Shown here: positions 1 through 64,000 of the stretch, one piece after another | Layout: every line of letters starts with the position of its first letter | Position numbering within the stretch: position 1 is the first letter of the stretch | From: a virus | IMG/VR virus record: IMGVR_UViG_3300045988_094716 | Coordinates: 47,865-111,864 of that record | Reading direction: 5' to 3' (one strand) | Length of the DNA stretch: 64,000 bases | Program-made: the position numbers and the translations under genes | The notes under the pieces: model-generated | Databases searched by the model: none | What the model was told of the DNA's origin: nothing | What the model saw: only the letters and a program-made list of their open reading frames with translations

Positions 1-21
1 GAGAATAAAGGAGATAGTGCT

Positions 22-225
22 ATGAAAGTGGGGATATTGCTTAATCTGTTTGATGATTGGAACAAATATATCATCATCAACGACAATAGTTTGAATCGTC
101 TGTATAATGCACGAACCAAAATATTTGAATTTATGGACGAAAAAGAAAAGCATAAAGATTTACTCGGCAAAGAAATCGTATCGTTTGGACTTTACGACGA
201 TGATTTCTGCGTAAGAGTGAAATAA
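22..225 (+). CDS. hypothetical small protein (67 aa)
   Basis: ORF with AAGGAG RBS 7 nt upstream; first member of + strand small-gene array. Confidence 0.5.
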   Translation: MKVGILLNLFDDWNKYIIINDNSLNRLYNARTKIFEFMDEKEKHKDLLGKEIVSFGLYDDDFCVRVK

Positions 226-238
226 AGGAGATAGCATT

Positions 239-430
239 ATGGATAAAGAATATAACATTCCCGAATTATACGACAAGTACGGTCTCAAATATGAGATGAA
301 TTATGATGAGATTTGCTCTTTACTTCTCAAGAGAATTGAGGAAGACTCTAATTTTAACAACTATGTAAGGGCCGACTTGATTGATAAGCTGGGCTGGATT
401 CACGACACGTTAATTGATGAATCGTGGTAA
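239..430 (+). CDS. hypothetical small protein (63 aa)
   Basis: ORF with AAGGAG RBS; 13 nt after previous stop. Confidence 0.5.
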   Translation: MDKEYNIPELYDKYGLKYEMNYDEICSLLLKRIEEDSNFNNYVRADLIDKLGWIHDTLIDESW

Positions 431-439
431 ATAAAAGGA

Positions 440-739
440 GTGTTAGGTATGAAGAAGTTTAATTCGACCTCAAATAAAGGATTCAATATGACTTTTGCAA
501 ATGGTATTACTGCAAGCGTCCAGTGGGGAGCTGGGAATTACTGCGATAACTATTTTAGTAAAGACTTCTCTTTCTCAAAAGAAGCAAGTTCTAATACAGC
601 AGAAGTGGCCGCATGGAATGAAAACGACGAATGGGTTACAAATAAGTTCTGCGACACCTGTGATGATGTTGCTGGGTATCTCTCCCCAGATGAAGTGTTG
701 CAGTTTTTGAATAGCTGTGCAAATTACAAAACGGCTTAA
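440..739 (+). CDS. hypothetical protein (99 aa)
   Basis: ORF with AAGGAG RBS. Confidence 0.5.
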   Translation: MLGMKKFNSTSNKGFNMTFANGITASVQWGAGNYCDNYFSKDFSFSKEASSNTAEVAAWNENDEWVTNKFCDTCDDVAGYLSPDEVLQFLNSCANYKTA

Positions 740-765
740 AATCATGCTTTTATAGGAGGATTTTT

Positions 766-969
766 ATGACTGTTTCTGAGTTTGTTGAGAAGTTGAAAGA
801 GTTTGGCTATGACGAAAATACCGAATTGGTTTTTGGAATGTATACCAATACTGAATTTGGAGACTGGAAAGAACTTCAGGTCAGAGGAGTGACAAAGGGT
901 GTGTGTTTTTCTGACGAAGAAGCATATCCTGATGAGCCTTTGATTTGCGTAACGATGGAGCAGGAGTAA
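766..969 (+). CDS. hypothetical small protein (67 aa)
   Basis: ORF with AGGAGG RBS. Confidence 0.5.
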   Translation: MTVSEFVEKLKEFGYDENTELVFGMYTNTEFGDWKELQVRGVTKGVCFSDEEAYPDEPLICVTMEQE

Positions 970-976
970 CAAAAAA

Positions 977-1144
977 ATGAACATTCGGAGAGATTTTATT
1001 GAAGCGTTTTGCTGGGAGTTTGGATGCACCAAAAAGAAAGCAAACGAAGTATTTTCGTTGCGAATTCATGACGATCCTGAGTATGTTCACGAGGTAATTG
1101 CATTCTACAAATGTCAGAATAAGAAAGCATTTTACGAAGATTGA
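977..1144 (+). CDS. hypothetical small protein (about 56 aa)
   Basis: ATG ORF filling gap between flanking genes, below ORF-track cutoff. Confidence 0.3.
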   Translation: MNIRRDFIEAFCWEFGCTKKKANEVFSLRIHDDPEYVHEVIAFYKCQNKKAFYED

Positions 1145-1153
1145 GGTGATAAT

Positions 1154-1387
1154 ATGACTGAGAAAGATAAACGGATTCTAAAATACGCAATCGATAATCT
1201 TGTTCTTAGAGAAATCGAATTATGCAAAGGAAGTTGTAAAAGCAACCTTGAAAACAAAGCGAACCGTGAACGAGATCGTGAATTGATTATTTATGGTATT
1301 CACAGCGTTTTATATGAGGTTGAGCGTCTTGAAGAACAAGAGAAAGAGATGCTGGAGAAAGTCAAACATGAAGTGGTTCAGTTTTGA
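1154..1387 (+). CDS. hypothetical protein (77 aa)
   Basis: ORF with GAGGTG RBS. Confidence 0.5.
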   Translation: MTEKDKRILKYAIDNLVLREIELCKGSCKSNLENKANRERDRELIIYGIHSVLYEVERLEEQEKEMLEKVKHEVVQF

Positions 1388-1401
1388 TTGAGGTGATAAA
1401 A

Positions 1402-1719
1402 ATGGATACTAACATAAACCATCTTAACAGTAGAAAAGAATACATGGAGCTTGTTTATCACAATTCTAGTCCGTTTGATTTTTGGGAAGAAGTGCGAAAA
1501 TTTCACAAGGAACGTGAGCAGGAGGAAAAGAACATGACCAACATTGAAAAGAATATCGTTCTCGCAGCTCTTTCTTCCTATCGGCGTAAGCTGATGGATC
1601 AGAGTGTTTCGTTCCTCAGAGCTGGCAATCACGAGGATGCAAGAGCAAGCACGATTGAAGCAGCCAACGTGAATGCGTTGGTGATTAAGTTTACAAGAGA
1701 AAAGGAGTTTGCAATATGA
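1402..1719 (+). CDS. hypothetical protein (about 105 aa)
   Basis: ATG 8 nt after GAGGTGA RBS inside ORF-track ORF 1384..1719. Confidence 0.5.
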   Translation: MDTNINHLNSRKEYMELVYHNSSPFDFWEEVRKFHKEREQEEKNMTNIEKNIVLAALSSYRRKLMDQSVSFLRAGNHEDARASTIEAANVNALVIKFTREKEFAI

Positions 1720-2003
1720 GAAACCTGTCTAAACAGAACCGCAAGAAAATTTTTGATTTGATCAAACGTGATTGCATATTTGTTGGCTCTTACGATTTGG
1801 AACATTCTGAAGAAAGTGTTTTGACTTATCTCCCGAAGCCCGGCACACAGATTCACAAAGATGTTGAAGAGGTTCGTGTCATAAAGAACCGCAAGACTGG
1901 AAACTGGGTCGAATCCATTGTTGATGTGCGTTGGCAGTACGGTATGACTTGCGCCGATGCAGAGATGATTGAACGCAAGTATCAGTGCAAGTCTAATAAA
2001 TGA
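1716..2003 (+). CDS. hypothetical protein (95 aa)
   Basis: ORF with AAGGAG RBS, start overlaps previous stop. Confidence 0.5.
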   Translation: MRNLSKQNRKKIFDLIKRDCIFVGSYDLEHSEESVLTYLPKPGTQIHKDVEEVRVIKNRKTGNWVESIVDVRWQYGMTCADAEMIERKYQCKSNK

Positions 2004-2142
2004 GATAGGTGGAATATGAAATACAAAAGAATGAAGATTGTTTATATTGATGGCTGGTATCATGTTGAACAAACATGGATGAGCGGCAAGGTTATTATTA
2101 CTCCGTATAGATGGAAGGATAAAAGAATAGCTCAATCCTACG

Positions 2143-2412
2143 TTGTTGCTTTTTATGAAGCTGGGGAGGTGGCAGAAATTGACTAATCCTTGCCGTTATT
2201 GTGTGGCACCGGAGCGTTATCCCGGTTGCCATGACCATTGTGAGAAACTGAAAGCCCATCGTGAAAGTGATGAGTATAAGAAGCTGTGTGAATATAAGAA
2301 TACATACTTAAAAAGCACTCCAGAGAGTAGCGCAAAAATAGATAGGGTAATGCGTCGTTTTAAGCAAAAAGGATATCACTTGAATGGTTTCAAATCGGTA
2401 AGGAGTGTATAA
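2143..2412 (+). CDS. Cys/His-rich small protein (start uncertain, possibly TTG at 2179)
   Basis: ORF rich in C/H pairs (CRYC, CHDHC). Confidence 0.4.
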   Translation: MLLFMKLGRWQKLTNPCRYCVAPERYPGCHDHCEKLKAHRESDEYKKLCEYKNTYLKSTPESSAKIDRVMRRFKQKGYHLNGFKSVRSV

Positions 2413-2413
2413 A

Positions 2414-2647
2414 ATGTGGGTTTTAGCTAAATGCCAATATTCAGATGATAACAAGATTGGATATGCTGTATTTTACGATATTGATAAGCTTGGGTGTGTA
2501 ACACTTATGTTCAAAATATATGAAGATACAAATTCTATTGAGTTCTTTTATTGTCTATTAGAAGTGAGTACTCTGCTAGAAAAGAAAACGTGTGAGAATA
2601 TCTTAAAAGACTATTTGAAAGAGAAAGGGATTTTTGTAGAGGATTAA
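2414..2647 (+). CDS. hypothetical protein (77 aa)
   Basis: ATG after AAGGAG RBS. Confidence 0.5.
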   Translation: MWVLAKCQYSDDNKIGYAVFYDIDKLGCVTLMFKIYEDTNSIEFFYCLLEVSTLLEKKTCENILKDYLKEKGIFVED

Positions 2648-2649
2648 CC

Positions 2650-2892
2650 ATGTGGGATTTAATGGGGAACAATTATTCAGAAGTATACGGTATTGGATAT
2701 GCTTTACTGAATGGAATTTCAGCTGGGTTTTATGTGAGCGTCATGTATAAGAATCTTGGAAATGAAATTTACTTCTATTATCTTGATGATGCTCCTTATG
2801 GAGAACTCAATGATAATACCAAAAATAAAATTGAGGATATTATCTATGATGACCTTAACAAGCGTCATATTTTTGGGTTTGGGGAGGACTGA
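2650..2892 (+). CDS. hypothetical protein (80 aa)
   Basis: ORF with RBS. Confidence 0.5.
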   Translation: MWDLMGNNYSEVYGIGYALLNGISAGFYVSVMYKNLGNEIYFYYLDDAPYGELNDNTKNKIEDIIYDDLNKRHIFGFGED

Positions 2893-2894
2893 TT

Positions 2895-3149
2895 ATGTGG
2901 GATCTGAGGGAAGTTCACGCTTGTTTTGATGGTGAAGGTTGGGTTTGGAATGAATCTTTTCATCACAAGAATGTGTTCGTAGGTGAGAATGAAGATCCGA
3001 AAGAAATCTTTTGGCAGGAATGTCAGATGTTCTTCCTTCAGGATTATCTGAGCAAGTGTGAGATTGTGGATGTTAACGGCGGTGATATTTTGGAACTTCA
3101 GCTGAAAGATTCTGGTGAGCCGGTTCTTGCTATAGTGATTGCAGAGTAA
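2895..3149 (+). CDS. hypothetical protein (84 aa)
   Basis: ORF with GGGGAGG RBS. Confidence 0.5.
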   Translation: MWDLREVHACFDGEGWVWNESFHHKNVFVGENEDPKEIFWQECQMFFLQDYLSKCEIVDVNGGDILELQLKDSGEPVLAIVIAE

Positions 3150-3161
3150 AGGAGAATAAAA

Positions 3162-3422
3162 ATGTTGCTTTTTAATGATGTCTTGGATGACTGCATTGTA
3201 ATTGTTAAGGATGATAACGGTAACAGCAGAGTTATTTCTGGCAGTGCTGACTCCATGCTTTATGACTGGTGGCACGAATGTAATTATGTGTCAAGTAATG
3301 ATTCTTTGGTTGTTTACGCTGCTTGTTTTGGAGTGGAAGTGAAATGTAAAACGTTCGGAGAATATATGAAAATGATTGATAAGATTGCCGGAAGCTGTGA
3401 TGGAATTGAAAGGGAAGAATGA
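3162..3422 (+). CDS. hypothetical protein (86 aa)
   Basis: ORF with AAGGAG RBS. Confidence 0.5.
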   Translation: MLLFNDVLDDCIVIVKDDNGNSRVISGSADSMLYDWWHECNYVSSNDSLVVYAACFGVEVKCKTFGEYMKMIDKIAGSCDGIEREE

Positions 3423-3425
3423 GTT

Positions 3426-3698
3426 ATGACGCGGTTTTATCTTAATGCGGGTGCTCTTGACCGTTGGATGCACCAGAATAAAGCACAATACACTGGTGCT
3501 TATGTTGAAGGTGTTTTAGTCGATAGCTTTGTTGTTGAAACAAAGCGTGGTGTTGCAGCCATCTACGAACACGCTCTGAATGAGTGGACAAGCAACTATT
3601 ATGTTGAGTTCACCGATTATAAGAATGGCTTTAAGAACGGAGAGGTCGATAAGATTTGGTCTGATTGGTATACTTTTGAAGAAAAGGCTAGTGCATAA
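3426..3698 (+). CDS. hypothetical protein (90 aa)
   Basis: ORF, weak RBS. Confidence 0.45.
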   Translation: MTRFYLNAGALDRWMHQNKAQYTGAYVEGVLVDSFVVETKRGVAAIYEHALNEWTSNYYVEFTDYKNGFKNGEVDKIWSDWYTFEEKASA

Positions 3699-3711
3699 GA
3701 GGTGAGTGAAT

Positions 3712-3897
3712 ATGAATGATGTTGAAAAGATTATCAATGCCTTGAAGGACGAATATTTTTATTGCCAAGATATTGCTTACACTGCGCAAAAAGAAGGCGA
3801 TGAAGAGAGAATGACATGGTATTATGGCAAAGCAACCGGAATTAAAAAGTCTATTGAAACAATCAAAAAAATGAAGAATTACGGAATTATTTTATAA
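3712..3897 (+). CDS. hypothetical protein (61 aa)
   Basis: ATG after GAGGTGAGTG RBS. Confidence 0.45.
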   Translation: MNDVEKIINALKDEYFYCQDIAYTAQKEGDEERMTWYYGKATGIKKSIETIKKMKNYGIIL

Positions 3898-3913
3898 AAG
3901 GGAGATTTTAGAT

Positions 3914-4780
3914 ATGACAAACTTATATTGCTACGATAATGAAATTATAAAATGGACTTACGGCGATAACCTGTATTGCTTACATATTCAGCACGACGAC
4001 GTTGCAGACAATAACCCTCGTTGGTGGGACGACCACGATTCTGTGATGGCTTGTTTCCATCCTCGTTACCGTCTTGGTGATAAGGTCGATGCGAGTACGG
4101 CAGAAGAATTTTGGAATAATCTGGTTTACAAGTATTGCTCTTATGAAGAGATTCTGGATGCGCTTTTCAATATGAAACTGGAAGATACTTGTGTTGTTGT
4201 TGATGAAAATTATAGCGACGAAAAACGATATGCCATCTGCGGTATTGGAACTCTTTATGATGAAAAAGTTTCCGAAGGCCCGATATATGTTGGATTGAAA
4301 CATAACGAAATTGCTACATATGTTGCTGGTGAATTTTCTATTCGTGATTGTCAGATTCTTCTTGATAAGCACATCGCATGGCTTCCTCTTTGGCTACATG
4401 ACCATTCTGGTTTGTCTATGGATTGCGATACGCGGTTCAGAGGTTCATGGGATGATAGTAATGTTGGTTGGATTGTGACAGCTATTACGGATGGTTCGGA
4501 TAATACCAAAAATGAAGCAGAACGAATTATGCGTGATGAGGTAAAGACTTATAGCGATTATCTTTCCGGTGAGAATTACGGCTACACGCTTTATCGAGAA
4601 GATCACGGAAAATGGAAGGAGATTGACAGAGCATTTGGATTTATCGGTTCTGATGTGTTTGAAAACGGTATCACATACAGCGCTGGTTGTGGCCTTGAAA
4701 CAGCATTGAAGGAAGATCGATGCCGTATCGGTGACGCTGAGAAGGTTGTGACAGTCACTTATAACTTTGATAAATGTTGA
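3914..4780 (+). CDS. hypothetical protein (288 aa), acidic, possible antirestriction-like
   Basis: long ORF with RBS; no motif I can assign firmly. Confidence 0.55.
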   Translation: MTNLYCYDNEIIKWTYGDNLYCLHIQHDDVADNNPRWWDDHDSVMACFHPRYRLGDKVDASTAEEFWNNLVYKYCSYEEILDALFNMKLEDTCVVVDENYSDEKRYAICGIGTLYDEKVSEGPIYVGLKHNEIATYVAGEFSIRDCQILLDKHIAWLPLWLHDHSGLSMDCDTRFRGSWDDSNVGWIVTAITDGSDNTKNEAERIMRDEVKTYSDYLSGENYGYTLYREDHGKWKEIDRAFGFIGSDVFENGITYSAGCGLETALKEDRCRIGDAEKVVTVTYNFDKC

Positions 4781-4798
4781 ATTTTAGGAGGAAGTATT

Positions 4799-5335
4799 AT
4801 GAAATATGAAGAATTGGTTGCTGAATTAAGAGCTGGTAAAACTCTTGAGTCGTTATTGGACTTAACCCAAGGTCAGAACTGTTTTATCTATAAGGCAAAA
4901 GGAAAGTGTTTTGATCTTAATGAAGTAATTTACATTCCCGATGTTTCATTGAATGATATTCCAACTGATTATGTGATGTCGAAAGACGACCTTGCCGAAT
5001 GCTCTGCTTACTTTTATACATGGAAAGACTTTTTGGATTTGTGTAAAACCGAAGATAAAGCATTGGAGTTATTCGACCTGTGTGACTGGGCAAATCCATG
5101 GACTGTTTTGGACGAGATGGAGCGAGAAAATCAAGAAGATGATATTAAAGAAAGGTGGTTTGCTGAAACACGTTGGTGCACCGATGATATTATCGGTATT
5201 GCAAAAGACAATGGAATTGAAATGACTCCGCAGCAAGCAGAACAGTGGTGGAAAAGGAATGAAAATTGGTTCAGAAATGCTCTTGTTGAATATGGCAATG
5301 AAGTTCTTGCCAACGCAGATTTTAATGAGGTATAA
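4799..5335 (+). CDS. hypothetical protein (178 aa)
   Basis: ORF with AGGAGG RBS. Confidence 0.5.
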   Translation: MKYEELVAELRAGKTLESLLDLTQGQNCFIYKAKGKCFDLNEVIYIPDVSLNDIPTDYVMSKDDLAECSAYFYTWKDFLDLCKTEDKALELFDLCDWANPWTVLDEMERENQEDDIKERWFAETRWCTDDIIGIAKDNGIEMTPQQAEQWWKRNENWFRNALVEYGNEVLANADFNEV

Positions 5336-5338
5336 ATC

Positions 5339-5674
5339 ATGAGTTATTATAATGGCCCTTGTTGGCCTTGTATAGAAAAAACCTGTAAAAACTGTCCATG
5401 TGCTGTTGTGGAAGCATATGAAAATACATATTTAGATGCACAATGGATGCAAAAACTAAGTTGGAATAAAGATGATTGCGATAAATTTGTTGAACGTCTT
5501 TGGAAAGAGAATTTTGATTTTGCATGGGCCAAAAATGAACGTGGAGAACTAGTTCTTGATCAAAATTGGAGAGGTTTCCCAGTTAGTAACTTCACACAAG
5601 ATGATTGGTTCCGTTGGGTGGATGAGTTTCATAGTAAAGGCGTTGGCTGGGTCTACGAGAATGTGAGGGTTTGA
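5339..5674 (+). CDS. hypothetical Cys-rich protein (111 aa)
   Basis: ORF with GAGGT RBS; CWPC..CKNCPC motif. Confidence 0.5.
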   Translation: MSYYNGPCWPCIEKTCKNCPCAVVEAYENTYLDAQWMQKLSWNKDDCDKFVERLWKENFDFAWAKNERGELVLDQNWRGFPVSNFTQDDWFRWVDEFHSKGVGWVYENVRV

Positions 5675-5676
5675 TT

Positions 5677-5907
5677 ATGAAATATATGTGGGCGGTCTGC
5701 GATGTTGAAGCGGACGGGAAATATTATGCCTATCCAATAAGGATTTCTGTGGCAGATAATCTATTAAGTAAATTAACCATTAAGGGCATTAAGGTCGCGA
5801 ACCTCTGTGAGAACAAAAAGAGGGCAAAAGAGGTTGCGGATATGTGGAATGAGTGCCATAAGACAAATAAACAATATATGTTCACGACAGATGATCCAAC
5901 GTTTTGA
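5677..5907 (+). CDS. hypothetical protein (76 aa)
   Basis: ATG in ORF 5671..5907. Confidence 0.45.
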   Translation: MKYMWAVCDVEADGKYYAYPIRISVADNLLSKLTIKGIKVANLCENKKRAKEVADMWNECHKTNKQYMFTTDDPTF

Positions 5908-5921
5908 AAGGAAAAAATGAT

Positions 5922-6155
5922 ATGTGGTGTGTTATTGAGTGTAGTTGTGACGGTGAAATTTTTGAGCCTGATTTCTTCGATAGTAAAGAAGAAGCGGCAG
6001 AATTTATCAAGGATGATGCAACTGAATGTTATGGAAATGTTAGTGATCTACCAGAAGCTAATATTTTTATTAAATCTGATGGACTTTCTGCCACAGTAAA
6101 TACAGACGAATATAGCTGGGGCTGGAAAGCGTTTGATATTTCCGACAAGATTTAA
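5922..6155 (+). CDS. hypothetical acidic protein (77 aa)
   Basis: ATG after GGAAAAAATGA purine-rich stretch. Confidence 0.45.
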   Translation: MWCVIECSCDGEIFEPDFFDSKEEAAEFIKDDATECYGNVSDLPEANIFIKSDGLSATVNTDEYSWGWKAFDISDKI

Positions 6156-6215
6156 AAGGAGAGTTTTATTATGAAATATGACACTCAAGCGATGGCCGAA
6201 CAGTGGGGGTAAAAA

Positions 6216-6548
6216 ATGAAACTTGAAAAAAGAATAATCTACTTTATCGTGTCAGCGGCATTGCTGATTGTGACGCTGTGGTTTACATCCTGTGGTGCGG
6301 CCACTGCCGAGGCAGGAGCTGAAAGAAAGCCATGCTACCATGTCAAGGTCTACTCCCCGGCAATCGAAAACGCGGGCTATGCCAGCAGAAGGAGACCGAA
6401 GTACACCATCACTGTAGACACTTTTAGCGATCTGGTTCCCACCGATACTTATAGTCGTGAAAGAGATTACCAACTTCTCCAAATTCCTCTTGGAGGTGGT
6501 CGCTTTGAGCTGGTGTCCACCTCGCTGGTTGAAATCGAATATTACTGA
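6216..6548 (+). CDS. putative lipoprotein (signal peptide + lipobox FTSC)
   Basis: N-terminal hydrophobic signal MKLEKRIIYFIVSAALLIVTLWFTSC; lies in a locally GC-rich segment. Confidence 0.55.
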   Translation: MKLEKRIIYFIVSAALLIVTLWFTSCGAATAEAGAERKPCYHVKVYSPAIENAGYASRRRPKYTITVDTFSDLVPTDTYSRERDYQLLQIPLGGGRFELVSTSLVEIEYY

Positions 6549-6564
6549 GGGAGGGCCGGAAAAC

Positions 6565-6849
6565 ATGAAAATCCGTTCGTTGATTTATTGGGACTCTGCG
6601 AAGAATGAACCCGGTTCCGCCGTCATTGAGATGACCGGCAAAGAAATCGTTATCCTGAACAACATCATCTGGGAAGCGGCAAAGGGGAAAGAGGGAAAAT
6701 CTGGATCTCTGGATATGGCGAAATCCTTAATCTTACTGAACGCTCTTGTACAGCATGGGGGCCTTGACAGCGTGGATATTTTGGCTCTCAGCGATGTAGA
6801 CGAGCGGCTCAACCGACATCAAGGAGGCGAAGAAAATGCCCAACAATAA
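6565..6849 (+). CDS. hypothetical protein (94 aa) in GC-rich segment
   Basis: ATG with GGAGGG RBS inside ORF 6457..6849. Confidence 0.4.
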   Translation: MKIRSLIYWDSAKNEPGSAVIEMTGKEIVILNNIIWEAAKGKEGKSGSLDMAKSLILLNALVQHGGLDSVDILALSDVDERLNRHQGGEENAQQ

Positions 6850-6875
6850 AGCGGTTCTTCTAAGGAGATGGTAAT

Positions 6876-7127
6876 ATGAATGAAAAGAGATTTGAAATTG
6901 ACACGCCTATTGGAAAACTGGTTGCTGAAGCTGATGGAGATTATAAAGATTATCCAGGAATTTACATTTATCTTCAGAGGGAAGATGGCGTTCAAATTGA
7001 TTTGTCTTGTACGGAAATTGATAAAGAAACTGGCGAAGGCAGAGTCTTTGTCTGGGAAAATACGTCTATAGATGAATACACCAAGATGATGCGCTGGACT
7101 AAAGAACAACTTATGATTAAAGAATGA
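6876..7127 (+). CDS. hypothetical protein (83 aa)
   Basis: ORF with AAGGAG RBS. Confidence 0.5.
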   Translation: MNEKRFEIDTPIGKLVAEADGDYKDYPGIYIYLQREDGVQIDLSCTEIDKETGEGRVFVWENTSIDEYTKMMRWTKEQLMIKE

Positions 7128-7146
7128 GTGTATGGAGTAAACAAAA

Positions 7147-8454
7147 ATGACTACTAATAATCCTATGACTGTAGTAACCTCTAAGCCCTTTGGTGCACTG
7201 AATGTGGATGTTTACCAGAATGACAAGCACCAGTATTACATGACTCGTGAACAGATTGGTGCAGCACTTGAATATGGAAATCCAAAAGTTGCAATTATGA
7301 ATATCCATACTCGCAATTCAGACCGTCTTGATAAGTTTTGCTCGGTACTCAACTTGAGTACCGAGGTTGGAAATCACACGCAGATGCGTCAAACTTATGT
7401 TTACAGTTTGCGTGGCGTTATGGAAATCTGCCGCTTCTCTCGTCAGCCGAAAGCCGATGCATTTATGGATTTCTGCTGGGACATCATGGAATCCTTGATG
7501 CGTGGTGACACCGTTCTGGCTACGCCTCAGATGGATGCTGCACTGAGTAAGGAGTTCATTGATGTAAGACTTCACGCTCTGTTTGATAGCATGAAGAACC
7601 TTCAGAGTGAACTTGATTCCACTCGCAAGGAGCTCAGTGACCAAATTGAGGAAGCTCGTGCTACTAGCAACGAAGCACTGAATGTAATCAGCAGCGTGTC
7701 TCAGTGTGTCCATCAGATTAAGGATAAGCAGATGGATAATTCGATTCGTGCTAAGAGCTATACTCCTCGCAATGTGTTTCGGGATGAAATGAGTGACTGG
7801 CGTAAAGATTTGTATAGCAAGATTGGTGTGATTGCAAATACTAAAGGTTACACAAATAAAGAAACGCTTCACAAGATCTATGAATATCTGAATCGTAATT
7901 ATGGTTTTGTTTTGGAAGATGCTCGTGCAAAGTATATTAAGAGAACGAATCGTAGTGGGAAAATTTCAATAATCGACATTATCGAAGAGGATTCCACTTG
8001 GAAATCTATCATGGAGGCTGTTGTTGCAGATATGTACGTAGCATCTATCGAGCGTCTGCATCAGAATCAGAATGAACTTCGTCCGACTCCAAAGGCTGTC
8101 GAAGCAGTTTCTGAAACAAATATGAACGTTACTCCTGTGATTGATGTGGTAGCTAAAGAAGTCGTTAACAAAAAACTTAAGAACAAGAAACAGAGTGAGA
8201 CGGCGAAGATCCTTTTTCCAATCATGATGCCTCTGGCGGAAAAACTTGGTGACAAGCCACAATATAAGCACACTTACACTCTGATTTATGAGCGTATTGG
8301 CTATAAGAAAATGAATAATTTGTTTGTGGCTTACGAAAAGGCACACGGTAAGGCACCGCATCCGAAGACTAAGGTGTTTATCGAAAATGAAAAGAATCTC
8401 GCGCTATTTAAGAAGACTGTGAAGCAGCTGATGAAAGGACAGGAGAATAAGTAA
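7147..8454 (+). CDS. Bro-N domain antirepressor-like protein (435 aa)
   Basis: N-terminus matches the Bro-N pattern (PFGALNVDVY...REQIGAALEYGNPKVAI). Confidence 0.6.
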   Translation: MTTNNPMTVVTSKPFGALNVDVYQNDKHQYYMTREQIGAALEYGNPKVAIMNIHTRNSDRLDKFCSVLNLSTEVGNHTQMRQTYVYSLRGVMEICRFSRQPKADAFMDFCWDIMESLMRGDTVLATPQMDAALSKEFIDVRLHALFDSMKNLQSELDSTRKELSDQIEEARATSNEALNVISSVSQCVHQIKDKQMDNSIRAKSYTPRNVFRDEMSDWRKDLYSKIGVIANTKGYTNKETLHKIYEYLNRNYGFVLEDARAKYIKRTNRSGKISIIDIIEEDSTWKSIMEAVVADMYVASIERLHQNQNELRPTPKAVEAVSETNMNVTPVIDVVAKEVVNKKLKNKKQSETAKILFPIMMPLAEKLGDKPQYKHTYTLIYERIGYKKMNNLFVAYEKAHGKAPHPKTKVFIENEKNLALFKKTVKQLMKGQENK

Positions 8455-9078
8455 ATGTATGTAATCTCGAATGGTCATAACTATATTATGAAACGGAAGG
8501 GAGGTCGAATCTGCGCCACCTGTGATATCAATCTGGCATTGCAGTTTGAATCTAAAGGATTAGCAATTTGTGAAATCAATAAACTTCCCGCCGGGTATAA
8601 GAACGGGCACTACGCACCAAAGTCTATGGACGAAGTTGCCATCGCAGGCAAGAGTCCGAATATAACGGCTCCAGCTGTAAAGTCAAATACATACGCATTT
8701 CACATGGAAGATTCTGAATGGCTGATAGAGTTGAAGAAAAATCTTGAGGTCACAGACAAAACAATGACCAGCCTCGATGATTTATATGCCAAAGTCTACA
8801 GTGATTTAACTGCGGCTAGCGATGAGATTGCCGATATTGAACACGCAATTGAGTTCAAAACAGTGAATGCAGCGCAAGGTTATCAGCTTATGGCGGAACT
8901 TAAAAGAGCTCGCCGGAAGCGCAGAGAAGCTAAGGATGCAAAGCTTCTGCTTGAGATTGTGATGAACCATCGAAATAACGATGATTGGGGCCATGGTCGG
9001 CTTGAGGCTGCTATTGAACAGCTTGACTCGCGTCAGTTTACTCCGAAGGTTCGTAACGATCTGTTTGAAAAGAATTGA
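8455..9078 (+). CDS. hypothetical protein (207 aa)
   Basis: ORF starting immediately after previous stop. Confidence 0.5.
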   Translation: MYVISNGHNYIMKRKGGRICATCDINLALQFESKGLAICEINKLPAGYKNGHYAPKSMDEVAIAGKSPNITAPAVKSNTYAFHMEDSEWLIELKKNLEVTDKTMTSLDDLYAKVYSDLTAASDEIADIEHAIEFKTVNAAQGYQLMAELKRARRKRREAKDAKLLLEIVMNHRNNDDWGHGRLEAAIEQLDSRQFTPKVRNDLFEKN

Positions 9079-9347
9079 GGTATATAAAAATGACGATTCA
9101 TATTTTACACGAATGTATCGACTCTAGCGATTTTTACGCAGAAGGTAATATTATTACCATTAACAAAGATAAAGAGAAGTTGTCTGAAAAGATGTTCTTG
9201 CTTTATAAGGACTGCCGGGATTCGTAAGGAAATAGTGTGAAACAGGACGAAACGTGGTGTGATTCATGTAAGGTGTCCGTTGTTAGTGGGAATTCTGGAA
9301 ATTACTATCGACATCATTGGAAAATTGACAAGTTTGAGGTGTAAATT

Positions 9348-9572
9348 ATGATGGTATATGGAAACATAACGTGTAATCGCTGTGGCATTACATGGTATGG
9401 TCCTAAATGTGGAAAGCTCTATTGTGATGAATGTCGTAAGATAATAAGAAATGAGGCATCCATTCGATGCAAGAATAAAAAGAAACATAAACCAACATTT
9501 GTTGAGATTGTAAGAATGGCAGATGCTGAAGGATTATCTTACGGTAAGTATTGTTTGAAGTATGGAGTTTGA
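9348..9572 (+). CDS. hypothetical zinc-ribbon protein (74 aa)
   Basis: CNRCG...CGKLYCDEC motif; GAGGTG RBS. Confidence 0.45.
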   Translation: MMVYGNITCNRCGITWYGPKCGKLYCDECRKIIRNEASIRCKNKKKHKPTFVEIVRMADAEGLSYGKYCLKYGV

Positions 9573-9582
9573 GGTGAATATA

Positions 9583-10401
9583 ATGAGCGCAGTTGTTGAA
9601 AGAAAAGAAGAACAGATACCTAAATTGATTTATTTTAATCCGAAACCTTCTGTTCCGGCTAAAAAACGTGGTGTTACAAAAAGTAAGCAGAAGCGTAAGC
9701 GTAATATTTCTCCAATTAGAAGCTTGGATGATGTTCAAATGATTTCTGAATACTTCTGGGATAAAAAGCAATATCGCAATTGGTGTCTATTTAATGTCGG
9801 TATTGCAACTGGGTTGCGTGCTAGTGACTTGCTTAAATTGAAAGTTTCTGATATGTCTTACTGTCTTTATAATGGAAAAATTGAGGTGGTTGAGGACGCA
9901 GGAACTTGCATCGTCGAAGAAAAGACTTCTAAATATCGTGAAATCATTCTTACTCCAGAAGCGAGGGACATCGTTGAAACATACATCAAAATTGCGAAAC
10001 TTGGATATGATGATTGGATGTTTCCATCTCGACAGGGGAGCTGGAAAAAGTCTTTGAGAACAAATGGTGGATATGGGAAAACCGGTATTCTTCATATCGC
10101 AGAACCCAAAAATGCCGGTGATCCTATTGATGTTGATCATTTTGCTCGTATTCTTCGTAACGTTGGTAAAGATTTAGGTCTTAATTATAAAATTGCATCT
10201 CATTCTTGCCGCAAAACGTTTGGTTATCGTGAAATGTGTCTTAATAAGGATGATAATCAGGCATTGTCTTGGATTCAGGGTCAGTTGAATCATAGTAGTC
10301 AGGACATTACATTACGGTACGTTGGTTTTGATGAGGATAAGGCAAAAGAATATTATAAGAAGACTTTTTATGGTGTGAATACACACAGCTTGGAAGACTG
10401 A
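9583..10401 (+). CDS. tyrosine-type site-specific recombinase (short, about 272 aa)
   Basis: GLRASDLLKL (Arg box), HSCRKTF...LNHSSQDITLRYV (HxxR ... Y) catalytic motifs. Confidence 0.7.
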   Translation: MSAVVERKEEQIPKLIYFNPKPSVPAKKRGVTKSKQKRKRNISPIRSLDDVQMISEYFWDKKQYRNWCLFNVGIATGLRASDLLKLKVSDMSYCLYNGKIEVVEDAGTCIVEEKTSKYREIILTPEARDIVETYIKIAKLGYDDWMFPSRQGSWKKSLRTNGGYGKTGILHIAEPKNAGDPIDVDHFARILRNVGKDLGLNYKIASHSCRKTFGYREMCLNKDDNQALSWIQGQLNHSSQDITLRYVGFDEDKAKEYYKKTFYGVNTHSLED

Positions 10402-10409
10402 GGTGTGTG

Positions 10410-11084
10410 ATGGCTGATACTTATATTAAAATCTGGGATACTTACGAGAGCTACTTTGAACCCCTTAGTGCTGCTGAGGTGGGGCGTCTGGTACTGGCGA
10501 TGATGAAATATAAATCGTCTGGAACGGATCCTGAACTCAACGGAAATGAGCGGTATGTGTGGCCTGCTGTAAAGAGAGATTTGGATAAAGATGCCGAATA
10601 CATCGAAGGTAAGAGAATTTCTGGTAAAGCTGGTGGCTCATCAAGCAAGCGTAAGCAAAACGAAGCAAACGCAAGCAAAACAAAGCTAGAAAAAGAAAAA
10701 GAGAAAGAAAAAAATAAGATATCGTCTTCGTCTTGTGATGAGACGACAACGACGAAATCCATCGAGGATGTATTTCGAGAGGATATTGGGAAGCTCGGTG
10801 TTGCAGGGAAGAAGGCTTTAGCAGAATATGTTGAGCGCATGGGCAATGAACTTGTGCTTGCTGTGATTGGAAAGTGTTCTGATCTCGGCGGTAGTACATG
10901 GGCTTATGTGCGAAAAGCTCTGGATGAAGCAGAATCTCTTGGTTGCAAGACTGTTGATGACTATCGCCGGGCTTGTCCGATAGGGAGTGGTCGCAACACA
11001 AAAGTGACTAGGGAGATGCCTAGCGGTGGTGATTGGCTGAAGAACGCGACGCATAGACGTCCGCTGATAAAGAAAGACGCTTAA
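10410..11084 (+). CDS. DnaD-domain / replisome organizer-like protein
   Basis: C-terminal LAEYVERMGNELVLAVIGK...STWAYVRKALDEAESLG resembles DnaD C-domain; KEKEKEKEK low-complexity linker. Confidence 0.45.
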   Translation: MADTYIKIWDTYESYFEPLSAAEVGRLVLAMMKYKSSGTDPELNGNERYVWPAVKRDLDKDAEYIEGKRISGKAGGSSSKRKQNEANASKTKLEKEKEKEKNKISSSSCDETTTTKSIEDVFREDIGKLGVAGKKALAEYVERMGNELVLAVIGKCSDLGGSTWAYVRKALDEAESLGCKTVDDYRRACPIGSGRNTKVTREMPSGGDWLKNATHRRPLIKKDA

Positions 11085-11107
11085 AAGTAATATTTTAGGA
11101 GGAGCTT

Positions 11108-11299
11108 ATGGGTAATTGGTACAAAGTATCAGGCCAATATGATGACGGTTGTAAGGTGTATAAGAAAGACTATATCGTCTTTGCAGAGTCCAGCTCTGAT
11201 GCAGAACAAAAGATTTTTCACTTGAAATTGCCGTATGATTGTTCTTTTTTTCCTTGTACGGTAACTCAGTTGATTAAAAATATTATTTATGAATTTTAA
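11108..11299 (+). CDS. hypothetical protein (63 aa)
   Basis: ORF with AGGAGG RBS. Confidence 0.45.
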   Translation: MGNWYKVSGQYDDGCKVYKKDYIVFAESSSDAEQKIFHLKLPYDCSFFPCTVTQLIKNIIYEF

Positions 11300-11328
11300 T
11301 AAAAGAGTGATTTTAGGAGATTCAAATT

Positions 11329-11730
11329 ATGGGATTGTTACTCGGTTTGGGTTTACTTGGCGCAGCATTTGGAATTGATGCAGTAAAGCAAGCACCGTTT
11401 GATAAGGCGTATCGCCGTCTGGAAAACGAATGGGGGACTTGTACATCGGAAGAGAGTAAGCGATGTGATGCTCTGAAGTATGCTGTGCAGAATGGTTTAT
11501 GTTTCGAGGATGAAAAGAAGCCTGTGATTGAGTGGCAGAAGCTGAGAGATCTTCAGTGGAAGTATCAGCTGGCTGGTATCTCTTGGCCGAGAGAATCTGC
11601 GATTCGAGATGTATGCCGGTTGGCAGCTCGTGACCGTGGATTTGAGTATAAAGGGTATCTGCGAAATACATTGACATTTGGTTACATCACTGATCCGAAA
11701 AATATTTGCAAACTTGGCATCGTAGATTGA
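11329..11730 (+). CDS. hypothetical protein (133 aa)
   Basis: ORF with AGGAG RBS. Confidence 0.5.
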   Translation: MGLLLGLGLLGAAFGIDAVKQAPFDKAYRRLENEWGTCTSEESKRCDALKYAVQNGLCFEDEKKPVIEWQKLRDLQWKYQLAGISWPRESAIRDVCRLAARDRGFEYKGYLRNTLTFGYITDPKNICKLGIVD

Positions 11731-11744
11731 GAGGAGATTTGAAA

Positions 11745-12050
11745 ATGAATAACGTTCGTAGAAGAGATATTAAGCAGACCATTGACCGTTTTGATTCCAT
11801 CCGTAAGAGGCTGGATGAGCTTGTGTCTGAGGTCGAAAGTGTAAGATCCGATGTTGAGTATATCCAGTGGGAAGAAGAAGAGTATCGTGATAACATGCCG
11901 GAGAATCTGCAGGGGAGTGAGCGGTATGACAAGGCAGACGAGGCTTGTACAAAACTGTCCGATGCTATGGATGCTCTAGATGATATGATTAGTGCTCTGG
12001 ATTTTGACTTTGGTGATGTGACCACATCTCTGGAGGAAGCGATGGAATGA
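11745..12050 (+). CDS. hypothetical acidic protein (101 aa)
   Basis: ATG after GAGGAG RBS. Confidence 0.5.
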   Translation: MNNVRRRDIKQTIDRFDSIRKRLDELVSEVESVRSDVEYIQWEEEEYRDNMPENLQGSERYDKADEACTKLSDAMDALDDMISALDFDFGDVTTSLEEAME

Positions 12051-12235
12051 TTAATACAACAAACCCATTGAGAAGAAATGCATGGGCTGTGTTCTTGTAT
12101 AGAGGCAGGCAAGTTTGTTCGTATCTTTTGCGTAATAGTAATCTTGGAGACAAGGAACGCATGGTAGAACTGCTGGCACGAAGGTACATGACAGAGCCTG
12201 AGAATATTGTTGTAGATATTGAATTTAGAGATTAA
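12047..12235 (+). CDS. hypothetical protein (62 aa)
   Basis: ORF with overlapping stop/start. Confidence 0.45.
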   Translation: MINTTNPLRRNAWAVFLYRGRQVCSYLLRNSNLGDKERMVELLARRYMTEPENIVVDIEFRD

Positions 12236-12336
12236 GGTGATAGAGAATGACCGCATTTGTAATGTTTGCTTTCGATGTGGCACTGATAATAGCAGTGAAT
12301 AATAGTCCGTTTGCATTTTGATTGAGAGGTGTGAAT

Positions 12337-12525
12337 ATGAGTATGTTGCAAGAAGAGTATAATTTGACGGATGAAGAACTTAAACAGTTGCTTTATGATA
12401 TTCGACATCCGAATATGGAAGCTGCTATATGTCGTGAAAAGATGTACAAAACATATTTATCGAATGTAGATATTGAATATGATGGTGAATCAGAAGTGGT
12501 TGATTTTAAAGACTTAGATATTTGA
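12337..12525 (+). CDS. hypothetical protein (62 aa)
   Basis: ATG after GAGAGGTG RBS. Confidence 0.45.
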   Translation: MSMLQEEYNLTDEELKQLLYDIRHPNMEAAICREKMYKTYLSNVDIEYDGESEVVDFKDLDI

Positions 12526-12539
12526 CTGGAGGTGCAAAT

Positions 12540-12797
12540 ATGAATATTTTGAGCTTTAATGGAAATGAAAATCCAAAAGGGAGAGATGGCGATGTCGTTG
12601 TCAAGTTAAGTTATCAGGAACTGTTTAAGTTAAATAATATTTTGTATCACGCTCAAAAAGGCGGTGAGATAAAGGACGTAGTGGACTTTAATATTCGAAG
12701 GAATTTTTACATGGCGCTTAATTTGGTTCAACATGGTAGTCTGGATTCTATTTCGTTAGAAATTATGTTAAAACTTTACGAAAACAATAAAACCTAA
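12540..12797 (+). CDS. hypothetical protein (85 aa)
   Basis: ATG after GGAGGTG RBS. Confidence 0.45.
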   Translation: MNILSFNGNENPKGRDGDVVVKLSYQELFKLNNILYHAQKGGEIKDVVDFNIRRNFYMALNLVQHGSLDSISLEIMLKLYENNKT

Positions 12798-12815
12798 ATT
12801 CTGTGGAGGGAGGAG

Positions 12816-13067
12816 ATGGACATGAGCAGTAAGAAAGAAAAAGAACTGTGGGCTGGTGTTATGAGAATTGTCAGCTGGTTAGATAATAATTGGCGCTGGA
12901 TTCATACCAATGATTTTGAAAATGAAGAAAAGGCGATGGACGCAGTAGAAGTGTACCATACGGTCTTAAATACTATCGAGATGCTTGGTGGTGATTGGCA
13001 GCGTGACGAGAATGGTAGGCATAATGTGTTTATCGTTGGAGTTGGCGGGAAAGCGGAATCGGAATAA
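12816..13067 (+). CDS. hypothetical protein (83 aa)
   Basis: ORF with GGAGGGAGG RBS. Confidence 0.5.
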   Translation: MDMSSKKEKELWAGVMRIVSWLDNNWRWIHTNDFENEEKAMDAVEVYHTVLNTIEMLGGDWQRDENGRHNVFIVGVGGKAESE

Positions 13068-13172
13068 AATCCGGGTTCTTATGAAATTACTGAAAAAAGC
13101 TTGACGATAACTGGTTATGCTGTTATGCTTTGCATAACCACAGAATGCGCAAGCATGGAATGAGGTGGACTT

Positions 13173-13472
13173 ATGAATTTACAAGGACTTGAAAATAAAA
13201 AATGGGACTTTAATAAACAAGAGGAACTAGCTATCTCTTGGCTATTAAAACATGGCTTTGAGGTGAAATTGAAAAAACAGTATACATCAAAGGATATTTA
13301 TACGGTAACAAAAGATGGTATTTTAGATGAATTTATCTTTCCGAATAACCAGAAGAACATGAACGTTCAGGCTTTTATGGAAAGATATGAGATAAATTTT
13401 GAAACAAAGAAAGAACTCATAAAATTAAGAGCAGAGGCATCGGCTAATGGTTTGATTAAAGAACGTAGTTGA
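13173..13472 (+). CDS. hypothetical protein (99 aa)
   Basis: ORF with GAGGTGG RBS; preceded by promoter-like TTGACG and inverted repeat. Confidence 0.5.
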   Translation: MNLQGLENKKWDFNKQEELAISWLLKHGFEVKLKKQYTSKDIYTVTKDGILDEFIFPNNQKNMNVQAFMERYEINFETKKELIKLRAEASANGLIKERS

Positions 13473-13503
13473 TGTGATAAAAGTTAAGTTCTAGGAGGAT
13501 TCT

Positions 13504-13719
13504 ATGAAATTCTATGTAATTAAAACCACAAAAAATGGTATTGAGTACAAAAAATATAAATGTATAGATGGATGGACAAAAGATAAAACGGCAAGTTGGC
13601 AATTTTCAAAACAAGGAGCGGAAAGGATCGCTAAAAGATTAAATGATTCTGTAAAAGGACACGAGCATGAAATTCATTATAATGTGTTAGCTGCTAAAAA
13701 TGATTTGGATAACTTTTGA
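13504..13719 (+). CDS. hypothetical protein (71 aa)
   Basis: ORF with AGGAGG RBS. Confidence 0.5.
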   Translation: MKFYVIKTTKNGIEYKKYKCIDGWTKDKTASWQFSKQGAERIAKRLNDSVKGHEHEIHYNVLAAKNDLDNF

Positions 13720-13766
13720 GTGAAAAGGTATGTCTAATAAATGCTGAGATTTAGGGAGACATAGTT

Positions 13767-13991
13767 ATGAGTGAATTAAAGCCGTGTCCTTTTTGTGGTG
13801 GAGAAGTTACCGTTGCAGAGGGCAGTTATCGCCAAACACGATGGATGTATGTTACGAGAGGAAACAAAGAAAATAAGTGCAACTGCCATGTTTTCATGGA
13901 AAGCAAAACTTACTACTTTGATTCCTCTGAAAAAGACAAGGAAAGAATCAAAGCCGACCTTATCGAAGCGTGGAATAAGCGAGTCGAATAA
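13767..13991 (+). CDS. Lar-family restriction alleviation-like zinc-finger protein
   Basis: MSELKPCPFCGG...C.C...AWNKR matches the Lar family signature as I remember it. Confidence 0.5.
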   Translation: MSELKPCPFCGGEVTVAEGSYRQTRWMYVTRGNKENKCNCHVFMESKTYYFDSSEKDKERIKADLIEAWNKRVE

Positions 13992-14019
13992 AAACTAAGA
14001 TCTAATGGAGGAAAATATT

Positions 14020-14223
14020 ATGAGCGAAATAAATCATGAAAAGAACAAGCATGAAGTGACTCGACTTGACGCAATTAGAAAGATAGACATTATGGGACTT
14101 GAAAAGTTTCTTGAGAACATTCAGAAGTATCCAGATCGTTATCCAAAGAATAAATTTGAATGGATTGTATGGTTACAGGAACCAGTTGAAGATAGAGTAC
14201 ATTTTGATAATAAGGTGTTTTAA
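14020..14223 (+). CDS. hypothetical protein (67 aa)
   Basis: ATG after GGAGGAAAA RBS. Confidence 0.45.
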   Translation: MSEINHEKNKHEVTRLDAIRKIDIMGLEKFLENIQKYPDRYPKNKFEWIVWLQEPVEDRVHFDNKVF

Positions 14224-14224
14224 A

Positions 14225-14560
14225 ATGATTTATACCGTAACAATGATTGACTCGTTTAAGAACGAGCAGAATGCGAAATTCAGTTCGCCAGTGTCAAATA
14301 CTAAAGGAATTTACTGGATGCCGGATGATAGTTGGATCGCTGGATTCTTTACAGATTTAGCAGAGGCTATTCGAGTTGTTAAAGAAAACGTGACTGATAT
14401 CTTTGAACATTGTTACAACTACGCAGTCGTTGAAGGATACGAGGAAGGTCTGTATCCAAGTCCAGAATTGACGAGATGGTTTAAATATGATGCCGAGAGT
14501 GACACAGCATTCGAGATTGAACCGCCGCTGCATAATAAGGTGGCCGGATATGCTTTTTGA
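14225..14560 (+). CDS. hypothetical protein (111 aa)
   Basis: ATG directly after previous stop, in frame of ORF 14099..14560. Confidence 0.45.
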   Translation: MIYTVTMIDSFKNEQNAKFSSPVSNTKGIYWMPDDSWIAGFFTDLAEAIRVVKENVTDIFEHCYNYAVVEGYEEGLYPSPELTRWFKYDAESDTAFEIEPPLHNKVAGYAF

Positions 14561-14577
14561 AGAAGGAGAATAAGACT

Positions 14578-14733
14578 ATGAGTAGTGTACTTATTGATCG
14601 GAACGCAGCTAAGAAGGTAGAATCCATCTTCGAGCATCCTGATAAGGTCTATTCGGTGTATTTGAAGGCCGGCGGAGATGTCGTTTGGCTGCAAGGTGAA
14701 ATTGAACTGTATGAATTTTTGCGCAGCTTATAA
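14578..14733 (+). CDS. hypothetical small protein (51 aa)
   Basis: ATG after AAGGAG RBS. Confidence 0.35.
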   Translation: MSSVLIDRNAAKKVESIFEHPDKVYSVYLKAGGDVVWLQGEIELYEFLRSL

Positions 14734-14754
14734 AACCAATATTTTTGAAGGGAA

Positions 14755-15381
14755 GTGATTTTCATTAACTCTAATTTGTTAATAAATTGTGAGCAAAGTG
14801 TTGCCATTGTGTGTATAATGTGCTTGCTGGCAGGGAATCTGGTATCGAAGATCAGCCCGGTAATTCAAAATCAGAGCAATTCGTACCTTTATAATAGTAG
14901 TCCTCCGGCAGTAAGTGTTGTGCAGCAAGAGGAAAAGGAACCAGAAGTCATCGTAAAAACTGTTATCGAAACGCGTGTGGTAAACTTCAGTCAGGGAAAG
15001 CGCGAACTCACTAATGATGAGCGTGCTCTTGCGGAGCAGATCGTTGCTTGTGAAGCAGGTGCTGATAGCCTAGAAGGTCAGATGGCTGTGGCTCAATGTC
15101 TTTATGATTCTGCCGTACTTGATGGTCTAACCATCCAGCAGGTCTTTAAGAAGTATGGTTATAGTTCCTTATATAATAGGAAGGTGACGGCAGAGAACGA
15201 ATTGGCTGTGTCTATGGTGTTTGATTACGGCGCTAAAATTTCAGACAAACCAATTCAATGGTTTGTGACCCCGGCGGCAGCTTCCGGCAGTTGGCACGAG
15301 CGCGGAGCAACGTTCGCTGGACAATTTGGCGCACATAGGTTCTATTACAACGCGGAACTGGTTGTGGATGATGCCGAGTGA
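14755..15381 (+). CDS. cell wall hydrolase, SleB-like domain, N-terminal membrane anchor (start uncertain: GTG 14755 or ATG 14818)
   Basis: ALAEQIVACEAGADSLEGQMAVAQCLYDSAV resembles the Hydrolase_2/SleB core. Confidence 0.5.
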   Translation: MIFINSNLLINCEQSVAIVCIMCLLAGNLVSKISPVIQNQSNSYLYNSSPPAVSVVQQEEKEPEVIVKTVIETRVVNFSQGKRELTNDERALAEQIVACEAGADSLEGQMAVAQCLYDSAVLDGLTIQQVFKKYGYSSLYNRKVTAENELAVSMVFDYGAKISDKPIQWFVTPAAASGSWHERGATFAGQFGAHRFYYNAELVVDDAE

Positions 15382-15435
15382 ATGGCATCATCTAAAATTT
15401 TAAACTTTTACAACAACAAAAAGATGTATAATATA

Positions 15436-15463
15436 TTGACTAAAACAAAAAGATGTGTATAAT
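15436..15463 (+). promoter_or_regulatory. sigma70-like promoter TTGACT-N16-TATAAT, with a tandem duplicate of the AAAAGATGT(G)TATAATATAT -10 block just upstream
   Basis: consensus -35 and -10 hexamers; 18-20 nt direct repeat at about 15419-15436 and 15449-15468. Confidence 0.55.
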
Positions 15464-15505
15464 ATATCTTGAAAGTTGTCTAAATGAGTGGAGGGCGGTG
15501 TTTTA

Positions 15506-15832
15506 ATGCGTGAGAGAAAGGTTCTGAAGGTCATACGAGTTGATGACTTTTTAAAGTACATAAGAAAAAAGAGAGTGTGGGTTTGTTTTGTTTGCAATGG
15601 TGTAGATGTTCACATGGTCTGTAACAAAATGAACGATGTTGGAACAGAGACACATGGGATCGTTAAAGGCATTGGCTTCTTCGGAAACGAAAGTCATATT
15701 GAGCTGCGGCAAGAATGCCACGAAGCAAGGAGGATTGAGCTTAGACCGGGCGATAAAGAGAAAGCGTATGAGATGATATTCGATAACACAAGCGTGTTCG
15801 TATCAGAGAATCCCGAGTTGTACGGGCACTAA
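15506..15832 (+). CDS. hypothetical protein (109 aa), possible partner of downstream MazF-like toxin
   Basis: ATG after GGAGGGCGG RBS. Confidence 0.45.
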   Translation: MRERKVLKVIRVDDFLKYIRKKRVWVCFVCNGVDVHMVCNKMNDVGTETHGIVKGIGFFGNESHIELRQECHEARRIELRPGDKEKAYEMIFDNTSVFVSENPELYGH

Positions 15833-15851
15833 AAATATTTTCAAAAACCTC

Positions 15852-15880
15852 TTGACTTCTGAAATGGTATCCTGTATAAT
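15852..15880 (+). promoter_or_regulatory. strong sigma70-like promoter TTGACT-N17-TATAAT with GTATCCTG motif in the spacer
   Basis: perfect hexamers at consensus spacing; shares GTATCCTRTATAATATAG with the promoter at 43306. Confidence 0.65.
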
Positions 15881-15923
15881 ATAGCTATGGAACGGAGCTA
15901 CACTATTATAGAGGAGAAAAACT

Positions 15924-16343
15924 ATGGACAACAATATTGACCCAAAGGTCGGAGAGGTTTGGTTGGTCGATTTGTCCAATGCAACAGGTCATCAGCAGCG
16001 CGGTATTCGACCGTTCGTTGTGACAAGCAACAACAAGCGCAACTTCTTCAGTCCCACAATCAAAGGGAATCCGTTGTCTTCCAGAATATACAAGCGTTCT
16101 CCGGTTCATGTTCTACTCTCGAAAGAAGACTGCGATTTCCTAGAGGTTGATAGTATTGTTCTTTGTGAAGAGACTGATACACTTAACAAAGGACAGTTCA
16201 TCAAAAAGCTTGGTGTCTTGTCTGAGCGTCATATGAATATGATCGCAATGGCAAGATGCAAGGATGAACCGTTTTTACTCGCAGCATTCCTGAGCGGCGT
16301 ACAACATACCATGGAATTTCAAAATTTTGCCGCATTTGCTTGA
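15924..16343 (+). CDS. MazF/PemK-family endoribonuclease toxin-like protein (139 aa)
   Basis: GEVWLVDLSNATGHQQRGIRPFVVTSNN...SIVLCEETDTLNKGQF matches the MazF/PemK fold signature. Confidence 0.75.
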   Translation: MDNNIDPKVGEVWLVDLSNATGHQQRGIRPFVVTSNNKRNFFSPTIKGNPLSSRIYKRSPVHVLLSKEDCDFLEVDSIVLCEETDTLNKGQFIKKLGVLSERHMNMIAMARCKDEPFLLAAFLSGVQHTMEFQNFAAFA

Positions 16344-16396
16344 TTTTTTATAATGGTTAATGGTACACTACATATAATAAGAAGGAGTGTGCCACT

Positions 16397-17323
16397 ATGC
16401 TTACTGAAGAAAAGATCAAAGCTTTTGCTGAAAAGTATTCTGATAGAAGCGGTGAGTTTGTTGTATCGACGCTTAACCATGTTCTGGGTTACGAGGCTGA
16501 GCGTGGGTATGAGTTGTTTGACTTCACAAAAGATGATTTCGTAAAGATGTTTGCCAAATATAATTGGGTGAACTCGAGTCGTTCGTTTAAAAATGTGAAG
16601 TCAATAATCACAGGCTACATCAAAAGCGAAAACAAAACAAGCATGTATGATCTGGCTGACTTTTCAGAGAGCGATGTAAGCGCAGACAATATGTATGCGG
16701 ATAAATACTTTGCATCAGTTGATGAGTTTGTTGACTTCTTAAATAAGTATGAAGAGCCATATCAGATTCGTATGAACGTGATTGCTGCACTGTACTGGAT
16801 TGGCCTTACTTCTGAAGAAGTTTCTAACCTGACGATTAACGATGTCGATTTTGAATCTTGTACTGTTCTTGATAAGACAGGTGTTGATGCAAAGTTGATG
16901 GATATTATTAAGCAGTGTTATGAAATGAAACAGTATGACGCTCCCAATAAGGGAGGGTATAGGGCATTCTATGTCATGAATGGTGATTACATCATTCGTA
17001 AAACCGAGGATAGTATCGGTGCAGACAGTGACCCAAAGATGTCTGTGCATACAATTCATACCTATTTTATGCGGTTGAATAACATCCTCGAAAAAAGATA
17101 TCACTCAAAGGCTTTAGATCGAAGGCATCTAACCAGAAACGGCGAATACGTGAAGGTCTACGACTACTGTAAGAATAATCCAGAATTTAATCTTGCAGAA
17201 CTTAGTTTCGGAAATGGTAAAGACCCTCTTGCAGACATTATCGGAAGAAAGTGTAGCAAGGTTGCCTACATTAGCTTCAGACAAGGATACAAAGGTTGGG
17301 TCGAATATTTCCATAAAAATTAA
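16397..17323 (+). CDS. tyrosine-recombinase-like protein lacking the catalytic Arg (308 aa)
   Basis: VIAALYWIGLTSEEVSNLTINDVDF resembles integrase box I but has T where R is expected; no clear HxxR/Y. Confidence 0.45.
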   Translation: MLTEEKIKAFAEKYSDRSGEFVVSTLNHVLGYEAERGYELFDFTKDDFVKMFAKYNWVNSSRSFKNVKSIITGYIKSENKTSMYDLADFSESDVSADNMYADKYFASVDEFVDFLNKYEEPYQIRMNVIAALYWIGLTSEEVSNLTINDVDFESCTVLDKTGVDAKLMDIIKQCYEMKQYDAPNKGGYRAFYVMNGDYIIRKTEDSIGADSDPKMSVHTIHTYFMRLNNILEKRYHSKALDRRHLTRNGEYVKVYDYCKNNPEFNLAELSFGNGKDPLADIIGRKCSKVAYISFRQGYKGWVEYFHKN

Positions 17324-17409
17324 AAACAGGGGGCTTCGGCTCCTTGATTTTAATACGTTAGATATATAATACAGGATACTTAAAAATAGTATTTGAATGG
17401 AGAATAACA

Positions 17410-17805
17410 ATGTCTGATTTCAAGAAATTTCGTGCACTACTGCAGGATCACTTCAATGAGATGGTGAAGGATGGCGCACCTCTGTTTATCACCAATGCAG
17501 ATGAGGATAAGCTATATGACCTCTATCTGGACAGCTTCCCGGCTGGCACGAACTCCATCTTCCGTAAGCGGCGTAAGTATGATTGCTCCTACTGCCGTCG
17601 TTTCGTAAAGAACATTGGTAAGCTGGTTTCCTTTATGGATGGTCAGATGGTTACCGTCTGGGATTTCGATACCAAGTCCGACGTTTATCAGCCGGTTGTG
17701 GATGCGCTGGCTACTTATGTGAAAACCTGTGCTGTTGTGAATCCGTATTATGTTAGCCGCAATATTGATCTCCGATGGCAAGTTCGGCACGGAGGTAAAC
17801 TATGA
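17410..17805 (+). CDS. hypothetical protein, probable N-terminal part of a frameshifted gene of about 700 aa (GC-rich)
   Basis: overlaps next ORF by 56 nt in the +1 frame; shared GC-rich codon usage. Confidence 0.45.
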   Translation: MSDFKKFRALLQDHFNEMVKDGAPLFITNADEDKLYDLYLDSFPAGTNSIFRKRRKYDCSYCRRFVKNIGKLVSFMDGQMVTVWDFDTKSDVYQPVVDALATYVKTCAVVNPYYVSRNIDLRWQVRHGGKL

Positions 17806-19477
17806 GTACGATGCTGATCATAAGGCGGTTCACACCTGGGATCATTTCGCTGTCGAGATTCCTCAGCGGTTCATTGTCAATTCCTGCGATGTGACTACCA
17901 AGATGGCCGAGTGGCGTGATTCTGCTAATGTGTTCAAGCGTTCTCTGGAGGAGCTGACCATGGATGCCGTGGACACCGTACTTGAGCTGATTGCGCAGAA
18001 CAGCCTGTATCGCGGCAAGGAGTTTGAATCTCTGGTTCGTGGCTTCAAAATCGATAAGCGAGTGTATGATCGTCTGCCTGATGAAAAGAAGTCCGCTTAT
18101 GTTTGGATGGCTCCCGGCGGTGCGTCGATGAACCGGCTTCGTATTCGTAACACCGCTATCGGCACCCTTCTTATCAATTTGAGCGAAGGCATGGATGTGG
18201 ATTCCGCCGTTACCGCCTTTGAGAAGGTTGTCGCTCCTGCCAATTACAAGCGTCCCAAAGCTATTTTCACTAAGAAGATGCTGGAAGATGCACAGAAAAC
18301 CGTTACTGAGTTGGGTTACATGAACAGTCTGGGTCGCCGATTTGCCACTCTGGATGATATTACTGCCAACAATATTCTGTTCTGCAACCGCGATGCCGCT
18401 CCTCGTGTAATGGGGGCAATGAACCCGTTCGAGGCAATGGCAAAATCTATGGGCACCGATCCTAAGAAGTTCGGTCGCGCGGAGGAAATCGGCATCGACA
18501 AGTTCATCAGAGACGTGCTGCCGACTGCAACGGGCCTAGAGCTGTTTATGGAGAATCGTTTCGAGAAGAATATGATGTCTCTGATTGCTCTGCAGGATAA
18601 GGCTGCGCCGTCTATGTTCAAGTGGCCTAATGGTTTCAGTTGGGCATATACCGGCAACATGACTGACAGCCAGATTCGGGAGAACGTCAAGAATGCTGGC
18701 GGCAAAGTCGATGGCGTGCTGCGTTTCTCTATTCAGTGGAACGATAAGCCGGGCGAGTGGGATGAAAATGATGAGGATGCTCATTGCATTGAACCCGATA
18801 AGAATCACATCTATTTCGGCAGCAAGTGGCACCCTCGTACTGATGGCCGCCTGGACGTAGATATTATGCGTCCCATTCGCTATAAGGCCGCGGTCGAGAA
18901 TATCACCTGGCCTGACATCAAAAAGATGAAGGAAGGCGAGTACAGCTTCTATGTAAACTGCTTCGCTAGTCGCGGCGGCAAAACCGGTTTCCGTGCTGAA
19001 ATCGAATTCGATGGCAACATCTACTCGTTTAACTACGATAAGCCGCTGCATGGTGGTCAGAATGTAGCTGTGGCAAAGGTCACTCTGAAGGATGGCAAAT
19101 TCTCTATCAAGGAACTGCTTCCCAGTTCTACCAGCACCCGTGAAATTTGGGGTGTGAGTTCCAACCAGTTCGTACCTGTGTCTGTGGCGATGTACTCTCC
19201 GAACTACTGGGACGAACAGACCGGCAATGGCAATCGTCACTACTTCTTCATGCTCAAGGATTGCGTCAACCCCGAAAAGCCGAACGGATTTTACAACGAA
19301 TTCCTGAAGGCGGAATTGCTGCAGCATAAGCGAGTGTTTGAGGCACTTGGTTCTCAGATGGCAGTCCAGTCGGTGGATGACCAGCTGTCCGGTGTTGGTT
19401 TCTCTGAGACTCAGCACAACAGCTTTGTCGTCAAGGTACAGGGCGCAACTGAGCGAGTTCTGAGAGTGGTGATTTGA
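17750..19477 (+). CDS. hypothetical large protein (575 aa), GC-rich, probable continuation of 17410..17805
   Basis: long ORF, no RBS before its ATG. Confidence 0.5.
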   Translation: MLAAILISDGKFGTEVNYEYDADHKAVHTWDHFAVEIPQRFIVNSCDVTTKMAEWRDSANVFKRSLEELTMDAVDTVLELIAQNSLYRGKEFESLVRGFKIDKRVYDRLPDEKKSAYVWMAPGGASMNRLRIRNTAIGTLLINLSEGMDVDSAVTAFEKVVAPANYKRPKAIFTKKMLEDAQKTVTELGYMNSLGRRFATLDDITANNILFCNRDAAPRVMGAMNPFEAMAKSMGTDPKKFGRAEEIGIDKFIRDVLPTATGLELFMENRFEKNMMSLIALQDKAAPSMFKWPNGFSWAYTGNMTDSQIRENVKNAGGKVDGVLRFSIQWNDKPGEWDENDEDAHCIEPDKNHIYFGSKWHPRTDGRLDVDIMRPIRYKAAVENITWPDIKKMKEGEYSFYVNCFASRGGKTGFRAEIEFDGNIYSFNYDKPLHGGQNVAVAKVTLKDGKFSIKELLPSSTSTREIWGVSSNQFVPVSVAMYSPNYWDEQTGNGNRHYFFMLKDCVNPEKPNGFYNEFLKAELLQHKRVFEALGSQMAVQSVDDQLSGVGFSETQHNSFVVKVQGATERVLRVVI

Positions 19478-19749
19478 TGGAGCTTAAATATCATGTCGGC
19501 GATAAGGTTATGATTCGTCCGGATCTTAAAACGGGTGAAATATATAAGATGTATTCGGGGCCAATGCATGGCGGATGTATTTACAGTGTCACACCTAGTA
19601 TGAAACAGTTGGCTGGTAAATTTGCCACGATTGAAAGAGTTTGTGATAGGGGAGCTGGATATAGACTTGAAGAATATGGTTTCTCATGGACCGATGGAAT
19701 GCTGCTGCCGGCTGATTTAAATGAGTGCGTTTGTGCTTCGCTGTTGTGA
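19477..19749 (+). CDS. paralog 1 of C-terminal ECxCxSLL family
   Basis: ATG overlapping upstream TGA; ends NECVCASLL. Confidence 0.55.
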   Translation: MELKYHVGDKVMIRPDLKTGEIYKMYSGPMHGGCIYSVTPSMKQLAGKFATIERVCDRGAGYRLEEYGFSWTDGMLLPADLNECVCASLL

Positions 19750-19758
19750 GGTGGTCTG

Positions 19759-20034
19759 ATGAAATATCGATACGAACCCGAAGACGCAGTTTTCGTTCGG
19801 CCTGATTTGAAATGTGGCCTCGGTTATTGGATGCGTTCTGGGAAAAATGGAAACGAAGAACAGCTTGCAGCTGTTGGCGATATGTTGAACTTCGTAGATA
19901 AAACCGTTCATATTTCTGGATATTCTCGTAGTGGTTCTTATTACATCAAAGAAGATTCGGGACGATGGCGCTGGACTGATGAGATGTTCGTTGGTTTGGC
20001 TGGCAACGAATGCTACTGCGAATCTCTTCTGTGA
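19759..20034 (+). CDS. paralog 2 of C-terminal ECxCESLL family
   Basis: ends NECYCESLL; GAGGTGG RBS. Confidence 0.55.
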   Translation: MKYRYEPEDAVFVRPDLKCGLGYWMRSGKNGNEEQLAAVGDMLNFVDKTVHISGYSRSGSYYIKEDSGRWRWTDEMFVGLAGNECYCESLL

Positions 20035-20042
20035 GGTGCCAA

Positions 20043-20318
20043 ATGGACTATCGGTACAAAATAGGAGAGGCCGTTTGGGTTAGAGATGACCTCGAATATG
20101 TAGCCTCTTATGATATGACGTCTGGCCCTTATCCAGAAGGCAATCGTAATGTCGTGACAAATAAAATGGTCAAACTCCATGGGCAGCTTGTCCATATTAA
20201 AAATAATTCTGCTGCCGGCCAATATTATGTGGAAGAAACAAATAGTCTTCAATGGACCGACGATATGTTTGAAGGCTCGGAAAATAATAATGAATGCCGA
20301 TGCGAATCCCTTCTGTGA
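20043..20318 (+). CDS. paralog 3 of C-terminal ECxCESLL family
   Basis: ends NECRCESLL; GAGGTG RBS. Confidence 0.55.
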   Translation: MDYRYKIGEAVWVRDDLEYVASYDMTSGPYPEGNRNVVTNKMVKLHGQLVHIKNNSAAGQYYVEETNSLQWTDDMFEGSENNNECRCESLL

Positions 20319-20325
20319 GGTCGTT

Positions 20326-20613
20326 ATGGATTATGTAATTCCACTTCGATTTAAGCCCGGCGATCATGTTGTGGTTCGTCCGGATTTGAATATCAATACG
20401 GTCTACCAAACATTTGGAGGCAAGAATGCCGGTTATCGTACAATTCCAACAATGAATATGGTTCGCCTTGCTGGAATGGAATCTGAGGTTAAAGAGTATT
20501 CTAAGTCTCAAAAAACTGTAAAGCTAAAATGCTGTGGTTTTTATTGGACAGAACAAATGCTGATTCCCCAAAGTTTTGTAGAACAGGAATGTGTTTGTGA
20601 ATCACTTTTGTAA
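20326..20613 (+). CDS. paralog 4 of C-terminal ECxCESLL family
   Basis: ends QECVCESLL; GAGGTCG RBS. Confidence 0.55.
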   Translation: MDYVIPLRFKPGDHVVVRPDLNINTVYQTFGGKNAGYRTIPTMNMVRLAGMESEVKEYSKSQKTVKLKCCGFYWTEQMLIPQSFVEQECVCESLL

Positions 20614-20633
20614 ATCTGAAAGGAGAAATTATT

Positions 20634-21017
20634 ATGGAAAAGAATCTGTTTGAAATCGCAACCCGTAATCGCTATCGCTTCAACTACAAGGGCATTATGA
20701 CTATTGAAGATCTGTGGGATCTGAACGTTGAGGCTCTGGACTCAATCTTTAAGACTCTGAACCGCCAGAAGAAAACTGCCGATGAGGACTCCTTACTGGC
20801 CGCTAAAAGCGCCGAGGATACTGAACTGGAAAATAAGATTGAGCTAGTCAAATACATCGTTTCTGTCAGGCTGGCCGAGTACGAGGCACGTGTGGACGCC
20901 GCAGAGAAGAAGGCGCAACGTGATAAGATTATGAAGATCGTTGCAAAGAAGAAGGACAAGGAACTTGAAGATATGGACGTTGACCAGCTAATGAAGAAGC
21001 TGGAAGAGTTGAATTAA
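20634..21017 (+). CDS. hypothetical coiled-coil protein (127 aa)
   Basis: ORF with AGGAG RBS. Confidence 0.5.
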   Translation: MEKNLFEIATRNRYRFNYKGIMTIEDLWDLNVEALDSIFKTLNRQKKTADEDSLLAAKSAEDTELENKIELVKYIVSVRLAEYEARVDAAEKKAQRDKIMKIVAKKKDKELEDMDVDQLMKKLEELN

Positions 21018-21087
21018 ATAGACATTTTATCGTGATTTTCGTTAAAATAATTAACGAAAATACGTTAGAATTTTGAGGTGATTTTTG

Positions 21088-21753
21088 ATGAAAACCTACG
21101 AAAAAATCGAAACGGTGTTTAATCGTGATATCGAAGGCACTAAAAAGCTGATTATCGGTGATTTTCGTAATGAAACCATTGAGTTCCTACAAAATAATGA
21201 GTGGGAATTTACTGAGAAAGTGGATGGCACGAATGTGCGTGTTTGCTGGGACGGTCATAAAGTCAGCTTTGCCGGACGAACTGAACGTGCCGAACTTCCT
21301 AAGAATTTGGTGGATGCACTAAATGAAATTTTCGGTACTTCTGAAGCAGAGGAATTGTTTGAACAGACTTACGGTGATAAAGAAGTAATCCTCTTTGGAG
21401 AGGGTTATGGTGGCAAAATTCAAGGATGTGGTCATGGATACCGACCTGATGAGTGGTTCATCTTGTTCGATGTCCTGGTTGGTGATAACTACCAGAGTAG
21501 AGAGTGGGTTGAAAAGACTGCTCAGATGTTTGGTATCCAAGTAGTTCCTATTTTGTTTACAGGGACGATTCGAGACGGTATCAAGTTTGTGTGTCAACAT
21601 CCGAAGTCTACGGTTTCGATTAATGACATTTATATGGAAGGTCTGGTTGGTCGTCCAAAGGTTGAGTTGAAAGACCGCAGAGGTAATCGAGTAATTGTCA
21701 AAATCAAGTGGAATGACTTCAAGGATATCGCTGATACGCTTGGTAATGAGTAA
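21088..21753 (+). CDS. RNA ligase, Rnl2-like nucleotidyltransferase domain only (221 aa)
   Basis: motif I EKVDGTN, motif III-like ILFGEGYG, motif IV EGLVGRP, motif V VKIKW. Confidence 0.55.
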   Translation: MKTYEKIETVFNRDIEGTKKLIIGDFRNETIEFLQNNEWEFTEKVDGTNVRVCWDGHKVSFAGRTERAELPKNLVDALNEIFGTSEAEELFEQTYGDKEVILFGEGYGGKIQGCGHGYRPDEWFILFDVLVGDNYQSREWVEKTAQMFGIQVVPILFTGTIRDGIKFVCQHPKSTVSINDIYMEGLVGRPKVELKDRRGNRVIVKIKWNDFKDIADTLGNE

Positions 21754-21945
21754 TTAAGACATTTTCTTCCTCCGAAAATGCCCTGAGCGGGGCTGACAGC
21801 CGGGAAAGACCGGCAATATATGCCAAGGTGCTGCAAATGGGAGACAGGGCGAGCCCAAACCTCGCTGTGGAAACACATGCGGTTTCGAATACCGTCCTTG
21901 GCACCAGAGCCCGAACGTCCATCTATTAGATATTGGAGGCATTTT

Positions 21946-22842
21946 ATGAAAAAGATTGATAAACTTACAAAAGAAGAAATTGAGCAAGCTTTTGAGGAAA
22001 GCAAAAGTTAGGCTGCGGTTGCGGAGAAGCTTGGATATTCAAAAAATGGTGGAAGTACGAATCATGTACTTCAAGATTATGCAAAAGCGCACAATATAAA
22101 TACTTCTCATTTCACTGGGCAGGGCTAGAATAAAGGGAACGTGGATTTGTCTCGTTTTAAAAATGGAAGACGAATAAAGGATTTAAAATCCGCACTTCTT
22201 TCTATCAAACCATATAAGTGTGAATGTTGTGGAAACTCTGAATAGATGGGCAAACAGATTCCATTGCAAGTACATCATATTGACGGAAACCACATAAATA
22301 ATGAGTTAGACAATCTTCAGTTGCTTTGCCCGAATTGTCATGCACAAACTGATAATTGGTGCAAAAATAATATCGGAAAATACAAGACCGTGAGCGATAA
22401 AGATTTTCTTGATGCGTTAAAAACAACATCAACTATAAATGCTGCTCTTGAAAAAGTTGGAATTTATTATTCTGCGAGAGTGTGGTATGACAAAGCAAGG
22501 CAACTAATGATTGAAAACAACGTAACTCAAATTCCACGTGAAAAGGTTATCCGTGAGAAAAAAGAAAGAAAAAGAAGAAAAATCAAATATTGTTCAATAT
22601 GCGGAAAAGAAATGAGTCCGCGTGCAAAAGGATGTCTCTGTAAAAATTGTTTAAAAGGAAATCCTTACAGTAAACGCATTGATTTTCCTGATAAAGAGCA
22701 ATTGAGGGTAGACACAGCTTCAATGTCCTTTCAAGATGTTGGAAGAAAATATGGAGTATCAGGAAATGCAATACGTAAATGGTGCAAGCATTATGATTTA
22801 CCATACAGAAAATTAGATATGAACAGTAAAGAGGAAAATTAA
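21946..22842 (+). pseudogene. HNH endonuclease gene; a single frame interrupted only by three TAG codons. Pseudogene or amber-recoded gene
   Basis: frame open for 299 codons except TAG at 22009, 22126 and 22243; HNH core LQVHHIDGNHINNELDNLQLLCPNCH lies downstream. Confidence 0.6.
22246..22842 (+). CDS. HNH endonuclease catalytic portion (ATG-initiated segment after third TAG)
   Basis: HHIDGN...N...CPNCH HNH motif. Confidence 0.55.
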   Translation: MGKQIPLQVHHIDGNHINNELDNLQLLCPNCHAQTDNWCKNNIGKYKTVSDKDFLDALKTTSTINAALEKVGIYYSARVWYDKARQLMIENNVTQIPREKVIREKKERKRRKIKYCSICGKEMSPRAKGCLCKNCLKGNPYSKRIDFPDKEQLRVDTASMSFQDVGRKYGVSGNAIRKWCKHYDLPYRKLDMNSKEEN

Positions 22843-22855
22843 CGTTGATAAAAAA

Positions 22856-22882
22856 GAAGCTGTAAAAAAAAAATACAGCTTC
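22856..22882 (+). terminator. 9-bp perfect hairpin GAAGCTGTA-(A)9-TACAGCTTC, possible bidirectional terminator
   Basis: inverted repeat directly after HNH gene stop. Confidence 0.4.
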
Positions 22883-22889
22883 TATATAT

Positions 22890-22977
22890 GCCGCAGTGAT
22901 GGAGTGACATACATTTCCCGCTTAAACCGGGACGCCTGAAATATGGATCGTGGGTTTGAATCCCACCTGCGGCACCA
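22890..22977 (+). tRNA. tRNA-Leu (anticodon TAA), long variable arm, CCA encoded
   Basis: acceptor GCCGCAG/CTGCGGC; anticodon arm TCCCG-CTTAAAC-CGGGA; T arm GTGGG-TTTGAAT-CCCAC. Confidence 0.75.
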
Positions 22978-22980
22978 TAT

Positions 22981-23054
22981 CGAGAACGTGGTGTAATGGT
23001 AACACGCCTGCTTTGGGAGCAGGAGTTGCAGTTCAAATCTGACGTTTTCGACCA
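22981..23054 (+). tRNA. tRNA-Pro (anticodon TGG) with imperfect T-stem, possibly degenerate
   Basis: anticodon arm CCTGC-TTTGGGA-GCAGG; acceptor CGAGAAC/GTTTTCG; ends ACCA. Confidence 0.45.
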
Positions 23055-23149
23055 GTTGGTTTTCCAACATGCTTTTCATAAAATACATTTCCTATTATTC
23101 TTGGCTCTCCAAAAATGGAGCAATAGGACACAGCAAGCCAAGTATATAA

Positions 23150-23223
23150 TGCGTCGTAGCCAAGCGGTTAAGGCAGGGTCCTTTGAAGTCCCGATTGCGA
23201 AAGTTCGATTCTTTCCGGCGCAA
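23150..23223 (+). tRNA. tRNA-Gln (anticodon TTG)
   Basis: Gln-type D arm GCC-AAGCGGTTAA-GGC; anticodon loop CTTTGAA; T arm GAAAG-TTCGATT-CTTTC; acceptor TGCGTCG/CGGCGCA. Confidence 0.6.
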
Positions 23224-23230
23224 TTTATAT

Positions 23231-23315
23231 GCCACAGTGGTGGAATTGACCTACACATCTATTTTAGGGGTAGACGCCGAAAGGCTTGCGAGTTTGAGTC
23301 TCGCCTGTGGCACCA
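23231..23315 (+). tRNA. tRNA-Leu (anticodon TAG), long variable arm, CCA encoded
   Basis: acceptor GCCACAG/CTGTGGC; anticodon arm TCTAT-TTTAGGG-GTAGA; T arm GCGAG-TTTGAGT-CTCGC. Confidence 0.75.
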
Positions 23316-23421
23316 CGGTCATAGAATGGTTGCGTACCGTTTATTGATCTCCTTTGATTGCCACTATTATTCCCGGCTCGCCAGTGATGGTGCAGTAGTG
23401 CTTTGTAAGCTGGGTTTTCAT

Positions 23422-23496
23422 GCAGCGGTCGTACAACGGCTAGTACATCAGCCTTCCAAGTCGATGGAGTGGGTTCGATTCCCATTCGCTGCTCCA
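23422..23496 (+). tRNA. tRNA, probably Gly (anticodon TCC), with an A:C mismatch in the anticodon stem
   Basis: acceptor GCAGCGG/TCGCTGC; D arm GTAC-AACGGCTA-GTAC; loop CTTCCAA; T arm GTGGG-TTCGATT-CCCAT; CCA encoded. Confidence 0.5.
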
Positions 23497-23677
23497 ATCT
23501 CGTATGGGTAGGATCTTTAGCAGTCAGATCCTGCTGCGCCTGTGCGAGATACCACCCCGAAAGGGGCTAACGAAATTATCCATGTACGTTATTCTCGGCT
23601 CGCTCGAAAGAGTGCAGCGTGCCTTTGCAAGCCGAGCATCCCAGCCTAGTGATGCCAGTTGCTAGGTTGGTTCTTAT

Positions 23678-23753
23678 GCGACTGTAGTTCAATTGGCAGA
23701 GCGTCAGATTTCCAATCTGAATGTTGCGGGATCGTCCCCCGTCAGTCGCTCCA
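23678..23753 (+). tRNA. tRNA-Gly (anticodon TCC), CCA encoded
   Basis: acceptor GCGACTG/CAGTCGC; anticodon arm TCAGA-TTTCCAA-TCTGA; 76 nt. Confidence 0.75.
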
Positions 23754-23980
23754 CACGCAGCCCCTGACGCTGCACCGGTTACTCAGAGCCGAAAGGAACC
23801 TATATGTTACGACATGGTTGCCAAGAGTGATCATATTGGAACGCGACGTAGCTTGGATAGTGAGAATTAAATTCTGAGGTATACGGCTGGATAGCTTAAT
23901 GGTAAAAGCGCTCGGAAACACCGAGAGATGAGGTTCGATCCCTCCACTGGCATCGCGCCGACGAAAGTTGGCGGTTATAT

Positions 23981-24056
23981 GGAATAGTAGCTCAGTTGGT
24001 TAGCGCCGACAACTTATAATTGTCAGACGCGAGTTCAAATCTCGACTATTCCACCA
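23981..24056 (+). tRNA. tRNA-Ile (anticodon TAT, reads ATA), CCA encoded
   Basis: acceptor GGAATAG/CTATTCC; anticodon arm GACAA-CTTATAA-TTGTC; T loop TTCAAAT. Confidence 0.65.
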
Positions 24057-24197
24057 TCCCGAAAGGGCGTACATAAAATCTGCTAGAACTTTTGTTTTAT
24101 AAGCGAATGAATAATATGACGTTAATACGTCTATTGTTTTTTGCTTATTTTCGGGGATTTAGCTATATAACACAGGATACGAAAAGGAGGTGGTTTG

Positions 24198-24281
24198 GTG
24201 AAACATTATGGAAGTATTTGCGAGATTGGTGGTTCTAAGATTGAGCCTGTCTCGTGTATCACTGGTGGTTCACCTTGTTAG
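24198..24281 (+). pseudogene. C5-MTase fragment carrying the catalytic PC of motif IV (GTG start, ends GGSPC-TAG), out of frame with the rest of the gene
   Basis: ...IEPVSCITGGSPC in frame A; canonical PCQDLSIAGKR is restored only by removing 4 nt (TAGC, 24279-24282). Confidence 0.5.
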
Positions 24282-24870
24282 CCAAGACCTTTCTATTGCC
24301 GGTAAGCGGGCAGGTTTGGCTGGAGAACGGTCTGGTCTATTTATGGAAATGATTCGTGTGATAAAGGAAATGAGGGATGCCACCAATGGAGAATGTCCAA
24401 AATTTGCAATCTGGGAAAATGTCCCAGGAGCCTTCTCTTCCAACAAAGGAGAAGACTTTAGATGTGTCTTGGAAGAATTTGCACGCATTGTCGAACCAAG
24501 TGTTTCAGTTCCTCGACCTTCGGGAAGAGAATGTAAGTGGGCAAAAGCTGGAGCAATCGCCGGAAACGGATGGTCCTTGGCGTGGAGATTATTCGACGCT
24601 AGTGGTTGGGGTGTTCCCCAGCGTAGAAAACGTCTCGCGCTTGTCATGGACCTTAGAGGACAATGTGCCGGAAAAGTATTATTTGAGCAAACGGGCGTGT
24701 CAGGGGATCTTGACAAGAGCATCAAGACGTGGAAAACCATTGCCCGACCTTCTGAAGGATGCACTGCAGGAGATGATTCATTGGTGGGAGATGAAAGATC
24801 CTACACTTTGAAGATTCGTTCTGGCTGCGCAGGGGGGGGGGTAAAGGAGCACTCGTGCAGAATGAATTGA
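24208..24870 (+). CDS. DNA (cytosine-5)-methyltransferase segment with motifs IV (partial), VI (ENV) and VIII (QRRKRL); carries a G10 tract near its 3' end
   Basis: SQDLSIAGKRAGL, FAIWENVPG, GVPQRRKRLALV. Confidence 0.6.
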   Translation: MEVFARLVVLRLSLSRVSLVVHLVSQDLSIAGKRAGLAGERSGLFMEMIRVIKEMRDATNGECPKFAIWENVPGAFSSNKGEDFRCVLEEFARIVEPSVSVPRPSGRECKWAKAGAIAGNGWSLAWRLFDASGWGVPQRRKRLALVMDLRGQCAGKVLFEQTGVSGDLDKSIKTWKTIARPSEGCTAGDDSLVGDERSYTLKIRSGCAGGGVKEHSCRMN

Positions 24871-24935
24871 GTGCGACTCTCTCCACTTTGCAAGATCAGA
24901 CTTTGTTCTGTGTAAAGCATTAAGGAGGGAATAGA

Positions 24936-25691
24936 TTGGAAAAAGAAACTAGTTTACATAATTTAAAACAAAATATTTCCACAGCGGGATTTGAAAGCCA
25001 TAGTCAGGATGCTCGATACACTCAGCAAGGTAATACAAGCCCAGCTTGTACGGCTCAATGGGGTACTGGTGGTAATAATATGCCGCTTGTCGCTGAAAAG
25101 AAAGCCTTTGCTATGCAGCGTATTGGTGAATATAAGGAAAACGAACAGGCCAGCACAATGAAATCTCGTGATTATAAAGATGCAACTGATCTTGTAGTTG
25201 AAGAGAAAGAGGTGAAATGTGCTGGATTTCCACTTGGATTTAGAGCAGAAAATACGAAATGCTACGATGAAGTGGCTACTACGCTTTGCAATGGTACGCG
25301 GCCTGGATTTACTACTGGATGTGTTCTCAATTGGATTGTTCGCCGCTTGACTCCTGTCGAGTGTGAACGGTTACAGGGTTTTCCTGATGGATGGACCGAT
25401 ATTGGCGAGTGGGTTGACGAGAATGGTAAAAAGCACAAGCCAGCTGATTCTCCTCGGTACAAGGCACTCGGTAATTCAATCGCTTTGCCTCAGTGGTATT
25501 GGATTTTCCAGAAAATGAAGCCGTATATCGGTGAAAATCCTACGCTTGGCAGTCTTTTCGATGGGATTGGTGGCTTTCCGCTTGTCTTTGAAAGTACGTA
25601 TGGTGATGGTACTGCTATCTGGGGATCTGAAATCGAACCGTTCTGCGTTGCAGTAACTAAGAAGCATTTTCCAGAAAAGCAAGGAGGATAA
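24936..25691 (+). CDS. C5-MTase segment: target-recognition region + motifs IX/X, followed by motifs I-III at its C-terminus (circular permutation); TTG start
   Basis: RRLTPVECERLQGFPDGWT...YKALGNSIALP (IX/X), then LFDGIGGF...SEIEPFCVAVTKKHFPE (I-III); AAGGAGGG RBS. Confidence 0.6.
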   Translation: MEKETSLHNLKQNISTAGFESHSQDARYTQQGNTSPACTAQWGTGGNNMPLVAEKKAFAMQRIGEYKENEQASTMKSRDYKDATDLVVEEKEVKCAGFPLGFRAENTKCYDEVATTLCNGTRPGFTTGCVLNWIVRRLTPVECERLQGFPDGWTDIGEWVDENGKKHKPADSPRYKALGNSIALPQWYWIFQKMKPYIGENPTLGSLFDGIGGFPLVFESTYGDGTAIWGSEIEPFCVAVTKKHFPEKQGG

Positions 25692-25692
25692 T

Positions 25693-26235
25693 TTGCCAGA
25701 AAACAAAGGATATTTAACAGCTGACCGATCTGCGGCAGGCGATGAGCGATACACACCGGTTTACGCGGTTATTCCATTGCTTGAATTTGCCCCCCCGTCG
25801 AGTGAAGCAGTGATTTGGTGTCCGTTTGATAAAGAGTGGTCTGCCTTTGTGAAGGTGTTCAGAGATGCTGGATATAAAGTAGAATGTAGCCACATTGATA
25901 ACGGGCAAGATTTCTTTACATATGAACCAGAAAATTGGGATGTTATAATTTCAAATCCTCCTTTTAGCAAGAAGGATGAAGTATTACGTAGGGCCTATGA
26001 ACTCGGAAAGCCGTTTGCTCTACTGCTTCCTGCAAATAGTATTCAGGGTAAGACGCGATTTGATATTTTCAAAAATGACGTACAGATGCTATGTTTTGAT
26101 TCTCGAATAGGATTCATGGACCCTAAACACGCAGACAGCCCTGTCGAGGGAGTGTCTTTTGGAAGTGCATACTTCTGTAGAAATTTTCTTCCCAGTAAGT
26201 TAGAGTTACGAAAACTTGATAAGAAAATCTCATAA
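25693..26235 (+). CDS. DNA N6-adenine methyltransferase, small phage Dam-like (NPPF motif); TTG start
   Basis: ERYTPVYAVIPL N-terminus, IISNPPFS catalytic motif; AAGGAGG RBS. Confidence 0.65.
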   Translation: MPENKGYLTADRSAAGDERYTPVYAVIPLLEFAPPSSEAVIWCPFDKEWSAFVKVFRDAGYKVECSHIDNGQDFFTYEPENWDVIISNPPFSKKDEVLRRAYELGKPFALLLPANSIQGKTRFDIFKNDVQMLCFDSRIGFMDPKHADSPVEGVSFGSAYFCRNFLPSKLELRKLDKKIS

Positions 26236-26263
26236 AAGGCTAATTCAAACAAGAGGTGACACG

Positions 26264-26494
26264 ATGAACAACAAAATTTCTATCAATGTAACCATTGATT
26301 CCGGTTCTTTGAGCCTTCCAGCAAGTCCTATCTTCCAAAAGGAAAAGAGCACATATCTTTGTCCGTTTTGTGTGACGAAGTTGGAGAAGCTTGAACCGAA
26401 ATGTCCAGAGTGTCAACATAAAATGGATTGGAGCGTGTGGATGGATAAGAATGCAAAGTACAATTATGCATTTGCTGAAAGTGGTGTGTTATGA
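26264..26494 (+). CDS. zinc-ribbon small protein (76 aa)
   Basis: CPFC...CPEC; ATG after GAGGTGA RBS. Confidence 0.45.
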   Translation: MNNKISINVTIDSGSLSLPASPIFQKEKSTYLCPFCVTKLEKLEPKCPECQHKMDWSVWMDKNAKYNYAFAESGVL

Positions 26495-26865
26495 AAGATT
26501 GGATGCACGCAAAGAAAAAAGAGATTGAGAACATGACTTTTGACCAAGCGAAGGAAATTGTAGAGAAACAAATTCGTCTTGGTAAAGAAGGAGGCCAGTG
26601 GTGCCCTCGTGAGCATTTAACAAAGGCTCTCGAAATTATCCTTTCAAAAGCTGAACTTTATGAGTTTAGAACAGATTACAAAGAGCCTCTTCTCGATGAC
26701 GTTTATAAACGTTATGAGTGCCCGGTTTGTTATTACACACTATCAAATCTTGATAACTTCTGTCCACGTTGCGGACAATTACTTGATTGGCGATTTGTAA
26801 GGCATTGGGAGAGAACGATTCGTCCCACGCTTGAAAGACTGCAGAAGTGGGAGGTGCAGGGTTGA
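26491..26865 (+). CDS. zinc-ribbon protein (124 aa)
   Basis: CPVC...CPRC. Confidence 0.45.
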   Translation: MKDWMHAKKKEIENMTFDQAKEIVEKQIRLGKEGGQWCPREHLTKALEIILSKAELYEFRTDYKEPLLDDVYKRYECPVCYYTLSNLDNFCPRCGQLLDWRFVRHWERTIRPTLERLQKWEVQG

Positions 26866-27140
26866 ATATAGATTTCTTCCAACGGCGTAAAACTCAGCTT
26901 GAAGATACACTTCTTTTGAAAAATCAGGCAGTCGATATGCTTGATTATCTAAAGACACATTGTATCAACAGCGACCAGTATTGTGCCATTCGAGATTACA
27001 TCGAAGAAGCTGCTAAGATTCTGGAAAGTGACCTCGAATACGCAAACAACAAGCTACAGTCTGCATTTAGAGCTAAGTATGGACGGAGCAACAGACTGAC
27101 TCGTGCTCAATCTAAGATGTTCCGTGATAGAGAATATTAA
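26847..27140 (+). CDS. hypothetical protein (start uncertain, GTG 26847 or TTG 26862)
   Basis: ORF with GGAGGTG RBS. Confidence 0.4.
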   Translation: MGGAGLNIDFFQRRKTQLEDTLLLKNQAVDMLDYLKTHCINSDQYCAIRDYIEEAAKILESDLEYANNKLQSAFRAKYGRSNRLTRAQSKMFRDREY

Positions 27141-27157
27141 AAATGGGGTAATGCCGT

Positions 27158-27370
27158 ATGAACACATGTAAAAAAATATGTAACTGGTGTGGTCGTGAAA
27201 TCAAGCCGATAGGTAGCGAGCAGGGAATCAGTTTTGAGCATCAATACTCTTATGGTAGCCAACTTGATGGTTTGTTTTTGAGTTTTGATTTGTGTCCTGA
27301 GTGTTCAGAACGGCTCCCAATAGTGCTCGGCGCAATGTTTGTACATAATCCCTTAAAGGACGATTTCTAA
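27158..27370 (+). CDS. zinc-ribbon small protein (70 aa)
   Basis: CNWCG...CPEC. Confidence 0.4.
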   Translation: MNTCKKICNWCGREIKPIGSEQGISFEHQYSYGSQLDGLFLSFDLCPECSERLPIVLGAMFVHNPLKDDF

Positions 27371-27515
27371 CGGTGAGTGCCGTATGAAATATAAGCCATC
27401 AGTAAGCCAAACGGAGGATAATACATAAAATGAATAGTGCATGAATTGACTCAAGACAATAAAAAGAAACATAAGTGATTGCAAATGAAACAAAATTACA
27501 TAAAGGAGACTTAAT

Positions 27516-28616
27516 ATGGCAGATAGAATTTTTAATCTTCCTCAAACCCGTGGTTCTTTTGAGATGGCTGGTAAGGTCACCGGCACCCAGCGTAGTAACT
27601 TCTATAACGAGAAGGAGACTAAGAGTGGTGCTATGCGCCGTGTCCTGAGCTTTGGCGTTCAGACTTCCAATAAAAATACTTTCTATGTTGATCTGGCTGG
27701 TATGCCTCGTGATAAGGTTTATTTCTTCCGCCGTGCCGATAAGGACAAGGGCATCGAGAAGGATAAGAAGGAAGTCGCTTGGAAGGATCGCCTGACTTAT
27801 GTTGCACCGGAAGGCTATGACATGATTGGCGTTAAGGTCGGTGTTACCAAGAAGACGAATGAGTCTGGTAAGGTTATCAACGACAACAAGACTCTGACCG
27901 ACTTCGATGCAGCTAAGGAAATCTCTGAGAATCTGCATGACGGTGACAATGTGTATGTCCGTGGCAACATCGAGTACAGCACTTATAACGGAAAGCACCA
28001 AATTCGCTTTGTTCCTACTCAGGTTTCTCTGAGCTCTAAGGAAATTGACTTTGACGCAGAGGGTTTCGAGGAGCTGGCTCTGTTTACTCAGACCATTGTT
28101 TACACTGGTTGTCGCAAGAGCGATGAGTGCGATGAGGTAGTTGTCGATGCAAAGATCGTGAATTACAACACCATCGAGGATGCAGAATTCTTCATTGACT
28201 ATAAGGCAAACACTCAGAATAAGGTTCTGGCTGATTCTATTCGCAAGCGTCTGAAGCCCTACACCAGTTTCGAGTGCTTTGGTCCCGTCGTTAATCAGCA
28301 GAAGGTTGAGGAAGTTGAGACTGAGAATATCTGGGGTGGTCCTAACAAGATGAAGCGTCAGGGCACTCCGGCAGTTCGCAAGCTGTATATCGAGGGTGTT
28401 AATCCTGATTCCTTTGATCCGAATCCTGGCGATAAGGATGCGGAGCCCACTTATACTGAGGACAATATCTCCGAGGCACGTGCAAAGATTGCTGCTAACA
28501 CTCAGGCCAAGAAGGACTTCGATGGAAAGGCTGCTGAGAATGATACTTCTTGGTGGGGCGGTTCCAACAAGTCTACTGCAACTCCTGCAAATGAGGAAGA
28601 GGACGACTGGGGTTAA
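27516..28616 (+). CDS. putative ssDNA-binding protein with acidic C-terminal tail (366 aa)
   Basis: sits next to the Sak4-like ATPase; C-terminus ANEEEDDWG; GC-enriched codon usage. Confidence 0.4.
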   Translation: MADRIFNLPQTRGSFEMAGKVTGTQRSNFYNEKETKSGAMRRVLSFGVQTSNKNTFYVDLAGMPRDKVYFFRRADKDKGIEKDKKEVAWKDRLTYVAPEGYDMIGVKVGVTKKTNESGKVINDNKTLTDFDAAKEISENLHDGDNVYVRGNIEYSTYNGKHQIRFVPTQVSLSSKEIDFDAEGFEELALFTQTIVYTGCRKSDECDEVVVDAKIVNYNTIEDAEFFIDYKANTQNKVLADSIRKRLKPYTSFECFGPVVNQQKVEEVETENIWGGPNKMKRQGTPAVRKLYIEGVNPDSFDPNPGDKDAEPTYTEDNISEARAKIAANTQAKKDFDGKAAENDTSWWGGSNKSTATPANEEEDDWG

Positions 28617-28665
28617 TTTGTTTTAGCCTTAGCTATACAATACAGAATATATAAGGAGTTTAGTT

Positions 28666-28959
28666 ATGCAGAATACTCTTGAATATACCGCTTATAATGG
28701 CATGAAATTTTACATTGTCTACATCGAAGCGCTTGAAAAGGAACCTGAAGAAGACTCTCCGATGATGTCTATTGTGTTTACTACGCATCCTGAGATTATT
28801 GCAGAAGCTAAAGCCGACGCGGAATGCGATGGTGGTGCTGTTCCGGTAGGGTGTAAAGACCTTCTGGTTAATAGTGTGGATAACATCACCCGTCAGTTGG
28901 ATTATGTTGCTCATGCAGTTGAAACGGGCGATCCGTGGTATGAGTGTTTGAAAGTTTAA
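28666..28959 (+). CDS. hypothetical acidic protein (97 aa)
   Basis: ORF with AAGGAG RBS. Confidence 0.45.
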   Translation: MQNTLEYTAYNGMKFYIVYIEALEKEPEEDSPMMSIVFTTHPEIIAEAKADAECDGGAVPVGCKDLLVNSVDNITRQLDYVAHAVETGDPWYECLKV

Positions 28960-28992
28960 TAAAAGAAAAGATTTAGAGAGGAATTTACATAT

Positions 28993-30141
28993 ATGGCTAT
29001 GATTCGTAAGGCATCTGCTGTTCGTAAGAAGCTTCATATGCTGATTTATGGCGAACAGGGAACTGGTAAGTCTCGTACTGCTATGCAGCTGTGCTATTTG
29101 AAGAATGCAGACGGTAAGCCGTTCCGTGTTCTGTATTTGGATACCGAAAATGGTTCTATTGATAATTACACCGAGGAGCTGGAAGCCAATGGTGTGAATC
29201 CTGATAATCTGTTGATTGTTTACACCCAGTCTCTGGCAGAAGTTCAGGATTATATCAAGATGGTTACCAACGATGAGGATATCGAGGATGAGAATGGAGA
29301 TGTTTATCTGGATGCAGATGGTAAGCCGTTCCGTGCAGACGCTCTGGTTGTTGACTCCGCTTCCATCCTCAAGATGACTGCTACCCAGGGCCTCACCGCC
29401 TTCTCGCAGAAGCGTGCCAAGGTTAAGGCCGCATCTCAGGGTCTGACCGGTGATGAAAAGGCAGTTAAGATTGAGGGTGCTGGCATGGAGCTCAAGGATT
29501 TCAATACCCTGAACTTCAAGGGTCAGTCTCTGATTTTGGATCTGAATGCATCTGGTGTAAACTACATCGTTGTTTGCCGAGAGAAGGACGAGAAGCATAC
29601 TAAGGTTGTGAATGGTTCTATCGTAAGTGAGCCTACTGGTCGTAAGATTCCTGATGGGTTTGCTGGTCAGGAGTACAACGTTGATACTGAGTTCCGCCTG
29701 TATTTTCAGGATGGTCAGCAGCTCGCTTTCTTCGATAAGGATCGTACCGGTATGCATAAGGGCGGTGAGGTCGTTGAGGATCTGACCCTGCTTGAGTATC
29801 AGGATATTATCTCTAGTAGCGCAAAGAATCGGGAGAACGTCATCAAGAACGGCTTAAACGATGCTGTTAAGACTGAGGTTAAGCTGAGTATGCGTGACCT
29901 TGGTATCGAAAACGATGAGCCGGATGATGTTCCGGCAGATAAGAGTTCCGATAGTAAAGAGCCTTCTATGGATGACATCAAGGCAAAGCTGAACGACCTG
30001 ATTGCTTCCGCTTCTCCTGTGAAGAAGAGCGCAGCACAGAAGGCTGTTAAGGCGGCTGGCCTGTCTACTGCATTCCGTTCTATGACTGATATTGAGGAAC
30101 TGAAGAAGGTCGCCGCAGTCATGGAGAAGGAACTGGCTTAA
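28993..30141 (+). CDS. Sak4-like / AAA_24-family RecA-like ATPase
   Basis: Walker A GEQGTGKS and LYLDTENG motif. Confidence 0.6.
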   Translation: MAMIRKASAVRKKLHMLIYGEQGTGKSRTAMQLCYLKNADGKPFRVLYLDTENGSIDNYTEELEANGVNPDNLLIVYTQSLAEVQDYIKMVTNDEDIEDENGDVYLDADGKPFRADALVVDSASILKMTATQGLTAFSQKRAKVKAASQGLTGDEKAVKIEGAGMELKDFNTLNFKGQSLILDLNASGVNYIVVCREKDEKHTKVVNGSIVSEPTGRKIPDGFAGQEYNVDTEFRLYFQDGQQLAFFDKDRTGMHKGGEVVEDLTLLEYQDIISSSAKNRENVIKNGLNDAVKTEVKLSMRDLGIENDEPDDVPADKSSDSKEPSMDDIKAKLNDLIASASPVKKSAAQKAVKAAGLSTAFRSMTDIEELKKVAAVMEKELA

Positions 30142-30833
30142 TGGAACTAACCCGTAAATGCAAGATTTGCGGGAAGAACATTTTCATCGAGCGAGACCGT
30201 AGCACGTTTTTCTACGACAAGACTGGTTTTTACCATAAGGATTGTTTTGTAGAAAAAAAGAAAAATCAAAAACGCCCTTGGACAGATGACCTGCTAAGGG
30301 CATTTTTTGACAAAGTGAATGACACTACGGATAAAAAGGTCGATGATCTTCTTTCCAAAAAGAGAGAGCAAGACAAAAATCGTGAGCTTGCTCATATCAA
30401 ACAGGAAGAGAAAAAGATTCTTTTCGACCATATTCGAGATACATACGCCCCGGCGGTTGTTCCTGGTAGCTTCTACTCGAAACTTACGCAGCTGATTTCC
30501 GGTAATTATTACAAATATAGAGGTTCTATTCCTCCGCTAGAACTTTACGATATGTGGGTTCTAGCGAAACCCCGACTAGATAAGATAGTTGCCGAGAAAG
30601 AAGCAAAGGGTTGCGATATGAGTCAGCGATGGAATTACGATTTGGCTGTTTTGCTGGCGCAATATCCTAGTTATCTCGAACGAAAAGAAAAATTAGCTTC
30701 GATTCGCAGTGAAAGCGAAGACAAAACGAAGGAAAATCTGACTGAAACGGTACTGAAACGTATGAAAACAGCACCGAAACAGAGTAAAAACGAGAATGAA
30801 ATTGATATAAGTGCAATTCTCGATGAGATATAA
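30141..30833 (+). CDS. hypothetical protein with N-terminal zinc finger (230 aa)
   Basis: CKICGKN...HKDC. Confidence 0.45.
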   Translation: MELTRKCKICGKNIFIERDRSTFFYDKTGFYHKDCFVEKKKNQKRPWTDDLLRAFFDKVNDTTDKKVDDLLSKKREQDKNRELAHIKQEEKKILFDHIRDTYAPAVVPGSFYSKLTQLISGNYYKYRGSIPPLELYDMWVLAKPRLDKIVAEKEAKGCDMSQRWNYDLAVLLAQYPSYLERKEKLASIRSESEDKTKENLTETVLKRMKTAPKQSKNENEIDISAILDEI

Positions 30834-30850
30834 AAGAGGGAGGTGGATGA

Positions 30851-32374
30851 GTGGAACTCATTTCAAATATCCCGAATGAAATTTTATTTGTTGGCGCAAT
30901 TTACAAGCATCCTGACTCTTTGGTCGAGTATGGGCATTATGTCAAGAGCAAGTACGATTTTGCCGATGAAGCAACAAAATTTTTCTACGATGCAGCGTTA
31001 ATTATTTATGAAACTCGGACTCAAGAATTTAATAAAACGTCTGTTTTAACGTTTATGGCTGAAGATGAGTCCAGATTGTCCCAATACAAGCGGCTGAAGG
31101 GCTGGTCAACCATTGAATACTACATGAGCCTTGCGAATGACGATGATATCAAGGGATATTTCAATATTCTGAAGAAATATTCGCTACTTCGTGAGTATCA
31201 GAGAAACGGATTTAACATTGAAGGAATCTTGAAGCATCGACAGTTTGAAATGTTTGGTGCTCAGGACATTTACAAATTGATTCGTGGCAAGGCCGACAAG
31301 ATCAATACGGTTATCATTACAAACGATGATGCTGAGATTTTGAATAACGGTCTGTTGCCGATGGTCAATGAACGTCTGAGCGTTCCTGATATGGGCTTGC
31401 CGTTCCAGTACCCAATCATGAATGATTTGTTCCGAGGATTGAAGCTGGGTACTGTGATGTTCAATGGTATGCCATCTAACGCTGGCAAGACTAGATACAT
31501 GATGGCGATTGTTGCTTACGTCACATTGGTTCAAAAGCAGAAAGCTCTTCTGCTGCTGAATGAGATGGATCTTGAATCCGTCCGGTATTGCTTGCTAGTC
31601 ACTGCCATCAATAATCCTGAGTTTCAAGAGTTGCATGGTCATCGCTTTCACAAGGATGAACGAGAAATCACCCTTGGAATGTACCGAGATGCAAATGGAA
31701 ACTTCATCTTCCGAAAGCAAAACGAAGACGGGGAATACATAGAAAGCATTGATGAATTCACAGCTCGCGTCTATGAGGAAAGCGAAGAGTATCGCAATGT
31801 GCTTGATGTTTGCCAGTGGATTGAGAGCGAATCACAAGGCTTGATTATCGCAAAAGATGTTTCTGCTGATTATAGTGACAAGTCCCTACGATTTGAAATC
31901 CAGAAGGCAGTTCTCACTCAGGGAGTTAAGTATGTGTTCTACGATACTCTAAAGAACGACATCGCTTCGATTGGTGAATGGGCAGCGTTCAAGGTCACGG
32001 CCACAGAGCTTGAAGAGATTGCGAAAAACCTGAAGATCTTTATCTATGGCAGTATTCAGTTGGCTGAAAATGCTCATGAGTATCTTCCTGATGAGCTGAA
32101 TTCAAACAACATTGCTGAGTCAAAAATGATTAAGCATGTTGCTTGGACGATGGTTCTATTCAAGGAAATTCCGAAAGATAAATTCGCAAAGTATCAATAC
32201 ATCTCTCATGACCCTGAGTGGGGCGGTGACTGTGCCCATCGGCTGAATCCAGATAAGCGGTATTACGTTGGAAACATCGATAAAAACCGTTTTGGTGAGA
32301 AAAAGAAAATCATGTTTGAAGTGAATTTGAACCAGAATGTCTGGAAAGAGGTCGGTGTCTGCACCAGAAAGTAA
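30851..32374 (+). CDS. dnaB: DnaB-like replicative DNA helicase (GTG start)
   Basis: DnaB-like N-terminal domain followed by P-loop GMPSNAGKT. Confidence 0.6.
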   Translation: MELISNIPNEILFVGAIYKHPDSLVEYGHYVKSKYDFADEATKFFYDAALIIYETRTQEFNKTSVLTFMAEDESRLSQYKRLKGWSTIEYYMSLANDDDIKGYFNILKKYSLLREYQRNGFNIEGILKHRQFEMFGAQDIYKLIRGKADKINTVIITNDDAEILNNGLLPMVNERLSVPDMGLPFQYPIMNDLFRGLKLGTVMFNGMPSNAGKTRYMMAIVAYVTLVQKQKALLLLNEMDLESVRYCLLVTAINNPEFQELHGHRFHKDEREITLGMYRDANGNFIFRKQNEDGEYIESIDEFTARVYEESEEYRNVLDVCQWIESESQGLIIAKDVSADYSDKSLRFEIQKAVLTQGVKYVFYDTLKNDIASIGEWAAFKVTATELEEIAKNLKIFIYGSIQLAENAHEYLPDELNSNNIAESKMIKHVAWTMVLFKEIPKDKFAKYQYISHDPEWGGDCAHRLNPDKRYYVGNIDKNRFGEKKKIMFEVNLNQNVWKEVGVCTRK

Positions 32375-32383
32375 GGAACTACA

Positions 32384-33406
32384 ATGGTAAATATCGCAGA
32401 TTTGAAAAATTACATTCTTGAAGAACAGCAGATTGAGCCGATTCTGGAAGAGCTTGGGTGTCATCATATTAGTCACAAAGCTGGGTATTACCAGTGTGCA
32501 AATCCAGATGGCGACAATAGAACGGCACTCTGTATCTACGAGAATGAAAATCTTACTGCGGTAGATTACACACGAGACATTGTCAATGGAAAGACCAGCT
32601 ATGATTTGATTTCTGTCGTTCAGTTTTTTCTGGAACTGTCTTTCCCAAAAGCCATCAAGCAAATCTGTGAATGGGTTGGGCTTGACTACTATCACAACTT
32701 TGAGGAAGACCTTCCTAAAAGTATGTTGGTTCTAAAAGAGCTCATCGCCATGCAAAATGAAGGTGAAGAACACGAGGATGACCGTCCGATAGTCCCCATC
32801 TCCGAAGCCATCCTCGGTTATTACAAACCTTATGTTAACCAGATTTTTGCTGACGATGGGATATCTTACGAGACACAGCGGGAGTTTGAGATTGGCTTTG
32901 ATGAACTGACAAATAGAATCACGATTCCAATCAGAGATGAAATTGGTACTCTGGTTGGTGTAAAGGGAAGATATTTTGGTAAGCCGCCTGAAGGTGAATT
33001 AAAGTATCTATATCTTGAGCCGTGTGCCAGAAACCGTATTCTGTATGGCCTGTATAAGACAGAGCCGTATATTAAGAATAAAGGTCTGGTATATGTTGGT
33101 GAAGCTGAAAAGTCTGTCATGCAGATGTGGAACATGGATGTCTGCAACTGTGTGGCGACTGGCGGGAAGAAGGTTTCACAAAATCAAATTGAAATTTTGA
33201 CACGTCTTTGCGTTGATATTTGTTTCGTCTTTGATAAAGACGTTCAGCTTAGTGAGCTTATGGTTCTCGCCAATCGATTCGTCGATGGCGTAAGTGTGTA
33301 TGCTGTAGTAGATGATAAGGGGATTCTGGATGAAAAGGAAGCCCCAACTGACAATTCTGAAAAATTTAAGGTATTGATTGAGAACTGCGTTAGGAGAATT
33401 AAATGA
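32384..33406 (+). CDS. dnaG: DNA primase (zinc-binding + TOPRIM)
   Basis: CHHISHK...YQCANP zinc motif; TOPRIM YVGEAEKSV ... VFDKDV. Confidence 0.6.
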   Translation: MVNIADLKNYILEEQQIEPILEELGCHHISHKAGYYQCANPDGDNRTALCIYENENLTAVDYTRDIVNGKTSYDLISVVQFFLELSFPKAIKQICEWVGLDYYHNFEEDLPKSMLVLKELIAMQNEGEEHEDDRPIVPISEAILGYYKPYVNQIFADDGISYETQREFEIGFDELTNRITIPIRDEIGTLVGVKGRYFGKPPEGELKYLYLEPCARNRILYGLYKTEPYIKNKGLVYVGEAEKSVMQMWNMDVCNCVATGGKKVSQNQIEILTRLCVDICFVFDKDVQLSELMVLANRFVDGVSVYAVVDDKGILDEKEAPTDNSEKFKVLIENCVRRIK

Positions 33407-35127
33407 ATGTAAAACTCTGGAAGGGAAGTAGGAACGACCTATCGGACCCGATTAGAACAATTATGGAGAACAGAGGGGTTGAAGATTATAAGACCTACAT
33501 GAACCTAGATGATTCTTGTCTGAATTCTCCGTGGGAACTGGACAACATGGAAGATGCTGTCAGGCTATTAAATAAGCACATCTGGAATAAGTCTATTATC
33601 TCTATCCTTGTAGACTGTGATGTGGATGGCTTCACAAGTGCTTCAATGATGTTTCAGTATTTAAAGACGATTGGTTATTTTGGAAAAATCAATGTTCTGC
33701 ATCATAGTGGAAAGGAGCATGGGCTCTCTAAAGAAATTGAGGTTCCACCTGAAACTACATTGCTGATTATTCCTGATGCTGGCAGCAACGATGTTGAACA
33801 GTGTAAGGAACTCCGCGAAAATGGCATTGATATTCTGATTCTTGACCATCACATCTGCGACAGAGAGAATCCTTACGCAGTAATCGTCAACAACCAGAAC
33901 GGTGTATATCCTAATAAGGAATTGTCTGGCGCTGGCGTGGTGTATAAGTTTCTTCAGGCTGTTGATGAATATAATTGGACTGATGTTGCAGACCGGTATC
34001 TTGATCTGGTGGCAGTCGGAAACATCGGTGATGTCATGGATATGCGCTCGTATGAGACAAAGCGCCTTTGCACGAAAGGTCTGGCACGAATTGTAAATCC
34101 GATGATTTGTGCTTTGGTTGAGGCGAATAGCTTCAACATCAAGGGTGACCCGACTATCAATGATGTTCAGTTCTACGTTGTTCCGATGATGAACGCACTG
34201 ATTCGTGTTGGCTCATCCGAGCAAAAGAAGCGAATGTTCCGTGCGATGATCGGAGAGGAACAGACCTTCCAGTATACTCCGACTCGTGGCAAGAATGCCG
34301 GTGTCACGATTGATGAGACTCTGGCGCAACATGTAGCTCGTGAGTGTTCGTCTTGCAAGTATCAGCAAAATAAAATGAGGGACAAAGCAATCCCGGAACT
34401 TCAAGAGGCCATCAAGAGAAACGGAGCAGACAAGAGCAAGGTTCTTTTTTGTGACTCTACAGGAGTATTGGATAGCCGATTGACTGGCGTGGTGGCTATT
34501 AAGTTGGCAGAAATGTATAGTCGCCCGTGTGTGTTACTTCGAGATTTTGCTGATGAGCCTGATGTTTATGGCGGTTCAATGCGAAATCCAGATGGATCTC
34601 CGATTGAAGATTTCAAAAAGTTTTTAACAAATACCGGAGATTTTGAATCCGTTTCTGGGCATGAAAATGCAGCTGGCGTAAGAATCAAAAAAGAAAATAT
34701 CTTTAAAGCTATTACAGATTGTGATGAATTGCTAAAGGATACCGTGATGGATAATGCCACAGTATTTGATTTTGTATTTGATTACGACCAGCTTGGTATT
34801 GCACTTATTAAGAAAATGCATGAAATGCAGAAGGTATGGGCACCAGGTATTCCTGAGCCACTGTTTCTTATTCAGAAGATTCCGCTTACTCATGATAGTT
34901 GCAAGCCAATGGGAAAGAACGGAAATATGTGGCGGTTCAGCGACGAAGAGAAGGGTATTGATTTTGTGTGCTTTGCAGATAATGGCCGGATGATTGGCTG
35001 GATCAATAATGACTTCTATGGTGGTCAGGAAGAGAAATATATCAATGCTGTATGTCGGTTATCTTTAAATCAGTACGGAAACAAAGTAACTCCGCAGGCG
35101 CAGATTGTTGATTTTGAGGTGATTTGA
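33403..35127 (+). CDS. recJ: RecJ-like DHH-family ssDNA exonuclease
   Basis: motif I LVDCDVDGFTS, DHH motif LILDHHI, DHHA1-like SGHENAAG. Confidence 0.7.
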   Translation: MNVKLWKGSRNDLSDPIRTIMENRGVEDYKTYMNLDDSCLNSPWELDNMEDAVRLLNKHIWNKSIISILVDCDVDGFTSASMMFQYLKTIGYFGKINVLHHSGKEHGLSKEIEVPPETTLLIIPDAGSNDVEQCKELRENGIDILILDHHICDRENPYAVIVNNQNGVYPNKELSGAGVVYKFLQAVDEYNWTDVADRYLDLVAVGNIGDVMDMRSYETKRLCTKGLARIVNPMICALVEANSFNIKGDPTINDVQFYVVPMMNALIRVGSSEQKKRMFRAMIGEEQTFQYTPTRGKNAGVTIDETLAQHVARECSSCKYQQNKMRDKAIPELQEAIKRNGADKSKVLFCDSTGVLDSRLTGVVAIKLAEMYSRPCVLLRDFADEPDVYGGSMRNPDGSPIEDFKKFLTNTGDFESVSGHENAAGVRIKKENIFKAITDCDELLKDTVMDNATVFDFVFDYDQLGIALIKKMHEMQKVWAPGIPEPLFLIQKIPLTHDSCKPMGKNGNMWRFSDEEKGIDFVCFADNGRMIGWINNDFYGGQEEKYINAVCRLSLNQYGNKVTPQAQIVDFEVI

Positions 35128-35128
35128 T

Positions 35129-35470
35129 ATGGGAAATTGGAAACGCGCTATTGCCATCGACTTTGATGGCACTCTCTGTGAGAATAATTATCCTGATATC
35201 GGTGAACCAAACTGGAATGTGATCTACCAGGCAATTCAAGAACAGAAGCACGGTGCTGGTCTGATTCTCTGGACTTGTCGGGAAGGAAAGCTTCTGTATG
35301 ATGCAATGGAGGCTTGCTTTGATTGGGGTATTCAGTTTGATGCAATCAATGAGAGTCTTCCTGAGTGGAAAGAGCATTTTGGCACTGCTCCTAGAAAGGT
35401 TGGAGCTGATGAATATTGGGATGATAAGGCTGTAAAAGTAAAGAATGGAGAGTTGGTTGACAATGAATAA
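35129..35470 (+). CDS. small HAD-like phosphatase (113 aa)
   Basis: IAIDFDGTL motif I of the HAD superfamily. Confidence 0.4.
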   Translation: MGNWKRAIAIDFDGTLCENNYPDIGEPNWNVIYQAIQEQKHGAGLILWTCREGKLLYDAMEACFDWGIQFDAINESLPEWKEHFGTAPRKVGADEYWDDKAVKVKNGELVDNE

Positions 35471-35768
35471 AGTGGATAGTTACGATTTGTCATTAAATTT
35501 GCTTGACAAAGCACATCAATCACTTGCACATACTATTGCAGATTTAGAACTACTTCGGGAAGGTACAGCATTTAATCAGATTTTAAATGATGGTGCTCAC
35601 ATTATTGAACCGGATGAGTTGACTCATATTCTTGATAAATTTGCAGAGCAGCATCCAGATTGGGAGATTTGTATCGAAACTGACCACGGATCGGTTAGTG
35701 AGAAATTCAAGATGGATCATGTTTTCTACGAAGGAATGGGAGATATGATTGTTCTTGATTTTGAATGA
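35463..35768 (+). CDS. hypothetical protein (101 aa)
   Basis: ATG in ORF 35445..35768. Confidence 0.4.
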   Translation: MNKVDSYDLSLNLLDKAHQSLAHTIADLELLREGTAFNQILNDGAHIIEPDELTHILDKFAEQHPDWEICIETDHGSVSEKFKMDHVFYEGMGDMIVLDFE

Positions 35769-35771
35769 AAA

Positions 35772-36020
35772 ATGGAAAAACGACGATATAGATATTACAA
35801 AATTGATTACCGTACATATAATTATACGCTCAAGAAATATCACAACTTACACAGAGAAATCTACGCTGAAAATGCAAGAGATGCAGTTAAAATGCTAAAA
35901 AGCAAAGAGTGTAATCGTGAGTTTGAGATTGTTAAAGTCTACTTTGTTGATATTTTCGGTGATAGAAACGATAGGTTTTATCCACGAACTTATGTGATTG
36001 ATAAAGAAGATTTTGAGTGA
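35772..36020 (+). CDS. hypothetical basic protein (82 aa)
   Basis: ORF, weak RBS. Confidence 0.4.
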   Translation: MEKRRYRYYKIDYRTYNYTLKKYHNLHREIYAENARDAVKMLKSKECNREFEIVKVYFVDIFGDRNDRFYPRTYVIDKEDFE

Positions 36021-36029
36021 GGTGAGTAT

Positions 36030-36785
36030 ATGGTTTATATTACAGGCGATATTCACGGCGACTTTAATCGTCTCTTAAAGCTAAATAAGTTTTGCATTAG
36101 ACACAATCTTGGAAAGAATGATTGGATTATCTGCCTTGGCGATGCTGGTTTGAATTACTACGGCAAGGATGATTCTCGTGAATGGAGCATTAAGACCATT
36201 GCTGCGGACATCCCTGCGAATTTATTCTGCATTCATGGAAATCACGAGCGCCGCCCGTCTCGTAAGGATGGTTACAAACTAAGGAAGATTTGTGGTGATA
36301 TTTGCGGAAGAGTGTGGTATGACCCGCAGTTTCCAAACCAGTATTTTGCTATTGATGGTGAGGTTTACCAGATTCTTGCTGATAGGGAAATTCTGAACTG
36401 TCTTGTTTGTGGCGGAGCTTATTCCGTAGATAAATGTTATCGGTTGGAGCGTGGGTGGAATTGGTGGTCGGATGAACAGCCGAATGAAAAGACCAAGAAA
36501 AAGATCTGGAATATTACACATGACCCTCAAATTGATGATATTGATGTTATGCTCACGCATACCTGTCCATTCCGGTTCATTCCAACTGAATTGTTTATCG
36601 GTGGTATTGATCAAAGCACAGTAGACCAGTCAACTGAAATATTCTTTGATAATATATACGAATGCTATCCTAACGATTGTAAACCATTCTGGTACTTCGG
36701 CCATTTCCATGGTAACAAGTACACCGATGACTATGTGATGCTTTTCGACGACGTTGTTAAATTTGGAGATAAGAGGAAGGAGTAA
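36030..36785 (+). CDS. calcineurin-like metallophosphoesterase
   Basis: GDIHGD, CLGDAG, GNHE motifs. Confidence 0.7.
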   Translation: MVYITGDIHGDFNRLLKLNKFCIRHNLGKNDWIICLGDAGLNYYGKDDSREWSIKTIAADIPANLFCIHGNHERRPSRKDGYKLRKICGDICGRVWYDPQFPNQYFAIDGEVYQILADREILNCLVCGGAYSVDKCYRLERGWNWWSDEQPNEKTKKKIWNITHDPQIDDIDVMLTHTCPFRFIPTELFIGGIDQSTVDQSTEIFFDNIYECYPNDCKPFWYFGHFHGNKYTDDYVMLFDDVVKFGDKRKE

Positions 36786-36787
36786 GA

Positions 36788-39700
36788 ATGTCAAGTAGTC
36801 TACACACGCACTCAAATTACAGTCTGCTAGATGGGTTCTCTTCTCCAGAAGAAAATCTAAAAAGAGCATCTGAGCTTGGTCTGAAAGCCATTGCCATTAC
36901 GGAACATGGTGAGGTAACGAGCTGGCCGTACTATTCAGAATTAAAAGACAAGTATCCGAACGTCAAACTTCTTTATGGTATCGAGGCATACGAGTGTGAA
37001 GATAGGGAAGTCAAGGATAAGAACAGCAAATATTGGCATTTAATCATTATTGCCAAGAACGAAGCTGGCCGTCAGGCAGTTAATCGTTTGTCTACGCTTG
37101 GTCATCTTCGTGGTTTTTACAGCCGTCCTCGCATTACAAAAGAGGACATCGCCAAAGAAGACACGAATAATCTGATTATTTTATCTGCTTGTTTGGTGAG
37201 TAGGTTGTCCAGAACGGATGATTATGACACTTGTGTCAAACTGGTTCAAGAGTATAAGAGCTTATTCCCCCACTATTATCTTGAGGTCCAGGCTCACGCA
37301 AACAGTGAACAGGCAAAATACAACCAGAAAATCATGCGGTTGGCAAACGATACTCATATAAAAGTAGTCGTCACAAACGATGTTCATGCAGCTACCAAAG
37401 AGGATCTTTATTATCAAGACTACTTCCTTCGTATCGCACATGATACGGAAACTGCCGCAGAGATCTATGAAGGATGTTATTTCATGTCTCGTGAAGAGCA
37501 ACATGAAGTTCTTGACGGACAGATTGGATATGATGCAGCAGAATGGTGTATCAACAACACTGATGAGGTTGCTGACTTGTGTGACTATGTGGATATGCCT
37601 TGGCACGAACCTGAACTTCCTAAAATCGAGATTCCTCCACAGTATTCCAACTCAGCAGCTTACTTGAAAGACCTTGTAAAAGAGGGATGGAAGAAACGTG
37701 GCATCGATAAGTTTGATGTAGAGAAACAGAAAATCTACCGCAAGCGTGTTGATGATGAGCTGTATGTTATTGAACAGAAAGACTTCTGCGACTACTTTTT
37801 GATTCTGGTTGATTACATCAACTGGTGCAAGCAAAATGATGTCATTGTTGGCCCTGGTCGTGGTTCTGCCGCTGGTTCTCTTGTATGTTATCTGATTGGT
37901 ATTACCCAACTTGATTCAATTAAGTACGAGCTTGACTTCGGACGATTCCTTACTATTGAGCGAAAAGACCTTCCTGACGTTGATGTGGATGTTAGCGACC
38001 GCGCAAAGGTTGTTGAGTATTTGACACAGAAGTACGGAGAAGATCGAGTAGTTCAGGTTATGAACATCGTGTACACTACTCCGGTCACTTCGATTCAAGA
38101 CGTTGGTAAAGTTCTCGGCTTTCCGTATGCTGAAATAAGAAAAATCAGCGAGAAGTTCGTTCAAAAGACATGGAAAGATTGCCTTGAAGCCAACCCGGAA
38201 GTTGCAAAAAATCCGAAGTATCAGGAATTACTTGACATCGCAAGTCACATCAATGGTCGTCCACGAGGATATGGCATCCATGCTGGTGGTGTTATCGTCT
38301 GCCGACATCCTTACTATGAATATATCGGTATCCGGCATGGTACTGACGGAGAGCACGTTATTTCCGTTGACAAGGTGATGGACGAGAAGATTGGACTTGT
38401 TAAGTTTGATATTCTTGGTGTTGCGTCGCTGGTTGCCATTGATGAAGCGAAGCGTGAGGATAATATTCCAGACTGGGAAATTGATATCAATAATCCTGAG
38501 TTTGAAAACGACAAGGCAACTTACGATTTGATTTGTTCTGGCCGGACAGATAATCTATTCCAGATTGAATCGTCCGGCATGAAAGATCTGGTTGCGCAGC
38601 TTCAGCCGAGGTCGATTGAAGAGTTGTCTGCTCTGATTGCTCTTTATCGTCCTGATGCAATGCCGTCGATTCCTACATACGTTGATTGCAAGTACCATCC
38701 TGAACATATTCACTACTTCCATCCTGATATGGAACCAATTTTCCGCAGTACCTATGGCGTGAATATCTATCAGGAACAGAGCATGAAGCTCACGAAGGTC
38801 TTTGGTGGTAGAAACGATGCCGGTGCTGATAGAATGCGTAAGTGTTTGGCAAAGAAGAAACCTGAGAAAGTCAAGGAAGAAGTCGAACTTCTTCATGATG
38901 AGATTATTGCGAATGGATACGACAAAGAGACCGCCGAGTACATTTGCAACGAGTTGTCAACGAAGGGCGGCTATGGTTTCAACGCCAGTCATTCTCAGGC
39001 ATACGCTGTTATTTGCCTTCAAACGGCATACTTAAAAGCACATCATCCGCTTGCATTCTTTAAGGCTATGCTGAACCTAAATAAAGCAAAGGTTGGTAAG
39101 GTCAACAAGATTATGGTGGATGCACGCAGCTTTGATATTCAGATTCTTCCTCCGAGTATCAATCGTTCCGGTATGGATTTCACTGTGTCAAATGGTAAAA
39201 TCCTGTTTGGCTTATCTGCTATCGGTGGTATTGGCAATACGCTTGCTGAGGCTATCATTGCAGAACGAGATAGAAATGGAAAATTCAAGGGGCTTGAAGA
39301 TTTTACAAGTCGTGTCCGTGCAACGAAAACACAGATAATTGCATTGGTTAAATCCGGTGCGATTCCTACAAAGAACAAACGAGTATTTTTGGAAAAGTAC
39401 ATTGCCAGCGGGCTGGAACAATCCGAGTTTAAGCCTGTGAACACGCTTCCTACTAAGGCGGTTTTGCTGAGTAAGTGGGGTATTGATACGGAGCATTATA
39501 AGGTTGGTAAAAAGGTTGATAAAGAAACTGTCCTACGAATCTATAACGAAAAGCGCCGTGTCGTACATGAAACTGAAAAGCTCAAGAAAAAAGAATCATA
39601 TATGGCCGAGCAATCGGAGAAGTATTTGAAAGACGAACAGTTCTGGGAGTTCCAGACGCTGCAGACGTTCATCATTGATAAGAACCCGTTTGAAAAGGCA

Positions 39701-40003
39701 TACGAGTATATTCAGGACTTTTCGGAGCTTGAAGAAGGTGATTCTTGTGTGCTTGTTGGTATTATCGCAAAGATCCAAAAGAAGAAAACAAAGACTGGTA
39801 TGCAGTTTGCATTTGTAAATCTATATTCTGGCGATGGTATCATTGAGCTGACCGTATGGCCGAGGGTCTTGTCAGATTATCAGGACTTGATTGTAAAGGG
39901 AAGTCAGGTAGCTGTGCTCGGAAAAAAGGAAGATGAATCGCACGTTATTGCGAATGACTTCAAGCCTTATAGGCAATGGCTGCATGATAGAGAGATAAGG
40001 TAA
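36788..40003 (+). CDS. dnaE: DNA polymerase III alpha subunit (DnaE-type, 1071 aa)
   Basis: N-terminal PHP domain HTHSNYSLLDGFSSPEE; typical length and organisation. Confidence 0.85.
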   Translation: MSSSLHTHSNYSLLDGFSSPEENLKRASELGLKAIAITEHGEVTSWPYYSELKDKYPNVKLLYGIEAYECEDREVKDKNSKYWHLIIIAKNEAGRQAVNRLSTLGHLRGFYSRPRITKEDIAKEDTNNLIILSACLVSRLSRTDDYDTCVKLVQEYKSLFPHYYLEVQAHANSEQAKYNQKIMRLANDTHIKVVVTNDVHAATKEDLYYQDYFLRIAHDTETAAEIYEGCYFMSREEQHEVLDGQIGYDAAEWCINNTDEVADLCDYVDMPWHEPELPKIEIPPQYSNSAAYLKDLVKEGWKKRGIDKFDVEKQKIYRKRVDDELYVIEQKDFCDYFLILVDYINWCKQNDVIVGPGRGSAAGSLVCYLIGITQLDSIKYELDFGRFLTIERKDLPDVDVDVSDRAKVVEYLTQKYGEDRVVQVMNIVYTTPVTSIQDVGKVLGFPYAEIRKISEKFVQKTWKDCLEANPEVAKNPKYQELLDIASHINGRPRGYGIHAGGVIVCRHPYYEYIGIRHGTDGEHVISVDKVMDEKIGLVKFDILGVASLVAIDEAKREDNIPDWEIDINNPEFENDKATYDLICSGRTDNLFQIESSGMKDLVAQLQPRSIEELSALIALYRPDAMPSIPTYVDCKYHPEHIHYFHPDMEPIFRSTYGVNIYQEQSMKLTKVFGGRNDAGADRMRKCLAKKKPEKVKEEVELLHDEIIANGYDKETAEYICNELSTKGGYGFNASHSQAYAVICLQTAYLKAHHPLAFFKAMLNLNKAKVGKVNKIMVDARSFDIQILPPSINRSGMDFTVSNGKILFGLSAIGGIGNTLAEAIIAERDRNGKFKGLEDFTSRVRATKTQIIALVKSGAIPTKNKRVFLEKYIASGLEQSEFKPVNTLPTKAVLLSKWGIDTEHYKVGKKVDKETVLRIYNEKRRVVHETEKLKKKESYMAEQSEKYLKDEQFWEFQTLQTFIIDKNPFEKAYEYIQDFSELEEGDSCVLVGIIAKIQKKKTKTGMQFAFVNLYSGDGIIELTVWPRVLSDYQDLIVKGSQVAVLGKKEDESHVIANDFKPYRQWLHDREIR

Positions 40004-40015
40004 GAGGATTGTAAA

Positions 40016-43000
40016 GTGGCAGATAAGAAATTTAATGAAAATATGATCCGTTGCTACATCAGGATAAAACGAGTCTTTTATCCGAAAGATGGGAGGGAGG
40101 TGGAGCCCGGCGGCTTCGCCACTTTCTCTGCCGAGGTGGTAAAAGTCAAGCAGGGAAATCCTATCATGAGCCGATACAGCGACCTTCGGCTAAAAGGCAA
40201 CGTTCCTAGCCTCGATATGGATAAAACTTATTCGTTCTGTGGTGAGTATGTTCACCATGAAAAGTTTGGTGACCAGTACAAAATCATCTATATGAATGAG
40301 TTTCAAGAGATCGCTGATCCGGAAGAACAAAAAAGCTTTCTCCGTTTTATTTTGACTGACCATCAGTTTGAGATGCTTTACGAAGCATTCGAGAATCCGT
40401 ATGAAATCATCAAGAATGGTGACATCAAGTCCCTTTGTACTGTTAGCGGTATTACGGAAGGTCGAGCACAAAAGATTGTTGACTCTTTTGAAAACAACAT
40501 TGATAACAGTGAAGCGTACACGAAACTGATTGAGTACGGTTTGACTCCCAGTGCTATTGAAAAGCTTGTTCGTCAGTATCACGGTGCAGACACTCTGGTA
40601 AGAAAAATTGAGGAGAATCCTTACGTCCTGATCGATGATGCGTATGGCATCGGCTGGAAAAAAGCTGACGCTCTTGCTTTGAATATGGGTTTAAAGCACA
40701 ATTCGCAATTCAGAATCGAAGCTTACGTCATGCATTTTCTTGCCGCCCGTGCCGAAGAAGGCAATTCTATCATTCCGGCAAACCAGACAATCAATAGCTG
40801 TATCAAGGAACTTGAATTGAACGAGGGAGACCAAGAGGTCATTAAGAGGGCACTTTTTCATCTGCATGATGTACGTGAAACACTTTGGTGGAGCGATGAC
40901 CGTCAGGAATTTGCTTTAACTAGAGTGTGGAATCTGGAAGATAGTATTGCGAAGGAAATCAAGCGTCTGGCGGATGCTCCTGTTGAGCCGATTGGTCGAA
41001 ATATGGATGCAGCAATCAATGAGGCAGAAAATGCGCTTGGTATCGAATATACAGAAGAGCAAAGAGATGCTATTAAAAAGGTATGCTCTAGCAACGTCTG
41101 TATCTTAACAGGCTACGGCGGATGCCTCGATGCAGAGATGGAGTTCTTTAATGGTGTCCAATGGAAAAAAATGAAAGATTATGTTAAGGGCGACAAAGTT
41201 CTTCAATATAATGAAAATGGGACTACAACGCTTGTTGAGCCTGAGAAATATGTAAAATTCAAATGTGAATATCTATATCACATGAAAAACAAGTCGGGTA
41301 GTATCAATCAACTATTGAGTGCAGAGCATAATGTTGTTTACTTGACCAGCAAAAACAATTTAGCTAAAATCCCAATGTGGGAGTTGTATCAAAGAAATAT
41401 TAAACGAAAGTCTGGGTTTAACGGACATTTTATAACAACGTTTAATTATGATGGTCCAGGAATCGATTTGAGCGATGCGGATATTAGACTAATGTGTGCT
41501 GTTATTTGCGATGGATCGTTTTTGAAGGATCATAAATCAGCTTGGTGTAGAGTAAACGTAAAAAAAGAGCGAAAGAAACTTCGCATGAGAAGACTTCTTT
41601 CGGAAAGTGGTAGATACTTTGATGAGCATCAGTGGAATCCAAAAGACTTAGAATATTCGAACTTTGTCTTTTACGCTCCAAGAAAAGAAAAAAGATTTAC
41701 TTCGTATTGGTATAGCTGTAATCATCATCAGCTAGAGGTAATTTGCGATGAGATTCTAAATTGGGACGGTCATGTGAAAGAGGGGAGACGGAAAGATTTT
41801 AGTACACTGATTAAAGAAACGGCAGATTTTATTCAGTTCGCATTTTCTTCTTGTGGTTATCGTTCTGTTGTACATGAATCAAATATTGAACGGCACGGTA
41901 GAATGGTCACAGAGTATAATGTTCATATTGTGCAACACTCGAATGGAAAGGTTTCTCTTATGACAAAAGGCAGTAAAAGCGATATTGATATTGTTCGTTC
42001 AAGCGATGGATATAAGTATTGTTTTACTGTTCCGTCTCATATGTTTCTGACAAGATATAATGGAAGAATTTGTGTCACAGGTAACACTGGCAAAAGTACC
42101 GTTGTCGCTGGTGTTCTAAAGGTTCTTCGTGGTAAGTCTTTTGCTCAGACTGCACTTTCTGGTCGCGCCGCAGCTCGTATGCAGGAGATTACTGGTCAGG
42201 ACGGTAAGACTATTCACCGTCTTCTTGGATATGACATCGAGAACGGTGGGTTTGTTCACGATAAGGACAATCCTCTGGATGAGGACATTATCATTCTGGA
42301 TGAGACCTCTATGGTTGGTGCTCAATTGTTTTACGATTTGATTCAGGCAATCGAAACTGGCAAGCGATTCATCATGATTGGTGATGACGGCCAGCTTGAG
42401 AGTATCGGTATGTGTAACATCTTCAAGGATATGCTTGCATCTAAGGTTGTTCCTGTGGCTCGTTTGACTAAGATCCATCGTCAGGCAGCCAAGTCTGCAA
42501 TTATCACGGAGAGCATTAAGGTTCGTAACGCTACGCAGTTGGTTCCTTATGGCTGGGCTGGCAGTGAGATTCGTGGTGAACTTCGTGATTTGGAGCTTGA
42601 TATCTATAAAGACGCAAGTGAGTCATTCAATCACATCATCAATCAGTACCGTACCTTATATAATAAGGTAGGGAATGATAGTTCGAAGATTCAGATTGTA
42701 CTTCCACAGAAGCTGCGTGGCAGTATCTGCACCTACGAAGTCAATAATGCTATTCAGGAAATTGTGAATCCGAGTCGTGGTCAAGCAGAAGCAAAAGTCA
42801 CAATCTATGGTGATGGCAAGGATAGGGTGTATACTCTGCGTGAGGGCGATCAGGTCATCATCAACAAGAACAACTATGAGCTTCACACATACAATCTCAA
42901 GACAAATAAAAAGGAAGAGAAGTGTCCGGTGTTCAATGGGAACCGTGGCATTATCCGAAAGATTGAAAGTAGTTTTATTCTGGTTAATTTTGACCAGTGG

Positions 43001-43309
43001 GGAACGATCTTCATCCCTCATTACTTTGGCGGAAACAATATCTGGGCAACACTTGAGCTTGCTTATGCTTTGAGTTGTCATAAACTGCAGGGCAGTGAAG
43101 CTCCGTATGTGATTGTTGGTATGGACAACTCTGCGTACTTGATGCTGACGAGAGAATGGCTCTATACGGCCATCACTCGTGCAAAGAAGTATTGTATGAT
43201 TTGCGCCGAAACTCACGCTCTTGATCGGGCTGTAAAGACTTCGAGAGTTCCATATAAGCGGACGTTCTTGAAGGAATTTTTACGGAAAGAATTTTCAGAA
43301 AAGCATTGA
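40016..43309 (+). CDS. RecD-like SF1 DNA helicase (RecD2-type with HhH) interrupted by an intein (GTG start)
   Basis: split Walker A ILTGYGG/TGKST flanking the intein; C-terminal SF1 helicase motifs (LQGSEAPYVIV, TAITRAKK). Confidence 0.7.
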   Translation: MADKKFNENMIRCYIRIKRVFYPKDGREVEPGGFATFSAEVVKVKQGNPIMSRYSDLRLKGNVPSLDMDKTYSFCGEYVHHEKFGDQYKIIYMNEFQEIADPEEQKSFLRFILTDHQFEMLYEAFENPYEIIKNGDIKSLCTVSGITEGRAQKIVDSFENNIDNSEAYTKLIEYGLTPSAIEKLVRQYHGADTLVRKIEENPYVLIDDAYGIGWKKADALALNMGLKHNSQFRIEAYVMHFLAARAEEGNSIIPANQTINSCIKELELNEGDQEVIKRALFHLHDVRETLWWSDDRQEFALTRVWNLEDSIAKEIKRLADAPVEPIGRNMDAAINEAENALGIEYTEEQRDAIKKVCSSNVCILTGYGGCLDAEMEFFNGVQWKKMKDYVKGDKVLQYNENGTTTLVEPEKYVKFKCEYLYHMKNKSGSINQLLSAEHNVVYLTSKNNLAKIPMWELYQRNIKRKSGFNGHFITTFNYDGPGIDLSDADIRLMCAVICDGSFLKDHKSAWCRVNVKKERKKLRMRRLLSESGRYFDEHQWNPKDLEYSNFVFYAPRKEKRFTSYWYSCNHHQLEVICDEILNWDGHVKEGRRKDFSTLIKETADFIQFAFSSCGYRSVVHESNIERHGRMVTEYNVHIVQHSNGKVSLMTKGSKSDIDIVRSSDGYKYCFTVPSHMFLTRYNGRICVTGNTGKSTVVAGVLKVLRGKSFAQTALSGRAAARMQEITGQDGKTIHRLLGYDIENGGFVHDKDNPLDEDIIILDETSMVGAQLFYDLIQAIETGKRFIMIGDDGQLESIGMCNIFKDMLASKVVPVARLTKIHRQAAKSAIITESIKVRNATQLVPYGWAGSEIRGELRDLELDIYKDASESFNHIINQYRTLYNKVGNDSSKIQIVLPQKLRGSICTYEVNNAIQEIVNPSRGQAEAKVTIYGDGKDRVYTLREGDQVIINKNNYELHTYNLKTNKKEEKCPVFNGNRGIIRKIESSFILVNFDQWGTIFIPHYFGGNNIWATLELAYALSCHKLQGSEAPYVIVGMDNSAYLMLTREWLYTAITRAKKYCMICAETHALDRAVKTSRVPYKRTFLKEFLRKEFSEKH
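41123..42085 (+). mobile_element. intein (321 aa) with LAGLIDADG-type homing endonuclease, inserted in the helicase P-loop
   Basis: begins with Cys after ILTGYGG, ends ...NGRICVTGN followed by Thr; removal restores ILTGYGGTGKST; LMCAVICDGSF LAGLIDADG-like block; AT-richer than host gene. Confidence 0.65.
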
Positions 43310-43334
43310 CAATTATATTTGTATCCTATATAAT
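43306..43334 (+). promoter_or_regulatory. sigma70-like promoter TTGACA-N17-TATAAT containing GTATCCTATATAATATAG
   Basis: perfect -35/-10 hexamers; near-identical to the promoter at 15852. Confidence 0.6.
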
Positions 43335-43402
43335 ATAGTTATAAAAAGTCTCCATCCCGGAGGCTTAAAATTCTCTCTTTAGGTACATAACACAGGATAC
43401 GA

Positions 43403-43442
43403 GAAAGAGAAGGCTTGCTCGTAACGACAAGCCTTTCTTTAT
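43403..43442 (+). terminator. rho-independent terminator (10-bp GC-containing stem AGAAGGCTTG / CAAGCCTT then TTCTTT)
   Basis: stable hairpin followed by T-run. Confidence 0.6.
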
Positions 43443-43482
43443 TAGCTATAACTATATAACACAGGATACGCAAGGAGGCTTT

Positions 43483-44796
43483 ATGACAGATAAAGAGCTC
43501 ATAGGTAAGCTTGATGCGATGGTTAAGGCATTGCAGAAAGCAAAGAAAAAGACGGACAAGACCCGCATTTTGCTGGATGCACGTAAGGATTTTGGAGATG
43601 AAGCTGATGAGTTGATGGCATTCTTCCGATTCCTGCTTGACCCGGCAATTGTTACTGGCCTGTCTGATGCAAAGATCAATAAGAAGGTAGCTGCAAAGCC
43701 GGATATCGATGTTCAGTATCTCAGCTGCGGATACCTTTATATTATGGGTGCTAGTCACAATACAGGCTCTGATACATCCATCGCAACAATCCAGAATTAT
43801 TTACATAAAAATCCTGAATACGAAGAGTTTCTGAAACGACTGTTCACTAAGAACCTGCCGATCGGAGTCGAGGCAGCTACCATCAATAAGGTGTACGGCG
43901 AAGAGATTGTTCCTGTCTGGGAGGTTCAGCAGGGATATCCGATTGACAAGGTTAAACTGAAGCGGAATGAAATGATTTTTGTATCGCGCAAATTAAATGG
44001 AGTGCGCGGCACCTTTATCAATGGTCAGCTCATTTCCAGACAGGCGCAAAAGTTTACTGGACTTGACCACATTATCAACGATATTAAAAATACTGGCTAT
44101 TTTGGTTATGTATTTGATGGAGAGTTAATTCGTAAGAATGTCGATGGTCTGTCAGATAACAAAAATTTCGTTGTTGGGACAGGCATTATTAACAGCGATT
44201 CTACAGATAAGAGCTGCATCAAGTTCGTAATTTTCGATATGGTTCTACAGAGACAGTTTGAAAATGACGAGTGTGTTGAACGATATTCAGTTCGTAAACA
44301 GCGGCTTCTTGAACTGAAAGAGAAAATCAAGCAGCACAATCTTCAAAACATTGAAGTTGTCGAGATGGTCTACGAAGGAACCGACCATTCACAGATTACT
44401 AAATGGCTTGATTATGCTGTTGAAAATGACTGGGAAGGACTTGTCTGTAACAGAGATGTCCCTTACCGCCGGGCACGACATAATGGATGCCTGAAAGTAA
44501 AACGTTTTTATACTGTTGATCTTCGTATCATCGTGATTGAAGAAGGTCAGAACCGTCTGGCTGGTACGATGGGCGCTCTGGTTGTTGATTACAAAGGTAA
44601 CGAGATTCGTGTTGGTTCCGGTTTTGATGATGCTACGAGAGCTGCTGTGTGGGCAAATCCTGATAATTACATCGGCAAGATTGTGGAGTGTAAATATAAA
44701 GAGGTCACGATGGATAAAAAGACCGGCCTTGAGTCTCTGCAATTCCCGACGTTTGTAAGATTTAGAGATGACAAGAACGAGGTGTCTTATGGCTGA
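43483..44796 (+). CDS. ATP-dependent DNA ligase (437 aa)
   Basis: motif I KLNGVR (KxDG variant), motif III FDGEL, motif IV EGLV, motif V LKVKR. Confidence 0.65.
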   Translation: MTDKELIGKLDAMVKALQKAKKKTDKTRILLDARKDFGDEADELMAFFRFLLDPAIVTGLSDAKINKKVAAKPDIDVQYLSCGYLYIMGASHNTGSDTSIATIQNYLHKNPEYEEFLKRLFTKNLPIGVEAATINKVYGEEIVPVWEVQQGYPIDKVKLKRNEMIFVSRKLNGVRGTFINGQLISRQAQKFTGLDHIINDIKNTGYFGYVFDGELIRKNVDGLSDNKNFVVGTGIINSDSTDKSCIKFVIFDMVLQRQFENDECVERYSVRKQRLLELKEKIKQHNLQNIEVVEMVYEGTDHSQITKWLDYAVENDWEGLVCNRDVPYRRARHNGCLKVKRFYTVDLRIIVIEEGQNRLAGTMGALVVDYKGNEIRVGSGFDDATRAAVWANPDNYIGKIVECKYKEVTMDKKTGLESLQFPTFVRFRDDKNEVSYG

Positions 44797-45085
44797 TGTT
44801 AGGTTGATTGACGCAAATGCTTTGCTTGACCGAAATAATTGGACAATCAAGCAATACAGTGAAAAAGAAGCCGATGCTTGGCGAGACGGTATCGCTCTCA
44901 TGAAGAAAAATATTGAAAACGCTCCGACAATTGACGCGGAATCTATGCGGCCTAGAGGATATTGGATTCGGCGTAAAGATAGATACGATGGGGCATGGGG
45001 TTGCTCAATCTGTGGGAATACTGTAGGACCAGTCATAGCCCTATGTTCAAAATACTGTCTAAATTGCGGAGCAAAAATGAGGTAA
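44789..45085 (+). CDS. hypothetical zinc-ribbon protein (98 aa), overlaps ligase 3' end
   Basis: CSICGN...CLNCG. Confidence 0.4.
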   Translation: MADVRLIDANALLDRNNWTIKQYSEKEADAWRDGIALMKKNIENAPTIDAESMRPRGYWIRRKDRYDGAWGCSICGNTVGPVIALCSKYCLNCGAKMR

Positions 45086-45172
45086 ATATGCCTAAAAACA
45101 AGCTAAAAGATTCCTTTTATTGGATGGGTGGAAACGATAAGAATGAAGTAAGCTACGGCTAAGGAGAAGATT

Positions 45173-45547
45173 ATGAAAACTTATTACGCAGTAACCGAAG
45201 GTGAATATTCAAATTATCGAATTATTACTATTACTGAAGATAAAGAAAAAGCGGAAAGAATCGCTGCAGCTTACGACGGTGATGTCGAAGAGTACGAGGA
45301 TTGTATTATAAATCCGATTGGCGTTTGGAAGGTTTATCACTACGAAAAAAATAGAAACTGGCTCGTAATCCATTCCCATAGAGATGTTGAAGATATTAAA
45401 GACAAAGAATGGGAGCCTGATTCGGTTCCTTACGGTAATGGAATGGTGTGGACTATTTATGTAACCGCTGAGAATAGAGAGCTTGCTCAAAAGATTGCTT
45501 ATGATAAGTATGCTCAGTGGAAAGCTGAACGGGAGGGGCGGGCATGA
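45173..45547 (+). CDS. hypothetical protein (124 aa)
   Basis: ORF with AAGGAG RBS. Confidence 0.5.
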   Translation: MKTYYAVTEGEYSNYRIITITEDKEKAERIAAAYDGDVEEYEDCIINPIGVWKVYHYEKNRNWLVIHSHRDVEDIKDKEWEPDSVPYGNGMVWTIYVTAENRELAQKIAYDKYAQWKAEREGRA

Positions 45548-45822
45548 ATCTTTCCAAGAAGTCTATTAAACACATTCTTCGGATTCTGGATAACAAATGT
45601 GTTGAGAATCCATCCAAAACCACAACAATTAGCTTCGGCGGCAATCGAATTCCAACTCGTGAATTCACGCCTAAGAATAAAGAAGCGTATGGATGGTGGA
45701 CTATTGTTTACGTTCCATCCGAAGGTTACTTTTGGGGAATCAAGAATGAAATGTCTGAGGAGTTTGGGATGGATTTGGATAGTCCAGATATCAATTCTCC
45801 TGCACAGCTTGCCGATTTGTGA
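45544..45822 (+). CDS. hypothetical protein (92 aa)
   Basis: ORF with GGGAGGGG RBS. Confidence 0.45.
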   Translation: MNLSKKSIKHILRILDNKCVENPSKTTTISFGGNRIPTREFTPKNKEAYGWWTIVYVPSEGYFWGIKNEMSEEFGMDLDSPDINSPAQLADL

Positions 45823-45830
45823 GGTGTAAA

Positions 45831-46043
45831 ATGCTACTTTTAACGCAAGGCGGAGAAATTATAAATCTTGACCGTATGGCAATCATTGATACCGCAAGCC
45901 TTAATGTTTATGCAAGGCAGGGCATGGGTGAGCGTGGAATTATCCTTGGTAGTTATAACTCTGAGAGTAGATGCTACGACGTTGTCGCACGTATTTTTGA
46001 TTGCTATCGGAAAAATGAGAAAGCATACATTATGCCAAAATAA
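45831..46043 (+). CDS. hypothetical protein (70 aa)
   Basis: ATG after GAGGTG RBS. Confidence 0.45.
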   Translation: MLLLTQGGEIINLDRMAIIDTASLNVYARQGMGERGIILGSYNSESRCYDVVARIFDCYRKNEKAYIMPK

Positions 46044-46096
46044 ATGATTTAAAAAAAACTAACCACCCCAAAGAAAGCAGAATAGGAAGATGCTAT

Positions 46097-46405
46097 ATGA
46101 AAAATATGTCAAAGAAAACTCGCAAAAAGGTTATGCGAATTATCAAAGCAAATTGCCATTCGAATGATGGGTGTTGGTGGGAACCATATAAAAGTAGTCG
46201 AATGTTCGCAATCTGGAAACATATTATAACGGAAGATCGTTTTGGCTTTGGCGAATTTGCAGCAGTATATGAGGATTTGGATGATAAATTTTCTCTATAC
46301 TTTTATGTTAACATCGTGTCTCCTGCACAGTTAACAAATCCACGTCTTCCAATCAATGTCAATAAACAGATTGTGAAGAAATTGGAAGAAGGTGGTTTTA
46401 TCTGA
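46097..46405 (+). CDS. hypothetical protein (102 aa)
   Basis: ORF with AGGAAG RBS. Confidence 0.45.
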   Translation: MKNMSKKTRKKVMRIIKANCHSNDGCWWEPYKSSRMFAIWKHIITEDRFGFGEFAAVYEDLDDKFSLYFYVNIVSPAQLTNPRLPINVNKQIVKKLEEGGFI

Positions 46406-46633
46406 CAGATTTCCAAAAACTAGCCGTCCCAAAGAAAGAACGACTTGAAGTTCAACTTACGGATGGCACAGATGAACACAATATATTGTACATAATTGCA
46501 TCTCTAGCCACTATTAAAGGCGCTGAGATTTTTAAAAATTTTCGTTTGTATTCTGTAGGCTCCGCCGGGGAGCTCAACTTATTAGAGAAGCAAGACGGCG
46601 ATCCCTACTTTGATAAGCTGAAAGGAACAGAAT

Positions 46634-46981
46634 ATGAGTAATTCGATGAATCGAGAAGACCGGCGCAGAGAACAGCGTAAGGCACGAATCCTTGCCCGGC
46701 GAATCAAGAAGGCTGGTGGCCCCGACTTTCTGGCTGGAATGCCAGTTGAAGAGTGGGAGCCAAAGATTGGTGATGAGGTCACCATTAAGGTAAAGAGGAT
46801 TCAAGGCAAGAAAGATTTCTTCAAGATGAGTCCGCAGTATCAGGACTTTATCAATAGCCTTGAAGACGGAAAGCCTTACAAAATCACCAGTACCGGCATG
46901 AAGGGTCAGGTTTACGGCATTGACGCACATCCTTATTTCCAGATTTGGAAGGGCGATATGGAACCCTATAAGGAGTCCTAA
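46634..46981 (+). CDS. hypothetical basic protein (115 aa)
   Basis: ORF with AAGGAA RBS. Confidence 0.45.
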   Translation: MSNSMNREDRRREQRKARILARRIKKAGGPDFLAGMPVEEWEPKIGDEVTIKVKRIQGKKDFFKMSPQYQDFINSLEDGKPYKITSTGMKGQVYGIDAHPYFQIWKGDMEPYKES

Positions 46982-47208
46982 TGAGGATGTACTTCAGGAC
47001 GGATTATAAAGAGTGGGGTCCGGCAGAAGCCACTTTGCAGAAAGGACACTGGTATAAGGTTCTTTGTGATGCTGGCGACTTCTACATAATTGACAACAGA
47101 CCAGAAAGTAACAAGTGTGGTCTGCGACTAGGAGAAATATCGTTTGTTGACAAAGAAGATCTCGAAGATGACGTATATGTCGTGACTGGCAAGAGTGAAA
47201 AACTTTAG
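46981..47208 (+). CDS. hypothetical protein (75 aa)
   Basis: ORF with AAGGAG RBS. Confidence 0.45.
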   Translation: MRMYFRTDYKEWGPAEATLQKGHWYKVLCDAGDFYIIDNRPESNKCGLRLGEISFVDKEDLEDDVYVVTGKSEKL

Positions 47209-47225
47209 GAAGGAGGTGGGGCGAT

Positions 47226-47423
47226 ATGATTGGTATTGACCATCGTGAGCAGGGTCGTAAGGAACGAGCCCTTGCAGAATATTACAGAACATTGGCTCGA
47301 TATCCGACTGAATGTGGAGAGCCAATTACATATCAGTTGTCAGAAGAGCAACTTAAATTGGTTCTCTGCGGAGAGGTTACTGTAGATGAGTTGATTGAAA
47401 GAGGTGAGGTAAGTGGCGGTTGA
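47226..47423 (+). CDS. hypothetical protein (65 aa)
   Basis: ORF with GGAAGGAGGTGG RBS. Confidence 0.45.
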   Translation: MIGIDHREQGRKERALAEYYRTLARYPTECGEPITYQLSEEQLKLVLCGEVTVDELIERGEVSGG

Positions 47424-47697
47424 CCAATACGGGAATTCATTTGGTGTTGGAGATTATGTGTTGATTACAGAGGTTCCATCTGGCCTCCCTTATTTTGCAA
47501 TGATTTCGGCTGTAAGGGTCGAAAAAATCGAAAAGGATAATCATCAAAAAGATATAGTTTATTTCGAACGATGGTATCCGATTGAACAACGTGGCGAACT
47601 TATTTACCGGGAAGCAGATGATTGTGTTGTGACAACTGAACATAATTATCTTGTTTCACTAAAACGTAGAGATGAATGGGATAAAAAGGTGAGATAA
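47413..47697 (+). CDS. hypothetical protein (94 aa, GTG start)
   Basis: ORF with GAGGTGAGG RBS. Confidence 0.4.
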   Translation: MAVDQYGNSFGVGDYVLITEVPSGLPYFAMISAVRVEKIEKDNHQKDIVYFERWYPIEQRGELIYREADDCVVTTEHNYLVSLKRRDEWDKKVR

Positions 47698-47862
47698 ATG
47701 AGAGACAGGATTAAGATGTGGATTGCTTTCATTAAGATTTTTAAGGATTATCTTATTGCGGTCGGAATCATGATTGCGTTGTGGCTGTTGTCTTGCCTTA
47801 TCAAGTATGGGATTTCAGTATCCAATTTTCCAGATTGGTTTAAGTTTGCACTTCTAAAGTAA
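47698..47862 (+). CDS. small membrane protein (54 aa)
   Basis: single hydrophobic helix IAVGIMIALWLLSCLI. Confidence 0.35.
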   Translation: MRDRIKMWIAFIKIFKDYLIAVGIMIALWLLSCLIKYGISVSNFPDWFKFALLK

Positions 47863-47873
47863 AGGAGGATTAA

Positions 47874-48665
47874 ATGGTAGTTAAACTGATTACACATACT
47901 CCTGATCCTGAAAAGGTGGTAGCCGCAGCCGCAAAACTGTGTTACTCCAATTCGAGTATTCAGAATTTGATGGATGGATTGACCGATGAGAAGGTTGATG
48001 AGTTTCTAAATCGACTTTCTAGCCTTGGTCACGCTAGTCCTACGGAGCATGTGACTTTTACTTTTGGAATCGAAGGTGTGAGCCGGTCTTTACTTGCCCA
48101 GATTACCCGGCATCGCATTGCATCATTCAGTGTACAGAGTCAGCGCTATGTGCGAATGAATAATGCGGAAATCATCATTCCTGATGTTATTGACGATGAT
48201 AGCGAAGCAAGAGAGGCATTTAAACAGGCAATTCAGACCGCTGAATATTCTTATAAGCACCTGTGTCAGATTCTTGAGGACAAAATTACTGAAGAACTGA
48301 TGGTTGCTGATTCTCGTTTGACTGAGAAAAAGGCACGCGTAAAAGCATCCAAGATTGCAAATGAGAACGCACGTTCTGTTCTGCCAAATGCTTGTTCCAC
48401 GAAGATGATTGTTACAATGAACGCTCGTTCGTTGAACAATTTCTTTAATCTGCGTTGCTGTGAACGTGCGCAGCCTGAAATAAAGGATCTTGCAACCGAG
48501 ATGCTAAAGCTGGTTTATCCGATTGCTCCTCATCTGTTCAAGTGTGCTGGTCCCAACTGCTGTGGCAATGGTTGTACCGAAGGAATGATGTCTTGTGGTA
48601 AGTTCCACGAGATTCGTGATAAATACGACAAACTGAAACAGGAGGCATTAAATGGAAACACTTGA
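47874..48665 (+). CDS. thyX: FAD-dependent thymidylate synthase ThyX
   Basis: ThyX signature RHRIASFSVQSQRY. Confidence 0.85.
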   Translation: MVVKLITHTPDPEKVVAAAAKLCYSNSSIQNLMDGLTDEKVDEFLNRLSSLGHASPTEHVTFTFGIEGVSRSLLAQITRHRIASFSVQSQRYVRMNNAEIIIPDVIDDDSEAREAFKQAIQTAEYSYKHLCQILEDKITEELMVADSRLTEKKARVKASKIANENARSVLPNACSTKMIVTMNARSLNNFFNLRCCERAQPEIKDLATEMLKLVYPIAPHLFKCAGPNCCGNGCTEGMMSCGKFHEIRDKYDKLKQEALNGNT

Positions 48666-49092
48666 CGAAATTAAGAAGAACGTAGACCATCCAGTCCATT
48701 ACGGCGGTGCAGACAATCCCTACGAAGCCATTAAAGTGCTGCGAGAGTGGCAGTTGGACAAAGATGCTTATCTTTGGAATGTTGGTAAGTATTTGAGCCG
48801 GGCAGGACACAAAGATGGCAATTCTCAGCTTCAAGATTTAACGAAGGCACGTTGGTATTTAGACTATAAAATCCGGCTTTTAGAGGAACAGCAGAAGGTT
48901 GCTGAAAGTGTCGTAGATACGCTCAAGAAAGTCCCTAACGAGGTAACTGATAAGCTGACTACGATGTCGGATTACATTCCTCGTCATGCAAAGCCCGACT
49001 ATACGGATGATTTGGTTTTCTGTCCAGAAATCCATGCTCCAAACATCGAAACTGCCGTGGTCCCTGATTGTGCCGATGAGGTCAAGTTTTAA
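48652..49092 (+). CDS. hypothetical protein, possibly DUF3310-like (146 aa)
   Basis: HPVHYGGADNPYEAIKV motif. Confidence 0.4.
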   Translation: METLDEIKKNVDHPVHYGGADNPYEAIKVLREWQLDKDAYLWNVGKYLSRAGHKDGNSQLQDLTKARWYLDYKIRLLEEQQKVAESVVDTLKKVPNEVTDKLTTMSDYIPRHAKPDYTDDLVFCPEIHAPNIETAVVPDCADEVKF

Positions 49093-49217
49093 GAGGTTTA
49101 CATAAATGAGAATGAGATACAACTGGGAAGAACCATTTGCAGCATTTGCCCTGTTTGTTACAATGTTGATTTTTGGCTTTGCCAAATTTGTTTTAAGATA
49201 ATCAAGGAGAAAAATAC

Positions 49218-50741
49218 ATGAATATGATGTTTATTGCAATTCCTGTCGTTGTTGTCTTTCTGATCGCCTTTGCATTTACTTGCTATAAGAAGGCTCCTCC
49301 TACTCAGGCAATCGTCGTAACAGGTTTTGGTCTGTCTAAGCCGAAAGTTATCTGTGGTCGTGGCGTGTTCGTCCTTCCGGTTATTCAGCGAGCTGACCGT
49401 CTGAATATGCGATTGCTCAAGATTGATGTCAAGACTCCTGAAACCGGTGTAAAGACTAAAGAGGGTGTTTCTCTGTGGCTGGACTCTGTTGTTACTGTTC
49501 AGGTTTACTCTGAGAACTCTACTGTAACTGATGATGAGATTAAGAGTGCCGGTTGTGAGGATGCAAAGACTTACATTAGTGCTCGTCAGCAGGCTGCTAT
49601 TTCCAACTTCCTTGGCATGAGTGAAGATGGCATTAACGAGAAGATCAACGATGTCCTTCAGGGCAATCTGCGAGAGATTGTTTCTGAGATGACTGTCAAC
49701 GATATCCTGACCAATCGTAAACAGATGGCAATTTCCGTTGTTGAGAATGCTCGTCCTGATTTAGCAAAGATGGGTCTGGAAGTTGTTACTTTCAATGTTC
49801 AGGATATTAAGGATGCTATTGATGCTCAGGGTCATAATCATGGTGTCATTGAGGCAATTGGTGTTCAGCAGGAAGAGCTGGTAAAGAAACAGGCAGAGAT
49901 TGCTAAGGCCGAAGCCGCTCGTGATATTGCTCGTGCTAAGGCGGATACTGCTCGTGAATCAAATGAAAAGGAAATTGAATCCAAGACCGCTATTGCACAG
50001 CGCAACAATGAGTATCTTCTGACTCAGGCCGCTCTGAAGGCGGAGGCTGATAAGGCAAATGCTGATGCAGAAGCTGCTGGTGAGATTCAAATGAATCTGC
50101 GTGATAAGGAAATTAAGGAAGCTGAAGCTGACGCAGCTATTGCAAAGCAGAAGAAGATGGTTGAGTTGGCCGCTCAGGAAGCAGAAGTTCGTCAGCAAAA
50201 GCTGGATGCGGAGATTCGCAAGCAGGCAGACGCCGACCTGTATAAGCGTCAGAAGGAAGCTGAAGCAAAGAAGTACGAAGCAGAGCGTTCTGCAGAATCC
50301 GCAAAGTTCGCTAAGGAACAGGAGGCAGAAGGCATCCGTATGGTTGGCATGGCGGAAGCTGAGGCCATCAAGCAGAAGGGTCTTGCTGAAGCAGAAGCTA
50401 TGCTGAAGAAGGCTGAAGCTTACAAGCAGTACAATGGTGCGGCTATGGGTGAAATGATCATTAAGATTCTTCCTAGCATTGCAGCTGAGGTTGCAAAGCC
50501 GCTGGCGTCCATTGACAAGGTTTCCATCATTGGCAGTAACGCAAATGGTGTTTCTGAGATTTCCGGCAATGTCCCAGCAGTCATGGCTCAGACTTTTGAG
50601 GCCGTTCGTGAAGCAACTGGCATTGATATGAAGGAAATTGTCCGTGCCAACAGTTACGATGCAAAGGTCACTAAGAATGTGAACCTTGTAAGCGATTCGA
50701 CGATTGTTTCTGAAAAGAACGATGCGCAGGATGCTGAGTAA
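49218..50741 (+). CDS. flotillin-like protein (SPFH/band-7 domain + Ala/Glu-rich flotillin repeats)
   Basis: N-terminal TM segment, SPFH core, then long AEAxAKAxA coiled-coil typical of FloT/YuaG. Confidence 0.75.
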   Translation: MNMMFIAIPVVVVFLIAFAFTCYKKAPPTQAIVVTGFGLSKPKVICGRGVFVLPVIQRADRLNMRLLKIDVKTPETGVKTKEGVSLWLDSVVTVQVYSENSTVTDDEIKSAGCEDAKTYISARQQAAISNFLGMSEDGINEKINDVLQGNLREIVSEMTVNDILTNRKQMAISVVENARPDLAKMGLEVVTFNVQDIKDAIDAQGHNHGVIEAIGVQQEELVKKQAEIAKAEAARDIARAKADTARESNEKEIESKTAIAQRNNEYLLTQAALKAEADKANADAEAAGEIQMNLRDKEIKEAEADAAIAKQKKMVELAAQEAEVRQQKLDAEIRKQADADLYKRQKEAEAKKYEAERSAESAKFAKEQEAEGIRMVGMAEAEAIKQKGLAEAEAMLKKAEAYKQYNGAAMGEMIIKILPSIAAEVAKPLASIDKVSIIGSNANGVSEISGNVPAVMAQTFEAVREATGIDMKEIVRANSYDAKVTKNVNLVSDSTIVSEKNDAQDAE

Positions 50742-50752
50742 GAGGTGATTAC

Positions 50753-52954
50753 ATGGAATATGTGATTAAACGCGATGGAACGGAAGTCCCTTTTGATAAA
50801 AGTAAGATTGTGAATGCAGTCGAGAAGGCGATGACCTGTACACCGGGTGGTATCGACGCTCGTGTGTCGAATGCGATTGCTGACTATATCGCAGACATGC
50901 CGGGCATTCTTTCTGTTGAGCAGATTCAGGATATCGTAGTGGACAGTCTAGCAAATAGCCCGTTTATTGACGTTGCAAATGCATATAGTCAGTGGCGGCA
51001 GTATCGTCAGGAAATTCGAGATAAAGAGAAAACCAACGCAAGTATTCTTGAAATTCTTGATGCCCAGAACGACGCAATCAATCAGGAAAACAGTAATAAG
51101 AACGCAACCATCAATAGCACGCAACGTGATTACATGGCCGGAGAGGTATCTAAGGAACTAACTGACAGACTTCTACTTCCAAAGGATATCCGAGATGCAC
51201 ACAAAAGTGGTTTAATTCATGTGCATGATAAAGATTATTTTGTGATGCACTGCCATAATTGCGATCTGGTCAATCTTGAAGATATGCTCCAGAACGGCAC
51301 CGTCATCTCCGGCACCTATATTGAAAAACCTCACAGCTTTTCCACCGCCTGCAACATTGCCACCCAGATCATTGCACAGGTAGCTTCGATGCAATTTGGA
51401 GGTCAGAGTATTACACTTTCACATCTGGCTCCATTCGTAGATGTTTCCCGCAAGAAGATCACAAGTGAAGTACACCAAGAATTTTACGAGATGGTTCAGA
51501 ATAATGAAATCGATAAGATGCCGGAGTCTGAAACTATCAATCGAATTGTAGAAGAGCGTTTACATAAAGAAATTGCTCGTGGCGTGCAGACCATCCAGTA
51601 TCAGGTCGTCACTTTGATGACGACAAACGGTCAGGCCCCTTTTATCACCGTGTTTATGTACCTCGATGAAGTTCCAGAAGGTCAGACTCGTGATGATTTG
51701 GCTCTAATTGTTGAAGAAGTGTTAAAACAGCGCATTCAGGGTGTAAAGAATGAAGTTGGTGTATGGGTCACTCCGGCCTTCCCAAAGCTCATTTATGCTC
51801 TTGATGAGGATAACATTCATTCTGATTCTAAGTATTATTACCTGACTGAGCTGGCAGCTAAGTGTACTGCCAAGCGAATGGTTCCTGATTATATTTCCGC
51901 AAAGGTTATGAAGGAGCTTAAAGGCGGTGTGTGGCCTAGCATGGGCTGTAGATCCTTCCTTACTCCTGACCGCACCACTGAGAACGTAGCTAATGCCAAG
52001 AATTGGGTTAAGTGGCATAAGTATTATGGCCGCTTCAATCAGGGCGTCGTGACCATCAATCTGGTGGACGTGGCTTGCAGTTCAGAAGGGGACAAGGATA
52101 AATTCTGGAAAATCTTCGATGAACGACTCGAATTGTGTCATCGAGCTCTACAGATTCGTCACAAGCGTCTACTCGGCACTCCTTCTGATATGGCCCCTAT
52201 CCTGTGGCAGTACGGTGCATTAGCTCGTCTAAAGAAGGGCGAGAAGATCGACAAGTTGCTCTTCGGCGGCTACTCTACCATCAGCCTGGGTTATGCCGGT
52301 CTGTATGAGTGTGTGAAGTATATGACCGGCAAGAGCCACACCGATCCTGATGCTAAACCTTTTGCTCTCGAAATTATGCGGCACATGAATGATAAGTGTA
52401 ACGAGTGGAAGGCCGCTGAAAACATCGATTACTCTCTGTATGGTACTCCTTTGGAGTCCACTACATATGAATTTGCACGTTGCTTGCAGAAGCGGTTTGG
52501 TATGATTCCAGATATTACTGACCATGACTACGTAACAAATTCTTATCATGTCGTTGTCCGTGAACATATCGATGCTTTCACTAAGCTAAAGTTTGAGAGC
52601 GAGTTCCAGAAGCTTTCTCCAGGAGGGGCGATTAGCTATATCGAGGTGCCAAATCTGCAGCAGAACATTCCTGCGGTGCTTAGTGTTATGCAGTTCATTT
52701 ACGACAACATCATGTATGCGGAGCTGAACACCAAGTCCGACTACTGCCAGTGCTGCGGCTACGACGGCGAAATTAAAATTGTAGAAGATGAGAAAAACCA
52801 CAAGCTTGTATGGGAGTGCCCGAATTGTGGTAATCGTGACCAGAACAAAATGAATGTCGTAAGACGTACTTGTGGTTACCTGGGAACCAATTTTTGGAAT
52901 CAGGGGCGCACTCAGGAAATTCGAGATCGAGTGGTTCATTTGAGCGACAATTAA
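50753..52954 (+). CDS. nrdD: anaerobic ribonucleoside-triphosphate reductase NrdD
   Basis: N-terminal ATP-cone; C-terminal zinc ribbon CQCCGY...CPNCG; glycyl-radical motif RRTCGYLG. Confidence 0.9.
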   Translation: MEYVIKRDGTEVPFDKSKIVNAVEKAMTCTPGGIDARVSNAIADYIADMPGILSVEQIQDIVVDSLANSPFIDVANAYSQWRQYRQEIRDKEKTNASILEILDAQNDAINQENSNKNATINSTQRDYMAGEVSKELTDRLLLPKDIRDAHKSGLIHVHDKDYFVMHCHNCDLVNLEDMLQNGTVISGTYIEKPHSFSTACNIATQIIAQVASMQFGGQSITLSHLAPFVDVSRKKITSEVHQEFYEMVQNNEIDKMPESETINRIVEERLHKEIARGVQTIQYQVVTLMTTNGQAPFITVFMYLDEVPEGQTRDDLALIVEEVLKQRIQGVKNEVGVWVTPAFPKLIYALDEDNIHSDSKYYYLTELAAKCTAKRMVPDYISAKVMKELKGGVWPSMGCRSFLTPDRTTENVANAKNWVKWHKYYGRFNQGVVTINLVDVACSSEGDKDKFWKIFDERLELCHRALQIRHKRLLGTPSDMAPILWQYGALARLKKGEKIDKLLFGGYSTISLGYAGLYECVKYMTGKSHTDPDAKPFALEIMRHMNDKCNEWKAAENIDYSLYGTPLESTTYEFARCLQKRFGMIPDITDHDYVTNSYHVVVREHIDAFTKLKFESEFQKLSPGGAISYIEVPNLQQNIPAVLSVMQFIYDNIMYAELNTKSDYCQCCGYDGEIKIVEDEKNHKLVWECPNCGNRDQNKMNVVRRTCGYLGTNFWNQGRTQEIRDRVVHLSDN

Positions 52955-52991
52955 ATAATGTATAAGCGGTGGGTTGGTGGGGTTACATAAA

Positions 52992-53213
52992 ATGAAAATT
53001 CTAAAAAAGGAAAAAGAAACAGTTGAATTTGAAAGTATCGAGCAAGGCAAGCCATTTTATTACGGAAGCAATAAGACATTATGCATGAAAGTTTCTACTA
53101 TAACAGAAAATAACTGCCATGCAAATGCAGTAAAACTTGCAAATGGGGTACTAATCCGCCTGTACGACTCTGAGATGGTTGTTCCAGCTTGTGTCCATAT
53201 CGAGGACGATTGA
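52992..53213 (+). CDS. hypothetical protein (73 aa)
   Basis: ATG in ORF 52974..53213. Confidence 0.4.
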   Translation: MKILKKEKETVEFESIEQGKPFYYGSNKTLCMKVSTITENNCHANAVKLANGVLIRLYDSEMVVPACVHIEDD

Positions 53214-53219
53214 CCGGAG

Positions 53220-53447
53220 GTGATTAGCATAGAAGTGTGGAAGAATTTCTTTAAGGCACTTGGTTCTTTTCTCAGAATTGTTCTGATTCTGGTGGCTACA
53301 TATTTTACTTCGTGGATTGCCACGATTGGTATTATCTGGCTGATTTTTAAGCTGTTGAACATCACTTTTACAGTTAAGGTTGCAACAGGTATTTGGTTGG
53401 CTCTTATTTTGCTTGAGTGCTTCATTAAGGGCAGTCGAAGCAAGTAA
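53220..53447 (+). CDS. small membrane protein (75 aa)
   Basis: two hydrophobic helices; ACCGGAGG RBS. Confidence 0.45.
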   Translation: MISIEVWKNFFKALGSFLRIVLILVATYFTSWIATIGIIWLIFKLLNITFTVKVATGIWLALILLECFIKGSRSK

Positions 53448-53488
53448 ACTAACTAGCAGGGTGGGTGTGGTGGCATGAAAGGAGCTAT

Positions 53489-53665
53489 ATGGATTATTGG
53501 TCTGTTGAAATAATGTACTACGATGATGGACATCAGGCATTCAACACATATATGGTCAAGGCACAGGATCAGAATGATGCTATAAATAAGGCATATTATC
53601 GTTTTGAAAAATCTCATCCCGATATGAGCTGCATGGTTCAGAATGTAGAGAAGGCAGGTGGCTAA
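53489..53665 (+). CDS. hypothetical protein (58 aa)
   Basis: ATG after GAAAGGAG RBS. Confidence 0.4.
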   Translation: MDYWSVEIMYYDDGHQAFNTYMVKAQDQNDAINKAYYRFEKSHPDMSCMVQNVEKAGG

Positions 53666-53666
53666 G

Positions 53667-53921
53667 ATGGACTTTAAATGTAAGTGTGGCAGGGGATCTT
53701 TCTTTATCCAGAGTAAAGGTAGCCAGATTGGTCTGTATTGCTCTACTTGTGGCAAGTGGCAGAAATGGCTCACTAAGAATGAAGTGAGACAGTTTGAGTA
53801 CGAGACGAATACATTGGATTCAAAAGAAAACAATTCTGAGGATGACTTTTACGAAAAATTTGCTTTAACTCCATGGGGTTGTCTACATTACTTCGGATCG
53901 ACGACAACTACTTCACCCTAA
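53667..53921 (+). CDS. zinc-ribbon protein (84 aa)
   Basis: CKCG...CSTCG. Confidence 0.4.
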   Translation: MDFKCKCGRGSFFIQSKGSQIGLYCSTCGKWQKWLTKNEVRQFEYETNTLDSKENNSEDDFYEKFALTPWGCLHYFGSTTTTSP

Positions 53922-53978
53922 ATACGGCTGAAATAGTCATCGTGCTTTTATAAAAGTGCCGTTTTGTGAGGTAAATAT

Positions 53979-54377
53979 ATGAAGAAATGGACAAAAAAGC
54001 AGCTTGAGGCTGAAGGATACGAAATTTGGAATGCAGAAATTAAGAATGTGTCTCTTAGTATGGAAGATCACGCTTGCCTTGTTTCTTATCTGAGTCTTGA
54101 TGGTCATGGCCCTTGTTGTTGCTATGGTGGCTACGTCCTTGGTAAAGGATATGTAGGAGCAAAAGACTTTAAAGGTTATGCTTCCGGCATTGAGGCCATC
54201 ATGCGGATTATGGATACGGTTGGCTGTAGTACGTATGAGGGCATGAAAGGGAAATACGTCCGTGTTGCAACTAAAGGTTGGGGCAGTACAGTAAAGATTA
54301 TCGGCAATATTCTTGAGGATAAGTGGTTTGATTATGAATCTTTTTTTGATGATAAAGAGAAAGAGGAGGCTGGCTAA
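53979..54377 (+). CDS. hypothetical protein (132 aa)
   Basis: ORF with GAGGT RBS. Confidence 0.45.
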   Translation: MKKWTKKQLEAEGYEIWNAEIKNVSLSMEDHACLVSYLSLDGHGPCCCYGGYVLGKGYVGAKDFKGYASGIEAIMRIMDTVGCSTYEGMKGKYVRVATKGWGSTVKIIGNILEDKWFDYESFFDDKEKEEAG

Positions 54378-54378
54378 T

Positions 54379-54747
54379 ATGGATGCGGATGAGTTCATTA
54401 TTAACGTAATTGCAAAGAAAAACAACGGAACAATTGAACTCTCTGTTCCTGATGATGTATTCAATCAAGCTGAACGTATTCTTTTGAAAAACGAACAAGG
54501 CGTATTTTGCAAGACTTTCCAAGCGGAATCCTTTGGCAGTGATTCGTGGATTAGCATAAAAGAAGATTTGCCCAAAACTAATCCAAAGACTTGTGAAAGC
54601 GAGCCTGTTCTTGTTTATGACCCAGAAATGGGGAAGGCGGTAGTATTTTATCACGAGAATGGGCACTGGTATGATATTGTTGACCGTAATTGGTGTCGTG
54701 TAGAGCCAACTCGTTGGATGTTTTTGCCCGATGATCCACAGGAGTAA
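54379..54747 (+). CDS. hypothetical protein (122 aa)
   Basis: ATG after GAGGAGG RBS. Confidence 0.45.
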   Translation: MDADEFIINVIAKKNNGTIELSVPDDVFNQAERILLKNEQGVFCKTFQAESFGSDSWISIKEDLPKTNPKTCESEPVLVYDPEMGKAVVFYHENGHWYDIVDRNWCRVEPTRWMFLPDDPQE

Positions 54748-54752
54748 TTGAC

Positions 54753-55007
54753 ATGGAAAAGAAATACGTAAAAATTTTTAAATGCCGTGGATGTGATCGC
54801 TACATCACTTTTTATGATGTTGATTTATCTGCTGTTGAGGAATGGACTCTTTCCGAAATGTTTAGAGATGGGCGTAAACCCGCTGAAGTATCTGGTGGAT
54901 CTAGGCTTTCTGGACAAAATAAATTCTTGCTCCACAGATGTGATCCAGAAAAGCTTTGTGTTTGTGATTTTATTGGATGGAAAGAAATCGAGGCTGAACA
55001 TGATTAA
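54753..55007 (+). CDS. zinc-ribbon protein (84 aa)
   Basis: CRGCDRY...CDPEKLCVC. Confidence 0.4.
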   Translation: MEKKYVKIFKCRGCDRYITFYDVDLSAVEEWTLSEMFRDGRKPAEVSGGSRLSGQNKFLLHRCDPEKLCVCDFIGWKEIEAEHD

Positions 55008-55338
55008 CAATCCTTTTGTAGAGGAAGGCATTATCGCTTGCCAGTATTGTGGCAGCGGCGAGTATCTTTGTAATGAAGATGGGAATCGAAATAGTTATTG
55101 CGGTCAGTGTGGCACTCGAATTGACTGGCCGGAAACTAAGTTGGATGACTGGAATGTCCCGACGATAAATCTTCCGAAGCCTTGTAGCACTGTCATAGCA
55201 AAATACGGAGAACGAGAAACTAGAGTGTGGTATTCAATGAAAGGAAATTGGATGCCAGACAAGGGGCTTACTTATTTAAAAGTGCCTGATGTATGGCGGT
55301 ATTTAAAGGAGAATGAACGTGAAGAAAGTGATCCTTGA
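55000..55338 (+). CDS. zinc-ribbon protein (112 aa)
   Basis: CQYCGSGEYLC...CGQCG. Confidence 0.4.
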   Translation: MINNPFVEEGIIACQYCGSGEYLCNEDGNRNSYCGQCGTRIDWPETKLDDWNVPTINLPKPCSTVIAKYGERETRVWYSMKGNWMPDKGLTYLKVPDVWRYLKENEREESDP

Positions 55339-55669
55339 ACTTCTGGTTGATGAAAACGGAGACGAAGATATCAACTCAATTAAAGGCGACATCTATGACA
55401 AACTTGAGCATTGTTATCATAATATAAAGTTGATTTCATATAAGGAAGAGAATATTGATACACGATGGTTCTGTGCAAAAAATAACACTCCTCCTGTGCC
55501 AGAAGGTGGAATGTGCTCAGAAGATGTTATTATAAAATACAAGAACGGTACAGAATGTAAAGCCTGCATTACTTTTAATGGTGTATGGTATAACGAAGAT
55601 TTATATGAAGTAGCCGATAAGGTAGTGTATTGGCGATACATGACGGAGGAAGAGAAGGATGGGGCTTAA
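55313..55669 (+). CDS. hypothetical protein (118 aa)
   Basis: ORF. Confidence 0.4.
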   Translation: MNVKKVILELLVDENGDEDINSIKGDIYDKLEHCYHNIKLISYKEENIDTRWFCAKNNTPPVPEGGMCSEDVIIKYKNGTECKACITFNGVWYNEDLYEVADKVVYWRYMTEEEKDGA

Positions 55670-55934
55670 AGAACATGAGAAGATTCTCTTTACTATGTGT
55701 TGGACGTTCCGAAAAGTTATGTGGCCTCGCCATGTCTATATTTACCTTCGTAAGATTATCCCATACAAGCAGTTTGTTTATTATCTTAAAAAGTGGGAAG
55801 AGCTTGGTTTTTACGACTATGGAGTAAATCAAGAACTTGGCTGGTTCTATCCAGAAAACTTTCCAGATAGATACAAGGAAATAATTGAAGGTGTAGAGGA
55901 TTTTAAAGAACACGAAGCCGGATACGTTTTCTAA
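55659..55934 (+). CDS. hypothetical protein (91 aa)
   Basis: ORF. Confidence 0.35.
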   Translation: MGLKEHEKILFTMCWTFRKVMWPRHVYIYLRKIIPYKQFVYYLKKWEELGFYDYGVNQELGWFYPENFPDRYKEIIEGVEDFKEHEAGYVF

Positions 55935-55962
55935 AATCCCGCTTTTATTAGAAAGGAAAAGT

Positions 55963-56271
55963 ATGTTTAAGACTTTCAAAAATACTGCCGTATGTGTACT
56001 TCTAGCAGCGATTATACTGACTGGATGCAGTACAAGTGTGAAAGACTCAGTAGGGAATGTAGCTGTAGAGAATGGTTGGTTCTATCGTATCAATGATACC
56101 CCTATGGTATACGACAAGGATACACATATTATGTATTACTTATTCTCTAAATGTACAACCAATCGAGGCTATGGTTATATGTCTCCTTATTATAATGAGC
56201 ACGGTCAGATGTGCTACTACATTGATGGTCAGATTATTCCTGTCGAGGAGGTGTTAATCGATGTTGACTGA
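55963..56271 (+). CDS. putative lipoprotein (signal peptide + LTGC lipobox)
   Basis: MFKTFKNTAVCVLLAAIILTGCSTS. Confidence 0.5.
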   Translation: MFKTFKNTAVCVLLAAIILTGCSTSVKDSVGNVAVENGWFYRINDTPMVYDKDTHIMYYLFSKCTTNRGYGYMSPYYNEHGQMCYYIDGQIIPVEEVLIDVD

Positions 56272-56449
56272 TTTTACGATTGCTGTCTTAGCAACTCTAA
56301 TTATGATGGGCTGTTGCATCCGATGTGAGCAACTTATCGTTGAAGTGTCCAAGGCAAGTTTTGATGACGAAAGAACACAGAAGTTCTTTTGTGGAGTTGT
56401 GAACGTTGCTATTGTCGTGTTTGCAGCACTACAGACGTTTAAGCATTGA
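56261..56449 (+). CDS. small membrane protein (62 aa)
   Basis: hydrophobic helices. Confidence 0.35.
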   Translation: MLTDFTIAVLATLIMMGCCIRCEQLIVEVSKASFDDERTQKFFCGVVNVAIVVFAALQTFKH

Positions 56450-56460
56450 GGTGGTTTAAG

Positions 56461-56829
56461 ATGGCGAAATACATTCCTGAAAATGCTCGATGGGCGGACA
56501 TCACTCCTTTGCTAGATGAGATTGACAGTGGCTTAAAACATATGCGCTTTTATGACGAACGAGATGACTATTCCGATTTCCTAGCAGAAGAACGCGAAGA
56601 CCTATTAGGGCTTCCGAAAGCAGAATCTAATACAGTTCGTGCTATTGCACACTGGGATCACTGGCCGTGCGATGACGAAGAAGACTCTGTATATCATTGT
56701 TCTAATTGCAACGAACAGTTTTACGAAGATTTTTTCTATCCGCGCGAGACACCTTGTATCGGCTCTGAGAAATACAAGCCTTTTAAGTATTGTCCCTATT
56801 GTGGGGCAAAAATGGAGGGCATTAAATGA
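56461..56829 (+). CDS. hypothetical protein with C-terminal zinc ribbon (122 aa)
   Basis: CSNCN...CPYCG. Confidence 0.4.
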   Translation: MAKYIPENARWADITPLLDEIDSGLKHMRFYDERDDYSDFLAEEREDLLGLPKAESNTVRAIAHWDHWPCDDEEDSVYHCSNCNEQFYEDFFYPRETPCIGSEKYKPFKYCPYCGAKMEGIK

Positions 56830-57329
56830 ACTACGCTAAAATTGTTCCCTGTGATATAGCAAATGGCGAAGGGGTGCGCGTCACACTTTTCGTGCAGGGT
56901 TGTGATCATCATTGTCCCGGCTGTCAGAATCCTACTACATGGGACCCGAATGGTGGTCAGCCATTCACAGATGAAACGCTTGATAAAATTGTAGATTTAC
57001 TTCGACCTGATTATATTCAGGGGCTTACGCTTACTGGTGGAGATCCACTCTTGCCGGAGAATAGAGAAGTTGTTAAGAAAATCGTCCATCGTGTGTGGAC
57101 TGAATTTCTAAGCAAAAAAGACGTCTGGCTCTGGACTGGATACAAGTGGGAAGACTTATGGAACCAAGATGGACTTGTGGCTGACATTCTTGCGGATATC
57201 AACGTCCTTGTAGATGGTCCTTTTATTGAAGCAGAAAAAGATATCTCACTTCCATATATGGGAAGTAAGAACCAACGAGTAATTGATATTAAATGGAGTC
57301 TTGGATATAAAGAGCCAACCCTTTGGTAG
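56826..57329 (+). CDS. nrdG: anaerobic ribonucleotide reductase activating protein NrdG (radical SAM); one of the few genes here ending in TAG
   Basis: CDIANGEGVRVTLFVQGCDHHCPGCQN. Confidence 0.85.
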   Translation: MNYAKIVPCDIANGEGVRVTLFVQGCDHHCPGCQNPTTWDPNGGQPFTDETLDKIVDLLRPDYIQGLTLTGGDPLLPENREVVKKIVHRVWTEFLSKKDVWLWTGYKWEDLWNQDGLVADILADINVLVDGPFIEAEKDISLPYMGSKNQRVIDIKWSLGYKEPTLW

Positions 57330-57354
57330 ACTCCAGAAGAGAAAGGAAAATAAT

Positions 57355-57888
57355 ATGGATTTAGGAAACGCAACTACTAATCTTGGCTATGGCATGAGTC
57401 GGATGCCGTATCGCCCCAACATTAAGATCAATAAACTGCACGAAGATGCTCGTCTGCCGACTTATGGTTCTAAAAATGCTGCTTGTGCAGACCTGTATGC
57501 TTACATTAGTTTTGATGATGCAACGATGGTAAACAAGAATGGCGACCGCTGCATTATGATTCAGCCGGGTGAGACAGTTAAGGTACATACTGGTCTGCGA
57601 ATGGCTCTGCCGGAAGGTTGGTACGTCGCTATCTACGCTCGTAGCGGTATGGCAACCAAGCAGGGACTTGCTCCTGCGAATAAAACTGGTATTTGCGATC
57701 AGGATTATCGTGGCGAGTACATCGTTGCTTTACATAATCATTCCGACATCCCTCAAATGATTACTCATGGTGACCGTATTGCTCAGATGGCAGTTGTTCC
57801 GTTTTGGCAGGCTGATTTTGAAGAAGTTTCCGAATTGGACGAAACTGAGCGTGGAGCCGGTGGTTTTGGAAGTACCGGAAAACAGTAA
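57355..57888 (+). CDS. dut: dUTP diphosphatase (trimeric dUTPase)
   Basis: motifs ARSG, GICDQDYRGE, GDRIAQM, RGAGGFGSTG. Confidence 0.9.
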   Translation: MDLGNATTNLGYGMSRMPYRPNIKINKLHEDARLPTYGSKNAACADLYAYISFDDATMVNKNGDRCIMIQPGETVKVHTGLRMALPEGWYVAIYARSGMATKQGLAPANKTGICDQDYRGEYIVALHNHSDIPQMITHGDRIAQMAVVPFWQADFEEVSELDETERGAGGFGSTGKQ

Positions 57889-57954
57889 GAGAATAAAGCT
57901 GATGTTTTAAAGAGGGTTAAAGCTAAGGACAGCATCAAGTAAGGAGAATATATA

Positions 57955-58278
57955 ATGAAGTATTATATTATCGAATCTCATTACGAGAAAGAAGCTCCAT
58001 TTGGAATTGCATGGCAAGTAAAGCTGTTTGACGAGCACACGCTTTTGGAAGAATACGACCACATCTTCTATAACGAGATTGCCGGTTACTGTAAATGTCT
58101 TGAGGACATTGGGTTTATTGAAAATGTCGAAGTGAAAGTTGATATTAAAAGCGAATTGAAGAAATTGCAGGAATTCCAGAAGAGCATCGGTGAAATTATC
58201 GCATCGGCTGCAACGCTGGAGAATCCTGCAAAAAGTGTAGAAACACCTTCGATTAGAACGAAATATTCATTCTGGTAA
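57955..58278 (+). CDS. hypothetical protein (107 aa)
   Basis: ORF with AAGGAG RBS. Confidence 0.45.
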   Translation: MKYYIIESHYEKEAPFGIAWQVKLFDEHTLLEEYDHIFYNEIAGYCKCLEDIGFIENVEVKVDIKSELKKLQEFQKSIGEIIASAATLENPAKSVETPSIRTKYSFW

Positions 58279-58325
58279 AAGGTAAATTTTATGGGTGGGT
58301 GGGAGGAATAAGAGGATGTGAATGA

Positions 58326-59063
58326 ATGGAACTTTATAATGATGATTGTTTGAAAATTATGCCACAAATCACAGATAAATCTATCGATATGATTCTTTGT
58401 GACTTGCCATATGGTGTCACTCACAATAAATGGGATTCTGTGATTCCTTTCGACAAGCTGTGGGATCAATACAACCGAATTATTAAAGATAACGGTGCGA
58501 TTTGCCTATTTGCCGATGGAATGTTTATGGCAGATCTTATGGAAAGTAACCGCAAAATGTGGCGATATAATCTCGTGTGGAACAAAGTTCTTTCATCTGG
58601 ATTTTTGAATGCAAAACGAATGCCACTCCGCAGTACAGAAGAAATTGTTGTTTTTTATAAAAGGCTTCCTACATATAATCCACAATTCACAGAAGGTGAA
58701 CCGCTACACGGAATGGGCACAAAATATAAAGATGGAAATCGTAAAAACAACAACTACGGCAACTTTAATTCTACAAATCAGGCATCTGCGGAAAGAGTAG
58801 GAGACACAAAGAAGTATCCAAAATCTTTGGTGACTTTTCCAAGAGCGCATAGTTCTGTTATGCTTCATCCAACCGAAAAGCCAGTGGCTTTAATGGAGTG
58901 GCTTATCAGTACATATACGAATAAAGGTGAAACCGTTCTTGATAATTGTATGGGAGTTGGTGGAAGTGGCGTCGCCGCTAGAAAGCTTGAACGAAATTAT
59001 ATTGGAATAGAGCTTAATCAGAAATATTTTGAAATTGCTAAAGAAAGAATCGAGGTCGCATGA
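58326..59063 (+). CDS. DNA methyltransferase (N6-adenine / N4-cytosine class, ParB-less)
   Basis: DLPYG (DPPY-type motif IV) and HPTEKP motif. Confidence 0.75.
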   Translation: MELYNDDCLKIMPQITDKSIDMILCDLPYGVTHNKWDSVIPFDKLWDQYNRIIKDNGAICLFADGMFMADLMESNRKMWRYNLVWNKVLSSGFLNAKRMPLRSTEEIVVFYKRLPTYNPQFTEGEPLHGMGTKYKDGNRKNNNYGNFNSTNQASAERVGDTKKYPKSLVTFPRAHSSVMLHPTEKPVALMEWLISTYTNKGETVLDNCMGVGGSGVAARKLERNYIGIELNQKYFEIAKERIEVA

Positions 59064-59296
59064 AAGCACATATTCGAGAAGAAAAGAAAACAGCTCCATT
59101 AAAACTTGGTGAGGGAGCTCTATTTCAAAATAAAGACAGCAAACTGTATAAGATTTGCGACACGGCAGAATATGATGAGACATATACCGACGATGAAGTT
59201 ATCAAGGTTACTTTATCTGAAGGAAATAAGATTCAAGAAAAAAATCTCAAAGATATTTTTAATAGGTCGTTTGTGTTTGCGGCGAATAATATTTGA
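59060..59296 (+). CDS. hypothetical protein (78 aa)
   Basis: ORF overlapping upstream stop. Confidence 0.4.
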   Translation: MKAHIREEKKTAPLKLGEGALFQNKDSKLYKICDTAEYDETYTDDEVIKVTLSEGNKIQEKNLKDIFNRSFVFAANNI

Positions 59297-59306
59297 GGAA
59301 TAAAAT

Positions 59307-59660
59307 ATGGTTTACGACATTAAAACAGTCCCAGAAGATACTCCTCTATGGTGTACTGGATTTAGATTTGACGATACAAAGGCTGGCATCAAATGTGAGC
59401 CTGTCTTTGGTACTTTTGAAGAAAGAAGTTACTATTCTAAGTTCCATACCTTGAGTAACAAAACGAGATCAAAGACTTTTAGCGTTGGGGCAAATCCTGA
59501 TTGTTATCGTTTCGCAGACACTTATGAAGAAGCGGCAACTGAATATAATGGTATGATTTTCGCTGCCAAATACGAGCTTATGAAAAAACAAAAACATCTA
59601 GAGCAGTGCTTGCTGGCTGATAAGAATGGGTCAGTATATAATCGTGTGAGTATGCAGTAA
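59307..59660 (+). CDS. hypothetical protein (117 aa)
   Basis: ORF with GAGGAA RBS. Confidence 0.45.
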   Translation: MVYDIKTVPEDTPLWCTGFRFDDTKAGIKCEPVFGTFEERSYYSKFHTLSNKTRSKTFSVGANPDCYRFADTYEEAATEYNGMIFAAKYELMKKQKHLEQCLLADKNGSVYNRVSMQ

Positions 59661-59869
59661 AATGTATGATTTATGGAGGGCAGACAATGAAAGAAAACAA
59701 AAATGAAATCATCGAAAAGTATCGCTACGGTGAACATCCAAACTGTGGTACGTGCATCGCAAAAGAAGGTTGCAAAATGCATCCAAATAGTTATGGCTGT
59801 GCATTAACAAAAGATGGAGAATGGATTGGATTTATAAAATAAAACTAGATTTTATGAGGTGGTAAGAGT

Positions 59870-60361
59870 TTGACTAAGCAAATAGGCTATTATAAATCCG
59901 ACTGGTACATTATGGGCATTGATGGAAAATATAACAATGCCTGTATCTCGCATACAGAATCGCAGCTTCGATATACAGTTCCAAGGTCGCCAGAATGGAC
60001 CATCAATGGATTGGGTTTTGCTTACCTTAGAGAACATGGATTTGAAGATTATCCTGAACTCTATGGTATTGTATTCTATGATATGGAGTGGTGGCGACGA
60101 AAACGCTATCCGGGTGACTTTTATGTAGAGATACCAATTTGCGATTCGTGTGCGGATACCTTTCATTTAAAATGGCGTTGTAAGGAATTTCGTGTACATC
60201 AGTGGTCTAACTTGAGAAAAGAAACAAAGTGGGTGAAAGGCAGAAGTAATTACACTATTTGTGAGCTCGCCCATAAGTTGCCACACGAAGAATTTATTGA
60301 GTATTTGAAAGACAACGGCATCTATATTGTAAACGAAAGTGGTGTTGAACTTGGATGGTAA
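59870..60361 (+). CDS. hypothetical protein (163 aa, TTG start)
   Basis: ORF with GAGGTGG RBS. Confidence 0.4.
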   Translation: MTKQIGYYKSDWYIMGIDGKYNNACISHTESQLRYTVPRSPEWTINGLGFAYLREHGFEDYPELYGIVFYDMEWWRRKRYPGDFYVEIPICDSCADTFHLKWRCKEFRVHQWSNLRKETKWVKGRSNYTICELAHKLPHEEFIEYLKDNGIYIVNESGVELGW

Positions 60362-60797
60362 AATTTGTTTTGTGAACTACCGACCATACCTTACAATAGT
60401 AGATTACGGAGATTGGACTCCAAGATGGAAAATCGCATATTGGATTGATATAGATGGATTTAAGCCTGGATTTAGAATCTCAAGGAACTTCATTCATCCA
60501 TATCTAAATAACGTCACGCGCCCATGTTTAAACGTAGTAGCCTATGTCGATATGTATAATCCATTCGTTAAAACACTTTTGTTAAGTTGTATGACAACAA
60601 ATAAGTCAAACCTAATTCCGGGTGATTTATATCTTGTGTGGAGATGTCCCGGTAATTTTTCATGGCCGGACTGCGAGCCACATTTTACATTAAGAAAGTT
60701 CAATCAGAAATATTTATTCAAAGATGGCGACGTGAAATGCTGGGTGAACATGAAAAATATCGATTGGAGCAAACAATGGCTTCTTCATCTTATTTGA
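60339..60797 (+). CDS. hypothetical protein (start uncertain)
   Basis: ORF. Confidence 0.35.
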   Translation: MVLNLDGKICFVNYRPYLTIVDYGDWTPRWKIAYWIDIDGFKPGFRISRNFIHPYLNNVTRPCLNVVAYVDMYNPFVKTLLLSCMTTNKSNLIPGDLYLVWRCPGNFSWPDCEPHFTLRKFNQKYLFKDGDVKCWVNMKNIDWSKQWLLHLI

Positions 60798-60805
60798 GGT
60801 AATAA

Positions 60806-61051
60806 ATGAGTAAAAATAATAGCGGTAATACGTTAAATAAAAGCGGCGAATTTACGGTAGAATTAGGGTTTTATAAAGACCAAACAGAATATTATAAAAG
60901 ATCAATCGAAGATCTACTGCACCATTATACTGATAGCTGTGGCATGTGTACGGTTAATTTAGATTGCAGTGAATGCGTTGTTGATGGTTTTATCAATCAG
61001 CTACGAAATATTCTGTATAGTAGTAGTGAGTATAAAGGAGAAAACATATGA
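60806..61051 (+). CDS. hypothetical protein (81 aa)
   Basis: ORF with GAGGT RBS. Confidence 0.4.
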   Translation: MSKNNSGNTLNKSGEFTVELGFYKDQTEYYKRSIEDLLHHYTDSCGMCTVNLDCSECVVDGFINQLRNILYSSSEYKGENI

Positions 61052-61458
61052 AGCTGCTTTTACAGTCTAATGGAGGATTTTCTGGATTCTATAGTAGATT
61101 TATTTTGATTGATACAGACCTACACAAAATGGTAAAAACGGATAGCCTCATGAAAGATGGTCTAACTGGAATAAAATATATTTGGGACTATATCGATAAT
61201 GAGAAGATTCCAGATATTGATGATTTTGGTAAATCTCTTTGTCAGGATTTCAATTATGATATTTCATTGCTTGAATGTCTTTTACCGACCGCCAAAGTTG
61301 TCACTAATGAGTCCTTCACAATAGACGACATCAATTATGATGTTTATCTATCATCTGAAAACGTTCCGTACAGAAAGTTCAGATTGAATTCTTCGTCATA
61401 TCTTGAAAATAACGCTCTCAGCGCAAAGCTTAGGAAACTATTTCAGACATTCTTATAA
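61048..61458 (+). CDS. hypothetical protein (136 aa)
   Basis: ORF with AAAGGAG RBS. Confidence 0.45.
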   Translation: MKLLLQSNGGFSGFYSRFILIDTDLHKMVKTDSLMKDGLTGIKYIWDYIDNEKIPDIDDFGKSLCQDFNYDISLLECLLPTAKVVTNESFTIDDINYDVYLSSENVPYRKFRLNSSSYLENNALSAKLRKLFQTFL

Positions 61459-61470
61459 AGGAGACTCACA

Positions 61471-62298
61471 ATGATTATTGACTGCAAATCTATCGCACAG
61501 GATATCAAAAATAAAATCAAGAATGTCATCGCAGAAGATGACTATGCTCCTATTTTACATATTTATCAAGTAGGGGACAACCCTGCATCCAATGCTTATA
61601 TTCGCGGCAAGCTGCGTGACTGTGAAGAGGTTGGAATCGGAGTGGAGCTTGTCAAACTGCCAGAAAATATTACCGAAGATGAATTGAACAACAAGATCTT
61701 AGAAGATTATAATTGGGAATATGTGGACGGTATCATTGTTCAGCTTCCGTTGCCAAAACATATCGACCCTAAAAATATTTGTATTCCAGATGAACTTGAC
61801 GTTGATGGCTTTAATTCTACATCTAAATTTCAGCCCTGCACTCCGCTGGGCGTTATGAAGATTTTTGACTCCATCGGTTACGATCTGGATGGCAAGAATG
61901 TACTCGTATGCGGTCAATCTGATATTGTTGGTCGTCCGCTGGTTGATATGCTGATTAAACGGCACTGTAATGTGATCTCTGTGAATAGCACGGGTTCCCG
62001 CATGAAGGCCACTACTCTTGGATTTGAAATGGTCGATGTGGTCATCTCTGCTGTGGGCAAGCGCAACTTTATCACACCGTTTAGTCTTGATCGGGTTGAA
62101 GTCTGCATCGATGTTGGCATCAACTATGACGAGAACGGAAAGCAACACGGAGACTGCGCCGATGATATTTATGAGATGGAAGATATCAAAGTTACACCTC
62201 GTATCGGCGGAGTTGGCCTTATGACACGTGCCATGCTCTTATATAATGTGTGTGTGGCGAGGTATGGGGAAGAGAAGATGGAAGAGGTGATTGAATGA
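61471..62298 (+). CDS. folD: bifunctional methylenetetrahydrofolate dehydrogenase / methenyl-THF cyclohydrolase FolD
   Basis: HIYQVGDNPASNAYIRGKLRDCEEVGI and GQSDIVGRPLVDML match FolD. Confidence 0.8.
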   Translation: MIIDCKSIAQDIKNKIKNVIAEDDYAPILHIYQVGDNPASNAYIRGKLRDCEEVGIGVELVKLPENITEDELNNKILEDYNWEYVDGIIVQLPLPKHIDPKNICIPDELDVDGFNSTSKFQPCTPLGVMKIFDSIGYDLDGKNVLVCGQSDIVGRPLVDMLIKRHCNVISVNSTGSRMKATTLGFEMVDVVISAVGKRNFITPFSLDRVEVCIDVGINYDENGKQHGDCADDIYEMEDIKVTPRIGGVGLMTRAMLLYNVCVARYGEEKMEEVIE

Positions 62299-62489
62299 AG
62301 GAAGTCCCAATTTGGGAAAAGACGACTCTGACGTTAGATGAAGCGGCTGCTTACACGGGGATTGGGGTCTGCCGACTAAGAGCGATTACTGATGATGAAA
62401 ACTGTCCATTGGTACTTTGGGTGGGGAATAAACGTCTTATCAAACGTAAGGCTCTCGAAAAATATATAGATCAAACGTATTCTGTTTGA
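62295..62489 (+). CDS. xis: excisionase / HTH DNA-binding protein (64 aa)
   Basis: small HTH protein (LTLDEAAAYTGIGVCRLR) immediately upstream of the integrase. Confidence 0.55.
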   Translation: MKEVPIWEKTTLTLDEAAAYTGIGVCRLRAITDDENCPLVLWVGNKRLIKRKALEKYIDQTYSV

Positions 62490-62562
62490 AATATAGGCTC
62501 TGATGTGGTATACTCATGGTGTCACACCAGAGCTTCTTATATAACGTAAGGAGTTCTGCATC

Positions 62563-63729
62563 ATGATAAGACGTAAAGATAATAATGGCAAAGTTTTAAA
62601 AGACGGCGAGAGCCAGAGAAAGGATGGGAGATACCAATATAGATGGACAAACAAACTTGGAAAACGCTCAATAATATACGCCACTTCACTTAAAGAATTG
62701 AGAGAAAAAGAAGCTGAAATCCAAGAAAAACTTAATTTGGGTATAACATCTGCTTCAAAAATCACAGTGTACCAATTAGCAAAAAGACATCTCGAAGAAA
62801 CAAAACTTACTATTAGGCCAAGCAGCTATAAAACAAAATCGCAGAATTTGAAAATCTTTCAGAATCACCTAATTGGGGAAATGAATGCAACTGATATTTT
62901 AGTGCGAGATGTAAAACAATTTGCACGAGAATTGGATAACGAAGGATATTGTTATACAACAATCAGAGATGTCATGTCTTTAGCTAGACCGGCATTTCAA
63001 GAAATGTTTGATGAGAATATAATTCCTAGAAATCCATTCGTTTTTAAATTAAATACAGTTGTCAAATGTGACTCAAAAGAAAAAGAAATATTAACAGAAG
63101 AGCAGTATCAAAATCTGATCAAGTTCATGAAATCTAGTCGAGTATATAAAAGGCATGTTGGCATGGTGATGCTTTTGCACGAGACAGGACTTCGAGCAGG
63201 AGAATTATGCGGGCTAACAAAAAAGTCATTTGATTTTGATAATAACACTGTTACTATATCTCATCAGATGGTGTACGATGGAAAGAGCGGCGGGCTGTAT
63301 TTAGCACCTACAAAAACAGAAAGTGGGATAAGGACTATCCCATTATCTAAAGACGCCATCATTGCTTTTGAAGAAGCGGTAAAACAACGTCCGATTGTAA
63401 AAGCAGAGAGAATAATAGATGGGCAAGCCGACTTCTTGTTTATAGCAAAAACTGGAAGGCCCTATACGAATAAAAACCTTGTTAGAATTTTTGAAGGACT
63501 AATCAAAGCCTATAATAGTTGCCATGATGAACCATTGCCTGAAGTCACTGCCCATAGTATGCGTCACGAATATTGTACACGGCTTGTCAAAGCCAAGATG
63601 GATGTTAAATCGGTTCAATACCTCATGGGACATTCGTCGCCCGATATAACCTTGAAAGTGTATACTCATATCTTAAAAGAAGAGACCGAAGCAGAGGCAA
63701 TCAAACAGTTTAATAGGATTGTTTCCTAA
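62563..63729 (+). CDS. int: tyrosine-type site-specific integrase (388 aa)
   Basis: catalytic HSMRHEYCTRL...LMGHSSPDITLKVYTHI; N-terminal arm-binding-like domain. Confidence 0.9.
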   Translation: MIRRKDNNGKVLKDGESQRKDGRYQYRWTNKLGKRSIIYATSLKELREKEAEIQEKLNLGITSASKITVYQLAKRHLEETKLTIRPSSYKTKSQNLKIFQNHLIGEMNATDILVRDVKQFARELDNEGYCYTTIRDVMSLARPAFQEMFDENIIPRNPFVFKLNTVVKCDSKEKEILTEEQYQNLIKFMKSSRVYKRHVGMVMLLHETGLRAGELCGLTKKSFDFDNNTVTISHQMVYDGKSGGLYLAPTKTESGIRTIPLSKDAIIAFEEAVKQRPIVKAERIIDGQADFLFIAKTGRPYTNKNLVRIFEGLIKAYNSCHDEPLPEVTAHSMRHEYCTRLVKAKMDVKSVQYLMGHSSPDITLKVYTHILKEETEAEAIKQFNRIVS

Positions 63730-63733
63730 TTAT

Positions 63734-63755
63734 TTGACACCAATTTTGACACCAA
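63734..63755 (+). repeat. direct repeat TTGACACCAA x2, 12 bp apart
   Basis: seen directly downstream of int stop. Confidence 0.5.
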
Positions 63756-63766
63756 ATCTTCAAAAG

Positions 63767-63876
63767 ATATATAGACTTACAGAGATTTTCATAGAGTCCA
63801 TTTTGGAATGGCAAAAACGACTTCGAAATAATGTCGCAATATCGATAAATATAGACTTATAGAGATTTGCATAGAC
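63767..63876 (+). repeat. two 28-bp direct repeats ATATAGACTTA(C/T)AGAGATTT(T/G)CATAGA(G/C), about 82 bp apart; candidate integrase arm sites / attP region
   Basis: 25/28 identity between copies at about 63767-63794 and 63849-63876. Confidence 0.5.
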
Positions 63877-63880
63877 CATC

Positions 63881-63909
63881 TTGAAAAAAAGTTGGAAGTA
63901 AGGTATAAT
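63881..63909 (+). promoter_or_regulatory. sigma70-like promoter TTGAAA-N17-TATAAT for the downstream gene
   Basis: hexamers at consensus spacing. Confidence 0.45.
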
Positions 63910-63953
63910 ATACCTAATTTTGAAACTCACACAGATAAGCAGGAGGTCTTACC

Positions 63954-64000
63954 ATGGCTTCAAAGAGTACCAAAGGAGAAATCCTCGCCAAGTTTTTTGA
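63954..64000 (+). CDS. 5' end of a gene (MASKSTKGEILAKFF...), truncated by window end
   Basis: ATG after AGGAGG RBS. Confidence 0.4.
   Translation, partial: MASKSTKGEILAKFF

Follow-up and report, generated by a model that had tools for sequence, protein, structure and literature searches.

The window, by which we mean the whole 64-kb stretch of phage DNA that was analysed, carries at positions 24198-25691 a gut-phage C5-MTase locus with its motifs in the order III-IV-VI-VIII-TRD-IX-X-I-II. An earlier, sequence-only reading had described two ORFs here, with the catalytic Pro-Cys out of frame. All the elements it described lie where it placed them, but it overlooked a G10 homopolymer, the coding content of the 65-nt "gap" between the ORFs and a nested ORF. 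The features of the locus, all on the plus strand, are:

24185-24193, +: RBS AGGAGGTGG for the leader GTG, from direct sequence reading
24198-24278, +: leader of 27 codons in frame 0, VKHYGSICEIGGSKIEPVSCITGGSPC, with its GTG start at 24198
24204-24218, +: motif III, HYGSI, within the leader
24264-24278, +: motif IV, GGSPC, with the catalytic Pro-Cys, within the leader
24279-24282, +: TAGC, a UAG stop plus one base between the motif IV Cys and Gln codons; proposed recoding site
24283-24840, +: main frame (frame 1), QDLSIAGKR to YTLKIRSGCAGGG, with the remainder of motif IV, motifs VI and VIII, a weakly constrained linker and the first TRD module
24377-24811, +: nested ORF of 144 codons, shifted +1 from the main frame
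24412-24435, +: motif VI, WENVPGAF
24613-24645, +: motif VIII, VPQRRKRLALV
24635-24766, +: conserved core of the nested ORF, SRLSWTLEDNVPEKYYLSKRACQGILTRASRRGKPLPDLLKDAL
24832-24841, +: G10 homopolymer in Gly-Gly-Gly codons, out of frame in the window
24843-24923, +: frame-0 conserved TRD segment KGALVQNELSATLSTLQDQTLFCVKH (24843-24920), then TAA at 24921
24922-24938, +: RBS AAGGAGGG and TTG start (24936) of the second polypeptide
24936-25691, +: ORF2, 251 aa, C-terminal KKHFPEKQGG, including further TRD modules
25341-25394, +: motif IX, RRLTPVECERLQGFP, in ORF2
25455-25490, +: motif X (ALGNSIALP) in ORF2
25509-25541, +: X-to-I linker QKMKPYIGENP in ORF2
25542-25577, +: motif I (LFDGIGGF) in ORF2
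25623-25643, +: motif II (SEIEPF) in ORF2

The ORF at 24208-24870 had been treated as one coding unit, which fails at both ends: its first 24 codons are the leader read out of frame, and its final 9 codons, past the G10 run, are also out of frame. The description of the start of the gene stands. GGSPC is read from the GTG at 24198 and ended by the TAG, and the 4-nt TAGC puts the catalytic Cys out of frame with motifs VI and VIII. Deletion of TAGC (24279-24282) restores the motif and regains GGSPCQDLSIAG, QDLSIAGKR from 24283 lying in the +1 frame.

Pfam PF00145 matches the first ORF at HMM positions 72-131 (E 1.1e-15) and ORF2 at positions 269-323 (E 7.4e-11). The motif IV Pro-Cys, motif VI ENV and motif VIII QxRxR are all present, with the Cys codon out of frame with the rest, and the AdoMet-binding motifs I (FxGxGG), II (acidic residue) and X (GN) lie together with motif IX within ORF2. 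Compared with a canonical MTase, the window protein is 52% identical over 269 columns, the main frame covering canonical residues 77-288. These matches identify the locus as a DNA (cytosine-5) methyltransferase of a large gut phage/prophage family, whose named hosts are Oscillospiraceae, Faecalibacterium and related Clostridia. When the region was compared by Megablast with GenBank phages there was no match, and relatives are reachable only at the protein level; cultured ones include the Faecalibacterium phages FP_Toutatis and Lelie. An AlphaFold2 model of one relative (P0114, 65% identical) reached pLDDT 81-98 over residues 1-160, except for 62 at residues 31-40, and 92-97 over residues 400-510, with a pTM of 0.65; the best PDB matches to this model in Foldseek were M.HhaI, M.MpeI and M.HaeIII (rmsd 1.7-3.2 A over ~150 residues). 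The permuted catalytic domain is thus predicted to have the C5-MTase fold, with confidence for the N- and C-terminal parts of this relative.

The canonical linear I-to-X order is absent: motifs I-II come after X and the chain begins at motif III. In BLASTP comparisons with NatCom_9291, a phage homologue of 608 aa with canonical I-X order, residues 4-49 correspond to ORF2 residues 200-247 and residues 50-314 to the repaired N-terminal piece (E 1e-87), which makes the seam exact. Canonical residue 49|50, which lies between motifs II and III, marks the permutation break; the leader represents canonical residues 50-76. Together with the Pfam matches on both ORFs, this alignment bears out the motif assignments and circular permutation first proposed from the letters alone, as well as the proposal that the C-terminus of ORF2 joins the first piece seamlessly. 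Motif order and alignment indicate that the family is naturally circularly permuted, as III-IV-V-VI-VII-VIII-TRD-IX-X-linker-I-II. Intact single-ORF permuted genes include MT836154 (452 aa), MT836051 and MT835513; the X-to-I junction is kept in at least 590 IMG/VR stretches, and at least 88 of the 150 top representatives (50% identity clusters) are intact single-ORF permuted proteins. With motif III first, closing the AdoMet pocket would therefore take motif III from the N-terminus and motifs I-II and X from the C-terminus. A tandem-duplication origin of the permutation is plausible, because the seam is exact and the M-K-P-Y... linker resembles a former N-terminus.

In a subclade of ~130-kb phages, TAA, RBS and TTG cut the gene in its variable region into two polypeptides. 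This two-ORF layout, already recognized in the window, is kept throughout the subclade (90-97% nucleotide identity); clades outside it are unsplit and read through as ...QTLICLADNTSLHN.... The 65 nt between the ORFs had been taken for a gap, and instead encode a TRD module, corresponding to canonical residues 292-314, that is conserved in 9/9 subclade members. Given an in-frame G tract, the frame-0 segment KGALVQNELSATLSTLQDQTLFCVKH forms the end of the first polypeptide. The two chains presumably reassemble as in M.AquI.

The G10 tract (24832-24841) is a second frameshift; a G8 tract would join the main frame to KGALVQ.... Among nine close relatives (90-97% nucleotide identity) the tract is G7 in four, G8 and in frame in three, and G10 in two. 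From these differences the tract behaves like a phase switch, and we infer that its length varies within a population. The window copy as sequenced is probably in the OFF phase, in which the out-of-frame G10 would leave the first chain without its last 26 conserved residues. The same breaks could also mean that the window copy is a dead or decaying gene, drifting within a family whose features are real. The main ORF stops 9 codons past G10 and leaves the conserved KGALVQ...TLF module unjoined, the gene is split, motif III reads GS rather than GD, an out-of-frame G7 or G10 is found in six of nine distinct subclade sequences, extra breaks affect 40-60% of the family genes, and the Oscillibacter sp. 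1-3 prophage copy is truncated. However, the G-tract flanks, the TAA/RBS/TTG and ORF2 are 90-97% conserved in the nine relatives, with no further stops or indels. Moreover, G7 and G10 differ by 3 nt and give two frame states only, as expected from a switch, and the tract is the only G run of at least seven in the 64-kb window. We therefore regard a decaying window copy as rather unlikely and favor the phase switch; G10 is the defect most likely to render this copy non-productive. In the wider family, 38 of 92 genes with an insertion like TAGC are otherwise a single uninterrupted ORF through motif I, and further frame breaks occur in 59% of such genes and in 42% of genes with an uninterrupted PCQ; by these counts some decay or other switching is common.

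TAGC is one form of a TAGN insertion that follows the catalytic Cys codon, as TGY-TAG-N-CAR, in about 100 (96-106) distinct phage sequences, in permuted and canonical-order genes alike. The insert among 96 distinct contexts is TAGA in 55, TAGC in 38, TAGT in 3 and TAGG in 0, and a pattern fixing TAGC matches 66 IMG/VR contigs. The arrangement of RBS and GTG recurs in 95 of 96 distinct TAGN genes. Canonical-order genes with the same TAGC insertion have different flanking codons, and most permuted relatives have an uninterrupted PCQ. Since TAGC occurs in canonical-order genes and is missing from most permuted relatives, permutation and TAGN are independent features.

The leader has a codon-position entropy of 0.50/0.34/1.07 (96 sequences). 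Across the 96 contexts the leader frame has a synonymous fraction of 0.47 (0.07 in the other frames) and the QDLS frame one of 0.51 (0.05-0.07 in the others). These values indicate that purifying selection acts on both flanks of TAGN, in the frame proper to each, which argues against gene inactivation as the cause of TAGC, one of the explanations that the sequence-only reading had offered. It had also allowed for an assembly error. TAGC, G10 or both might be sequencing or assembly artefacts, since homopolymer lengths are error-prone on some platforms and G7, G8 and G10 occur among near-identical contigs. For TAGC this is refuted: leader and TAGC are identical in five independent metagenome assemblies from different projects, the ORF downstream of TAGC is recorded in 329 assembly blocks, and TAGN occurs in ~100 diverged sequences with substitutions on both sides. 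The long ORFs of the window (up to 1097 aa) are also intact, and we consider artefact very unlikely. That permutation and TAGN are shared across more than about 100 related phage genes argues for a maintained design and not for sequencing error or simple decay.

Because TAGN is present in about 100 sequences with both flanks selected in their own frames, the evidence points to a translational recoding site, the likeliest mechanism being a +1 shift at the UAG. In this proposal ribosomes would pause at a poorly terminating UAG-C/A and shift +1, a 4-base skip being less likely. Only a fraction of ribosomes would reach QDLSIAG and yield active enzyme, the others releasing a 27-residue peptide. The junction product would be GGSPCSQDLSIAGK (GGSPC(S)QDLSIAGK) after a +1 shift and GGSPCQDLSIAGK after a 4-nt bypass. 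G never occurs as the fourth base, which is A, C or T; this fits a weak termination context, and such weakness reportedly depends on the fourth base, as Poole et al. are said to have described in 1995. With UGU or UGC as the P-site codon, the +1 codon is GUU or GCU, with which tRNA-Cys does not re-pair. The only SD-like element, GGUGG, lies ~7 nt upstream versus 3, is imposed by the Gly-Gly codons and is absent from canonical-order TAGC genes (UUCGGUAGCCCC). RNAalifold found no conserved RNA structure 3' of TAGN. A +1 shift does not account for inserts 3, 5, 6 or 8 nt long, which occur rarely at this position. Some of the codon-context statistics carry a bias from the search patterns.

An in-frame PC-(S/R)-QD gene, which would have indicated that the +1 product is tolerated, was found neither in IMG/VR nor among 144 proteins (0/144), and the predicted product of a simple +1 shift is thus without a natural in-frame counterpart. 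Reversible excision of TAGN at the DNA level would require the TAGN-type leader cassette to occur without its insert, and it was never found in that form. Nine matches to GGTGGTTCACCTTGTCAR, considered as excised TAGN alleles, were rejected as unrelated canonical MTases. Recoding of TAG to Gln was likewise rejected: it gives GGSPCQ, then out-of-frame sequence and a TAA after 7 codons. For a full enzyme, the window copy needs three events, namely recoding, G-tract correction and two-chain assembly.

Recoding would be unnecessary if the 27-residue leader and a Cys-less chain from an internal start, such as the ATG at 24208, were made separately. C5-MTases tolerate many artificial splits, and M.MpeI fragments [1-61] and [62-395] complement each other (PMC5944983). 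Gene finders do call a +1 ORF from an upstream ATG (MEVFARL...), and variants with an in-frame stop, TGC TGA CAG and TGT TAG GGT CAA, occur. However, the +1-frame ATG is not conserved in position and lacks an RBS, in some lineages the interval from the last +1-frame stop to QDLS contains no ATG, and the split would fall in the catalytic loop, right behind the nucleophile. We judge separate synthesis improbable, whether the pieces would then assemble non-covalently into an enzyme or the Cys-less chain would serve a non-catalytic role, as in DNA binding or as a decoy; the leader GGSPC and motif III are under purifying selection, which speaks against the latter.

A dedicated phage tRNA might instead decode the insert, either as a UAGN quadruplet reader or as an amber suppressor, for example from the array upstream. 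Eight tRNA genes at 21822-24056 lie directly upstream of the MTase gene, with an additional unannotated tRNA-like remnant at 23886-23952, and UAGA is an efficient engineered quadruplet codon. Yet a CUA or four-base anticodon is absent from all the window tRNAs, the loop of the remnant is 5 nt long, and an amber suppressor by itself would leave the frame unrestored. Among 60 related loci scanned there was no suppressor tRNA, and about half of the TAGN-carrying ones had no tRNA gene within 8-15 kb; an unusual tRNA was largely absent from the examined stretches of small (40-60 kb) TAGN phages. Decoding by a dedicated tRNA therefore appears highly unlikely, and a +1 shift by the ribosome is the mechanism that we prefer. 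It is tempting to speculate on its use. The UAG signal may tie methyltransferase output to RF1 activity, and TAGN may protect the allele from a LAGLIDADG intein (P0384) whose target in a relative is this very site.

The nested ORF (24377-24811) adds a further layer. Across 81 genes whose main ORF is continuous, the nested frame has a synonymous fraction of 0.56 and the main frame one of 0.03-0.09; 153/153 relatives keep the nested frame open over 57 codons or more. These fractions indicate that the nested ORF is under purifying selection, stronger than that on the main frame, and a small protein of its own is its probable product. The TGA that closes the nested ORF overlaps the T-L codons of YTLKIR. 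Two compensating frameshifts that include the nested segment were rejected as a general explanation because the first 60 nt of the overlap are conserved in both frames; there is also no slippery return site, and the 81 main ORFs are continuous. A reverse-strand gene behind the off-frame conservation was rejected too, the reverse frames reaching a synonymous fraction of at most 0.22 versus 0.38 in the +1 frame. The peptide has no Pfam, PDB-sequence or hhalign match, and its profile aligned to the family alignment with an hhalign probability of 0.1, which does not identify it as motif IX. These homology tests lend no support to a resemblance of the peptide to motif IX or to the part of E. coli Dcm that follows motif VIII.

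Taken together, we think it fairly probable that the locus combines a natural permutant, UAG recoding, a two-chain split, a G-tract switch and a selected nested ORF. A two-subunit permuted MTase that needs a frameshift, as proposed from the letters of the window, comes close to the comparative data in this respect, but the second frameshift, at G10, had been missed. More tentatively, and with somewhat less than even confidence, we propose two broader features. One is a family-wide UAG+1 recoding at the catalytic Cys, by a +1 shift or a 4-nt bypass, that lies outside the re-pairing rules of prfB and T4 gene 60, in permuted and canonical-order genes; the other is a +1-frame small protein behind motif VIII that is conserved from Firmicutes to Vibrio phages.

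Gene finders systematically mis-call such MTase genes, either losing the catalytic Cys through a +1-frame start or splitting the gene, and thousands of database entries are affected. The occurrence of a recoding site, poly-G switches, a split and a nested ORF in one gene suggests that phages tune and diversify DNA methylation more than has been appreciated. We are also drawn to the conserved UAG+1 as a candidate new class of bacterial recoding site, with ~100 natural variants from which its rules might be learned.

Each of these features has a relative among known systems. As in phasevarion MTases, a poly-G tract within an MTase ORF differs in length between close relatives and switches the reading frame; known phasevarions, however, are bacterial Type III or Type I mod/hsd genes, whereas the window gene is a phage orphan-type C5-MTase. 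The split resembles M.AquI in that the gene is divided in the variable region into two ORFs, each with its own start signal. M.AquI has a large chain with motifs I-VIII and a small chain with IX-X, whereas the first phage chain has III-VIII and the second IX-X plus I-II. Unlike in M.AquI, both phage chains would contribute to the AdoMet site, and the split is limited to one subclade. M.EcoHK31I provides a precedent for a small polypeptide from another frame inside an MTase gene (PMC2836561), and its alpha/beta layout is like that of the nested ORF, which in the phages is under selection. The beta polypeptide of EcoHK31I supplies motif IX, whereas in the phages motif IX belongs to the main chain itself and the nested peptide resembles no MTase motif.

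The closest counterpart of the proposed recoding site is prfB (RF2), with its CUU-UGA-C. Both have an early in-frame stop, a +1 continuation, a weak fourth-base context and conservation of both frames, in the phages across diverged homologues (96-106 sequences). The prfB stop is UGA, whereas that of the phage MTase is UAG, read by RF1. In prfB the P-site tRNA re-pairs in the +1 frame (CUU-U) and an SD-like element lies at 3 nt; the phage site has neither and, unlike that of prfB, lies within a catalytic motif. A UAG counterpart of prfB was stated to be unknown in a 2016 review.

As to permutation, M.BssHII and its kin ("Type H": M.BssHII, M.Alw26I, M2.Eco31I, M.Esp3I, M2.BsaI) also place motif X before motif I. 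Their break and N-terminus lie in the variable region, giving the order IX-X-I...VIII, whereas the phage family is broken between motifs II and III, with canonical residue 50 as its N-terminus. The order in plant DRM2, VI-X followed by I-V, differs again from both permutation types. What the phage enzymes do share, with a new N-terminus between II and III and an in-frame fusion of the old C- and N-termini, is the "Type/Class B" topology of engineered permutants (cp62M.MpeI, cp58M.SssI and the directed-evolution M.HaeIII permutants cited in PMC5944983), in which the old termini are also joined via a short linker. Class B permutants were the most active of the engineered topologies, and those broken at the same place as the phage family, cp62M.MpeI and cp58M.SssI, showed the greatest activity, near wild type (PMC5944983). 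A 2018 REBASE survey listed natural permutants broken in the variable region and none elsewhere (PMC5944983). The natural II/III break is new, this topology having been known only from engineered enzymes, and the phages would represent the first natural C5-MTase family permuted there. The engineered class B enzymes are laboratory constructs, whereas the phage family is a natural one that is widespread and has diversified, its multi-module TRDs spanning 200-400 residues. Nature apparently reached the same optimum as engineering, the best-tolerated break, and did so at large scale in the human gut virome.

The sequence-only reading had described, at 24198-25691, a circularly permuted C5 cytosine methyltransferase (C5-MTase) split over two ORFs, with its catalytic Pro-Cys out of frame. 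That observation is correct, as is seen from the three-frame layout below and from the matches of both ORFs to Pfam PF00145 (HMM positions 72-131 and 269-323). Overlooked in the window copy were a G10 tract, a conserved TAA/RBS/TTG split and a nested ORF.

Features of the C5-MTase locus and its flanks (window positions)
21822-24056: array of eight tRNA genes, one flank of the locus
24185-25691, plus strand: C5-MTase locus, all three frames read
24198, plus strand: GTG start of the leader, preceded by the RBS AGGAGGTGG
From 24198, plus strand: leader VKHYGSICEIGGSKIEPVSCITGGSPC, 27 codons, motifs III and IV
24279-24281, plus strand: TAG stop, then a single extra C
After the extra C, plus strand: main frame (+1) with QDLSIAGKR, WENVPGAF (motif VI) and VPQRRKR (motif VIII), up to YTLKIRSGCAGGG
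24377-24811 (core 24635-24766), plus strand: nested ORF, +1 relative to the main frame, behind motif VIII
24832-24841, plus strand: G10 run, second frame shift
24921, plus strand: TAA closing KGALVQNELSATLSTLQDQTLFCVKH
24936, plus strand: TTG start of ORF2, with the RBS AAGGAGGG
24936-25691, plus strand: ORF2, 251 residues, with more variable-region modules, motifs IX and X, the linker QKMKPYIGENP, then motif I (TLGSLFDGIGGF), motif II (SEIEPF) and the C-terminal end KKHFPEKQGG
25693-26235: N6-type MTase gene (PHROG 799), other flank of the locus

Around the locus lies a phage replication module, with further genes for a DnaB-like helicase, a primase, a RecJ-like exonuclease and a Sak4-like protein. 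Within the tRNA array lie an HNH endonuclease gene (22246-22842), flanked by tRNA-Leu(CAA) and tRNA-Leu(TAA), and, between tRNA-Gly and tRNA-Ile, a tRNA-like element (23886-23952) with a 5-nt anticodon loop, which scores 28.2 bits against an Rfam gathering score of 29 and probably represents a degenerate tRNA. The array member nearest to the C5-MTase (23981-24056) has the anticodon TAT (Ile) in the window; at the equivalent position of most close relatives ARAGORN calls CAT (Met, possibly Ile2). TAG is a rare stop here, closing 2 of the 33 window ORFs of at least 150 aa (TAA 17, TGA 14).

Topology, conservation and selection are our strongest claims. When a canonical-order relative from phage NatCom_9291 (608 aa, 52% identity) was used as BLASTP reference for the seam, its residues 4-49 aligned with the end of ORF2, residues 50-314 with the repaired leader and main frame (E 1e-87) and residues 506-602 with motifs IX-X of ORF2. 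The start of the chain thus meets its own C-terminal end exactly, between motifs II and III. Motifs follow the same order in the Faecalibacterium phages FP_Toutatis and Lelie, and in the human-gut phage contigs MT836154, MT836051 and MT835513 the permuted gene is an uninterrupted single ORF of 452-603 residues. The X-to-I junction occurs in at least 590 IMG/VR stretches, and the permuted order in 88 of the 150 top cluster representatives (50% identity clusters) from a search of 1.84 billion proteins; the permutation is exact and a trait of the family. An AlphaFold2 model of an intact relative, built on an alignment of 95 diverse family members, is confident for residues 1-160 (III-VIII), except for a dip at 31-40, and for residues 400-510 (IX-X-I-II), and lacks confidence in the variable region (pTM 0.65); in the PDB it is best matched by M.HhaI, M.MpeI and M.HaeIII.

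Between the Cys and Gln codons of motif IV sits an in-frame TAG plus one base (TAGN). In a pattern scan of IMG/VR, TGT-TAGC-CAR was found in 66 contigs, and when inserts of 1-10 nt were allowed nearly all were TAGA, TAGC or TAGT, with single cases of TGA, TAGGT, TAGGGT, TTGC, TAGATGT, TGACCGC and TAGACAGT. The insertion is also found after TGC, and it recurs in Oscillospiraceae species-representative genomes, including the isolate Oscillibacter sp. 1-3. Among 96 distinct sequences, 95 start the 27-codon leader with GTG. Third codon positions are the most variable both upstream of TAGN in the GGSPC frame (entropies 0.50/0.34/1.07) and downstream in the QDLS frame (0.72/0.63/1.38), and synonymous changes make up 47% and 51% of codon differences in these frames, against 5-7% in the others. 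This bias on both sides indicates that the two pieces are both translated and selected, in different frames. The interpretation offered by the sequence-only reading is partly supported: a permuted enzyme needing a frameshift is upheld; simple inactivation as the cause of TAGC does not, since each flank is selected in its own frame, nor does assembly error, since an identical leader with TAGC occurs in five independent assemblies. For the ORF downstream of TAGC, 329 assembly blocks are recorded.

TAGN genes show the comparative signature to be expected of programmed recoding. The base after TAG is A in 55, C in 38, T in 3 and G in none of the 96 sequences; AGA (Arg) and AGC/AGT (Ser) interchange after the T, and synonymous AGG is absent. 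This pattern points to selection on termination context rather than on the encoded residue; Poole and colleagues are said to have found in 1995 that UAG followed by G gives the strongest termination. We infer that, in the simplest reading, UAG in the A site would lead to a +1 shift, yielding PC-(S/R)-QD, although IMG/VR and 144 proteins held no natural in-frame PC-X-QD gene. A 4-nt bypass would instead give back canonical PCQD, but a matching landing codon is absent. A prfB-like mechanism is disfavoured, as tRNA-Cys lacks +1 re-pairing at the site, an SD-like element with the right spacing is absent, a search for conserved RNA structure downstream of TAGN found none, and the in-frame PC-X-QD counterpart is missing from the sets named above. 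A dedicated tRNA as decoder was unsupported among the window tRNAs, the tRNA-like element and related loci, and searches gave no support for DNA-level excision.

Canonical-order genes carry the same insertion amid other flanking codons (GGT AGC CCC TGT TAGC CAG), their upstream ORF holding motifs I-IV, so the insertion is independent of circular permutation. Canonical-order (I-X) examples are the IMG/VR contigs L260-L267 (e.g. L264, position 6563). Two relatives (L087 and L083) are near-identical downstream yet differ in their leaders, one with TAGA and one without, and the leader with TAGN looks like a recombining cassette. One permuted family member (P0384, 1090 aa) has an intein with a LAGLIDADG homing endonuclease at GGSP|C of motif IV (residues about 26-388). 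Its insertion point lies 3 nt from the TAGN site of other alleles, and TAGN may therefore also render an allele immune to homing.

The G10 tract is the sole G run of at least 7 in the 64-kb, 41% GC window. Nine distinct sequences at 90-97% identity have G7 (4), G8 (3) or G10 (2), and YTLKIRSGCAGGG is in frame with KGALVQ... under G8 only, a layout suggestive of a contingency locus, where the lengths may reflect phase variation or homopolymer miscalls. With G10 the first polypeptide gains nine out-of-frame end residues (VKEHSCRMN) and misses 26 conserved ones; the window copy is for this reason most likely in the OFF phase of what would be a switching tract. The only C run of at least 7, C7 at 25790-25796, falls inside the adjacent N6-type MTase gene (C6 in relative L009), so that all long G or C homopolymers of the window fall in the two neighbouring MTase genes. 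TAA, AAGGAGGG and TTG are kept throughout the window's subclade; other clades are unsplit and read on as ...QTLICLADNTSLHN... The split resembles the two-chain arrangement of M.AquI, except that here the second chain carries I-II in addition to IX-X, and the two chains would presumably assemble.

The nested core SRLSWTLEDNVPEKYYLSKRACQGILTRASRRGKPLPDLLKDAL is kept in all relatives and recurs in the +1 frame of annotated canonical C5-MTase CDSs of Streptococcus phage Javan191, NatCom_9291, Vibrio phage K459 and virus Rctr41k; conservation of the ORF thus reaches from gut phages of Firmicutes as far as Vibrio phages. Counterparts lie at L244 1501-1635, L245 2001-2138, L246 1801-1953 and L248 1801-1959 (related DNA stretches). 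Over the stretch about 60 to 180 nt past the Trp of WGVPQRR, synonymous fractions are 0.43-0.57 for the +1 frame and 0.03-0.14 for the main one, an excess that holds in 81 genes with a continuous main ORF; reverse frames are lower than the +1 frame. Judged by these substitutions, purifying selection here acts on the +1 frame, not on the main frame as annotated. In 153/153 sequences at least 57 codons of the +1 frame are free of stops (other frame, median 25), gene finders have called 1832 small proteins of this type, and in 14 genes TRD-IX-X-I-II continues in it. The nested ORF may well be translated, much as the beta chain of M.EcoHK31I is encoded inside alpha in another frame (PMC2836561). 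Its peptide had no detected similarity to MTase motifs, Pfam families or PDB sequences. In a close relative, L081/L097 (IMGVR_UViG_3300045988_100721), the YTLKIR/G-tract/TAA/TTG region is deleted; the deletion joins the nested frame directly to that of ORF2, and one +1 shift past motif VIII would yield a full-length chain.

A single ORF runs through motif I in 38/92 TAGN genes and in 39/67 genes with uninterrupted PCQ; breaks in the remainder fall mostly directly past motif VIII or at G tracts. One example is a G run inside RPAGGGG whose length is not the same in FP_Toutatis and Lelie (L001 and L002, about 2440-2470), which sets the N-terminal part in different frames relative to motif VIII; GenBank annotates one of these phages with two 'DNA methyltransferase' CDSs and the other with a CDS truncated at its N-terminus. 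From such broken genes, the family is unusually prone to frame changes, which fits switching, and individual copies may be dead. In place of an intact 527-codon MTase ORF (2625-4205), the public gene calls for L249 have the nested ORF of 77 codons together with a fragment from the C-terminal end; family database proteins are often mis-started likewise (MEVFARL...VVHLVSQDLS).

The enzyme is of a known kind, in a natural form that is new; a candidate recoding site, itself conserved, lies at its catalytic cysteine, and the locus further has a subunit split, a nested ORF and a candidate switch in the G tract. Natural permuted C5-MTases in the literature searched, such as the M.BssHII type, all have their break in the variable region, and a REBASE survey had no other natural topology; among engineered permutants, the highest activity belonged to those whose new N-terminus lies between motifs II and III (PMC5944983; see also PMC7544214 and bioRxiv 10.1101/2023.12.13.571470). 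The family described here is broken between II and III and is a natural counterpart of that engineered class.

Follow-up and report, generated by a model that had tools for sequence, protein, structure and literature searches.

A length-variable poly-G tract in a permuted, split cytosine-5 methyltransferase gene of uncultivated gut phages: a probable contingency locus

Does a run of ten guanines inside the coding sequence of a phage DNA methyltransferase serve as a switch, or is it a product of base composition, gene decay or faulty assembly? The question arises from a 64-kb stretch of viral DNA (hereafter, the window: 64,000 nucleotides of the IMG/VR record IMGVR_UViG_3300045988_094716), in which positions 24832–24841, GGGGGGGGGG, lie within a coding sequence and encode the GGG of ...SGCA-GGG-KGALVQ... 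(all features described here are on the + strand). An initial annotation, made from the sequence alone, had placed this G10 homopolymer in a methyltransferase coding region and described such runs as otherwise absent from the window, in a phage of roughly 40% G+C. Both statements hold: G10 is the sole run of six or more Gs in the window, the only other run of at least seven Gs or Cs is a C7 at 25790–25796, and the G+C content is 41.3%.

From dinucleotide-preserving shuffles, the expected number of exact G10 runs in the window is 0.01, with such a run in 1 of 100 shuffles; the G7/C7 word has 5 matches against 1.88 expected. GGG is also the rarest glycine codon of the phage, accounting for 8.1% of the glycine codons in 33 long open reading frames (ORFs), and in relatives that lack the tract this Gly-Gly-Gly is spelled GGT GGT GGC, GGA GGC GGG or GGC GGC GGA. 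The mixed glycine codons of the relatives, the recurrence of the rarest codon and the expectation of 0.01 together indicate that the tract is not a product of composition or codon usage.

By its sequence motifs, the gene that carries the tract is a cytosine-5 (C5) DNA methyltransferase, of permuted topology within the superfamily. The upstream ORF (ORF-A) matches positions 48–131 of the Pfam profile PF00145, which span motifs III–VI, and the downstream one (ORF-B) matches positions 269–323 (motifs IX–X), with its last 50 residues matching positions 4–45 (motifs I–II). The two ORFs score 81 and 42 bits, respectively; when the ORF-B tail is moved to the front, the de-permuted sequence gives one continuous match over positions 4–131 that scores 133 bits. 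The enzyme is thus a circular permutation, broken between motifs II and III. The motif order is accordingly (III)-IV-VI-VIII-variable-IX-X-I-II, not the canonical order from I to X, and motifs I (FxGxG), VI (ENV), VIII (QxRxR), IX and X of PF00145 are all present. The permuted protein starts with VKHYGSI... and ends with ...FDGIGG..SEIEPF..HFPE. The initial annotation had spoken of a first and a second methyltransferase ORF; the methyltransferase assignment stands, but both ORFs are pieces of one circularly permuted, split C5-methyltransferase.

Translation of this enzyme would begin at a GTG preceded by an AAGGAGG ribosome-binding site (RBS; 24184–24200, assigned from the sequence), and of 67 cassette-bearing contexts among the matches listed in the family scan described below, 66 open with GTG. 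The N-terminal 27 codons, in frame 0 (VKHYGSICEIGGSKIEPVSCITGGSPC, 24198–24278), correspond to PF00145 from position 48 onward, covering the motif III region and ending at the catalytic cysteine of motif IV. At this point the PCQ site is interrupted: TAG and one further base come after P-C, and QDLS lies in the +1 frame. The stretch read as the main frame (frame 1, 24280–24831) then contains the rest of motif IV (SQDLSIAG), motif VI (ENV, 24415–24423), motif VIII (QRRKR, 24619–24633), a linker and YTLKIRSGCA, directly ahead of the tract.

The second polypeptide has its own signals, a GGAGGG RBS (24924–24929) and a TTG start at 24936 (together 24924–24938), located 12 nt past the stop of the intact frame. 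ORF-B (24936–25691) consists of variable, target-recognition-like modules followed by motifs IX (25341–25394), X (25458–25490), I (FDGIGG, 25554–25580) and II (SEIEPF, 25626–25643), as delineated with Pfam. The split point (stop, RBS and TTG, CVKH*-GGAGGG-TTG) is lineage-specific and kept in all 15 close relatives, and the two parts are fused in homologues such as P0001 and P0055, which read ...DQTLICLADNTSLHNL... across the junction. Full-length homologues of 450–570 amino acids with the same motif order number in the thousands in human and pig gut metagenomes, are up to 80% identical and share their gene neighbourhood with the window, and modules of their long variable region have been gained and lost between relatives of 452–567 amino acids. 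An AlphaFold model of one intact homologue (P0114, from a 12-sequence alignment) had a mean pLDDT of 30. Neither the locus nor 24 kb of the window had a megablast match among GenBank phages, a scan of reference bacterial (GTDB) genome contigs with the tract flank returned chance matches only, with no host or prophage copy, and no restriction partner of the C5 enzyme was seen nearby.

The length of the tract determines how polypeptide A ends. With ten Gs the ORF stops at TGA 24868–24870, after an out-of-frame tail, VKEHSCRMN (24841–24870), and with nine it stops at once (GGG GGG GGG TAA); in both cases the initial annotation had read the frames correctly. With G8 or G11 the frame continues as ...CAGGG(G)KGALVQNELSATLSTLQDQTLFCVKH up to TAA 24921–24923 (24843–24923), a module that is invariant across the family: the 24 residues missing from the off frames are the invariant columns G245–L268 of the family alignment. 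G7 and G10 fall in the same off frame, in which the last 27 residues are swapped for 9–10 wrong ones. The earlier statement that an eleventh G would extend the ORF to the TAA at 24923, just before the RBS and TTG, is likewise correct, but the natural in-frame allele is another one. G8 yields CAGGGKGALVQ, equal in length and pattern to hundreds of full-length tract-less homologues, and having the same frame and length as these, G8 and not G11 is the natural ON allele, so that the window copy is OFF.

With the ON-frame stop 12 nt before the TTG and the overlapping RBS, coupling of the translation of B to that of A in the ON state is plausible. RNA folding of the region with the tract and the start of ORF-B did not surpass that of shuffled sequences (z = -1.84), so that a structure gating ORF-B is not supported, and a promoter and terminator scan gave nothing above background.

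The initial annotation had proposed that the tract is phase-variable, that tract lengths should be counted in related genomes, and that a uniform length there would speak against it. A scan of viral and metagenome collections for the 5' flank followed by at least six Gs returned 15 contigs of the same lineage, in addition to unrelated chance matches. These close relatives are uncultivated gut phages, represented by IMG/VR contigs of 115–140 kb, and are 91.7–97.5% identical to the window over the locus. Their tracts are not uniform: six of the 15 have G7 (frameshifted), seven have G8 (in frame), one has G9 (immediate TAA) and one has G10, the off-frame length also found in the window. In a multiple alignment of all 15 relatives over 24190–25691, the tract is the sole indel. 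Near-identical genomes differ as well: L014 and L021 show no differences over 1491 positions outside the tract, yet have G10 and G9, and L012 and L023 differ at 1 of 1233 positions, yet have G7 and G8. Five of seven sequence-identical pairs have equal tract length, and collapsing identical sequences leaves 11 distinct combinations (G7 four times, G8 four times, G9 once, G10 twice). Some equal-length pairs may represent one assembly present in two collections, so that the number of independent observations is nearer 11 than 16. Thus, the phase-variation proposal gains support from length polymorphism at what is the only indel of the locus.

Homopolymers are where one would look for errors of sequencing or assembly, and the length differences could in principle be such errors around one true length. 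The data come from metagenome assemblies, many contigs share one IMG/VR data set, and the differences are mostly of a single base, G7 against G8. We nevertheless consider this explanation highly improbable. A general indel error would not leave 1.5 kb over 15 contigs free of any other indel, and four lengths at this site, with seven at a second one, are more than consensus error would give. That second site belongs to Toutatis-like Faecalibacterium phages, which encode the same permuted enzyme with a poly-G tract at a different glycine-rich position, after PRPAGGG. FP_Toutatis and Lelie, which were isolated and sequenced separately, have G9 and G14 there, respectively, and their annotations differ because the tract lengths do. 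Over 15 contigs the tract at this site ranges from G7 to G14, with seven lengths and all three frames represented. More generally, runs of at least G7 in 100 unique genes of the family, a sample partly chosen with G-containing patterns, concentrate in two hot spots around the motif VIII codons, 75–90 nt upstream and 165–240 nt downstream of them.

A parallel tract also lies next door. The gene at 25693–26235 (NPPF at 25954–25965) encodes a separate, adjacent N6-adenine methyltransferase, the real second methyltransferase of the locus, and contains the C7 run (25790–25796), which is in frame, that is, ON, in the window. Among 16 related contigs, this tract is C6 in nine, C7 in six and C11 in one; C7 gives the full 180-residue enzyme, and C6 truncates it after about 38 codons. 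The states of the G and C tracts combine freely, for example as G7/C7, G8/C6 and G7/C6. A noncoding run of As within a hairpin at 22856–22882 is likewise A7 or A10 among relatives, so that homopolymer variation is not confined to methylase genes.

The interruption of PCQ raises the separate issue of whether the gene is functional at all. It takes the form of a cassette, GGT GGT TCA CCT TGT TAG C (24264–24282), with TAG (24279–24281) and one further base between the Cys and Gln codons. Frame 0 of the N-terminal part closes with ...GGSPC-TAG, and the +1 frame carries the protein on as SQDLSIAGK.... At least 118 cassette loci turned up when viral contigs were scanned with a degenerate pattern, with 69 unique contexts among the matches listed. 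In these 69, the bases between TGT and CAR-GAY are TAGA (36), TAGC (28), TAGT (4) and TTGC (1), so that TAG is present in 68, and the Cys codon is always TGT. The flanks of the cassette are conserved among these listed matches, in frame 0 upstream and in the +1 frame downstream, across lineages that are about 40–50% divergent at the nucleotide level.

Synonymous sites, again among the matches listed, are frozen only in the 15 nt before TAG. Third-position entropy is 1.0–1.9 bits along both flanks and falls to 0.30, 0.42, 0.11, 0.37 and 0.00 bits in GGT GGT TCA CCT TGT, respectively; in a control set of 110 genes with intact PCQ, the corresponding values for the last four codons are 1.84, 1.76, 1.90 and 0.98 bits. 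Sites that are frozen here and free in the control form the pattern characteristic of a cis-acting recoding signal. The mechanism is most likely a +1 shift that takes place while UAG occupies the A site, with PC(S/R)QDLS as the product; in the window, +1 recoding would yield the junction peptide IEPVSCITGGSPC(S)QDLSIAGK. If frameshifting occurs, it would most resemble out-of-frame A-site decoding. Alternatively, termination followed by re-initiation may give a two-chain enzyme. We found no description of such a cassette in the literature.

Several other explanations of the cassette were considered and rejected. The 4-nt insertion is not a private inactivating mutation, being present in every close relative and family-wide. 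A frameshift-suppressor tRNA that decodes a TAGN quadruplet with an enlarged anticodon loop is not indicated, as the eight phage tRNAs are ordinary; a tRNA-like element at 23886–23952 falls below the score threshold, and its loop is shortened to 5 nt. Reading TAG as Gln would leave the downstream frame one base off, and ribosome hopping over TAGN lacks a matching landing codon.

A decaying pseudogene, already dead through its broken catalytic motif and its split, would permit run lengths to drift neutrally, and the TAG plus one base right after the catalytic Cys codon, the in-frame TAA at 24921 and the off frame in over half of the contigs could all be read as marks of decay. The gene is, however, under purifying selection. 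Pooled Nei-Gojobori estimates from 16 sequences, which form non-independent pairs, give pN/pS of 0.10–0.18 in every segment, with 0.12 for the 27 codons before TAG, 0.095 for the main frame at 24283–24625 and 0.18 for ORF-B. The substitutions in the N-terminal 27 codons sit at frame-0 third positions, third-position periodicity fits the proposed frames throughout, and the alignment contains no stops and no indels other than the tract. Low pN/pS together with matching periodicity makes a decaying pseudogene unlikely. The cassette and its frozen synonymous sites are, moreover, retained across the divergent lineages, some 30 cassette-bearing genes keep downstream ORFs of 390–650 codons, and two changes to the rarest glycine codon were needed to make the tract. 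Neutral drift therefore strikes us as very improbable.

We consider it likely, with good confidence, that the G10 run is a slippage-prone contingency tract that switches the methylase between intact and truncated frames, with the window copy in the OFF state. Polymerase slippage during replication of the phage DNA would add or remove Gs. G8 (or G11) would keep the frame, so that polypeptide A would bear the invariant ...GGGKGALVQ..DQTLF module and end 12 nt before the start of polypeptide B, and G7 and G10 would shift the frame and G9 stop it at once, presumably with loss of activity in the off frames. The population would therefore hold both methylase-on and methylase-off genomes. The selective reason is likely to be bet-hedging, in which protection from host restriction enzymes would be weighed against costs of methylation, for example exposure to methylation-dependent defences. 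From the phage setting, protection of phage DNA is a likelier role of the switching enzyme than regulation of host genes. The switch would not act in isolation: with PCQ interrupted by TAG plus one base, methylase activity would depend on the putative recoding step, and polypeptide B, having its own RBS, may not be silenced in the off state.

Long homopolymers also cause transcriptional slippage. On a G run, slippage of RNA polymerase or of the ribosome would turn each allele into a mixture of frames, and the run would tune the level of expression rather than switch it, a possibility in keeping with the other signs of translational frame control in the same gene family. Most members of the family have no tract, however, so the tract is not needed for expression, and the polymorphism at the DNA level is direct evidence of genomic slippage. 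We regard RNA or ribosome slippage as an unlikely primary role; it is compatible with the contingency switch and may blur it.

Among the signs of frame control is a second unusual segment, directly after motif VIII. At 24626–24811, tblastn and periodicity reveal conserved coding in the +1 frame (frame 2), ...LSWTLEDNVPEKYYLSKRACQGILTRASRRGKPLPDLLKDALQ..., which ends at TGA 24809–24811 and belongs to an alternative-frame ORF open over 24377–24811; the frame-2 peptide of the window reads ...LSWTLEDNVPEKYYLSKRACQGILTRASRRGKPLPDLL.... A tblastn search with the alternative-frame peptide matched 132 phage records, including Vibrio, Mycobacterium, Pseudomonas, Streptococcus and P1-type phages. An exhaustive search matched 2269 protein clusters, and a word-index search gave 12 short ORFs. 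In Vibrio phage 1.104.O and Streptococcus phage Javan102, the peptide lies in the +1 frame of an annotated full-length methylase, directly after motif VIII. In two subfamilies (52 and 64 contexts), wobble shifts from the main-frame position 3 to position 1, which is the third position of the alternative frame, over a span of about 60 to 150 nt past the motif VIII tryptophan codon. For the window lineage, pN/pS in the overlap is 0.23 in the alternative frame against 0.66 in the main frame, values that derive from few substitutions.

The openness of the +1 frame extends across the family. Of 100 unique genes, 98 have no stop in the main frame and 99 have none in the +1 frame over the 240 nt that surround motif VIII; the +2 frame is never stop-free and has a mean of 4.35 stops. 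The downstream part is joined to the main frame in 72 genes and to the alternative frame in 12, and the joins to the alternative frame often occur via another poly-G tract, at ...IRGG|C.... No shared slippery heptamer was found after motif VIII. Internal initiation, another +1 shift or slippage of the DNA at the tracts on either side may give access to the alternative frame.

These observations suggest, tentatively, a broader possibility in which the G run is one layer of a multi-layer system of frame control, composed of cassette recoding, the alternative-frame peptide and poly-G, in a large family of gut-phage C5-methyltransferases. As a joint proposal this is a good deal less secure than the contingency switch itself, and each layer is conditional. 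The enzyme may be made only via a previously undescribed programmed +1 recoding at GGU-GGU-UCA-CCU-UGU-UAG-N. The YYLS..ACxGILxRAxxRGKxLP peptide may be translated as a beta-like subunit or through a second frameshift. Finally, poly-G flanks the dual-coded segment, and its slippage may select among protein products rather than between on and off.

The contingency switch would place a device of this kind in abundant uncultivated phages of the human gut, in genes that mark phage DNA against host restriction. Gut phage populations would then be mixtures of methylation states, with effects on host range and on the reading of virome methylomes. Gene calling would be affected as well, since database "proteins" of the family include thousands of ORFs that are truncated or in the alternative frame. 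Confirmation of the cassette and of the dual-frame segment would provide new cases of recoding and overlapping genes in a well-studied class of enzymes.

Bacterial phasevarions, classical slippage switches of methylases, are one point of comparison. In Type III mod and Type I hsd systems, repeats in the methylase ORF slip and move the frame (PMC12707154), and slippage in a repeat would likewise move the present methylase gene in and out of frame. Here, however, the genome is that of a phage of about 115–140 kb, the C5 enzyme is an orphan, and there is no match in reference bacterial genomes. Phage contingency loci are another: T2 agt and T4 rIIA provide an experimental precedent in which frameshifts at homopolymers are reversible and serve to hedge against the defences of the host (PMC12633550). 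Slippage switches as a general phage strategy were proposed only in that 2025 preprint, from T-even coliphages (PMC12633550), which also cites a poly-G tract in a methylase gene of a Bordetella phage, BPP-1; poly-G is found as well in receptor-binding genes of Campylobacter phages. The present locus shares with these a homopolymer in an ORF whose length changes shift the frame. It differs in that the phages are uncultivated gut phages, each of two adjacent methylase genes has a tract, and independent tracts recur at several glycine-rich sites of one enzyme family.

As an enzyme, the window protein has relatives in topology and in architecture. Like the permuted M.BssHII, M.Alw26I, M2.Eco31I, M.Esp3I and M2.BsaI, it has motif X ahead of motif I, but its break falls after motif II and before motif III. 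Bacillus phages SPR, phi3T and rho11s encode multispecific C5-methyltransferases that are single polypeptides of canonical motif order, with no repeat tract; they resemble the window enzyme in being phage-borne orphans with a long variable region of repeated modules, whereas the window enzyme is permuted, split and tract-bearing.

For the putative recoding, the known models are the shifty stops that direct +1 frameshifting, CUU-UGA-C in bacterial prfB and UCC-UGA-U in antizyme. The cassette has in common with them an in-frame stop at the shift site, an essential downstream portion that lies in the +1 frame, an SD-like GGUGG upstream and frozen synonymous sites. It differs in three respects: UGU, the codon in the P site, cannot re-pair after a +1 shift, where the codon would be GUU; the spacer from GGUGG is 6 nt, not 3; and in the cassette product the catalytic Cys would be followed by an additional Ser or Arg.

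The two polypeptides of the window lineage recall the split enzymes M.AquI (alpha/beta) and M.EcoHK31I. In M.EcoHK31I, the alpha gene also encodes the beta chain, in a different frame (PMC2836561), which makes this enzyme the nearest precedent for the conserved peptide of about 60 residues that lies in another frame inside the methylase gene described here. The difference is that this putatively translated peptide bears YYLS..ACxGILxRAxxRGKxLP, and not motif IX.

The circularly permuted C5-methyltransferase gene of the window, which carries the G10 tract (24832-24841), is interrupted at its catalytic motif IV, where the cassette GGT GGT TCA CCT TGT TAG N (24264-24282, with the TAG at 24279-24281) splits the PCQ signature and the methylase reading frame continues in +1 downstream of TAG N. 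The same cassette is found in more than 118 viral contigs and, among the matches listed, occurs in 69 unique contexts comprising TAGA, TAGC and TAGT variants. Across these 69 contexts, the frozen synonymous sites are limited to 15 nt of the cassette, and genes with an intact PCQ are free of this constraint. The cassette is a candidate for a programmed +1 recoding site.

Overlapping coding capacity is apparent further into the gene. An alternative frame, +1 relative to the methylase frame, is open from 24377 to 24811; its conserved part (24626-24811) ends in the motif YYLS..ACxGILxRAxxRGKxLP, which C5-methylase genes of Vibrio, Streptococcus and gut phages likewise conserve in their +1 frame. 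Past motif VIII, codon periodicity moves to this alternative frame, which lacks stop codons in 99 of 100 genes of the family.

Additional poly-G tracts are present at other sites in the same enzyme family. One follows PRPAGGG, between motifs VI and VII, in the Faecalibacterium phages FP_Toutatis (locus L001, 2656-2664) and Lelie (L004, 2656-2669) and in the related phage loci L062-L074, and ranges from G7 to G14 across 15 contigs. This tract places both cultured isolates, FP_Toutatis and Lelie, out of frame, which accounts for their differing annotations. Another, of G7-G9, lies at ...IRGG/CDGGGKG..., about 165-190 nt 3' of the motif VIII codons, in loci L130, L133, L150, L152, L094 and others, and its length determines which frame, the main one or the +1 (YYLS) one, connects with the enzyme's downstream half. 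This IRGG-site tract and the poly-G hot spot located 75-90 nt 5' of the motif VIII codons enclose the dual-coded segment between them. In the 64 kb window (24% G), G10 is the sole run of six or more Gs, and this scarcity suggests that G homopolymers are generally avoided outside methylase genes.

The adjoining N6-adenine methyltransferase gene contains a C7 tract (25790-25796) that varies among relatives, with C6 (truncating) in nine, C7 (intact) in six and C11 in one; it is a candidate second switch, in the ON state in the window.

Within an array of eight tRNA genes (21822-24056), the ORF at 22246-22842 bears the signature HHIDGNH...LLCPNCH of an HNH nuclease. A perfect hairpin at 22856-22882, GAAGCTGT-A10-ACAGCTTC, with A10 as its loop, lies directly 5' of a tRNA-Leu gene; the loop is A7 in three relatives and A10 in one. 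The array also includes a tRNA-like element (23886-23952) with a 5-nt anticodon loop and mismatches in its acceptor stem; the element's score of 28.2 bits falls short of the gathering score, 29, and ARAGORN does not call it as a tRNA.

The methylase (24198-25691) is split into two polypeptides by an inserted TAA, GGAGGG and TTG (24921-24938), an arrangement maintained in all 15 tract-bearing relatives. The split is lineage-specific: relatives outside the lineage read continuously through this point as ...DQTLICLADNTS.... With the permutation break between motifs II and III, the motif order is III-IV-VI-VIII-variable-IX-X-I-II, a topology beyond the natural permutations listed in PMC5944983 and belonging to a permuted family that is abundant in gut metagenomes.

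Follow-up and report, generated by a model that had tools for sequence, protein, structure and literature searches.

The Walker A loop is a preferred insertion location of inteins in mycobacteriophage terminases and in bacterial and archaeal ATPases (Kelley 2016; PMC4760082), and RecD is already among the listed intein hosts (Kelley 2016; Novikova 2016, PMC4760082). The 'classic' P-loop insertion falls within GK[ST], separating the Lys from the Ser/Thr (PMC5050341). The RDF intein of mycobacteriophage Bethlehem, inserted in the phosphoesterase gp51/gp52 (Kelley et al. 2016, PMC5050341), splices completely with Gly as its penultimate residue and more slowly after a G316H substitution; until inactivated, its endonuclease had a toxic effect on E. 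coli. The AceL NrdHF intein (PDB 6zgq; Hoffmann et al. 2021, PMC7891396) is a naturally split, atypical class 3 intein with Met at position B:12. The origin of class 3 inteins is disputed: the view of Tori and Perler, as cited in a passage of PMC3196547, traces their divergence to a class 1 intein of phage origin, whereas the opposing view holds that they arose separately, from a protease-like lineage (PMC7664689).

In the 64,000-nt stretch of viral DNA analysed here (referred to as the window), a single uninterrupted ORF on the + strand (positions 40016..43309) encodes the 1097-aa precursor of a RecD2-type SF1B helicase, the P-loop of which is interrupted by a 321-residue segment that is a real and probably active LAGLIDADG intein. 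The segment (41123..42085, + strand) extends from Cys370 of the precursor, starting at nt 41123, to Asn690, ending at nt 42085, and its junctions read ILTGYGG/CLDAEMEFF...RICVTGN/TGKSTVV (slashes mark the splice junctions). The N-extein (aa 1-369; 40016..41122, + strand) closes with the first half of the Walker A motif, G366-Y-G-G369 (nt 41111-41122, + strand). The C-extein (42086..43309, + strand) opens with the +1 nucleophile Thr691 and carries the Walker A remainder T-G-K-S-T (nt 42086-42100, + strand) at the point where intein-less homologues exhibit AGTGKT. Deletion of the segment generates ILTGYGGTGKSTVV and a predicted mature helicase of 776 aa, in which GYGG and TGKS are joined to restore the P-loop GYGGTGKS. 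The initial annotation had placed a LAGLIDADG intein in the helicase P-loop at 41123-42085, and these coordinates proved exact to the base. Its further observations that Walker A is cut by a 321-aa Cys-to-Asn segment, that removal of this segment recreates a RecD2 P-loop, and that the insert is AT-richer than the surrounding helicase gene were upheld by the junction sequence, by the helicase profile match described below and by base composition (GC content of 0.357 for the insert, compared with 0.434 and 0.442 for its flanks), respectively.

The helicase ORF was shown to contain the Pfam domains OB_YrrC, HHH_RecD2, AAA_30/AAA_19, SH3_13 and UvrD_C_2, with both Pfam and NCBIfam helicase profiles being interrupted at the insert and AAA_30 picking up again at aa 691. 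The TIGR01448 profile matched the unspliced precursor in two stretches (464 bits) and, following in silico splicing, matched the product in one continuous stretch (489 bits, aa 56-766). As all domains of the RecD2 set were found but both scores are below the curated TIGR01448 cut-off of 500 bits, the protein is regarded as a RecD2-like phage helicase rather than as a strict equivalog. A megablast search with the helicase gene against 50,697 phage records returned zero matches, indicating that this collection holds no close sequenced relative. In the intein region, neither a competing ORF of at least 60 aa on either strand nor an Rfam family was detected and the reading frame is continuous, for which reasons a group I/II intron and a free-standing endonuclease gene were both rejected.

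The residues presumed to be responsible for splicing were examined in an alignment of 32 family members and in a set of 151 family domains, and the predicted structure of the intein was shown to encompass a HINT fold. The block A nucleophile Cys1 (41123..41125, + strand) is present in 32/32 and 150/151 members. Block B, S66-A-E-H69 (41318..41329, + strand), supplies Ser at B:7 (119/151) and His at B:10 (151/151), its aligned counterparts being TANH in the Bethlehem RDF intein and the block B region in AceL NrdHF; position B:12 is occupied by Val71 (V 82, I 30, L 11, M 9, F 8 and C 7 among the 151 domains). Block F, DGYKYC300FTVPSHMFLTR (42005..42055, + strand), contains a Y-C-F motif that is invariant in the 32-member alignment and highly conserved across the 151 domains (Tyr 149, Cys 151 and Phe 146). 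Its Cys300 (nt 42020-42022) was assigned to position F:4 on the basis of the hY[C/D]hxV pattern and its location 21 residues ahead of the terminal Asn, the same spacing as that between Cys320 and Asn341 of the prototype class 3 intein, MP-Be DnaB (PMC2807308).

Block G, NGRICVT319-G320-N321 (42059..42085, + strand), combines Thr at G:5 with a penultimate Gly and a terminal Asn (140, 139 and 150 of the 151 domains, respectively). The initial annotation had rightly recognized a block-G-like end followed by Thr at +1, corresponding to HMFLTRYNGRICVTGN at aa 306-321. It had also correctly observed that the penultimate His (G:6) is replaced by Gly, here Gly320, but its description of this replacement as unusual does not hold, Gly being the family norm (139/151, with TGN in 130/151). 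A penultimate His is usual in inteins but not obligatory, as relatives with a penultimate Gly do splice, the change of this Gly to His being harmful (PMC5050341, PMC7891396). Among the features counted against the intein reading, Thr at +1 is a minority residue (C 86, S 57 and T 8 among the 151 domains), and some conserved positions do not carry the consensus residue in the window copy, Thr6 being replaced by Met (Met in 1/32) and Arg312 by Tyr (2/32).

Nested within the splicing domain, at approximately aa 110-272 of the intein, is a LAGLIDADG homing-endonuclease domain (41450..41938, + strand), which was predicted by structure modelling to adopt two alpha-beta-beta-alpha-beta-beta-alpha halves. 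The first LAGLIDADG helix and the subsequent strand, DADIRLMCAVICD130GSF (41474..41521, + strand; helix 118-130, strand 131-133), encompass the LAGLIDADG-like block LMCAVICDGSF, at intein aa 123-133, that had been pointed out by the initial annotation. The second motif, VICDEILNWDG at aa 206-216, had been missed; it is part of HHQLEVICDEILNWD215GHV (41723..41776, + strand; helix 201-215, strand 216-218), for which the aligned segment in the Bethlehem RDF intein is RQARLFLEEYRFTDG. Both helices end in an acidic residue and a Gly that are followed by a beta strand (ICD130G and NWD215G), with Asp130 being retained in 147 and Asp215 in 146 of the 151 domains. A helix at aa 231-243 (ADFIQFAFSSCG) was considered as the second motif and rejected, as it lacks a conserved acidic residue and the actual motif is located at aa 201-216. 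The second motif differs from the segment that could be guessed by sequence alone. In Pfam LAGLIDADG searches, the window copy was without a match at E up to 1, and nine of the 32 family members matched PF14528 (best E 2.6e-6).

The intein is a member of a very large phage intein family, and hence an ordinary case. The family HMM scored the window segment at 435 bits, above chance, and 42 homologues with 28-50% identity were identified in unrelated host proteins, nearly all of them at G/C...TGN/[CST]GK[ST]. Segments with 35-50% identity are likewise spread over many unrelated proteins, nearly always at such a site. The hosts of the element include terminases, PhoH, DnaB/primase, dNMP kinases, DnaC/IstB-like ATPases, RtcB and others. 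The element was found in 180 phage genomes, and at least 2075 clusters (50% identity) matched the family at E up to 1e-30; of the top 146 representative proteins, at least 47 are RecD2-like helicases with an intein at the same site. A six-frame search of the window revealed no second copy. The insert alone matched neither the Pfam intein, Hint and LAGLIDADG models nor any PDB sequence, and in NCBIfam it yielded no intein match, just a weak match to the unrelated YcgN family (E 0.0013). None of the 32 aligned members matched the Pfam or NCBIfam intein models either, as the family is too divergent for these models, and recognition of the intein required a family alignment or profile together with a predicted structure. 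The family phrog_32482, which is labelled 'PhoH-like', was observed to consist largely of this intein.

Among the described inteins, the Bethlehem RDF intein represents a distant member of this family (hhalign probability 98.2%, E 6e-14, 279 aligned columns). It is similar in size (317 aa) and shares Cys1, both LAGLIDADG helices, the TGN end with its penultimate Gly, the block B TANH, a Val at B:12 and the block F Cys in VWCLRVP. In contrast, it is just ~22% identical, resides in an actinobacteriophage, has Ser at +1, and interrupts the metallophosphoesterase motif GNHD/C...N/S rather than a P-loop. In positions 30000-52000 (22 kb) of the Bethlehem GenBank record, the family HMM matched the RDF/phosphoesterase intein only, and the annotated DnaB-like gene of this phage encodes a 273-aa product with no intein within it. 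AceL NrdHF, likewise from a phage-like contig, shares Cys at F:4 with a Pro four positions further along, the G:5 Thr, the TGN end, and the absence of His at F:13 and G:6 and of Trp at B:12. Unlike the window intein, it starts with Ala1, follows a class 3 route via Cys124, is naturally split, interrupts NrdHF, and is associated with a free-standing GIY-YIG endonuclease gene rather than a nested LAGLIDADG domain. The classical LAGLIDADG inteins of solved structure (PI-SceI, PI-PfuI, PI-PkoII and TliVMA) exhibit just 11-14% identity without a sequence-level match, and differ in having a penultimate His, Asp at F:4, a larger size and extra DNA-recognition regions.

Allelic inteins were identified at the identical insertion point (GAG/C...TGN/CGKT) in RecD2-like helicases of the Enterocloster phages CB457P2, CB473P2 and PMBT24 and of many metagenomic phages. 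Their intein is 48% identical to that of the window, as compared with 25% for the exteins. The +1 residue of these allelic copies, including the metagenomic ones, is mostly Cys or Ser, not Thr, and they are annotated just as hypothetical protein or exodeoxyribonuclease V; a literature search combining intein and Enterocloster phage found no papers. Relative to the classic P-loop site, the insertion point of the family is located two residues upstream, before xGK[ST], and the loop's fourth variable residue serves as the +1 nucleophile. The overall picture would hold no surprise for a specialist, with P-loop inteins of phages, inteins in RecD and Gly as the penultimate residue having all been reported before.

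Orthologous helicase genes lacking the intein, for which a comparison had been proposed in the initial annotation, were found. A full-length intein-less allele (L005/P0044) encodes 776 aa with 96% identity and is shorter than the window gene by exactly 963 nt; at the insertion point, the L005-type variant reads ACAGGTCTTGGTGGA|TGCGGCAAAAGTACC. A second intein-less gene (L006), called as 570 aa and positioned near a contig end, is identical to the window over 51 nt before and 28 nt after the junction, the upstream part of this identity being the final 51 nt of the N-extein, and its empty site reads ACAGGCTACGGCGGA|ACTGGCAAAAGTACC. Besides the intein-bearing allele and the empty allele with identical flanks, there is a third, in which the target site is heavily substituted. 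The window gene was also compared with a second intein-bearing allele (L007), which revealed a dS of 0.05 for the intein (based on just nine synonymous differences) and of 0.30 for both exteins. This lower synonymous divergence of the intein is a signature of recent transfer between the two phages. The corresponding dN/dS values were 0.16 for the intein and 0.02-0.05 for the exteins, the latter indicating that the helicase is under strong constraint while bearing the intein. The intein-bearing allele cluster comprises 348 member sequences.

Taken together, the segment is very likely a bifunctional, mobile intein belonging to a large phage-borne family. That splicing has been retained with an inactive endonuclease, the element being fixed in the lineage and inherited vertically only, is improbable: a passage in PMC8966425 describes decayed endonucleases as common in inteins and the window copy reaches no Pfam LAGLIDADG model, yet both catalytic Asp residues are kept in this copy and in ~97% of the family, the exteins of the two phages have diverged at synonymous sites six times as far as the intein, and empty alleles exist alongside intein-bearing ones that have the same flanks. 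Still less probable is a decaying, non-splicing intein in a helicase pseudogene. The unusual residues at conserved positions (Met6 and Tyr312) would fit such decay, of which one phage-derived inactive intein is on record (PMC3196547); against it stand the intact 1097-codon ORF, the presence of every nucleophile, the size of the intein-bearing cluster, and the low extein dN/dS between two alleles that both carry Met6. The initial annotation had named a genuine domain insertion shared among homologous helicases as the reading opposed to its own. An accessory domain that is specific to the helicase was rejected, as this segment is shared by numerous unrelated host proteins, and a non-excised accessory domain or an assembly artefact, in favour of which nothing was found, is barely credible, given in addition that the segment breaks the Walker A loop, that the same gene is present on independent contigs (L007) and that a precise empty allele was found.

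With respect to splicing chemistry, the intein possesses the features of class 1, i.e. a restored host motif, Cys1, the block B Ser and His, and a C-terminal Asn followed by Thr at +1. A class 3-type or hybrid route, by which Cys300, activated by His69 and Thr319, would attack the N-terminal junction or take over the Cys1 thioester, with a block F branched intermediate preceding transfer to Thr+1, is considered unlikely, if less so than the foregoing readings. Cys at F:4 (151/151) and Thr at G:5 (140/151) account for two of the three residues that mark class 3 (PMC2807308, PMC5222942), Thr+1 is typical among class 3 inteins, and the sole PDB sequence matched by the family profile is the class 3 intein AceL NrdHF (E 1.2e-5), which shares the TGN end and the missing F:13 and G:6 histidines (PMC7891396). 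However, a position 1 nucleophile is present, and its conservation as Cys in 150/151 diverged members would be unexpected were it dispensable. Moreover, B:12 is Val71 rather than Trp, the canonical WCT structures (MsmDnaB1 and MchDnaB1) were not matched by the profile even at E up to 10, and the related Bethlehem RDF intein was handled as class 1 (PMC5050341).

Under the preferred class 1 reading, the 1097-aa precursor would be translated with its P-loop interrupted between GYGG and TGKS, and would for this reason presumably not be an active helicase. The HINT domain would then excise itself, with an N-S acyl shift at Cys1 assisted by Ser66 and His69, movement of the acyl group to Thr+1, and cyclization of Asn321 without a penultimate His, which appears to be unused in this family. 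The expected products are a 776-aa RecD2-type helicase, its GYGGTGKS loop intact, and the excised intein of ~37 kDa. In co-infections, the LAGLIDADG endonuclease, by means of Asp130 and Asp215, would cut the P-loop DNA of intein-less helicase alleles, and repair templated by the intein-bearing copy would spread the element (homing). Indirect support comes, for splicing, from the purifying selection on the exteins of intein-bearing alleles and from the splicing demonstrated for the related Bethlehem RDF intein, and, for homing, from the dS contrast and the coexistence of intein-bearing with empty alleles. Both splicing and DNA cleavage by the window intein are inferred activities of an element whose anatomy, family, exact empty site and recent-transfer signature are directly apparent, and whose fold is supported by structure prediction.

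In annotation, the gene product is better treated as two entities, a RecD2-like enzyme of 776 aa and an intein of 321 aa. The intein family is overlooked by current resources, and the 'PhoH-like' label of phrog_32482 can propagate wrong names. The 'TGN inteins', as this phage clade of at least 2075 clusters at 50% identity may be called, combine the class 1 Cys1 with the class 3 triad (Cys F:4, His B:10 and Thr G:5), and lack both C-terminal histidines; among solved structures, the closest to them is a proven class 3 intein, AceL NrdHF. WCT inteins bearing an N-terminal nucleophile are reported to have been tested by Tori and Perler in 2011. It is conceivable, as a tentative suggestion, that the TGN clade naturally bridges classes 1 and 3 or gave rise to class 3, perhaps splicing by a two-cysteine relay, the order of which might be from a Cys1 thioester, via a branched thioester at Cys F:4, to the +1 residue. 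If true, this would bear on the dispute over the origin of class 3 inteins. The family, which throughout pairs Cys1 with Cys F:4, Thr G:5 and Gly G:6, is a rich natural source of sequences with which the relation of class 3 to class 1 splicing can be examined. The helicase locus itself represents a clean natural intein polymorphism, with intein-bearing, empty and substituted-target alleles and a six-fold lower synonymous divergence of the intein, and this allele set and divergence contrast make homing in gut-phage populations directly testable.

The RecD2-like helicase is encoded by a single long ORF of 1097 aa on the plus strand (40016..43309), in whose translation ILTGYGG is followed by Cys370 (nt 41123), and ...RICVTGN, ending at Asn690 (nt 42085), is followed by TGKSTVV. 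The initial annotation had proposed an intein in the P-loop at 41123-42085, and both these coordinates and the 321-aa length of the Cys-to-Asn segment were found to be exact. Deletion of the segment joins its flanks to ILTGYGGTGKSTVV, restoring the P-loop as predicted and leaving a 776-aa protein, and the AT-richness ascribed to the insert was confirmed (GC content of 0.357, versus 0.434 and 0.442 in the parts of the gene 5' and 3' of it). Helicase profiles were shown to be broken at the insert: Pfam AAA_30 and AAA_19 begin at aa 691, and TIGR01448 (RecD2) matches the unspliced ORF in two stretches (464 bits) and the protein spliced in silico in a single stretch (aa 56-766; 489 bits). Over the insert region, neither strand holds a competing ORF of at least 60 aa, and a search of Rfam gave no match, from which it was concluded that the region contains no intron. 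Searched alone, the 321-aa insert had no match among the intein and endonuclease models of Pfam and NCBIfam or among PDB sequences.

An AlphaFold model of the insert, built with an alignment of 32 family members (A1) as input, displayed a mean pLDDT of 94.9 and a pTM of 0.92. In a Foldseek comparison with the PDB, the top ranks were all occupied by endonuclease-bearing inteins (TliVMA, E 4e-16; PI-SceI, PI-PfuI, PhoVMA and PI-TkoII), followed by I-DmoI. The insert carries Cys1 in block A, S66-x-x-H69 in block B, Y299-C300-F301-TVP in block F and N313-G...V-T319-G320-N321 in block G, with Thr at +1. LMCAVICDGSF, initially described as a LAGLIDADG-like block, represents the first LAGLIDADG motif (helix at intein aa 118-130, ending ICD130-G); a second motif, at aa 201-215 and ending NWD215-G, had been overlooked. 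Within the 32-member alignment, the window's copy departs from the majority at Met6 (for Thr) and Tyr312 (for Arg), and it has CLDAEMEFF in common with the close allele P0043.

A search of a 5.8-billion-protein collection yielded 42 homologues of the insert, most of them spanning its whole length at 35-50% identity. Their host proteins are terminase large subunits, dNMP kinases and a guanylate kinase, IstB/DnaA-like ATPases, PhoH, a type II secretion ATPase, a deoxynucleoside kinase, DnaB-like helicases, RtcB, a metallophosphatase and an M15 peptidase. One junction pattern, ...G | C[VL]D..TE[FY]F ... I[FC][IV]TGN | [CST]GK[ST], runs across nearly all of these homologues, placing the insertion point within Walker A, directly before xGK[ST]. 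By tblastn, the element was identified in 180 sequenced genomes of phages infecting Vibrio, Staphylococcus, Escherichia, Pseudomonas, Enterocloster, Bacillus, Prevotella, Acinetobacter and others, in genes annotated as primase/helicase, PhoH, terminase, RtcB or RNA ligase. When 1.84 billion cluster representatives were searched with a profile, at least 2075 proteins were returned at E <=1e-30 and 7980 at E <=1e-10.

Conservation was assessed in 151 complete domains from the best 146 representatives, at least 47 of which are RecD2-like helicases with the intein at the identical site. His at B:10 and Cys at F:4 were present in all 151 domains, Cys at residue 1 and the terminal Asn each in 150, the two LAGLIDADG Asp residues in 147 and 146, respectively, and Thr at G:5 in 140; in the flanks, Gly at -1 and GK[ST] at +2 to +4 each occurred in 137/151. 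The replacement of the penultimate His by Gly was correctly recognized at the outset but is not unusual, as Gly occupies G:6 in 139/151 domains and is therefore a family trait. Six of the 146 representatives (P0163, P0164, P0170, P0190, P0209 and P0265) contain two complete family inteins within a single polypeptide; the second copy often lies at a site other than the P-loop, e.g. ...GE|C...GN|CD.... The intein also matches phrog_32482 over positions 76-405 of its 589-position profile (E 1e-47); the label of this PHROG, 'PhoH-like phosphate starvation-inducible', can be passed on wrongly to any protein with the intein, the profile having evidently been derived from PhoH proteins that contain it.

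The family HMM also detects the 317-aa intein of the mycobacteriophage Bethlehem RDF/phosphoesterase (GNHD|CSWT...HLTGN|SRA), and hhalign aligned the two over 279 columns (probability 98.2%, E 6e-14); the two LAGLIDADG helices are paired in this alignment, as are block B, the Cys of block F and TGN. The Bethlehem intein splices completely, accumulates precursor when its penultimate Gly is changed to His, and was clonable only with an endonuclease-inactivating mutation (Kelley et al., PMC5050341). P-loops of ATPases are favoured intein sites, with RecD among the listed hosts (PMC4760082); the 'classic' site lies between Lys and Ser/Thr (PMC5050341), whereas the present family inserts two residues upstream.

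The best-supported reading is that the insert is a standard bifunctional intein, and none of the obligatory sequence and fold features of an intein or of a LAGLIDADG endonuclease was missing from it. The precursor helicase would be inactive because its P-loop is broken by the insert; the HINT domain would excise itself, with Cys1 acting in the first step and Asn321 cyclizing in the last, without a penultimate His, and the LAGLIDADG domain would home into empty helicase alleles. Of the three signature residues of class 3 inteins (PMC2807308, PMC5222942), two are present, Cys F:4 and Thr G:5; the invariance of the former, together with kinship to the class 3 split intein AceL NrdHF, would allow for a class 3-like or relay route. 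Such a route is nevertheless judged unlikely: the element lacks Trp at B:12 and possesses an N-terminal nucleophile, and the near-invariance of Cys1 across family sequences argues for a class 1 first step.

The comparison with intein-less homologues anticipated by the initial annotation could be made at the site, with distant phage homologues (NSPAGTGKTT in Thomasclavelia phage TR-TP1, NGKAGTGKTS in Brevibacillus phage Sundance) and a close one of 776 aa. At the identical position, Enterocloster phage CB457P2 has an allelic intein that shares 47.9% identity with the window's copy, versus 25.5% for the exteins. A search with the spliced helicase sequence identified two close clusters: P0043, with intein (1097 aa, 97% identity, 348 member sequences), and P0044, without (776 aa, 96% identity full-length, 2046 member sequences). 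The P0044 gene (2331 nt) has the exact length of the window gene minus nt 41123-42085, to which it aligns without gaps at 92% identity. In a second intein-less allele, on the 121-kb contig L006, nt -51 to +28 of the junction are identical to the window (...ACAGGCTACGGCGGA|ACTGGCAAAAGTACC...).

Between the window and the intein-bearing locus L007, Nei-Gojobori dS was 0.30 in both the N- and C-extein and 0.05 in the intein, the latter reflecting only 9 synonymous differences; dN/dS was 0.05, 0.02 and 0.16, respectively. The low extein ratios between intein-bearing alleles point to strong constraint on the helicase while it bears the intein, which would imply splicing, and the lower intein dS suggests an intein much younger than the host-gene divergence, which would imply horizontal spread.

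Further variation was observed around the site. P0044 (L005:3001-5331), the commonest intein-less allele, encodes GLGG|CGKS (GYGG|TGKS in the window) and differs from window 41088-41122 plus 42086-42088 by 16 substitutions in the 39 nt that span the insertion point from -35 to +3, versus 169 in the remaining 2292 nt (Fisher p ~1e-8); this stretch might represent a target resistant to the endonuclease, a patch acquired by recombination or what a lost intein with Cys at +1 left behind. The P-loop residue serving as +1 is Thr in 94/117 intein-less RecD2-like homologues, versus Cys (30), Ser (13) or Thr (4) in 47 intein-bearing ones, a sequence pattern which suggests that host loop and intein are co-adapted. 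In L006, the helicase gene abruptly loses its similarity to that of the window after ~1600 nt (L006:5600-6054), and the helicase as called ends at 570 aa, near the contig end; this break may reflect the end of the assembly, a terminal repeat or a genuine rearrangement.

The helicase lies in a phage replication module (RecJ-like, metallophosphatase, Pol III alpha, helicase, ATP-dependent DNA ligase, SPFH/flotillin-like protein and NrdD) similar to that of large phages of gut Clostridia, and no further copies of this intein family were found in the window. The SPFH/Band 7 and flotillin-like protein (514 aa; 49197-50738), whose gene separates nrdD from the replication genes, is uncommon in such modules. 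The module is mosaic (window 36021-40003; L005:1335-2985; L006:1-3988; L007:1-2985): Pol III alpha, directly upstream of the helicase, comprises 1071 aa in the window and 1114 aa in L006 and L007, L005 lacks it and has only small ORFs there, and the DUF7446 gene and the 107-aa gene found after the metallophosphatase in both L005 and L006 are absent from the window. In Staphylococcus phage PhiSepi-HH3 (MT880872.1, 78229-82062), a RecD2-like helicase is annotated as two genes, recD21 and recD22, which flank a hypothetical protein; this points to a different interruption of this helicase family, e.g. an intron, a split gene or a free-standing endonuclease.

The main features of the element are all on record already, i.e. 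the P-loop preference, the RecD host and phage inteins without a penultimate His (PMC5050341). Some wider value lies in the clean three-allele polymorphism at the helicase locus, in the large size of a poorly annotated intein family, and in a signature that combines features of class 1 and class 3 and bears on the disputed origin of class 3 inteins, viewed as divergence from class 1 (PMC3196547) or as a separate origin (PMC7664689).
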